The position numbers and the translations under genes were made by a program. The notes below the pieces were generated by a model. It saw nothing but the letters and a program-made list of their open reading frames with translations, was not told the origin of the DNA and made no database searches. From contig CAVNZM010000012.1 of the NCBI GenBank assembly GCA_963693365.1, positions 4,144,409 through 4,208,408 of the forward strand: a DNA stretch of 64,000 nt. The letters run 5' to 3'. The stretch's first letter is position 1. Every line of letters begins with the position of its first letter. Origin of the DNA: Amoebidium appalachense (taxonomy: Eukaryota > Protista > Ichthyosporea). Positions 1 through 64,000 of the stretch are shown here, in pieces.

Positions 1-38
1 CGTAGTAGTACCGCAGGAGGGCTTCCTCCTTTTCGGTT
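1..38 (-). CDS. Possible internal exon of a spliced gene running off the left edge
   Basis: Minus strand reads cctttttccag|aaccgaaaaggaggaagccctcctgcggtactactac, preceded by a C/T-rich tract; one frame gives TEKEEALLRYYY. Further candidate exons near 620-650 and 808-848 could not be joined reliably. Confidence 0.3.
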
Positions 39-176
39 CTGGAAAAAGGAATGGGTGTGATGATGAGTGTGTGGGAAGGAGAGAGACGGAGAGAAGGGGA
101 ATTTGAGGAAGGGAAGAGGTGTGTGTGGGGGGTGGGGGGGGAGGCAGGGGGGAGGAGTATTGGTGTGTGTGTGTTT

Positions 177-225
<49 letters not shown>

Positions 226-461
226 GTGTGTGTGTGTGTGTGCCCGCGCACGCGCGCTCGCATGTGTGTGTCGGGACCGTGTGCAGGTGGTTTACTCTTG
301 AAGAGGTCTTTGAAGAGCAACAGGGTGAGTGTGGACACACAGGGGAAAGGGGAGGGAGAATATGCATGGCGAGGGTGTTTTTTGTACAAAAACACAGCAC
401 GTGAAAATGTTGAGGTGAGGGGCAAATTTTTGCCTACGCATGCCACTGATAACGGATGTGT

Positions 462-548
462 GTCATAACGTGGGCACGTGGCTGTGTGTGATGCATGCAA
501 GTATGTCATAATGTGGGCACGTGGCTGTGTGTGATGCATGCAAGTATG
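462..548. repeat. 43-bp tandem duplication
   Basis: gtcataa(c/t)gtgggcacgtggctgtgtgtgatgcatgcaagtat occurs twice head to tail. Confidence 0.9.
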
Positions 549-1856
549 TGCGGGGGTGTGTCAGCGAATGAGTGAGTGGGTGATTTGAGTGTGTGTGTGT
601 ACAAAAGCACGGGTGCAGAACTGATTGTATGTTGGTGGCGGTCAAGTTGACCTAAAAAACTGCCGAGACATGTAGGGTGTGCAGGTGTCCGTGTATGCGC
701 ACAAGTGCACGTTTGTGTGTGTGTGTGTGTGTATGCGAGTGCACGTTTGTGTGTGTATGTGTATGAGTGCGGGTGTGCGTGTGAGCGCGTGCGTGCTATG
801 CGCATGACCGTAGGTGATTATGTAGAAGGCGTCACTTATAAGGGATGATCTAAAGATGTGAATGCACGACAAACCGCCGTATATTACTCAAAAAAGACGT
901 GCAGCTGTGGGAGATGTACAACCTGAACTTCAAAAAGTAGGTAAAAACATCAGAGAGACGAGTACAGCACTATCCTTGAGCAACGCGTATTCGAAAAAAA
1001 CAACTCCTTGTAAGCTCCCATAACTCCCTCCCTCACCCTAACCAGGAAAACGTGTCCCTCCTCAAGTTGGGCCCGCACCCGCAGTTTACGAAAATGCCAC
1101 GAATCTAACTTCAGAGATCTCAAAGGCGCCGAGCCTGTAACTCACCTCATTTTCAGAGCACTCGAAATGGCTTCATCACTAAGCTTCTCCTACTAACGTG
1201 CGTTTACGTTTTAGCCCTGCCGTTCTGGCCCCTTCTGTGATTAAGGGGAGGTGTGGACTGAGGCGATGTTTCCGCCTTGCCGTGCAGTCGGAACAGAAGT
1301 ATATTTTCCTCACTGTATGATTGACCGGTATTTCTACACCTCCTAAGCTAAACCTTCACTGTAAAAGGTAACACAACAAACAAGGAATCCCCTCCTTCAG
1401 TAGCGGCACCCCCACAAAAAAGCCTTTCGGACTGCTTTCCAGTTGATGTAGCTGGCCTGCAAGAGAGGATGATCACGGCCTTCAACTTACAATCAACTCC
1501 AAATTCAATCGAGACTCGTAGAGCGATCTGAAAATTTAAAAGTTGAAATGGCTGAGTTTGGCGACATTTCGGTGGTTATATTTAGCATTTTAGGCTATCT
1601 ATCGCCTTTTCTTGAAACGTTGCAGCTGCAAGCCTGCGGCCGTGGCCGGTGCGTCAAGGCTTGCCCGGCTCTGTTTTCAGATTCTTGACAGTGTTTACTG
1701 GATCCAATGCCTACAGAAAACATAAGCAATAAGTCGACCATTCAGATAAACATAGGGCGTGCAAGTCTTAGGTGCCTTCTGTAGGGAATAGGTCTGGTGG
1801 TGTTAGCCACGGTTGGTGATCACATCATTCGAAATGGAATGATCGTGGGTGGGTGT

Positions 1857-1899
<43 letters not shown>

Positions 1900-2074
1900 A
1901 GCCTAGGGTTCAGGGCTACCGTAGAATGCACTGGGAAGTAAGTGAACTTCCTTATCATTATGTATTTGTTTATTAAAGATAGCAATTTTAATTTTTATGT
2001 GGCCTGGGGTAGGGCGAGCGGAAGCGGGTCGTGAGGGGCTATCACGGTGGAGACAGCGAGGGGGAGCTCGAGGG

Positions 2075-2122
<48 letters not shown>

Positions 2123-2459
2123 ACGCACACGCACACGCACACACACACACCCACACACCCCCAATACGTACATACAACAGTCTGTGTTCGACAATCGCAG
2201 CGCATGGATGCACACTTACACGTAACAATATTGGTTTGATATTTGTCGCACACTAAGTGACGAGCAAGTCATAGATGATGGGTGCATCTTTTTTCCTCTG
2301 GGCCTGGGCCTGGGAGTAGACACTGATACGGCAATACTTAACAAAAAGATGTTCATTTCAATGTTTCCTGTTGCCAGGACATGCCAAACATGCATGAAAT
2401 TTGATAATACGTATACTGTCAGGCCTAGGGCTGCCCACTGGGGAGGGGTATAGACTCCG

Positions 2460-2652
2460 GAATTTGATAACGAACAGCACAACGCAGATCACACAAAATA
2501 GAATACGAAATTCATAACAGACAACACTTTGCAGATCACACATTACCACACATAAACAGTGTGCATCATGAGCCCATTCTTGGGGTTTGGTGCTATTTGG
2601 GGGGGGGGGGAGGCGGGTCATGACAAAGACTAGTACCCCAGTTTCGATCCCA

Positions 2653-2655
<3 letters not shown>
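2460..2655 (-). mobile_element. Degenerate copy of the poly-C-ending Penelope-like repeat family
   Basis: Minus strand has ggatcGAAACtggggtac ... aagaatGGGCTC ... tgcaaagtgttgtctgttatgaat, matching the copies at 44329 and 63340. Confidence 0.55.
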
Positions 2656-2690
<35 letters not shown>

Positions 2691-3077
2691 CTGAGGCTAT
2701 AGTCACTCCTTCGAAAAGATAGTGTGGTCAAGAGCAGAAGAGCAGGATCTGCGCCAGGCAACCTGTTTCGACTCAACGGCCCAAAATGTGTTTCTTTCAC
2801 TGCCTTCGAAACTCAAGGAAAACAGGCTGGATTTGCATACGGAAACTCACACTCCCAAACAGAAGGCAAATTTTTTTTTCCAGGAACGATGAGAACTTGT
2901 CTCCATGTCTCTCCCCCCCCCCCCCCCCCCCCCCCCCCAACAACAACAACAACAAAAAAAAGCCTCTTTTGTTTCCATACGTGCTTGCTCTTGCTCTCAT
3001 ACTATATTAAGAGGGATAAAATTTGCCGCAGTATACAGTATATATCATCGACCTTCTTCAAGCTTGCCCTTTACAAC

Positions 3078-3545
3078 CTACAGCTCGACCTTTTGCCGTG
3101 GTTTGCAGCAGCTTTCGACGGCCTTCTCATAAAGGCTCTCCACCTGTGTGGGGGAGCAACAATTGTGTAAATAGCGGGCACTGCATGGCAAGATATTCAG
3201 AATCTGTGGCACCAACGTTTATTCACACATATAAGCAAATTTGGTCTTCCCGTGAAATGTGCCGCCTGCAAAAAGTTTCTATCCCCTCACTGCCAAACTA
3301 ACCCCCCCCCCCTCCCCCCCCCCTCCCCCCCCCCTCCCCCCCCCCCCCCCCCTTCCCCCCCCCCCCCAAAAAAAGGACTTATGATGATTCTTGAAGATAT
3401 GTTATGTGTACCTGTACATTGTAACTGTTGTTAGCTAGCTAACAATACCGTAGCACCCTAGCTAGAGTACTGTCGGTGCTGGGTGGAAGACGGTAGTTCC
3501 CCATGAGGGCCCCAAGGGGTCCCTCCGGGAGCAAAACGGGATATC

Positions 3546-3588
<43 letters not shown>

Positions 3589-3720
3589 GTACATGGTAAC
3601 TGTCATGGGCTCGGGTGTTGTGTTCTGACTTCCGTGAGTGCTCTGGGTACCTGCCTGTGGGAAGTGATGGCGCAGTTTGCGTGTGTGAATGTGTGCAGGA
3701 GGTGTAGGTGTGTGTGTGTG

Positions 3721-3754
<34 letters not shown>

Positions 3755-3911
3755 AGTCGATAGTGTGCAAAGCATTTTGCCAGGGAACCTTGAAACACAC
3801 ACTGAGGAGTGCGAAACACCATCACTTGAACCTGAAAAATTCACGTGCCCAGTGTGGTTTTTTTGTGGGACAGGTGGGGGTGGGTGGGTGGGTGGGTGGG
3901 TGTGTGTGTGT

Positions 3912-3948
<37 letters not shown>

Positions 3949-4472
3949 TACCTCTGCCCAGTTGACGACATACCACCAGCTTGAGATGTAGTCGGGGCGC
4001 CTGTTCTGGTAGTTGAGGTAGTAGGCATGCTCCCATACGTCCAGGCAGAGAATCGGCGTGTGACCAACCTGCAACATGCATAATTGTTCAGCTAATGTGG
4101 TTAGAAATTGGGAGAAACGAGGGGACGAATTGTGTTGTGATTAATGAGAGGTGCCATGGCGCCCATAGCTGGCACTTCTTAGAACTTAGGCTGGAATAAG
4201 TTTCTAGGAAAATGAAAACATGGGTGGGCAGAAAACCAGTAGGGTTACTAAACATGTAAGGAGGATGTGAGGAGGTGGTGGTAGCGATTGTAATAATTTT
4301 GGTACCGAGGGGACGTTGGGGGGGAGGGGGGGGGGAGGGGGGATGATCAAGAGGAAGGCAGTGGGGGGAGCGATTGGGGCGAGAGGGGGGGGGGTGTATA
4401 TGCATACCATTAACAAGACAGGTACATGCACGTAGCAAGCATATAGGAGACGAGGGGAAATGAAGGCGGTGG

Positions 4473-4506
<34 letters not shown>

Positions 4507-5257
4507 GAATGCGTCATTAAGTACGAAGTGCACATGAACAACGGATAACACGATGCAGAATGCAAACCATACATAAAGAGTATGCATAATAAGCAGAGCC
4601 CATCCTCAGGGGGGGCCTACATCATCCGGGGGCCGGGGGGGGGGGGGGGGGGGGGGGGGATAGGATCGTATTTTTTTCGGGGCGGAGGGGGGGGGGGGGG
4701 GGGGGGGATCGCTTTTTTCTTTTTTTTTTTTTTTTTTTTTTGTGGGGGGGGGGGGGGGGGGGGGGTATGATTACGGTCATGGCAGGGGTATCCTGGTTCG
4801 GTGTGGTGGTGATTTTGAGGCGTGGGGGGTCCTGGTTGCTGTCGAGATACAGCCACACCCAGCCAGACCCAAACAGACCCGCCGCCTGCTTGGAGAACTC
4901 GGACACAAATTTGTCGTAGCCCCCAAACTCATCATGGAGGGCATCGTGTAGTGCCCCCTGTAAACAATAAGAGGTAATAAGAGGTTAGATGTTTTCCTTT
5001 CTCTCCTTTTTTTTTTTTTGTGTGTGTGTGTGTGTGTGGAAGGGGGGGGGGGAGAAGGGGGGGGGGGGGGGGGGGGAGGGGGGTCGCCCTCTGGCATAAA
5101 ATGTTCTGTCCTCGGAGACATTTTTTCCTTCGTCTTTTTCCCTGATCGACTTGTTCTGTGTTACGAGAACCTTGATCGGAACGGCCGGACGCGTTTGAAT
5201 TAGTGTGTTTACACGTGTGTCATGTGTAATGTGTCCATGTACATGTTTGTGTGCCGT

Positions 5258-5304
<47 letters not shown>

Positions 5305-5559
5305 CAACGGGTGTTTGTGTGGGTTGGTGCATGGCCGTGTTGGTAATTGTGGATGTGTGTGTGTGTGTGTGTTTGCGCGCGCGCACGCGCACGTGCGTGC
5401 GTGTGTTTGTGTGTGTTTGCATGTGTGTGATAATCGTGGTGGTGGTGTGGCCGACCTTTTCTTTTGGGTTGCGGGGACATACCCACTCGACACACACTCC
5501 ATGCACTTACCCAAAAGTCATCCACTAACGAAAGAGTTCATGTATTTTAAAGGAAAAAA

Positions 5560-5596
<37 letters not shown>

Positions 5597-5642
5597 TGTA
5601 TTGCATAGGGTGGCAAACATGGAAGTTGAAACTTAGAGACGG

Positions 5643-5684
<42 letters not shown>

Positions 5685-5977
5685 AAAAACACAAAACACA
5701 CACACCCAAAAATAAGACAATTTTGCCGGACGTAAAAAAACACTTGAACAGAGCCCGGGGGGGGCTCCCTTGCCCCCACAAAAGAATAGTTTTAACCCTT
5801 TAACCTCTTGTGTGTGGTTTCCACCCCATCCTCTGCTTGGTCAATAATGGGTAAGTCAACCCGTCGTGGCGGTGTTGATATTTTCCCTTTCTCTCTCTCT
5901 CTCTCTCCCCCTCCCCCCCCCCCCCTCTCTCTCTCTTTTTATTTTATTTATTTATTTTTATTTATTTTTATTTTATT

Positions 5978-6008
<31 letters not shown>

Positions 6009-6529
6009 GGGCAATACCTTAACTAGTGTGCTTGGACCGCCGTGTGGGCTCATGATTTTCCAAAAGAGGTCGTGGTTGACATATCCACCACCACTGCATT
6101 GAGACACGTGGTCAGGGGGAAAATATGGCCAACATATTGCTTAATTAAGGTTAATGATATATAAATGGAGATGTGGCTATGAGTGTGCTATCCCAAAAAA
6201 AAAAATCATTTTTCTGGAGAGGATAAGCTGTAAGCAAGAGGAATGGAAAACAAGAATGGACTACGTGGTGACAAAGATGAATTCGAATTTTTCAGGAATC
6301 AAGGACACAGAGTAACTAGCAATGAGGGCATGCAGATAAAAAAATAAACAGATAGGGATGGGTGTTGGGGATGGGAAAGGAGACCAGGGGAGAAGGAGAA
6401 AAAAGGGGGAACGAGGGGGGAGGGGGAAGGAGGAGGGGGAGGGGGGGCAAGCGCATGATGTAAACGGAACTGGGAGGGTGGGGGAGGCGGGCCGGAGCGC
6501 ACGAGGCTCAAGGGGCAGGCAACGGGGAA

Positions 6530-6569
<40 letters not shown>

Positions 6570-7759
6570 GGGGGGAGGGGGGGAGGCGGGGAGGGGGGGG
6601 GAGCACACGTCGACTTACTGATTTCTCAGTGTTACGCGATGAGGCTCAGGAACATCAGCTAGGCGCGTGAGAAGCGTATCAATGCCCAGCTTGGCAAGGT
6701 GTTTGTGTTTAGGGTCCTCACGCAGTGCAGCAAGGGCTGCATTTGCCTTGTCTGTGTATGCTTGGTGGTGCTTGAGATGGTGTGTCCGCATCGTGGCTTC
6801 GTCGATGTAGGGTTCAAGTGCATTATACTCGTAGGGCTGTGTATAGCAATGAGGTGCAAGAGCAGCAGGGAGGAAGAGTGGGGGGAAGGGAGAGGGGTGG
6901 AGGAGAGCAGGGGCGGAGGGGCGGCAGGGGAAGAAGGGGGGGCCGGGGGGGGGGGGGGGGGGGGGGGGGGGCAGGTGGTGGGTTTAGTGTACGGTGAGGC
7001 CTCCACCATTAAGGGGAAGGAGGGCCAGGCAAGGAAGAAGAAATGGTTGAAAGAGGAGGAAGTGGGCTAGGGAGGGGGGGGGGGGGGGGGGGGGGGGGAG
7101 GATCCGGTAAAGAAAGAGGGAGGGAAAAGGGAAAAGTTGCGTCTTGAAGAGAAATAGAAAGCCCCAATGCAAAAAGGTCAAGAGCAAACAGAGCAAACAT
7201 CAGGCAGGGTGTATTCGAGAGCGCGTACAGGGCTAGCCATAAAAAATCTTACACAGTAGCATACAGGCGTGCAAAAACAAGGATGCAAGCGCAGAAACTC
7301 CCATGCAAGCACATAAACTCCCTGTTGTGAGAGTAGGGAAGGTGCACAAAAAGGCAGCAGTGCGCAGGTTAAGCTGTGGCTTTCTACCTTGTGGTGCAAT
7401 GGTCTTCCACTCACTCCCCAACTGTTAGGCAAACCGTCTTTTCGCAACCCCCGTTCTTTCCCTTATCCCATCCTTGCATCCCCTCCTCCCCCATGCCTCC
7501 CTCCTCTTTGCCCCCGCCCAACCCCACCTCTCCCTCCTCCTCCCTCCCCCCCCCCCCCCCCCCCCTCCGCCGACCTTTCCTCCCCTAAACCCTACCCTTC
7601 CCTCCCTCCCTCCCCCTGGCAAGCCCGCAAAACACTTAACGTATTTCCTAGATCCACTTTCTTTAAATATGCTCCACTTACCAGTGGGGGCAAAGGCAGG
7701 TTTTGTCCGAAGGCCACAAAGGCAAGCGCAGCGATCAGCAATGGCCTAAGAAAAGCCAT
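3078..7759 (-). CDS. Fe/Mn superoxide dismutase (Mn-type signatures), 245 aa, N-terminal signal peptide and C-terminal KVEL
   Basis: Exons 7759-7682, 6836-6619, 6093-6018, 4957-4775, 4068-3952, 3143-3078, all GT-AG and in phase. Reads [53 protein letters not shown]...[13 protein letters not shown]...FGSGWVWL...NQD...DVWEHAYY...[24 protein letters not shown]. All four metal ligands are present. Confidence 0.95.
4505..4630 (-). mobile_element. 3' fragment of the Penelope-like repeat (subfamily A) in an SOD intron
   Basis: Closely matches 48291-48400 and the reverse complement of 63396-63518; runs cccCTGAGGATGGGCTCTG...gacgcattcaa then poly-C. Confidence 0.85.
5690..5770 (-). mobile_element. 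Degenerate fragment of repeat subfamily B
   Basis: Minus strand ccccGGGCTCTGTTCAAGTGT is shared with the copies at 54215 and 55543. Confidence 0.45.
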
Positions 7760-8006
7760 GTTTCTACTGCTCACCAAGAACGGGCAATACTGTAAACGTG
7801 TTGGTTTGGTGGCCAATACAGCGGCCTCTCTTTATCCTTCCTTTACAAAGCAAGTGTTGTTTTGTTTTGTTTGCGTGTTTCAGTGATCACTGAGTACAAT
7901 GAGTGGGTCAATGAGTGCCACGCATTTCAAAGTTTCCCATAAAAGGCGACATGGTGCTGGTTTCTATTGGCTGATTCAGCACCACGGCTCACGGTGACGC
8001 TGTGAG

Positions 8007-8237
8007 AGTGAGCCGCTTCGCGTTAATCTAAATATATAAATATCTGGGGTTTACGCTGTTTACTCGAGGCAAAGAGAACCAGTCTCAGGTATGGGGGGGG
8101 TTTTGCTCGGAATATCCCCTCAGCGGTATATCATGATCACGTACATAGATGTCGGGTGGTGACTATATATCAGGGTTTACTTTCTCTACGAGACACCATA
8201 AAGACTACAAGGAGAAATCAATTAGTTGGGGTTCCCC

Positions 8238-8295
<58 letters not shown>

Positions 8296-8327
8296 GGGCT
8301 CCCCTCGGGACACTCGGTATCAGCTGG

Positions 8328-8386
<59 letters not shown>

Positions 8387-9016
8387 TGTGTGTGTGTGCG
8401 CGTGCGCTATAATTTTGTAGTGATGTGTTTCTCAAGCCAATCAATACACCTAATAAACAGGTCGTAGTTACGCGTGTTTAGTATAAAATCAAGGATGTTG
8501 TAATTTACAGGTAGGCTATCTTTCTGGGTGTCTGTTGTGAATGTGACGTGTGTGTGTTGCGGTATTATGTGGTCTATCAAACTACATTTGGCGATACATG
8601 ACCGGTTAAACTGGTGTGTGTGTGTGTTGTTTGGGCATGCAAATGATGCCACCTTATACTTATTAGATCTCCACATAAATATCTAGATTGTTAAATTTAC
8701 GTATAAAGCTTCCGCAATCCGATTGATTTGTTCATTTTTAAAGTTTGCATAAAATCTAGATTGATTTCGACCTTCTGCCAGATGGGCGCATCTGGAAGAG
8801 GGGGTGGGGGAGGGGGGTCTTTTAGATGTCTGGGATGAGACGATTGTTCCTTGTAAATATCTCTTATCCAATAGATTTGCGATCTACGATCTAAAAAATT
8901 CAGTTTCTAAACTGCTCTACGCGAATCGAGCAGACTTTTTGATATTTAGAGAACGGCATTGGTTCTCTAAATTCGCCGAGTATTTAGATATTTAGATCAA
9001 CGCAAAGCGACTCACT
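8007..9016. mobile_element. About 1 kb non-coding element bounded by 36-bp terminal inverted repeats (MITE-like)
   Basis: 8007-8042 agtgagccgcttcgcgttaatctaaatatataaata is the reverse complement of 8981-9016 with 4 mismatches. Many internal TTTAGAT/ATCTA motifs. No target-site duplication seen. Confidence 0.7.
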
Positions 9017-9225
9017 GACTAGGGGCCGCTCACTGGGGTCGAGTTCTCACTTCTGAGTGACTCCTCAGTGAGGTCCGCGTGTCACTCCGCCACCGCGAGT
9101 CCTCTCTGGGTCACGATGGGAGCAAAGACTAGTTACATACAGTAACTTGCTCTGCGGGGGGGCCTCGTGTGTTACAAATTTCTCTCTCAATTTCACTGCT
9201 TCTGTTACCCCCTCCCCCCCCCCCC

Positions 9226-9262
<37 letters not shown>

Positions 9263-10053
9263 ACCCCGGGTGTACTAAGTATCATCGGGTGTGTATGTGT
9301 GTGTGTGCGCGCGCACCGTGTGTGCGTGCATGTCAGAGAAGGGAGATATGGAAGAGAAACACCCGGGGGAAGAAGTGGGTGGTGAGGCAAAGCAAAACGG
9401 AGAAGACCCGGGGACGGCGAAAAGGATGGAGAGAAGAGAAACGTTAACAGTCAGGGCAGCAACAGAGACGTCGACTGAAGCAGGAGTACATGCACAATGT
9501 GAGAAAACCGAGTTGGGAGTTGGGAGGCAAGGAAGTGAAGGATAGGAAGAGAATGGGGGGCAAGCGGAAAAGAGGAAGGGGGAGAGAGGGTGAGGGAAAG
9601 TGGACATAAAGAAAAAGCACGAGCACACCACGCACACATGCACGCAGGCAGCACATAGGAGTGGGATAGCGGAGGGAGCCTGCTGGGTGAGATCAGAGTC
9701 GAAGTCTCTGGGACTAGGGAGCCCTGATATGGCCGAAGTATCTTAGTCGTCGTCATGTGTTACCGACCAGTTTTATTTTGCCCTACTAAGCTAACAGTCA
9801 AGAGTGCGTACACTGCATTTTGCATGCCATGCTAAGTTATCATCATTATCCGGATCCCATATGGCCATGGTGCCCAACGGGTACTAACTTATGATCTAGT
9901 GTACTAATATTAGTATACACAGCAGCGGCCGCTACTAAGATGTGTACTAAACGAACCGGTATATCATACTCGTATCCAGGTCCTATCATGGTACTAGTTA
10001 TGGGCCAAGTTGGCGGCCATCTTCACAAGTGAGCCTTAGTGGATGGGGAGCTT

Positions 10054-10269
10054 CTATACACGGTCCATACAGTCGTCGACACAGTCGAAGTACCTGACAT
10101 GGTACTTGCCATGGCAATCGTACAGGCAGGTGAAAATCTCGGCGCCGCGGTCTCTCTCGAGTCGTCGTCACGCCTAGGCCTTGGCATCCGTACGCGTGCC
10201 TCGCCGGGGGCGGCAAGAAGGCCTAGCTGGGGCAGTGGCGGTGGCGACCAGAAGCAAGGAAGCCTTCAT
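10054..10269 (-). pseudogene. Disrupted gene for a small secreted CX3CX10CX3C peptide (copy 1)
   Basis: gccgccaccATG at 10269; MKASLLLVATATA, then a shifted frame LGLLAAPGEAR, then EIFTCLYDCHGKYHVRYFDCVDDCMDRV*. The ATG frame has two stops upstream of the Cys motif. Confidence 0.7.
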
Positions 10270-10641
10270 GGTGGCGGCTGAAAACGTTTCAAAGTAGGTG
10301 CTCGCCAAAACTCGACGGACCGGCGTGTCTACGTGTGTGACTCGGTATGTTGGACCAGCGCAGCGTTTGAAACTCCGTTTGAAACAGAAACAGCAGAACA
10401 GCGACCGATGTTAGATGGATAAAACAGAAGATACCAAATGCATTTTTTTTGGCTTCCTGTTTATTCCGGCGAATTCCGCTGTTTGTAACAACTTTGATTT
10501 TCCCTAACGATTAGCTAATTTACCTTTTTAAATTTTTACAGATGTTTAAATATTCCGTATGCTGTGATTCCAGCCCTCTAAAATCACAGTTGCTGAAACA
10601 AAGTCACGCAGCGTTTGTACGACGGCGCATAACCTGAGTGA

Positions 10642-10803
10642 CTGTTTCTGTTCCGAAATCCCCTGTCCGTGTTGTGTTTCCCTGGTGAGGCACAAATGTC
10701 ACCCGAGGACATGAAATTTTGCCTGTATGAGTGCGACGAAAAGCTCAATTAAGAGTTTTACGACTGTATCGACGACTGCGTAACTGACTCGGAGCTATTA
10801 TAA
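10642..10803 (+). pseudogene. Disrupted paralog of the CX3CX10CX3C peptide (copy 2)
   Basis: LFLFRNPLSVLCFPGEAQMSPEDMKFCLYECDEKLN*EFYDCIDDCVTDSELL*. It shares PGEA, CLYxC and DCxDDC with copy 1, has an in-frame TAA and lacks an upstream ATG for the hydrophobic leader. Confidence 0.7.
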
Positions 10804-11008
10804 CCGTTGACTATTTAGTCGAGCTCCTGCATTGCCACACTTGAATTCAAGTATGGGGTTTACACACTTTGTATTGCGTGGACACTGCCGGAGGCCCAGC
10901 CACATTCGACGGCCTACTGCGTTTTCCAGCGCAGCCAATCAAATGCAGCCAGTGACATATGTACATGCTAGGCAACAATGAGCGCCATCGTAGTATATGA
11001 CACCCCTA

Positions 11009-11473
11009 TTACATATTATGGGTAAGCAGAGGTAGCTCCGAAAGAAAGTTAAGGCACCGGATCACAATATCATACTGTGCAGCATTAATAAGGTGATCTA
11101 GGATAGTCATCTTAAAACGGATATATTGAGGAAGAGAGGAAGAAAAGAGAATAAAACCGCCAATAACCACCGGTTCTAATACGTTAGCTAACAGTTTGCA
11201 CTTATTGATAGATTTGCAGCCGCGATCGCGAGTAAACCCCCCCACACATACTAAGTTACACATACGAGCAGGAGACACCAGAAACCGATTACACCGCCAA
11301 GCCATAATCATCTTTGCGTTTTTACACCACACCACATTACGAATAAACGAATCTATGTATGAACGAGACTCTCTAACCGTATCCGCCATATAGGCTACTA
11401 GTAGTCGGTGTTTTTGCGGTCCTAACACCGGAAGGGACTCAACACGTAGAGTAAAAAGATATCTATCAGCCAT
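11009..11473 (-). CDS. Orphan intronless ORF, 154 aa
   Basis: ATG-to-TAA ORF in non-repetitive, relatively AT-rich sequence; no motif recognised; codon use differs from the GC3-rich neighbours. Confidence 0.3.
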   Translation of the reverse strand: MADRYLFTLRVESLPVLGPQKHRLLVAYMADTVRESRSYIDSFIRNVVWCKNAKMIMAWRCNRFLVSPARMCNLVCVGGFTRDRGCKSINKCKLLANVLEPVVIGGFILFSSSLPQYIRFKMTILDHLINAAQYDIVIRCLNFLSELPLLTHNM

Positions 11474-14098
11474 AGATAGACTTCAAGTATGAACGGCGGC
11501 TGCCGCCTACATAGTAGGCACGCATCATCGGTCAATGCACGGCCGTTGCGCATGCAGCACCCATCCGCTGAGGCTCACTACTGGTGATGTTCGGCAACTT
11601 GGGTAAATATTCAATAATCTTTAGTGTATTATGGCCTGGATACGTAGAATTATACCGGTCCTCTGACAGTAGCAACTTAGTAAACAATAGTATTAGTAGG
11701 CTAGATCATATAGTTAGCCTCCGGCAGCGCATCTTATAGTCGGATAATCACGATAACTTGTAATGAGCATGGCAAGCAACTTGGTGCATGCAAGCCTTAA
11801 TGTAATATGACTTAACCCAAGCAGAGCAAATAAAACCCGGCAGTAACACACAACCATGAAATTCTCCCTTTGGATCTTATTCTTTTTCTGAAGAGTGGTA
11901 GGCCCTGGGAGTGAGCTGTCATGTGGCACATGTGTCCTCACCGAGACGCGTACTACCCTGCCTCATCCCATGCACGGCTCCTAACACCCCCCTGTGACGG
12001 ACACGCTGGCACTTTGAAACCGTCACACAGCCGGTCACGTACCGTGCATGCACAAACACGCTTACGAAGTAACACGCAGTAACTCACAGGGCCCATACCG
12101 TGACACAACAGTGGCACAAAAGTAAACGTGAGCACACCATGTAGGTCGGGGCCACTCAGAGGAATACCAGGCAACTTCAGCCTCTGATCATGAGAAAGGC
12201 CCACTTTCGGGGGGAGAGGGGGGGGGGGGGGGGGGGGGGGATTCTCTGAAACTAAATTTTCTTATACTTTCCCACCTGTTCTGGGTTTTCTCAAACAAAA
12301 TAAAGGGAAAGGCCCCCCCCCCCCCCCCCCCCCCCCCCCATTCTATCAATAAAACTCAAGGAAATTCTGCGGACGATAAATCTTGAGCTTCGTTGTCCGC
12401 CGGACAATTATCTCCAAACCGTTTTACACACAGGCACGCAGACGGCCACCCACGCACACAAACACATATGCATATACCTTCAGAAACTCCACGGGGTAGC
12501 ATTGTGGCCACCGTGAGCAAGTTGATCCTCAAGTTCCTTACCGGAGACTATTGTAAAGAATGCGAGGCCTCGCAGTGAGCAATCCGAAGTTCTGATCATA
12601 AAAGTGTGTATCTACCCCCGTCCCTTTCTCTCCCCTTCTCCCCCAGGCCCCTCCCCCCGCCCTCCCCCCCCCCCCCCCCCCCTCCCCTCCCCCCCGCCTG
12701 CCCGCGCCCCCCATTCCTTCCACGCCCGCCCCCTCAATACCACCCAGAACTAAAAACTTTGTTCAACTCTTAATCGTTAAACTCGTCATTGCCTCCCCTC
12801 GGGCCTCCTTCCACTTCCAGGCATGAGCCCGATAGTAGTAGTACCTGGGTGCCGGTGCGTGCGTGCGTGCGTGCGTGCGTGTGTGCGTGTGTGCGTGCGT
12901 GCGTGCGTGTGTGCGTGCGTGTGTGGTGTTTGTGTGTGCGGGTGCGCACGAGCATGCGTACTTGTGTATGTGCATGCAGGCATGCGGGTGTGGTGAGTGC
13001 GTGTGTTCCTGTTTCCGTGCCATTGTGTGTGTTTGTGTGTGTGTGTGCATGTGTGTACACTGTGTGGTGGGTGCATGTGTGTGTGTGCGTGCGTGGTGCG
13101 TGTGTGGCACGTGCATGTGTGCGCGGGTGCAACACGTGTGTGCCAGTGTGTGCGACGTTTGCGCACGTGCGTGCGTGTGTGCGTGTCACGTGGTGCATTC
13201 CTTTTTTTTTTTGATACTTTGATTGAACGCTCGTTTGCGAGTGTTTTTGTAGCACACTATTCCATAAACGTTTTGTGTATGTTCTTCTGTGTATGCGTCA
13301 GCTGTCATCACATTCCCATTCAATCGGCCTCAGAAATAGGACAAAGACATATCCATGAGAGTATAAATAATGATAAAAAATTGTTTTTCCTTCCTGCAAG
13401 TGGAACCTAGACTACAAAAAGCAATTCACACTGACTAGCCTCAGTGATGGCTTTACTAATAGTGTCAGAAGTGTGCAAAGGTGTGGATTGAAAAACCAAA
13501 TTTTTATTCACTGATGCTTGTTTTCGGCATGCGCACGAGGGGGAAGATTGGTTTGAAAGAATTGTAATTTCAGTATATTATTTTTCCATATCCGCCGGGC
13601 CCGGGGGGGGGGGGGGGGGGGGAGGGGGGGGGAGAGAGGGGAAGGGGGGGGGGGGGGGGGGAGGGGGAAGGGGGGAGGCAGGGCTAATAGTTATAATTAG
13701 TTATGATTGTTATCAGATTATGGAGTATTCTAAGTCAGCGAAGTATTTGTTGGGTGAAAACATTACGTATACAGAGGGCGGTGCAAGTAAGCACAACTGT
13801 GACGGTTTCTTGTTTATCACTACATTTATTACAGAGAATCAACTGGTGATTACCACTGTTGTAGCCAGCTACAACTTCAAATGAGCATGCGCCTGCGAAT
13901 GCATATGCCGGCCTGAAATTAATAGGTCGGTTGGGTGTTTTAATATTTTTTTAAGCATTACTTCAAAAAGTACGATTATATATTTGCAGCTATTCGGTAT
14001 TCATCATGTATTTTTACACACAATGCCAAATGCAAACTGTTGGCAAGTCATAATCAAATCTATCGGGCTTAGAGGCTTCTTAGCCTGTCTGCTGCAGC

Positions 14099-14653
14099 TT
14101 AAGCGACGAGCTTCTGGCTGTGGGAGCTGCGCATGTGGTGGGCCATGACCAGAAAGATGGAGAAGAAGGCGAGGATGGTGCCGACAATGTTGATGATGTA
14201 GGCGGGGCCCATGGGCAGGCCGTAGGGGGCCGACCAACCGTAGTGGGCGGACATGGTCAGGCAAGTGGCCATGACCAGCACAAACTGCACAAACGCACAC
14301 AGCGCCACCACGGGCCCCGACACCGGCAGGCAGCAGCCGCACGTCATCAGCGTCAGCACCAGCAGCACCAGCGCAGCCACGCCGGCCAGGAAGGCCACCA
14401 GCATCATGCCGGCCATGGCCTTCTCGGTCGAGTCCATCAGCGCGTCCCACTCAAAGCTCGTGCACACCGCAATGCCGCCCAGTGTCCACGAGCTGGTGCA
14501 GCCCGACGGGATGCCGACGCCGAGCGTTGTGGTCACGCCGCCGACGGTGGTCTCGCCGTAGTACCAGTTCATGCTGACGAGGCCGTAGATGGCTGAAATG
14601 GTGCTGAACAGCATGAACACAAAGGCGAGACCGGCAGCAAGGAATCGGCACCT
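14099..14653 (-). CDS. Claudin/PMP22-superfamily-like four-TM protein, copy 1 (start codon reads AGG; next ATG at 14614)
   Basis: Colinear over 555 nt with 15481-16035, with 4 amino-acid differences; aaaATGtgccga in the paralog reads aaaAGGtgccga here. Confidence 0.8.
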   Translation of the reverse strand, partial: RCRFLAAGLAFVFMLFSTISAIYGLVSMNWYYGETTVGGVTTTLGVGIPSGCTSSWTLGGIAVCTSFEWDALMDSTEKAMAGMMLVAFLAGVAALVLLVLTLMTCGCCLPVSGPVVALCAFVQFVLVMATCLTMSAHYGWSAPYGLPMGPAYIINIVGTILAFFSIFLVMAHHMRSSHSQKLVA

Positions 14654-14834
14654 TTTCTTGGTTTGACTAGGACGAAAGAAGTATGCTAATTTTTTTGTTG
14701 TTGTTACGTTAAAGTTGCCCCGAATTTTTCACGTCAGTTAATGTCTAACTTATTGTAGATTCGGTACGCCTACTGCAGATGAATTGTGTCAATGATATGG
14801 TGTTTGAATGTGCCTGGAGTGACCACAGCATCGC

Positions 14835-14842
14835 TTTATATA
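14835..14842 (-). promoter_or_regulatory. TATA-like box
   Basis: TATATAAA on the minus strand about 180 nt upstream of copy 1. Confidence 0.45.
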
Positions 14843-15262
14843 CCCGCGGCGAAGATCCCGATTGCTTTTGATTGGAGAAGAGGCAATCTATTTCTATTGG
14901 CTATGTGCTAAGCTCAGATCTTGCATGACGTCATAGTCCCACTACATATGAGCTCCTTGAACTCAACTTGTACACTGTATGTACCGAAAAAGACTAACTA
15001 AAACCGCGAAAGCAAAAATACTTCAATGATTCTTGCGTATAGTTTGTACGATGTGTTATGGTTGCTCTTATTGTCACGTTTGTCCCTTACATGCCGAATG
15101 TTGGCTTTTTCACGGTCATCTAGGCCCGGCCGAAGTTCCCCTCGGGCTCGAGCCTCGACAACCAATCGGAGTATTCAGAATCAGAAACAGTAAACAAAAC
15201 AGTTCAGCCAATCAAACTGTTGCTCACCTCAGATGACACATTTTTCTGAAGCAAACACCAAC

Positions 15263-15270
15263 TATATAAA
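15263..15270 (+). promoter_or_regulatory. TATA-like box
   Basis: TATATAAA about 210 nt upstream of copy 2, with CCAAT motifs upstream. Confidence 0.45.
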
Positions 15271-15480
15271 CTAGACAGGATCGCGGAACTTGAATCATTT
15301 CAAATTACACTTCCATCATCACTGGTACACATTTCCAATCAACCTTTTTCCGGTACTGTACTAGGTAGCTAATAATAAAAGAAGAACGGCTTCGAATACT
15401 TCCAGCCAACTGCAACTGATAAGCTTAGCTACACACACTATTACTTACTTCAGTGCCCATACAACAAACGTACGTCGAAA

Positions 15481-16035
15481 ATGTGCCGATTCCTTGCTGC
15501 CGGCCTCGCATTTGTGTTCATGCTGTTCAGCACCATTTCAGCCATCTACGGCCTCGTCAGCATGAACTGGTACTACGGCGAGACCACTGTCGGCGGCGTG
15601 ACCACAACGCTCGGCGTCGGCATCCCGTCGGGCTGCACCAGCTCGTGGACGCTGGGCGGCATTGCGGTGTGCACGAATTTTGAGTGGGACGCGCTGATGG
15701 ACTCGGCCGAGAAGGCCATGGCCGGCATGATGCTGGTGGCCTTCCTGGCCGGCGTGGCCGCGCTGGTGCTGCTCGTGCTGACGCTGATGACGTGTGGTTG
15801 CTGCCTGCCGGTGTCGGGACCCGTGGTGGCACTGTGTGCGTTTGTGCAGTTTGTTCTGGTCATGGCCACGTGCCTGACCATGTCCGCCAACTACGGCTGG
15901 TCGGCCCCCTACGGCCTGCCCATGGGCCCCGCCTACATCATCAACATTGTCGGCACCATCCTCGCCTTCTTTTCCATCTTCCTGGTCATGGCCCACCACA
16001 TGCGCAGCTCCCAAAGCCAGAAGCTCGTCGCTTAA
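15481..16035 (+). CDS. Claudin/PMP22-superfamily-like four-TM protein, 184 aa, intronless, copy 2
   Basis: Four hydrophobic segments; first loop has W...GxxxGC...C, resembling the W-GLW-C-C signature; CGCC after TM2; GPAY before TM4; strong GC3 bias. Confidence 0.88.
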   Translation: MCRFLAAGLAFVFMLFSTISAIYGLVSMNWYYGETTVGGVTTTLGVGIPSGCTSSWTLGGIAVCTNFEWDALMDSAEKAMAGMMLVAFLAGVAALVLLVLTLMTCGCCLPVSGPVVALCAFVQFVLVMATCLTMSANYGWSAPYGLPMGPAYIINIVGTILAFFSIFLVMAHHMRSSQSQKLVA

Positions 16036-16742
16036 ACGTCGGCAGTACATTGTATGCCAACATCATGCATATGCCAGTGTTATGCATGCCTGCAGAGATC
16101 TAGATAAGAGTATTTAGTAGGCGTTCAACTTCCATAGTGATCAATAGACGTGGCTGTATAACCTATGTAGATCTCTTGTTGGCAACAAACATTAAATAAG
16201 TGCAGGGTAGTGCAGAGTGCTGTGCGCTCTGTTTGATATTTACACACGTGTATAAAGATTATTATCGCACAATGAACTTAGTAATAAAATCTGAGAGACT
16301 ACACAACAACATTGCACAGGATCCGAAGCAGACTCATGTGTGTTGGTACGCCGGCATTCACGCATGGGCAGCACATATTTAGTTTCTGCGCCTCTATAGC
16401 CAACCCTTCCGGGTCACACAGGAGTGCGCGATGAGTCGTGACACACACAAAAGAGGTGTGCGTGCACGCACACCGTCACCCGCACACACACACACACGCC
16501 CGCATGCGCACGCGCACACGCACGCATGCACACACACACGAACACACACATGCATGCCGCACGCACGCACACATGCATGCATGCACGCACCCAGGCACCC
16601 ACGCACGAACGCACACACCCAACCATGCAGCCACCCACCCACCCACCCAAGCACCCAGGCACCCACACACGTGCATGCACACGCATGCACACACGCGCAC
16701 ACACAAGCACGTGACGTACGCATGCACGAGCATGCACGCGCG

Positions 16743-16801
<59 letters not shown>

Positions 16802-16802
<1 letters not shown>

Positions 16803-17161
16803 AGGGCCGAACATCAACTTGCCACGAGCAGCCTGATGATGATTCGGCAAAAAGTAGAACCATTGATATACTACTGTTCCACAAAAAGAAGAATTATTCT
16901 GCGAAAAGCAGAATCATTCTAATTATTCTGCCAAAAGCAGAATCATTTAGACTAATTCGACTTCTAGAAGCATTATTTCTCAAGAATCAGAATTATTCTG
17001 CACGCGGCAGCAGAACAAATTTCGAGGGTGTGAGATGAAGTGTAATTCTGTTTTGCAGAATGATACTGCTTTTACCAGAATTGGGTAATCACAGGTCTCT
17101 TTTGGTAGAATTATTCTGCTCGGAGCAGAGTAGGCTCTGCCCATGTAGTTGGGCCCCCACT
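16802..17161. mobile_element. Putative MITE with reiterated AGAAT(T/C)ATTCT motifs
   Basis: Several copies of aattattctgc and gcagaat between 16890 and 17130; imperfect ends cagggccgaac / gttgggcccccactg. Confidence 0.4.
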
Positions 17162-17203
17162 GTGATACACGAAACACATGCACTCCCTCTTTCTCTCCCC
17201 GCT

Positions 17204-17613
<410 letters not shown>

Positions 17614-17981
17614 GTCACACACACGCACACACACCGTTTGTTTATCCCATTTATGCCTAATGGGGACTATCGTCTTCCACTAAGCACCGAATGCTAATAA
17701 TGATAATGGTGCATTCAGCTAAAATACACACCTTTACCAACGATGCCCTAACAGTACTGGTACACGCTGAGCCCAGGGTTTTTGTTCCAGTATCGGTTGT
17801 GGGAGCACCCAGCCTCTCCCCGAACCAAAACCTATTAAAGAAAATTTGAAAACGGAGTATCATTGGCAAATTGGTCCATCTGTGTCGTGGTGTGCTAATG
17901 TGGCCAACGTGCTTGCCAGAAACATGGTGGTGCCTAAGGTAGTATACGGGTGTGGTTTTGGGACACACACTCACACGCTGG

Positions 17982-18013
<32 letters not shown>

Positions 18014-18038
18014 AAACATGTACACATGCCTGCGCGCG

Positions 18039-18069
<31 letters not shown>

Positions 18070-18091
18070 GCGCACGCACACACACACGCAC

Positions 18092-18220
<129 letters not shown>

Positions 18221-19311
18221 CCGCGCGCACGCACGTACACACAAACACACTCGTCCAGCTATGTCGACGGTATATATTTAAGCTGGGTTAAGATATTGTG
18301 TTAGAGAGTGTATGTGCCTCGTGTCAAGGTTTCTCCTGTTCACGTGGATCCGGTCCCCATTGATGCCATTCAAATCTTCAACTCTGAGTGCTAGCCCTAA
18401 AAGGCGTTTATTGAAAGGGAAAGATTAATACACGGTGACACGGTGACCTTGTATGTAGGCCGAGCACGTCTGTCACGGTGTCAATTTCCCCCTTCGCCCG
18501 CAGACACACAAATTGTCTCACACGCACACGCGCACACGTACACACACACACACCACACACCACACAAGCACACACGTGACACAACCCGTACATGCGCGCA
18601 CACACACACATACACACGCACGTACGCACGCACACATGTACACGCACATTAGTACGCACACACGCACACACGAGCAGTCACGCACACACACACGTGCACG
18701 TACGCACGCACGCACGCACGCACACACATACTACGTGTACACACGCACACGCACACACGCACGTGCACGCGTGCACTGATACGCACGCACACACGCACAA
18801 ACACGCACAAACACAAACACATACATACAAACCAATACACAAACACAGGATATATATGTACGCACGGCGTCGACGTATAGCATTTGTAATATATTAGCTA
18901 CACTATATAGACAAAAATAGACAAATGTGTACAGCCTTGGTGCACATTTATTATTGTCGCATACATACGCCCACCTGAGCATGCACATGTGGCACGCACA
19001 GTAAACATCCTGATAGTCGCGGAGTGGAGCCTCACACGCATACACCTGTACATAACACTTTTACATGCACACTACTGCTTGCTTGCTCTCGTTCTGATCG
19101 TTTTCACACGGTGTTCACAGTGTGGTGTGAAGTTCCGTGAACGCCTTCCGTGATCATAGTTCTTGTAACGGAAGCCCGAGTAGTTGACAAGATGGAGATG
19201 AAAAAATCCGTCGTCAAGCTTGATTTCCCAAAGATATTCTCAGGTTTCCAGCTGTAAATATCCCAATGAGTGCACATATTACAAAATGCAATGAGAGCTT
19301 CTGTCTTGGCC

Positions 19312-19362
19312 AGGGAGTCCATCGCCTCATTGAGGCTGCCTCAGTGAGGCAATGGACTCCCT
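19312..19362. repeat. 24-bp inverted repeat (hairpin)
   Basis: agggagtccatcgcctcattgagg-ctg-cctcagtgaggcaatggactccct, 2 mismatches. Confidence 0.8.
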
Positions 19363-19949
19363 CACACCGCGAGTGAATGCATTCGGTCGACGGTAACTCA
19401 GAGAAATTTGAGAAAACTCCGGGAAACACCCGGCCGTGTTCTGTTCAACTTCTGGCCCTGGGCCCTGGGGTCACGCTCACATGTACACACAAACTTTAGG
19501 CTCAAGATGATTGGCTCCCTGTGTTCAAGGAAACGTTTGGAATGTAGCTCCGCATTCCTCAGAAACAGGGTTAGACAATACCCCGAAAATAGCATACAAA
19601 ATACCCCACCCGAAAATGAAAATACCCCACCCTGAAAAATCCAGGGTACGCCCCTTCCTCCGAGTAGGGTACTCAGCGGGGTGGGGGTAGGTTGAGGCTG
19701 AGTAGGGTGCTGTGGGGTACTTGCCGGGACGTCCGGCGGGGAGAGGTGGGGGGGGAAGCAATGCCTCCGAACGGGGGTGTGATATTTCTAGTAAGAGGCT
19801 TCGGGGGGAGGGGGGGGGGGGGGGGGGGGGTTTGAGTGAGATGAGATTATCTCAGAGATCAGAGATAACTGGTGCCCAGATTCTGTGTCGAGAAAAATGA
19901 GATAAATTTTCGCCAGATTTTGGCGCCAAAAAGCCGACCGAGAGTCGGA

Positions 19950-21390
<1,441 letters not shown>

Positions 21391-21906
21391 GAGATCTCTA
21401 CAGGGGTGGGGTGGGGGGGGGGGGGGGGGATCCGGGGAAGGGACTGCAAGAGAAATCCGTACGAGAGAGCCTTATCCAAAAAAGGCCCTCGAGCTAGAGA
21501 CACGGAGATAACTTAATACCAGAGGAATAGCACTTAGTGTTTACTGTGGTCACATGTACTATGTGAAGCTATCAGAGGGTGACGCGCTGTGCGAACCGCA
21601 TTTCTGTGAAGTTAGTCAGCAAGACAAAGTCTTGATCCTGAGTTAGACAAGCGATTATAACACCGAAAACGAAAATGAACTAATGAAGTGTCTGTTGCAA
21701 GTTGTAATTGGGCGGTGGTTACAAGCGTGCTCAAAAACTGAAAAACAAATTCCACACACTGCTGACTCGAGCCAGCCTGCCAGCCGCCTGAAACAGGCTG
21801 TGGGAGGATATATTTACTATAAATTGAATAGGTATACATATATATCCGACATATCCAAAACACATTTATCCCGAAAATGCCCCACCACTCGTGATGCTTT
21901 TGGGGG

Positions 21907-21955
21907 GGGGGGTTTACGCTGTTTACTTGCCTCGAGTAAACAGCGTAAACCCCCC
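21907..21955. repeat. Perfect 21-bp hairpin, one arm shared with 8046-8072
   Basis: ggggggtttacgctgtttact-tgcctcg-agtaaacagcgtaaacccccc; 8046-8072 is the exact reverse complement of 21927-21953. Confidence 0.85.
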
Positions 21956-22392
21956 AAAATACATGAAGTCAGAAAACCTGGAAAATTCCCGACTGTAAAC
22001 CCAAATGTCTACAACCCTGCTCAGAAACACATCCGCATTTTTATTGGCTACTCTTGGATTTTTTCTAAATTCGATATCATAGATAATACTACATACTACC
22101 CCTCATGAAGCAAGTACCATGTATATGCTTAGCACAGCACCATGCAATGACAAAATTCTGTTATTAGTATTCGTATTATATTTTAGATTGATTTACAATT
22201 TTCGTGCCCCAACTTGCCCAATGTACACCTGTCTTTTTTATCTCAGGAATGTGAGGCATGCATGTGAGTAAAACCCCTACATACCAAAGGTTGACACCCA
22301 AGACTTCCCAAGTTGTTCTGAGAATGTTGTCGATTCCGATTGGCGAAGGAGAGTACAACACGTTTGATTGGTCAAAAGAAACGACCCAGGGG

Positions 22393-22400
22393 TATATAAA
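22393..22400 (+). promoter_or_regulatory. TATA-like box of the chitinase
   Basis: TATATAAA about 140 nt upstream of ATG 22541; ATTGG motifs upstream. Confidence 0.5.
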
Positions 22401-22540
22401 CAACGTTTGTGATGTGACCAACACAGCTTCTTATCTTAGCTCACAGCTTCACTAATACTAGCAAGTTGCATGCTCAACCAACAATCGATTATCATCGAAG
22501 CCATATAGGTATTCGAAAACTGAAAGTCAGACTCTCGATC

Positions 22541-25306
22541 ATGAGACAGTTATACGTAATCGCGGCCGCATCGGCCTTGGCAGCAGGAGCGCCCACGTGT
22601 ACCACCACGTGTCGTGCCGTGCTAGGAAACGCGCTCAACATTGGGGATGCATGGTGCAGCAGCAACTATGAGGTCAACCACCAGGCGGAGAGCTGCATTG
22701 CCCCGTACTGCGAGCTGGTGAACTCTTGCGCAAGCACGTCGGCTCAACCAACCACAACAACAGCTGCTCCTTCTACCACCACCACCACCAAAACTACCAC
22801 AACAACAACGACCACAAAAGCGCCAACGACCACCACCTCACAAACCACCACCTCCCCGAAACCCACCACCACCACTACCACCACCACCACGTCAGTAGCA
22901 CCAGGGCAATGTCTGGCCGAATACGCCCAATGTTCAGGCCAGGGGTTCACAACACCACTTTCGTGCTGTCCGGGCACTGTTTGTGTAGTTCAGAGCCAAT
23001 GGTGGGGTTCATGCCAGAAGGGCACCCAGTCATCTACGGCTGTGACCACCACTAATACCGTCCCACCAACCACCACAACCGCGTCCCGCACCACCACTAC
23101 CACCACCGTTACCACACAAAGTACCACCTCACGACCCACCACCACCAATATTTTCACCACCACCACAACAACAACAACACGGGTGCCAACCACCACCCCT
23201 GTAACCACCACACCCGTTCCTACCACCACCACCACACCTACCTCCACCTACACGCACGAGAAATGCCGGCCTGATGGTCTTTACCGCACACCGGGCCTGG
23301 ACGTTCCCTACTGCACCCGCTACGACGAGACTGGGCGGGAGAAGATGGGTGCCGACCACTCACGGCGCATCATTGGCTACTTCACGTCATGGCGGACGGG
23401 GGCCAACGGCCAGCCGGCCTACCTCGTCAATCAATTGCCGTGGGGCAAGATCACACACGTCAACTATGCATTTGCACATATTGGCAGCGACTACACAGTG
23501 AGCATTGGCAACACCGCAGACCCAAACAACACCGCCGTCGGCGCCATGTGGCCCGGTGTGGACGTGGATCCTTTTTTGGGCTTCCGCGGGCATTTGGGTG
23601 CCCTCGCTACGTACAAGAAACGGTTTGGTGTCTCCACACTCGTTTCGATTGGTGGGTGGGCTGAGACCGGTGGGCACTTTGACGACAACGGCAATCGGGT
23701 GGCTGATGGGGGCTACTACAAACTCACCACAAACTCTGACGGCTCGCCGAACCTCGCTGCCATCAACAGGTTTGCGCGGTCATGTGCCGAGTTTTTGCGC
23801 AAGTATCAGATGGACGGCATCGACATTGACTACGAGTACCCCACGTCCATGAAGGACGCAGGCAACCCCGACGACTTCTCCGTGAGCAACCCTGCGCGTG
23901 CGTACCTGTTCAAGAACTACATGGTGCTCATGCGCACCCTCAGGGAGCAACTGGACGCTACGGGTGTTGCTGACGGCAAGCACTATCTCCTCTCCATTGC
24001 GTCCCCGTCCTCGGGCTATCTCCTTCGCGGCATGGAGGCCATGCAGGTGGTGCAGTACCTCGACTATGTCAACCTGATGACTTATGACCTGCACGGCGCA
24101 TGGAACGAGTATGTGGGCCACAACGCACCCCTCTACGACACGGGCAAGGACGCAGAGCTGATCGCGTGGGGCGCCTACGGCGGGCAGTACAAGGGCATCG
24201 GCTATCTCAATTCTGATTGGTCCTACCACTACTTCCGCGGCGCCATGCCTGCCGGCCGCATCAACATTGGCGTGCCATACTACACCCGAGGTTGGCAGGG
24301 CGTCACCGGGGGCACCAATGGGCTGTGGGGCACTGCCGCACTCACCGACTTGTCGAAATGCCCTGCCGGCACCACCAAGTGCGGCAACGGGGCCATGGGC
24401 ATCGACAATATCTGGCACGATGTGGATGCCAATGGTAACGAGATGGGCGCTGGCTCCAACCCCATGTGGCATGCCAAGAATCTGCAGGCGGGGGTCTATG
24501 GCTCTTACCTCACATCCTACGGGTTCAACGCGAGCGGTACCCTCACAGGCACCTATGCTCGGAATTACGACCACGTCGCCGTGGCCCCGTGGCTGTGGAA
24601 CGACCAGAAGAAGACTTTCATCTCGACGGAGGACGCAGAGTCAATCAAGGCCAAGGTCGACTACGTAATTTCAAAGGGCGTGGGGGGGCTCATGATCTGG
24701 GAGATGGCCGGCGACTATTCGTGCTACAAGAAGGACACGGCCGGTAGGCGCACCAACGTTGTTGATTCGTCCGAGTCTGCATGTGCCACCGGGCAGGGAG
24801 AGTACTTCATCGGCGACACCCTCACCTCCATCATGTACGACGGTTTTAAGGCCGCAGCCCCCTATGGCAACACAATCTCAAACATTGCGATCCCGGCCAA
24901 GGCGGCTGCGATTGAATTTTCTGTGGGCGAGTTTGCGCTGGGGGACAACAACTACCCAATCAGCCCCAAGGCCACCATCACCAATCGGATGACGGTTTCT
25001 ATCCCAGCCAATAGCCAGGTTGCATTTTCCTACGGCACAAGCGCACCCGACAACATGGTGGATTGGTCCGGCGCGGGCCTCAAAGTCGTCGAGTCAGGCA
25101 ACCCCGTTAGCAACAATGTTGGGGGGCTTAAGGGTGACTTCAATCGGGTGACGTTTAAGATCCCGTCAGAACTTGCCCCCGGCGCAAGCACGGTGGTGCA
25201 GCTGGTCTACTATCTTCCCATGACGGGGCCTTCTGATTGGCGGTTTAATATTAACGGCACGTGGTATGCTGCGGCACAGGAGCAGCCCAACCTTCCACGC
25301 CTGTAA
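22541..25306 (+). CDS. Secreted GH18 chitinase, 921 aa, intronless: signal peptide, Cys module, Thr linker, CBM1, Thr linker, GH18, ChiC-type C-terminal domain
   Basis: [17 protein letters not shown] leader; CBM1-like [35 protein letters not shown]; GH18 motifs [36 protein letters not shown]; C-terminal [13 protein letters not shown]. Confidence 0.96.
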
Positions 25307-26225
25307 CGGAATCTAATCGTGTTTCTTTAATAAGTTGCTTGTACTATAAAGTATGTGCCGGTGGTAATCGTATGTATCGATGCTAACTGAACTTAATGGT
25401 GTTGATTGCCGGAGAGGTGAATGTTGTTTATCCTTGATTTTTGACTATTTTTATATTTTAAATCTAAACTTAGCGAACTAACAAGTTCCTTTTCATGAAC
25501 AAGCTCTTCTTACTTCTTGAACATCATGTAGTTAGCCTCTTGAAACGTGCTCAAAGGTTTTATTACAAATAAATCCGAGAGTTTCCGAACCGTCGCGGGT
25601 TGCAAAGCCGTTGGCCGTGTGGCAGCCACACGTCCTCTTAAGCTACAACAACCCATCCTCCCCCCCCCCCCCCCAAAAAAAAAAAAAAAAAAAAAAAAAA
25701 ACCACAAACATGCAACCACACACAAACACACCTCCCCTGCCTTTTAGTCGTATTCCGTGCCGCGATGATCAGGTTTGCAATGCTGGGGTGCACACTATAG
25801 CTGAAGATGCACCACCAAACTTTCACGGTCAGGTCACACCCATCATATCCTTACACACACACAAACACTGGTGTATTTATTGCATGCAGCAGTAGATTTA
25901 TGTTGTAATCCTAGGTTCTGCCCATACCACATTGCTGAGGTATACTGCTCGACTGTGCACAAGACACATGTGCGTGAATGCGCACACGCCGGAACGCGGA
26001 AACAAAATATGCACACACAGAGTTGCAGTCTGAGACACAAAAAGCAAATGTACGACTGTGTTTACACCACGCTTCACTTACATGAGCACAACGATAAGAC
26101 GGCATGCACAGTTGTGCCCCTCCCCCCCCCCCCCCTCCACCTTCCCCCCCTCACCCCCCTTCTCCCAACCCACCCGCTGCTGCCAGCCTCTCTCTCACTC
26201 GCTCGCCCACACACACACACACACA

Positions 26226-26280
<55 letters not shown>

Positions 26281-26283
26281 CCC

Positions 26284-26334
<51 letters not shown>

Positions 26335-26344
26335 CCTCTTTTTA

Positions 26345-26388
<44 letters not shown>

Positions 26389-26965
26389 CCTTAATATATC
26401 CCCATCTTTCATCCACCCGTCCTTCAAGTCTCCCACCTACCCCTTCTTCCGCATCAATCACAAATCACAAAAAAAGTACGGGCAAAGGGATCATGACCAG
26501 GGGAAGAGGCCGGGGGGGGGGGGGGGGGGGGGGGAGAAGAAACATTTCCTGCAGGCGGGCGGGGGGGGGAGGGGGGGGGGGGGGGAAGAGGGGGGAGGAG
26601 AGGGAGGGGAAGAGGGGGAAGGTAGGGGGAGGGGAGGGAAGGGGGGGGGGGGGGGGAAGAGGGGAGGAGAGGGAGGGGAAGAGAGGGAAGGTAGGGGAGG
26701 GGAAGGAAGGGAGGGGAGGGGGGAGGAAGGGGAGAGGGGGGGGGGGGGGAGACTGGCAAGCTACTTGTCCAAATAAATGTATCCTCGAGCTCAAAAGAAC
26801 CAATGCTGATATAGTTCCATGTTATAGAGATAATGTGAGGTTTGACTGAATGGTAGTTTATGTCTAGGGGCAAAATTCAACAAAAAATAAACTTCTGGTT
26901 TGGTTATCAACAATGCATTTTGATGATTTGAATTTCAATGATGTTTTTTACCACCATTAAAATGT

Positions 26966-27027
<62 letters not shown>

Positions 27028-28149
27028 GTGTGCGCGCGTATGCATGTGTGTGTGCATGTACCACTGAGGCCACAATGTGTTCATGGATATATAACCGACA
27101 GTGTCGGCAGGTGCATATGCACTTCAGACGTCACTCCGTCTGAGAATATGCGCGTACGTATGTATGTGATGCACATGCTAAACACAAACACATGTGTGGT
27201 TTGCATTCGCTTCCGTTAATGTGCATTTTTATGTTTGAGTAATTTAAAAAAAATTAATTCTAGAGTGCGAGGCCTATAGAGGGAGCAAGACCGACGGAAG
27301 CAAACGTCTGCATTGTGTGTGAGGGGTCGGACATAGCCCATGATGGTGGTTGTCCGGAGTGAGGAAAGGGTAGAGGGGGGAAGGGGAGGGGGCTCTCTGG
27401 GAGAGAGGAAGGGGGGCAAGGCGGGGAGGGAGAGGGTGGGAGGGAGGAGGGGGAGGGGGAGTGGGGACGAGGAGAGGGGTGGGGGAGGGGAGAAGGGGGG
27501 GGGGGGAGGGGGGGGGGGGGGGAGGGGGGGATTCCTACCGTTGGCATATAGTGTGATAGAGGGGCGAAGCCGGGGCCACCAATATTCTATTGTTTATTAC
27601 CCTGGTGAACCGGTGCCAGGTGCTATGAAAGGCATTTATTGGTGATATGGACTAAATAAGGCATATCCAGGCCAATATTTTTTAGCAAAGGTTTAGGCTA
27701 AGTTGCACTTTTGTTCATCAGGTTTGCATCCCCTTAATAAATGTGCGCACGCATTGGTACGACTACTCGATCAGAGCAAACCATCCGAAAAAGGTGTTCC
27801 TATATGACGCAGTTCGATATCATAAGTAGCAAGAAAAAAGAACAAGGAGTCAGAACAGCACAATGCAAGAAAAGACAGAATATTACGAAGCCAGAATCTA
27901 CGGGATTAATGGAGAACATTATCCACAGTTTCTATCACCAAAGAAGAAAACCATTAACGTGTTAACGTGCAAGTTTATACACGTACTTAGCTATTCATAG
28001 TTTATGTCCATGTATACGTTCCGTTGACACTGGGATAGACACTCGTACTAAATGCACGATGCTCATCCATATCATATCAAAGAGCCGATAGGAAGTGACA
28101 GCCTACTTTGAGAGTCCACATCGGAATAGAACCCCATCAGTAGTCAAGT

Positions 28150-28192
<43 letters not shown>

Positions 28193-28208
28193 AAACAAAC
28201 AAAACAAA

Positions 28209-28259
<51 letters not shown>

Positions 28260-28283
28260 AAAAAAAAAAAAAAAAAAAAAAAA

Positions 28284-41507
<13,224 letters not shown>

Positions 41508-43176
41508 CGTATGAAGGTGTTTGTCACTAAGTAACTAAGTATGAGACGATAGTATTGGTGAGTATCCAAGACACAATTTTACCACTAACTTTTGTGTGCT
41601 TAATCCGGCCTATTTTGGCTTGTGTTTGAGGGTGCTTGCACAATAGCACTTAACCTGTAGGTCGACTATACTGTGAAGTGTGGTAAGGGAATAAAAGCAA
41701 TACTCTTGCCCCCTTAGCTTGGTGTGTAGTTAGAAGTGGATGAACGTGTTGAGGTGGTCACGCAGAACGAAGAACACTGGAAAATGTAGTATTAATTCTT
41801 CATCACCTTTCCGGAAACCCCACACAAGCCTCCCAGCAACAATGGACCTGCAATTTTCCTTCCTACACTTGTGTGGGTGCCCATGCATCCGAATATCGTC
41901 TTTCTAGCATCAAGTTGTTAGGTGTGAAAGTGAACAACCCTTCAGTTTCCTCAGTCCCGAACAGCTCCTGCCTGAAGGAAACGGCTGTGGCGGGACGGTG
42001 TGCACGGGCTGACACTTAAGGTATTGCTGTCATTTTGCAGAATATGACAGGTGTACAAGATGTGCATGATTTGTAGCCAACCAAAACGGATAAGAGAATT
42101 TCCTTCAACAGAGTTCGTATTCAGATTTGTAAATATAAAAAGCAATCTTACAACTCTTTAGCGTATATAGAATAAGATAAATATTACTTAGAGGTGTACT
42201 TTAAAAGTTTGAGGGCCGATTTTCAGACTTTCTGCTATAAAGTCCATGGCCTGTTCATGTCTTACCGAGTAATTGCAAGCTCAGCCGAGCTGCATGGAAA
42301 GTGACCAATCACATACGGAATGGATTTTCATTTTATTGTCCATTCTTCGTGATAACCTGGTAATGTGAAAAATGTTTGAATATTGTTAAACATGACCTGT
42401 TGAATATTTACATTTTATGAAAAGGTATGATTGGTAGATAGGACAAATAAGCCAACGCTGTTTTTTTTTGACTGGACTGTCAGGGGAATGTAAAAGCAGC
42501 GAGTCGAACGGGAAGTGCCGCCGACGACGTCGGGAAAAGGAAGGCAAGAAACGAGAGCTGACAGAGCCTCTGTCAGTCAGTGAAAAGGAGAACGGATGAG
42601 TTCGAGGAGGAGGAGGAGGTAGGGAGGAGGAGGGGGAAGAAAGGAAGGGGGTCATCGTGTTTTGATGTCGTTGTATGGCCATTGCACCACTCCGCCTGGT
42701 CCAGATGCACTTATGCGACATTGCAAGTAACGTTTGCAAGTGTATGGCATCGCTGCCAAGAATGGGTCAAGCTTTATTATGGGGTCCCCAGGCACGAAGG
42801 AGAACGTTCGGCCAAAGAAGTCCATGCATGAACACAGGCGCATGCCGGCGTATACGTAGCTACAACAGTGCTTACTGAATTCTAGCCAGAGCAAATCGAT
42901 TGACGAATTCGCCATTAATCTTCATGATTATAGTAGTACAACAAATAGCCTAGGTCAAAAAAAACAAGTGTGCTACCAGCCGGTGGCCACACCATCTGTG
43001 TTACAGCACCCATGTAAAAAAGCGCTTGTAGTGCAAAACGGCATGCCGTCAAGTGCTCGTGTCCGCTACAGGTTCTCCAGGTTGCACGCGGCTCACGATA
43101 GTCACGTTATTTGGGTCACGGTGAAGCTTTTCCGAGCATACTACGTTACACAGCCCCGCCTTCCCTCCACAGACGA

Positions 43177-43559
43177 CTAGTGCAGATACTTTGCGTGGTG
43201 CTTGATGTGGTCCTCCATGAAGGTCTGAATGAAAAACTGCAAGGAGAAAGAGTGGTGGTGGTGGTGGTGGTGGTGGTGGTAGTAGTGGGGGGGGGGGGGG
43301 GGGGGGAATGGAATGGAAAAAAAGTTAGCAAGTAGCTTTTTCTTTTCCATTAAAAAAAAAAAAAAAAAAAAACCCCCGTTATATCTCCACACCACAAGAT
43401 GTATATTTTTAACGACTTCTGAAATCCTCTTGCTGCCCGATGACAGAGAGAAAAGGACAACACCCTCAAGACCCCTTCTCCTGTTCTACAAATTCGACCC
43501 CCCCCCCCCCCCCCCCCCCCACCACAAAAAAAAAAAAAAAAAAAAAAAAAACTGGAGGG

Positions 43560-43603
<44 letters not shown>

Positions 43604-43743
43604 GAAAGGTGGGTGGGTGGATGTGTCTGAGGGAAAGCGGGGGCGAAGGAGCACACGGAGAAGGGAAAGGGGCAGGTAGGTGGGTGGATGGGCAGGTGGT
43701 GGTGGTGGTGGTGGTAGCGGTGGTGTGTGTGTGTGTGTGCGGT

Positions 43744-43786
<43 letters not shown>

Positions 43787-44269
43787 TCGTACGTAGCTGT
43801 GGTCGTAGCCCTCCTGCAGGCGCAGGGCAACAGGGAAGCCAACCTCAGAGGCGGCAGCAACGAAATTCTCCGGCAGAAGCTGCTGCTCAACATAAAACTT
43901 GTCCCCCTTGCCCTGTGTGTGTGTGTGTGTGTGTGTGTTGTGGTGGTGGTAGTGTAGGGGGGGGATTTTTTTGTGTGTGTGTGTGGGGGGGGGGGGGGGG
44001 GGGGTGATGGATTAGAGGATTGGCAACCCATCATGCAAAAACTCGAAACACATACATAAAAACACCCCGGGGGGAGGGGGGGGGGGGGGGGAGGGGGTGG
44101 GGGTCAGTCAACGACATTTACCAGATTATGTCTTTAAGTGAGTACACGTTGGGAAAAAATATTGTGAATGAGCTCAGTGTAGGCTATGAGTCGGAGGCCC
44201 GCCGACTCGGAGCGTAACCGACTGTGTGCTTGAAGAAACGAGTGCGAGGTTGACCGGGGGACAGGAGAA

Positions 44270-44330
<61 letters not shown>

Positions 44331-44533
44331 ATGCATCATAAGAGTACAAAGTGCACATTCATGACGGACAACACAATGCAAAGTGCGATTAAAGCACACA
44401 TAGAGAGTATGCAACATACGCAGAGCCCGTTCTCAGGGGAGAGCTTCGACCCATTCAGCTCGTCGACGAGAACCAACTCAGATACTGCTTCACTTCACGG
44501 GTGAGTCGGTGGGTAGGTTGGTGGGTGGGGGGG

Positions 44534-44628
<95 letters not shown>

Positions 44629-45234
44629 GGGGGAGGCGGGGCCGGGGGGTTGGGGGGGGGGGGGAGGGGGTGGTTAGTACCTGGTCAATCAGCACGTCGA
44701 GTGGTGGGCCGGGGTACTTCTTGACCAAAAATGTGGCATCATAATCCTGCAACGGAGACAAAACTTAATGTTTAGTTAAACCCGTGGGGGGATTAAGTGC
44801 GCAGCCATAGGAGGTGAAGTGAGGCTGTTCTTTTATCGATGGGGGCGGGGAAGGGGGGGGGGGGGGGGGGGGGGGAGGATTCACCACAACATTTGATAGC
44901 TTTTGTCAGCCGCAACTGCAACTGCAATCTCAACAGCCCCCCCCCCCCCCCTCTCCCTCTCTCTTTTCCCTACGAATAGGGAAAAGAGAGAGGGAGGGGG
45001 AGGGGGGGGGAGGGGGGGAGTGGGAGGAGAGGTGAAGGAGGAGGGGGGTTTGATTGCAATACAGAGTACGAAGTACACAATGACGGCAGACAACATAATG
45101 CAGGTATTGACAAAAAGAAAGAAAGAGAATAAAAGCTCAAGAAAACAAGCAGACAAAGAAAGGAGCCGACAAGGGAACTCATACAAGACATCGTGGTATC
45201 ATGACTAGAGCCCATCCTCAGTAGGGGAGAAGGC

Positions 45235-45265
<31 letters not shown>

Positions 45266-45509
45266 ATAATAGCAAGAGCAACAAACTACATTTAATTTGA
45301 TTAGTCTACACCTGCCACTACAAATACAACAACGGCAACACCTGCAGTATCCGGCAAAAAATCCAACAAATAATCATCGGAAAAACACAGATTCTAAAAA
45401 CAAAACCCTACCTCCCACTGGCCGTTGTCTGGGCCGAGGTACCCGGTAAAGGCTAATTGGCCCCAAGGACAGTTGGTCGGGTTGCAGATGGGCGCAAACG
45501 CAGACACGG

Positions 45510-45577
<68 letters not shown>

Positions 45578-45629
45578 AAAAAATACACATCCACCAAGTC
45601 CAGCCCCCCCCATCCCCTTCCGCGGAAAA

Positions 45630-45728
<99 letters not shown>

Positions 45729-47254
45729 CAACAACAACAACAACAAAAAAGACAGAGAAAAGCAAACAAAGAAAGTGAACAAAAACAATCCACGTTCCGT
45801 TCATTATAAAAACATAACAGAAGACCTAACCACCACAACCTCCCCCCTCCTCCCCCCCCCCCCCCCCCCCCTGTCTCTCTCTTGGCGTCTGGTATTCCAG
45901 AGCTGTGTGCACCCACGTGTCTCGTTTATTTTTGGTGTGTGGTATTGTAAGGGGGGGGGGGGGGGGGGTGTGTTTGAATGCGGTACACGGTACGAAGTAC
46001 ACATACACGATGAGAAGCATGGTGCAGGACACATGCAAAGGCAAACATTCAAGTATGCAACATCAGCCATGCGCACAGTATGCGTCATAAGCAGAGCCCA
46101 TCCTCGGGGAGGGCCCAAGTCATCCATTGCGTCTGAGTTTCGACCCCTTAGCCCGCGTATAAACGACGCACCAACTCAGACAGCAGCATCAACTGAAGTT
46201 GGGAGGGTCAACCAGTCTTGATCAAAGACGATCAGGGTTGCTTATGCAAGCAAAGTGAGCTAAACGGTGAAGATGTGTGTGCAAGCTAATGCAGTGCAGC
46301 AAAAAATGTGTATGTGCTACATATGCACGACACAGAGCAACCATGCCCGGTTGCATGGAAGTAAAGCGGTCTCCACGCAGTGGTCTGTCCTGAAAGGACA
46401 CCTCTAAGAGAAGACTTGGGGGGGGGTTAATGCGGAACACGGTACGAAGTACGCATACACGATGAGAAGCATGGTGCAGGACACATGCAAAGGCAAACGC
46501 TCAAGTATGCAACATCAGCCATGCGCACAGTATGCGTCATAAGCAGAGCCCATCCCCAGGGGGGGCCCAAGTCATCCATTACGATTGAGTTTCGGCCCCT
46601 TAGCCCGCGTATATACGACGCTCCAACTCAGACAGCAGCATCAACTCAACTTGGGAGGGTCAACCCGGGGGGCGGTTTGACTAATTGCTACCCGCGCATG
46701 AACTATAATTTTGTTTTCTAAGCTCCAAACACATGCACATAATGCCTCCGAGCCAAATAAATCCCTATTCCCCCCTCCCACAACTAACACCATTAGCATC
46801 CACTTCCTTATATGGTTCGAAACATCGATAATCCATTCGCTGATTCAGAGGGGGGTAGCGTATGCACAAGGGGGAGCAGTTATTTACCGACCTTGTATTG
46901 ACCTGGGTTCTTGAGTGCGCAGATCAGAGCACCGTGACCACCCATGCTGAAAATAAGTGTCAGTATTGAGCCTCCCCCCCCCCCCCCCCCCCCCTATACA
47001 AAAAAAAAAAGACAAAAAGAGACGAAGACACAGCCGTGGGAAGAAAAACACAGAAATGCATGCATAATAACATTCAATGCCACACTCAAACCTCCTTCCC
47101 CCCTCCCACCCACCCACGGTGGGGGGGTCACCTTGCCCTTGGCTGCCTGTACCATCAAAAGCCTGCGGAAGAGGGGGGGGAGGGGGGGGGGCTGCAAAGC
47201 ACATTTGTTCCCCCATTCGCAGTCTTGTTACGCACAGCTAAAGGGGTAAATGTG

Positions 47255-47294
<40 letters not shown>

Positions 47295-47299
47295 GTTTG

Positions 47300-47336
<37 letters not shown>

Positions 47337-47445
47337 GGGGGAGGGGGTGGTGGTGGAGGGTTTCACACCACGAACAAAGACTCACGGTATAATACAATGA
47401 TGAGTTCTATTTATAATACGATGATAAGTTCTATTTTTTTTTTTG

Positions 47446-47483
<38 letters not shown>

Positions 47484-48614
47484 CACTGTGGAGTATGCAA
47501 AACGAGGGAAATTCATCCTCAGTTTGATCCCCAGGGGGGGGGGGGGGGGGGAGGGGGGTAATTCATCGAGGGGTTGGAACTGGAGGTTGAGAATTATAAA
47601 TGGTGAACAAAGGGAGGGAGGGAGGGATGGGGGGAGGTGGGGGGGGGGAAGGGGTTCATGTAAAACCTGTGGCCGAAGATTGAGGTTGCGTCCTTGACGG
47701 TGTTGAATGAGGAATGGACCAGCTCATGCAGCTCTTTGGTGATGTAACTGTACATGTTGTAGTGTGTGGACCACTTGGGCTCAGTGGCATCAACATAGAA
47801 CCCGGCACCTAATGAAAATAAAAAGGAAAAGGGGGCAAGGGGCAAGATGGAATAAAATGGAAAAAGAGAGGAGAGAGGGCAAAAGAAAGGTGAGAACCCT
47901 GCATCAATTTATAAAGATGAGAAAACAGGAAAAAGGCAAGAAAAATGAAAAAAGAAAGAAGAAAAAACGGGGAAAGAAGAATAGGTAGGAATAAATGAAG
48001 GGAAATGAAACCGGAAGCAGAACGAATTGAGAATAGGTGGTTTTTAATTTTTATTTTATCTGTTTGTTTATTCAATATTTTATTCTATTCTATTTTTTGG
48101 CGGGGGGACGGGGGGAGAGGAGGTATCAGGTGTATGATTCGAAATCACGTCTGTGCCATATTAAAATACATGTTTGCATGTGCAGGAGGAGATTGTTATT
48201 TGCTTTCGCAAGGGTGAATCCCTGACAGAACAAAGACTTTGTAAATAGGAGGAGAGCCTATCTTCCCTCGGGGGGGAGGGGGGGGGGGGGGTTGAATGCG
48301 TCATAAAGTACGAAGTACACGAGAACAACGGATAACGATGCAGAATGCAAACCATACATAAGGAGTATGCATAATAAGCAGAGCCCATCCTCAGGAGGGG
48401 GAGGGGGGGGGAGGGGGGGGGGTGTGGCAACAACCGTACTCGGAAATCAACCCAGTCATCTCAGGCACACGCTCAGCTCGTAACCACAAGTAGGGTCGCA
48501 TATGCTGACAGCTAAGCACAAAAGCAGAGGGAATGCATTCGTTTGATTATTTATTTCTATTTTTCTTTCTATATATATATATATATATATATTGGGGGGG
48601 GGGGGGGGGGGGGT

Positions 48615-48698
<84 letters not shown>

Positions 48699-48836
48699 GA
48701 AGGGGAACGGGGGGAGGGGGGGGGGGGAGGGGGGATTTAAAATGAACTTACCGCTGCCGAAGTCCCAAGAGTCATCCTCGCCGTCAATGTTGGTGGCCCC
48801 TGCATAAATGGGCAAGATAACAAACCAATGAGCAGT

Positions 48837-48870
<34 letters not shown>

Positions 48871-49585
48871 ATGAGAGGACAAGGAGAGGCAGAGGGCAAA
48901 ACCAAAATCCCCCCCCCCCCCAAAAAAAAATTTTTTTTTGACCGATTGTCTTCCCCATCTCTCATAAACATATACCCCAGATAAAGATTTGTTTAGATGC
49001 CCTTTGAGTCCAACTTACGTGGGCTGGTGTCGGGGGCGACAATTATTAGACCCTCCTCGGAGGCGGGCTTGAAAGCATGGGCCTTGGTTACGAAATTCTG
49101 ATCCGTACACGTGAGACCTGCAAGGGGGGGGGGGGGGGGGGGGGGGGGGACACAGGCACGTGTGCGCACGTGGATGTGAGGGGTTGAGGGGAGGGAGGGG
49201 GAAGAAGTGAGGGAGGACGAGATGGAGTCTGGGGGGGGGGAGAAGGGGCATTGGAAGGGAAGAGAGGGGGGATTTGGGGGGGGGGGGGGGTGGAATACAC
49301 CACACACAACATACATGGAATACTTAGTCGACATTCCAACCAGAGATTGGTTTGTACCCTCATTGGGTCAACTGTATAGACTCGAACATTGCCTACTGGA
49401 TGCGCATAGCAGAATGCATATGGATGGGTTCAATAGGAGGGATTTGGTGTAGGTCTTCAGGCGGTCTCATGGGACCCACTCCAATTAACTGCAAACCGAA
49501 AAATGTCGTGTTTTACATGGTTTCTATAAAAATCTATATACATATACATATATGACACACACACACACACAGATATATCTTGATT

Positions 49586-49649
<64 letters not shown>

Positions 49650-50526
49650 GTACATTGTGTATAACTACATAATCATCAGAGGAAGAAAAAAATTGGTAAG
49701 AAGGAGACGGGAAAAAGAAGAGAATAAAACGGAAGAAGTTAGGGGGTCTGGGGAGGAGAGCATGGAGAGAGAGAGACCGACGGACTGATAGCAAGGGACA
49801 AACGCACACACAAACACATTCGTCTCTACACACACAGAGAGAGAGAGGGGGGGGGGGGGGGGGGGAAGAGATGGAGGCTGTATGTCTGTGTGCGCGCGTG
49901 CGCGCGCGCGCGTGTGTGTGAGCGTGCGAGCACGTGCATGTGTGTTTGTGCTTGCGCCGTGTGTTTGTGTGTATATGTATGTGCCCGCACATGCCTTCAT
50001 GCACATCCAGGTTGTTGTTTCAGTTCTGTGCTTTAAGTAGATGGGGAGGGGGAGGGGGGCTTGGGGCAGGGGATGTTACCAGACAGGTAAAACAGAACAG
50101 GGCAGGCCTTCAATGCAGCTTGTGGGGGAAGATAGACAGAAAATACCATCTCACAGTTCAGCACCGCACTGGGGGTGCAGACGTGTTAGACAGGTTTCAA
50201 CAAAGTAAGGAGAAAACAGCAAAAGAAAAACAGAAACTGCCGGAGACACAGGGTTTTTTTCTAGTGGAGATTTAATTCCGTGCACAGCGATCATGACGTA
50301 ACCTTAGAATGGCTTTAATTAAACCCACACGCAGAAGAGACAAAAGAGTTTTCAAGGGTTCTCAATGCAGGTCGGGTACGTGTATAACTCTTAGTAAAGC
50401 AGGTGCATCTTGAGTTGGTGATGCAGACACCTATCTTGGTGCCCATCAAAGACAATTGGGTTACCTTTGGTGGCGAAACTGCTTGATGTGGCCACCAAAA
50501 ACCTTGACACTCGAGACTTCCTCCAT
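43177..50526 (-). CDS. ESD: S-formylglutathione hydrolase (esterase D), 279 aa
   Basis: 10 exons: 50526-50465, 50168-50080, 49117-49019, 48799-48752, 47808-47667, 46946-46892, 45510-45412, 44746-44681, 43912-43793, 43236-43177. Motifs [46 protein letters not shown]. Confidence 0.97.
44329..44500 (-). mobile_element. Diverged Penelope-like repeat copy
   Basis: Minus strand gtatctgagttgg ttctcgtcgacgag ctgaatgggtcgaagc...ccctgagaacgggctctg...gatgcatt then poly-C. Confidence 0.8.
45049..45228 (-). mobile_element. Diverged Penelope-like repeat 3' fragment
   Basis: Minus strand ctgaggatgggctct ... gtgtacttcgtactctgtattgcaatcaaacccc. Confidence 0.7.
45973..46667 (-). mobile_element. Two tandem Penelope-like repeat copies (45973-46350 and 46427-46667)
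   Basis: Both are closely similar to 30198-30579; a longer and a shorter copy head to tail, joined at a G-tract. Confidence 0.9.
48291..48400 (-). mobile_element. Penelope-like repeat 3' fragment (subfamily A)
   Basis: Nearly the same sequence as 4505-4615; bounded by G-tracts. Confidence 0.85.
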
Positions 50527-51864
50527 TTTCGCCGAAGAAACGTGCACAGACGTTGAACTAAGTCGCAAGTGCTATAGTCGAGAGTCTTTTGGCAAGCTAC
50601 ATCATAAGGTGTCGCCGTGTGGTGACTTTTCAGTTTTTATGATCGCCGAGTTCAACAGTCAGGAAAGGAAGTTGACGTGAAAGTTTCTTCAATAGTCTGC
50701 CAAATGCATGACGTTTTAAGATTACTTCTTGTCTCGGCCATGTCAGCAAAATCTTCATTATAGAGTCTAATTTGTTAGACTAATATTTATTTTTAACCAT
50801 ATATGGGAAATAGGCATTATTTTTTTGGCGCCAAAACACTTCCATATAAAGCATTTGATTCCGCATTTATTCCGCTCGTCCTCCGTAAGTTTTCCGCACA
50901 TGACTTGAACTTGCGCAAGTCATTCCCAACCTTGATGAGGTTCGGTACAAGGTATCCGGGCCATGCCTCTGCTCCGGCCCGCGGGTCACCGCCGGCCCGC
51001 GAGCTCCCCGCCCCCACCTCCACCTCTCCCTCTCTCTCCTCTCTCCCCCCCCTGCGCACGTACACACACAAAAGGGGAAAGCACCTGTGCTCTTTCTGTT
51101 GGTGTAGTGCTGGGGCCCGGGTTCCTGCTAAGCCCTTGATTGAAAGCGGCTACAAGTGTACGTTAGGAGCATCGTCTGTAGGTGAGATTCGCCTTAGTTG
51201 CAGCATACGGACAACTTGTTGGCGTCATGTAGCTGGCGTAGAGAGGACGTACTTTGGGTTGCGGTGATATAGTTGAGACTACTGGGATATTATGTAGCTT
51301 TTTTTTCTGGTCAAGACAAACCGCAAGTTTTCGTTACAGTCTTTCAGCTACGACCCATTTTAAACCGTGTTGTGGGACGGACGAAAAGAGGAAGTGTACG
51401 GCAGCTTGCCAAAAGGTGTTGGGCAAACACATGACTGAACAGGCAAAACGAAATTCGAGCTTACAGCGTCTACTGAAACTCTTATTCAGGGAATTCATTT
51501 TTTGATATGCTAGGGAAACAATTCTTGTGATTGAGATTTTAGCTACACTCTTTTCGTTAACTTCTTTGAAAGCTTGATTCAGTTTGAAAGCTGGAGGCAG
51601 GAAGAGGTTAAGGGAAGAGGTTAAGGGCTTTGGGGGAACACAGGGTGTGCAGAAAGAGAGGCCGCATGGCTACGTCTTGTACAAGCACACTTTGCTGTGT
51701 AGATTCCGCTGTGTTGCGTCAGCATATATGTTGTTGGAGATGGCCACAGGAACACTTGCATACACGCGCCACCTCACCTGCAGGCATCATGGATTCACAA
51801 CACTCGCACGCACAAACACATACACTATCACACATCCACAAACATGCGCGCGTGCGCGTGCGCG

Positions 51865-51920
<56 letters not shown>

Positions 51921-52262
51921 CACTCACACCTATGCCTGCGCAAACACGTCTGCACACATACAAATACTCTACTTCTCTATGCTCTACACGTGCACACCTA
52001 TAGATCGGGAAAGAATATATGTACACTCACAAGGGATTCACGGACCAAGTTTTAGCAGAAAACGTACAATCAAAAATTGATGGAGAACCGATCGTGAACT
52101 GGAGCTTAAGGTCGACCGCAGATTGCTTTTGCAACACCAAACTACGCCATGATTTCTTATCCAGAGCCGTGAACCTCATCTCACGTGAAAAAAAAAAAAA
52201 AAAAAAGATGAGCACACTCTTTTTCACAATTTCCATGTTTTTTCTTGCTTGCAGGATCAGCC

Positions 52263-62537
<10,275 letters not shown>

Positions 62538-62750
62538 GTACGGTGTCTTTTTTTTTCCCTCCGTGCTCTCACTTGATGTATTCTTGCCCCTTACACCTCT
62601 CGCTCATGTACACAATATGGACACAAGTGCTCAATCACTCTCTCGCCGGCTTTATCGCTCTCTCGCCCCTTCCCTCTCCGTCTCTCTCTCACTCACACAC
62701 ACACACTCTCCCTCTCTCTCTCTCTCTCTCTCACTCACTCACTCACTCAC

Positions 62751-62781
<31 letters not shown>

Positions 62782-62884
62782 ATCTGTCCACTTCTGCATA
62801 CCCCCTCTCATAGCTATAGACACACTTCACACATTGCGTTACGCGCACGCATGCACACACCGCTCTGTTGGCGACAGCTCCCTT

Positions 62885-63518
62885 GGAACCCATGCGGCAT
62901 GTTACCCGCCGGCGTAACATAACTCGGACTATCGGTTTGGCTTTTTTCAAGCCCAAAGCAATGGGTGATACCATATTTCCGGGCTGACATCCGGGGGCAT
63001 AGCTTTCCGTTCGAAGACGTTAAAGTTCTGCCCTAGTAAGCGTGTTACTACCCTGCGGCGTGGGTCAAATCTCATATTTTCCCCTCTGATTGAGAATTCT
63101 GCGGCCTTCGGGACTTAATTCTTTTTAGCTGGTGTAGTATGTTAGCCAGGGAAGTATCGACTTAGGTAGTGACGTGGGAGCTTCCCAGAAGCCCCGTCTC
63201 CTGAGTTCGTATCTATATTTTTCTTGCTTCTGCTTACTGCTGCAACCTTAACCCCCGGCCATTCCCACTGCCCTTGCCTGCATAAGCAACCCTGCTCGTC
63301 TCTGATCAAGACGGGTGACCTACCCATGTTCAAGTGAAACAGTATCTGAGTTGGGTTTCGTTAACGAGGTGAATAGGTCGAAACTCGGGTACTGTGGATG
63401 ATGGCCCCCCCCTGAGGATGGGCTCTGCTTATTATGCATACTCTTTATGTATGGCTTGTATTCTGCAACGTGTTATCCGTTTGTTCTTGTGTACTTCGTA
63501 CATTATGACGCATTTAAA
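62885..63518 (+). mobile_element. 5'-truncated Penelope-like retroelement: decayed GIY-YIG endonuclease C-terminal half plus structured 3' region
   Basis: Frameshifted peptides *HNSDYR, KAMGD(H), GHSFPFEDVKVL and SWCSML occur in the order of the PLE endonuclease pattern EHxxxxR...SALAEH...GHxFDFxNVKIL...W. 63270-63518 is homologous to the dispersed repeats and ends at poly-C. Confidence 0.65.
63339..63425 (+). ncRNA. Candidate non-circularly permuted hammerhead ribozyme
   Basis: acagtatctgaGTT ggg tttcgttaacgaggtgaata ggtc GAAAC tcgggtactgt ggatgatggcccc ccc CTGAGGA tg ggct; 13-bp stem III pairs 63339-63351 with 63383-63395. Confidence 0.5.
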
Positions 63519-63569
63519 CCCCCCCCCCCCCCGTCCTCCCCCCCGTCCTCTTTTCCTTTTGGGGGGGAG

Positions 63570-63640
<71 letters not shown>

Positions 63641-63891
63641 CACACACATGCACACATGCACACACACACACACGTTTCCGTGTATTGCTGTGCCTGTTCT
63701 CCTCCCCATCCATTCCCCATGATGCCTTTCAGCCCTCCCATTCTTCCGCATCACATCCCACCCTTCCCTTTTTCCCGCCTCCCTCCCTTCGTCCATTTGT
63801 CGTACCCCATATCTCTATCCGTCTGTTTTCCTGCGAGCACCCGTGTGAGGATGTCATTCTGGCTATCGCTTCTGTTCTGTCCATCTTTCTT

Positions 63892-63922
<31 letters not shown>

Positions 63923-63933
63923 GTGTGGGTGGG

Positions 63934-63972
<39 letters not shown>

Positions 63973-64000
63973 TAGTATCTGACAGGTGTGTCTTTTTGCA

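Follow-up and report, generated by a model that had tools for sequence, protein, structure and literature searches.

The window analysed here is a 64,000-nucleotide stretch of eukaryotic host DNA that is rich in introns and microsatellites. An intron-rich NDUFS1-like gene (Fer4_Nqo3) occupies 53200-62540 on the forward strand, and further intron-rich genes lie on the reverse strand at 4000-7000, 28400-36800 and 43800-49400. Protein searches with short NDUFS1-like exons returned no relative. As judged from exon translations, the products in the window presumably include an S-formylglutathione hydrolase, an Fe/Mn superoxide dismutase and an EGF/DOMON/cytochrome b561-like protein. An intronless chitinase ORF of 962 aa (CBM_1, GH18, ChiC) sits amid the intron-rich region at 22418-25306 on the forward strand, possibly through horizontal transfer, and an inverted duplicate (14099-14657 and 15477-16035; 96%, 559 bp) carries an intronless ORF for a four-helix membrane protein with no Pfam match.

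A high-copy repeat in the window

The window also holds a repeat family, of which 15 copies or fragments were recovered by a profile search at E<0.01. The copies discussed below are as follows.

62783..63518, + strand: subfamily A copy (63 kb copy) with C-run flanks, lying sense after an NDUFS1-like exon; 5' boundary placed by eye at the C run
30189..30585, - strand: subfamily B copy (30.3 kb copy) with the complete motif, G10.1 at 30433, U16.1 at 30398 and C3 at 30331; from descriptors and folding
45973..46416, - strand: subfamily B unit (46.1 kb copy), downstream member of a tandem, with private core and stem I mutations by comparison with sequencing runs
46427..46668, - strand: upstream tandem member (46.5 kb copy), 5'-truncated and pLTR-like, 452 nt in register
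44327..44507, - strand: truncated copy (44 kb copy) with a GACUCA/UGGGUC stem II and an internal deletion
4507..4627, - strand: 3' fragment from block C (the CUGANGA block) onward; profile search
48290-48400 (-), 45050-45222 (-), 59779-59938 (+) and 54205 (+): similar 3' fragments; profile search
55535 (+), 2455-2652 (-) and 5655-5869 (-): similar 3' fragments; profile search

The 3' ends of the repeat are common to the copies (GCAUUCAA followed by a C run) and the 5' ends are variable. A C run of at least six lies at the 5' edge in 11 of 12 copies, with edges placed by eye, compared with 5.7% of random windows. The 46.5 and 46.1 kb copies form a head-to-tail tandem in a 452-nt register. In sequencing run X1 the stretch between them has a summed depth of at least 10^5 versus 34-37 in the flank, summed contig depths not being copy numbers, and at the tandem junction the summed depth is high in both X1 and X6, with one X14 contig spanning it; the sustained depth and the spanning contig indicate that this stretch belongs to the unit. 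A 452-nt loop is closed by four overlapping contigs of X14, as it would be with tandem DNA, and the RNA nature of X14 is a guess. Matches to 366 bases were found in 6,054 X1 contigs and to 746 bases in 10,081, indicating a high-copy family. All runs compared with the motif consist of contigs, in which RNA ends are invisible.

Six-frame translation of 62783-63520 gave no long ORF, no RT/EN ORF was found tied to the window copies, and none of the window copies has its 5' end at the predicted cut site. None of the contigs of metatranscriptome X17 matched subfamily B, a result that does not prove its absence. A metagenome pattern scan returned 53 loci, 0 of 53 with a family profile match or a block C, and a viral pattern scan returned no matches.

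All 15 family matches share the orientation of the gene around them, with gene spans judged by eye from exon landmarks and one match perhaps beyond the last exon. Sense C runs number 79 versus 29 G runs, which accounts for only part of the strand bias.

Block order and core of the motif

From 63339 to 63418 the 63 kb copy reads, 5' to 3', cleavage site, GAAA and CUGAGGA, which is S-G-C in the block notation of Eckert et al. 2023 (PMC10085705). The first-pass annotation had claimed this succession, and it was confirmed on the forward strand: a stem III strand runs into GUU at 63339-63352, with GUU itself at 63350-63352, GAAAC lies at 63380-63384 and CUGAGGA at 63412-63418. Its description of a non-circularly permuted hammerhead core in a Penelope-like repeat was right; the C-G-S order without crossing stems that defines hammerhead types I-III is absent. 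The motif, in hammerhead numbering, is predicted to comprise the following parts.

63282..63293, +: helix X 5' strand (AUAAGCA, CCC, U); folding and alignment
63294..63316, +: hairpin Y, 8 bp, abutting G10.1; pair probabilities 0.82-0.93
63317..63322, +: probable stem II 10.x strand GACCUA, 5' of the cleavage site; six Watson-Crick pairs with 63374-63379
63323..63328, +: helix P 5' strand, counterpart of the I-II interaction helix of Eckert et al.; folding and majority letters
63339..63351, +: stem III 16.x strand, ending in U16.1; structure prediction
63352..63352, +: H17, a U, with predicted cleavage 3' of it; analogy with hammerhead numbering
63353..63355, +: stem I 1.x strand; pairing
63356..63369, +: linker hairpin with a self-complementary centre, the palindromic S-G linker, which has counterparts in the 30.3/46 kb and 44 kb copies; folding and copy comparison
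63374..63395, +: stem II 11.x strand, G12-A13-A14-A15.1 and stem III 15.x strand; pairing
63401..63404, +: helix P 3' strand, the helix having 4 bp here and 6 bp with the majority letters of the family
63409..63418, +: stem I 2.x strand and CUGAGGA core; pairing and run majority letters
63419..63432, +: helix X 3' strand, beginning directly after A9; folding and alignment

The core nucleotides CUGANGA, GAAA and NUH are all present in the 63 kb copy and are flanked by stems I, II and III, including the G10.1-C11.1 and A15.1-U16.1 pairs. Stem III comprises 13 pairs; stem I comprises three (GGG/CCC) and reads GGAG/CUCC in the 30.3 kb copy. The cut position proposed earlier, after U63352, is accepted as a prediction by analogy with hammerhead numbering. 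No differences of 5% or more are listed at core positions in four sequencing runs over the 63 kb copy.

Three descriptors were run on the window: the model of the first-pass annotation, one with an upstream stem II, and one with an upstream stem II plus X and Y. Each returned the same two complete copies (63 kb and 30.3 kb), and none returned a match in 300 dinucleotide shuffles of the window on both strands. Rfam gave no match to the motif at gathering thresholds; among the 150 of 158 matches listed at E<=1, most lie on simple repeats and none falls on a motif copy.

What had been said of the other copies calls for some correction. The words cu(u/a)AUGAUG, noted in subfamily B, stand in the 54.2 and 55.5 kb copies, both of which lack G5; this nucleotide is also mutated in the 59.8 kb fragment. 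The 44 kb copy carries the motif only in part: a deletion has taken the 3' strand of stem III, and the core reads CUGAGAA. The majority letters of the runs mend the private breaks of the 46.1 kb copy, restoring its mutated core U4 (99.7%) and an A at stem I position 1.3 (99%).

The stem II partner and the added helices

Stem II had been drawn downstream of the core, after a 2-nt UG insert following A9, and this placement is probably wrong. GACCUA at 63317-63322 forms six Watson-Crick pairs with UAGGUC at 63374-63379, and this upstream helix is 3.6-4.5 kcal/mol stronger than the downstream one, the duplex energies (kcal/mol) being -6.7 versus -2.2 for the 63 kb copy and -8.7 versus -5.1 for the 46.1 kb copy. 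Its strands vary to GACUCA/UGGGUC in the 44 kb copy and GACCCU/GGGGUC in the 46.1 kb copy; among five aligned window copies, two of its pairs are changed on both sides, compared with none in the downstream helix. GGGGCC, formerly cited as a supporting stem II variant, is private to one copy, the run majority at 11.2 being U (95%). The sixth stem II pair is missing in a subgroup of subfamily B. Four pairs are altered on both sides across the full structure in the five related copies, and the whole-structure level of covariation was reached in 3 of 500 shuffles for the upstream model (3-21 of 500 across its controls) and in 64 of 500 for the downstream model, figures that are not probabilities because the copies are related. 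The true stem II strand is therefore probably the upstream one, which breaks the A9-G10.1 link; an intact block C, with the 10.x strand at most 2 nt from A9, was not what was found. The supposed UG insert is better taken as the first nucleotides of helix X, which opens after A9 with a U-U, likewise in two sets of Naiad Penelope-like elements (PLEs). The predicted motif spans about 63280-63433, and so the fragment 63330-63435, earlier proposed for transcription in vitro, lacks the upstream stem II strand.

The earlier statement that changes between copies preserve pairing fails in stem I, which is only 3-4 bp long and whose pair 3 is broken in three of five copies. A C-to-T difference at 63409 occurs at 22-25%, roughly equal to the share of the subfamily B marker (18%). 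Helix P lies between the 10.x strand and the 2.x strand, the place of the I-II helix of Eckert et al.; 87.5% of its cells are paired, with no both-side change among window copies. Helices X and Y are invariant within the copies of this genome, and so support for them comes from the by-eye comparison with Naiads described below. At two Y positions, majority letters above 99% in run X1 mend private breaks.

When the strands of the pseudoknot are kept unpaired, the fold predicted for the 30.3 kb copy contains X, Y and P together with stem III and the linker hairpin. The minimum free energy of this copy lies below that of shuffles (z -2.2). The minimum free energy of the 63 kb copy is no better than that of shuffles (z -0.32), and its inner X pairs form at a probability of 0.03 against a rival GGCCC/GGGCU hairpin, which is probably favoured by the private helix P changes of that copy.

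At its centre the S-G linker is perfectly palindromic in each of three sequence versions (loops UUAA, AUAU and UCGA), and it may be a dimerisation element. Among the contigs of runs X1 and X4 that cover 63150-63515, one represents another subfamily, in which a deletion between the two strands of stem II has collapsed that stem and the stem III strand is different.

Relation to known hammerheads and Penelope-like elements

The earlier remark that jumbled hammerheads had been reported before was correct. In the accessible text of Eckert et al. (PMC10085705), type SGC was validated in vitro and found only in metatranscriptomes, and type CSG is known from two sequences, only in metagenomes. Blocks are assumed there not to be interruptible; A9-G10.1 is continuous in every alignment known to those authors, and inserts of 1-2 nt are known. 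Type SGC (HRIMA-1 and variants) resembles the window motif in its S-G-C order, its crossing stems I, II and III, the linker from a stem I strand to a stem II strand and the helix that connects the outer ends of stems I and II. The window motif differs in that block C appears split, with the 10.x strand 5' of block S and X and Y at the break, in its 18-nt linker hairpin compared with about 3 nt between S and G, and in its occurrence in eukaryotic chromosomal DNA. Type CSG shares the reversed cyclic order, but its opening lies between blocks G and C and that of the window motif at A9/G10.1. Circular permutation converts the split form into type CSG and back, and tandem repeats easily generate such permutations.

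According to the accessible text of Craig et al. 2021 (PMC8557442), Naiad and Chlamys PLEs show 5' truncation and partial tandems, and Chlamys targets (C)n/(CA)n; Naiads, described from animals only, prefer (TA)n or no repeat, and were reported without canonical hammerheads but with core or half-core motifs fitting no descriptor. The window repeat has these pLTR-like traits together with a microsatellite insertion bias. Further hallmarks of the group are an N-terminal GIY-YIG domain, a CxC motif and an RT with IFD, as well as a 'tail' extension of 30-40 bp and inverted 5' copies. The repeat resembles Naiad/Chlamys elements (e.g. the non-autonomous MRC1) in having 5'-truncated copies, tandems both partial and head-to-tail, flanks of (C)n, neither a poly(A) tail nor a canonical hammerhead, and a motif layout matching that of the Naiad 3'-UTR. 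It is unlike them in having no linked ORF, and its (C)n bias is a Chlamys trait, whereas its motif layout matches Naiads.

The supplement of Craig et al. was searched for four CUGANGA words and for GAAA words, and matches were judged by eye and not computed. The matches viewed were CTGATGA 1-10 and 21-62 of 62, CTGAGGA 25 of 25, CTGACGA 23 of 23 and CTGAAGA 1-39 of 43; motifs split by FASTA line ends were missed, so the Naiad counts are lower bounds. At least 10 of 54 Naiad consensi, from seven unrelated sequence sets, share by eye the split layout X5'-Y-II-P-III-NUH-I-II'-GAAA-III'-P'-I'-CUGANGA-X3' with different helix sequences. Those named by FASTA position are Bfor, Amil, Aacu, Anas, Obim and Ovul (ctenophore, corals, octopus); four more lie in parts 9, 12, 12 and 19, with uncertain names. 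Amil pairs GGCUCC-GGAGCC in stem II, UAGGAU-AUCCUA in stem I and GUAACUGU-ACAGUUGC in X; Obim pairs GACACC-GGUGUC, CUGCCC-GGGCAG and CCA-UGG, and the part 19 consensus GACGCC-GGCGUC, GGAAG-CUUCC and GGGG-CCCC, respectively. Aacu has one mismatch each in stems I and II, and Bfor has a stem I of 2 bp. In the split Naiads just 0-1 unpaired nt separate X, Y and G10.1 from each other, H17 is A or C, and the S-G linker is short (0-6 nt) and free of palindromes. Across the unrelated sets CUGANGA, GAAA and NUH are kept, with only N7 and H17 varying.

At least seven further Naiad consensi, those named being from nematodes, carry by eye an intact type CSG with a closing helix (Nbra-1, -2 and -3, two in part 13 and one each in parts 15 and 16), whose cyclic order equals that of the split form. 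Several spider, ostracod and squid Naiads have CUGANGA in structured 3' regions with no fit and were excluded from the counts. Among the motif matches viewed, no Chlamys consensus showed the reversed layout.

Canonical PLE type I hammerheads and non-LTR retrozymes likewise have the hammerhead within a PLE repeat or within a tandem unit that is non-coding, and the inner stem III GAGU-U/ACUC of the window motif also occurs in several Hydra/Penelope entries. Those hammerheads differ in their circular C-G-S order, tiny stem III and frequent need for dimers. Non-LTR retrozymes are described in the accessible part of bioRxiv 10.64898/2026.07.22.740005 as non-coding units in tandem that carry a type I hammerhead; the window repeat has the tandem non-coding unit and lacks the type I hammerhead. 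A circular RNA form is a further trait of retrozymes.

Taken on its sequence, the motif is best explained, with a probability of roughly two in three, as an S-G-C core with an upstream stem II and a four-way junction, likely self-cleaving and likely carried by a non-autonomous PLE of Naiad/Chlamys type. The same split layout is likely an overlooked ribozyme of Naiads. The continuous C11.1-G12 strand would let the core stack on stem II, and the continuous X5'-Y5' strand would let X stack on Y; the remaining two strands would exchange at A9/G10.1 in a four-way junction that keeps both nucleotides adjacent. Helix P would link stems I and II at their far ends, just as types SGC and CSG do. A cut after U63352 would free unit-length RNA from tandem or intronic read-through transcripts, and this RNA may circularise; such a release role follows proposals for PLE hammerheads in the accessible text of PMC4209133 and PMC6765202. 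The RT/endonuclease of a PLE, acting in trans, would prime at G runs facing the 3' C tract of the element and usually stop early; internal initiation is shown for another PLE in the accessible text of PMC11167929. On balance, an overlooked family of reverse-order Naiad hammerheads is also favoured, of ancient origin and present in several animal phyla and in this eukaryote, which would be self-cleaving and would explain the apparent hammerhead lack, with type CSG in nematodes and the split four-piece form elsewhere.

Assembly in trans, in which the next tandem copy, or a second RNA held through the linker, supplies X5', Y and the 10.x strand so that only multimers cut, is unlikely. It draws on the existence of tandem units, the palindromic linker centres and the often dimeric nature of PLE hammerheads (accessible text of PMC4209133), but one unit holds every strand in folding order, stem III is long and stable in the monomer, and the Naiad S-G linkers are 0-6 nt long and free of palindromes. 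There is a slim chance that the motif is a hammerhead-derived structure that does not cut, or cuts only with an element protein, and serves as a signal for RT binding or packaging. The preservation of CUGANGA, GAAA and NUH across unrelated Naiad sets and both window subfamilies argues against such a signal, whereas the unbroken A9-G10.1 of the alignments known to Eckert et al., the complete copies lying sense in host genes, the genomic tandems reading through the cleavage site and the poor cutting in vitro of many PLE hammerheads (accessible text of PMC4209133) are in its favour. An intact type SGC with a downstream stem II is quite improbable: its helix can be drawn in all five copies, 1-2 nt inserts are known and its descriptor is likewise absent from shuffles, but two of its four stem II pairs are G-U, the conserved GACC, X and Y are left without explanation, and a downstream partner is absent from the split Naiad consensi. 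That the repeat is decaying and its motifs are due to chance, or are boxes like those of box C/D snoRNAs, is an idea prompted by UGAUGA and CUGA words in subfamily B and a negligible prospect given the empty shuffles and the lack of an Rfam match at gathering thresholds.

The S-G-C order is known; the split of block C at A9/G10.1 and the occurrence in a eukaryotic retroelement repeat appear, on the letters, to be new. The literature covered, which leaves most subscription papers outside, holds no report of non-circular hammerheads in PLEs or eukaryotic chromosomes, nor of helices inserted at A9/G10.1, and the accessible parts of PMC3088659, PMC10162972, PMC544870, PMC13725137 and bioRxiv 10.64898/2026.07.22.740005 describe no such hammerheads. 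If the preferred split-block reading is true, non-circular hammerheads would shift from a few metatranscriptomic sequences to a widespread, high-copy retrotransposon clade of eukaryotes, the published assumption of an unsplittable CUGANGA block would be broken by a new topology, and the puzzle of Naiad 'HHR_core/half_core' motifs outside all descriptors would be answered. The split form, which current descriptors and Rfam overlook, would also offer a natural four-way-junction insertion point of interest to ribozyme engineering. Intact CSG and split forms within one clade would constitute a natural series for the origin of permutations in tandem repeats, with intact CSG in at least seven Naiad consensi compared with the two CSG sequences in the accessible published record. 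Hammerhead variants with additional helices are reportedly the subject of Weinberg 2015.

The box C/D snoRNA reading was rejected, since the C/D-like words fit a kink-turn between P and stem III and are not kept in subfamily A. In the 30.3 and 46 kb copies this interval contains a tandem G-A/A-G, a U-U and a 3-nt bulge, which we take to fit a kink-turn. The same pattern was seen by eye in the Octopus Naiad motif, and the kink-turn could bend the stem III arm back toward stem II.
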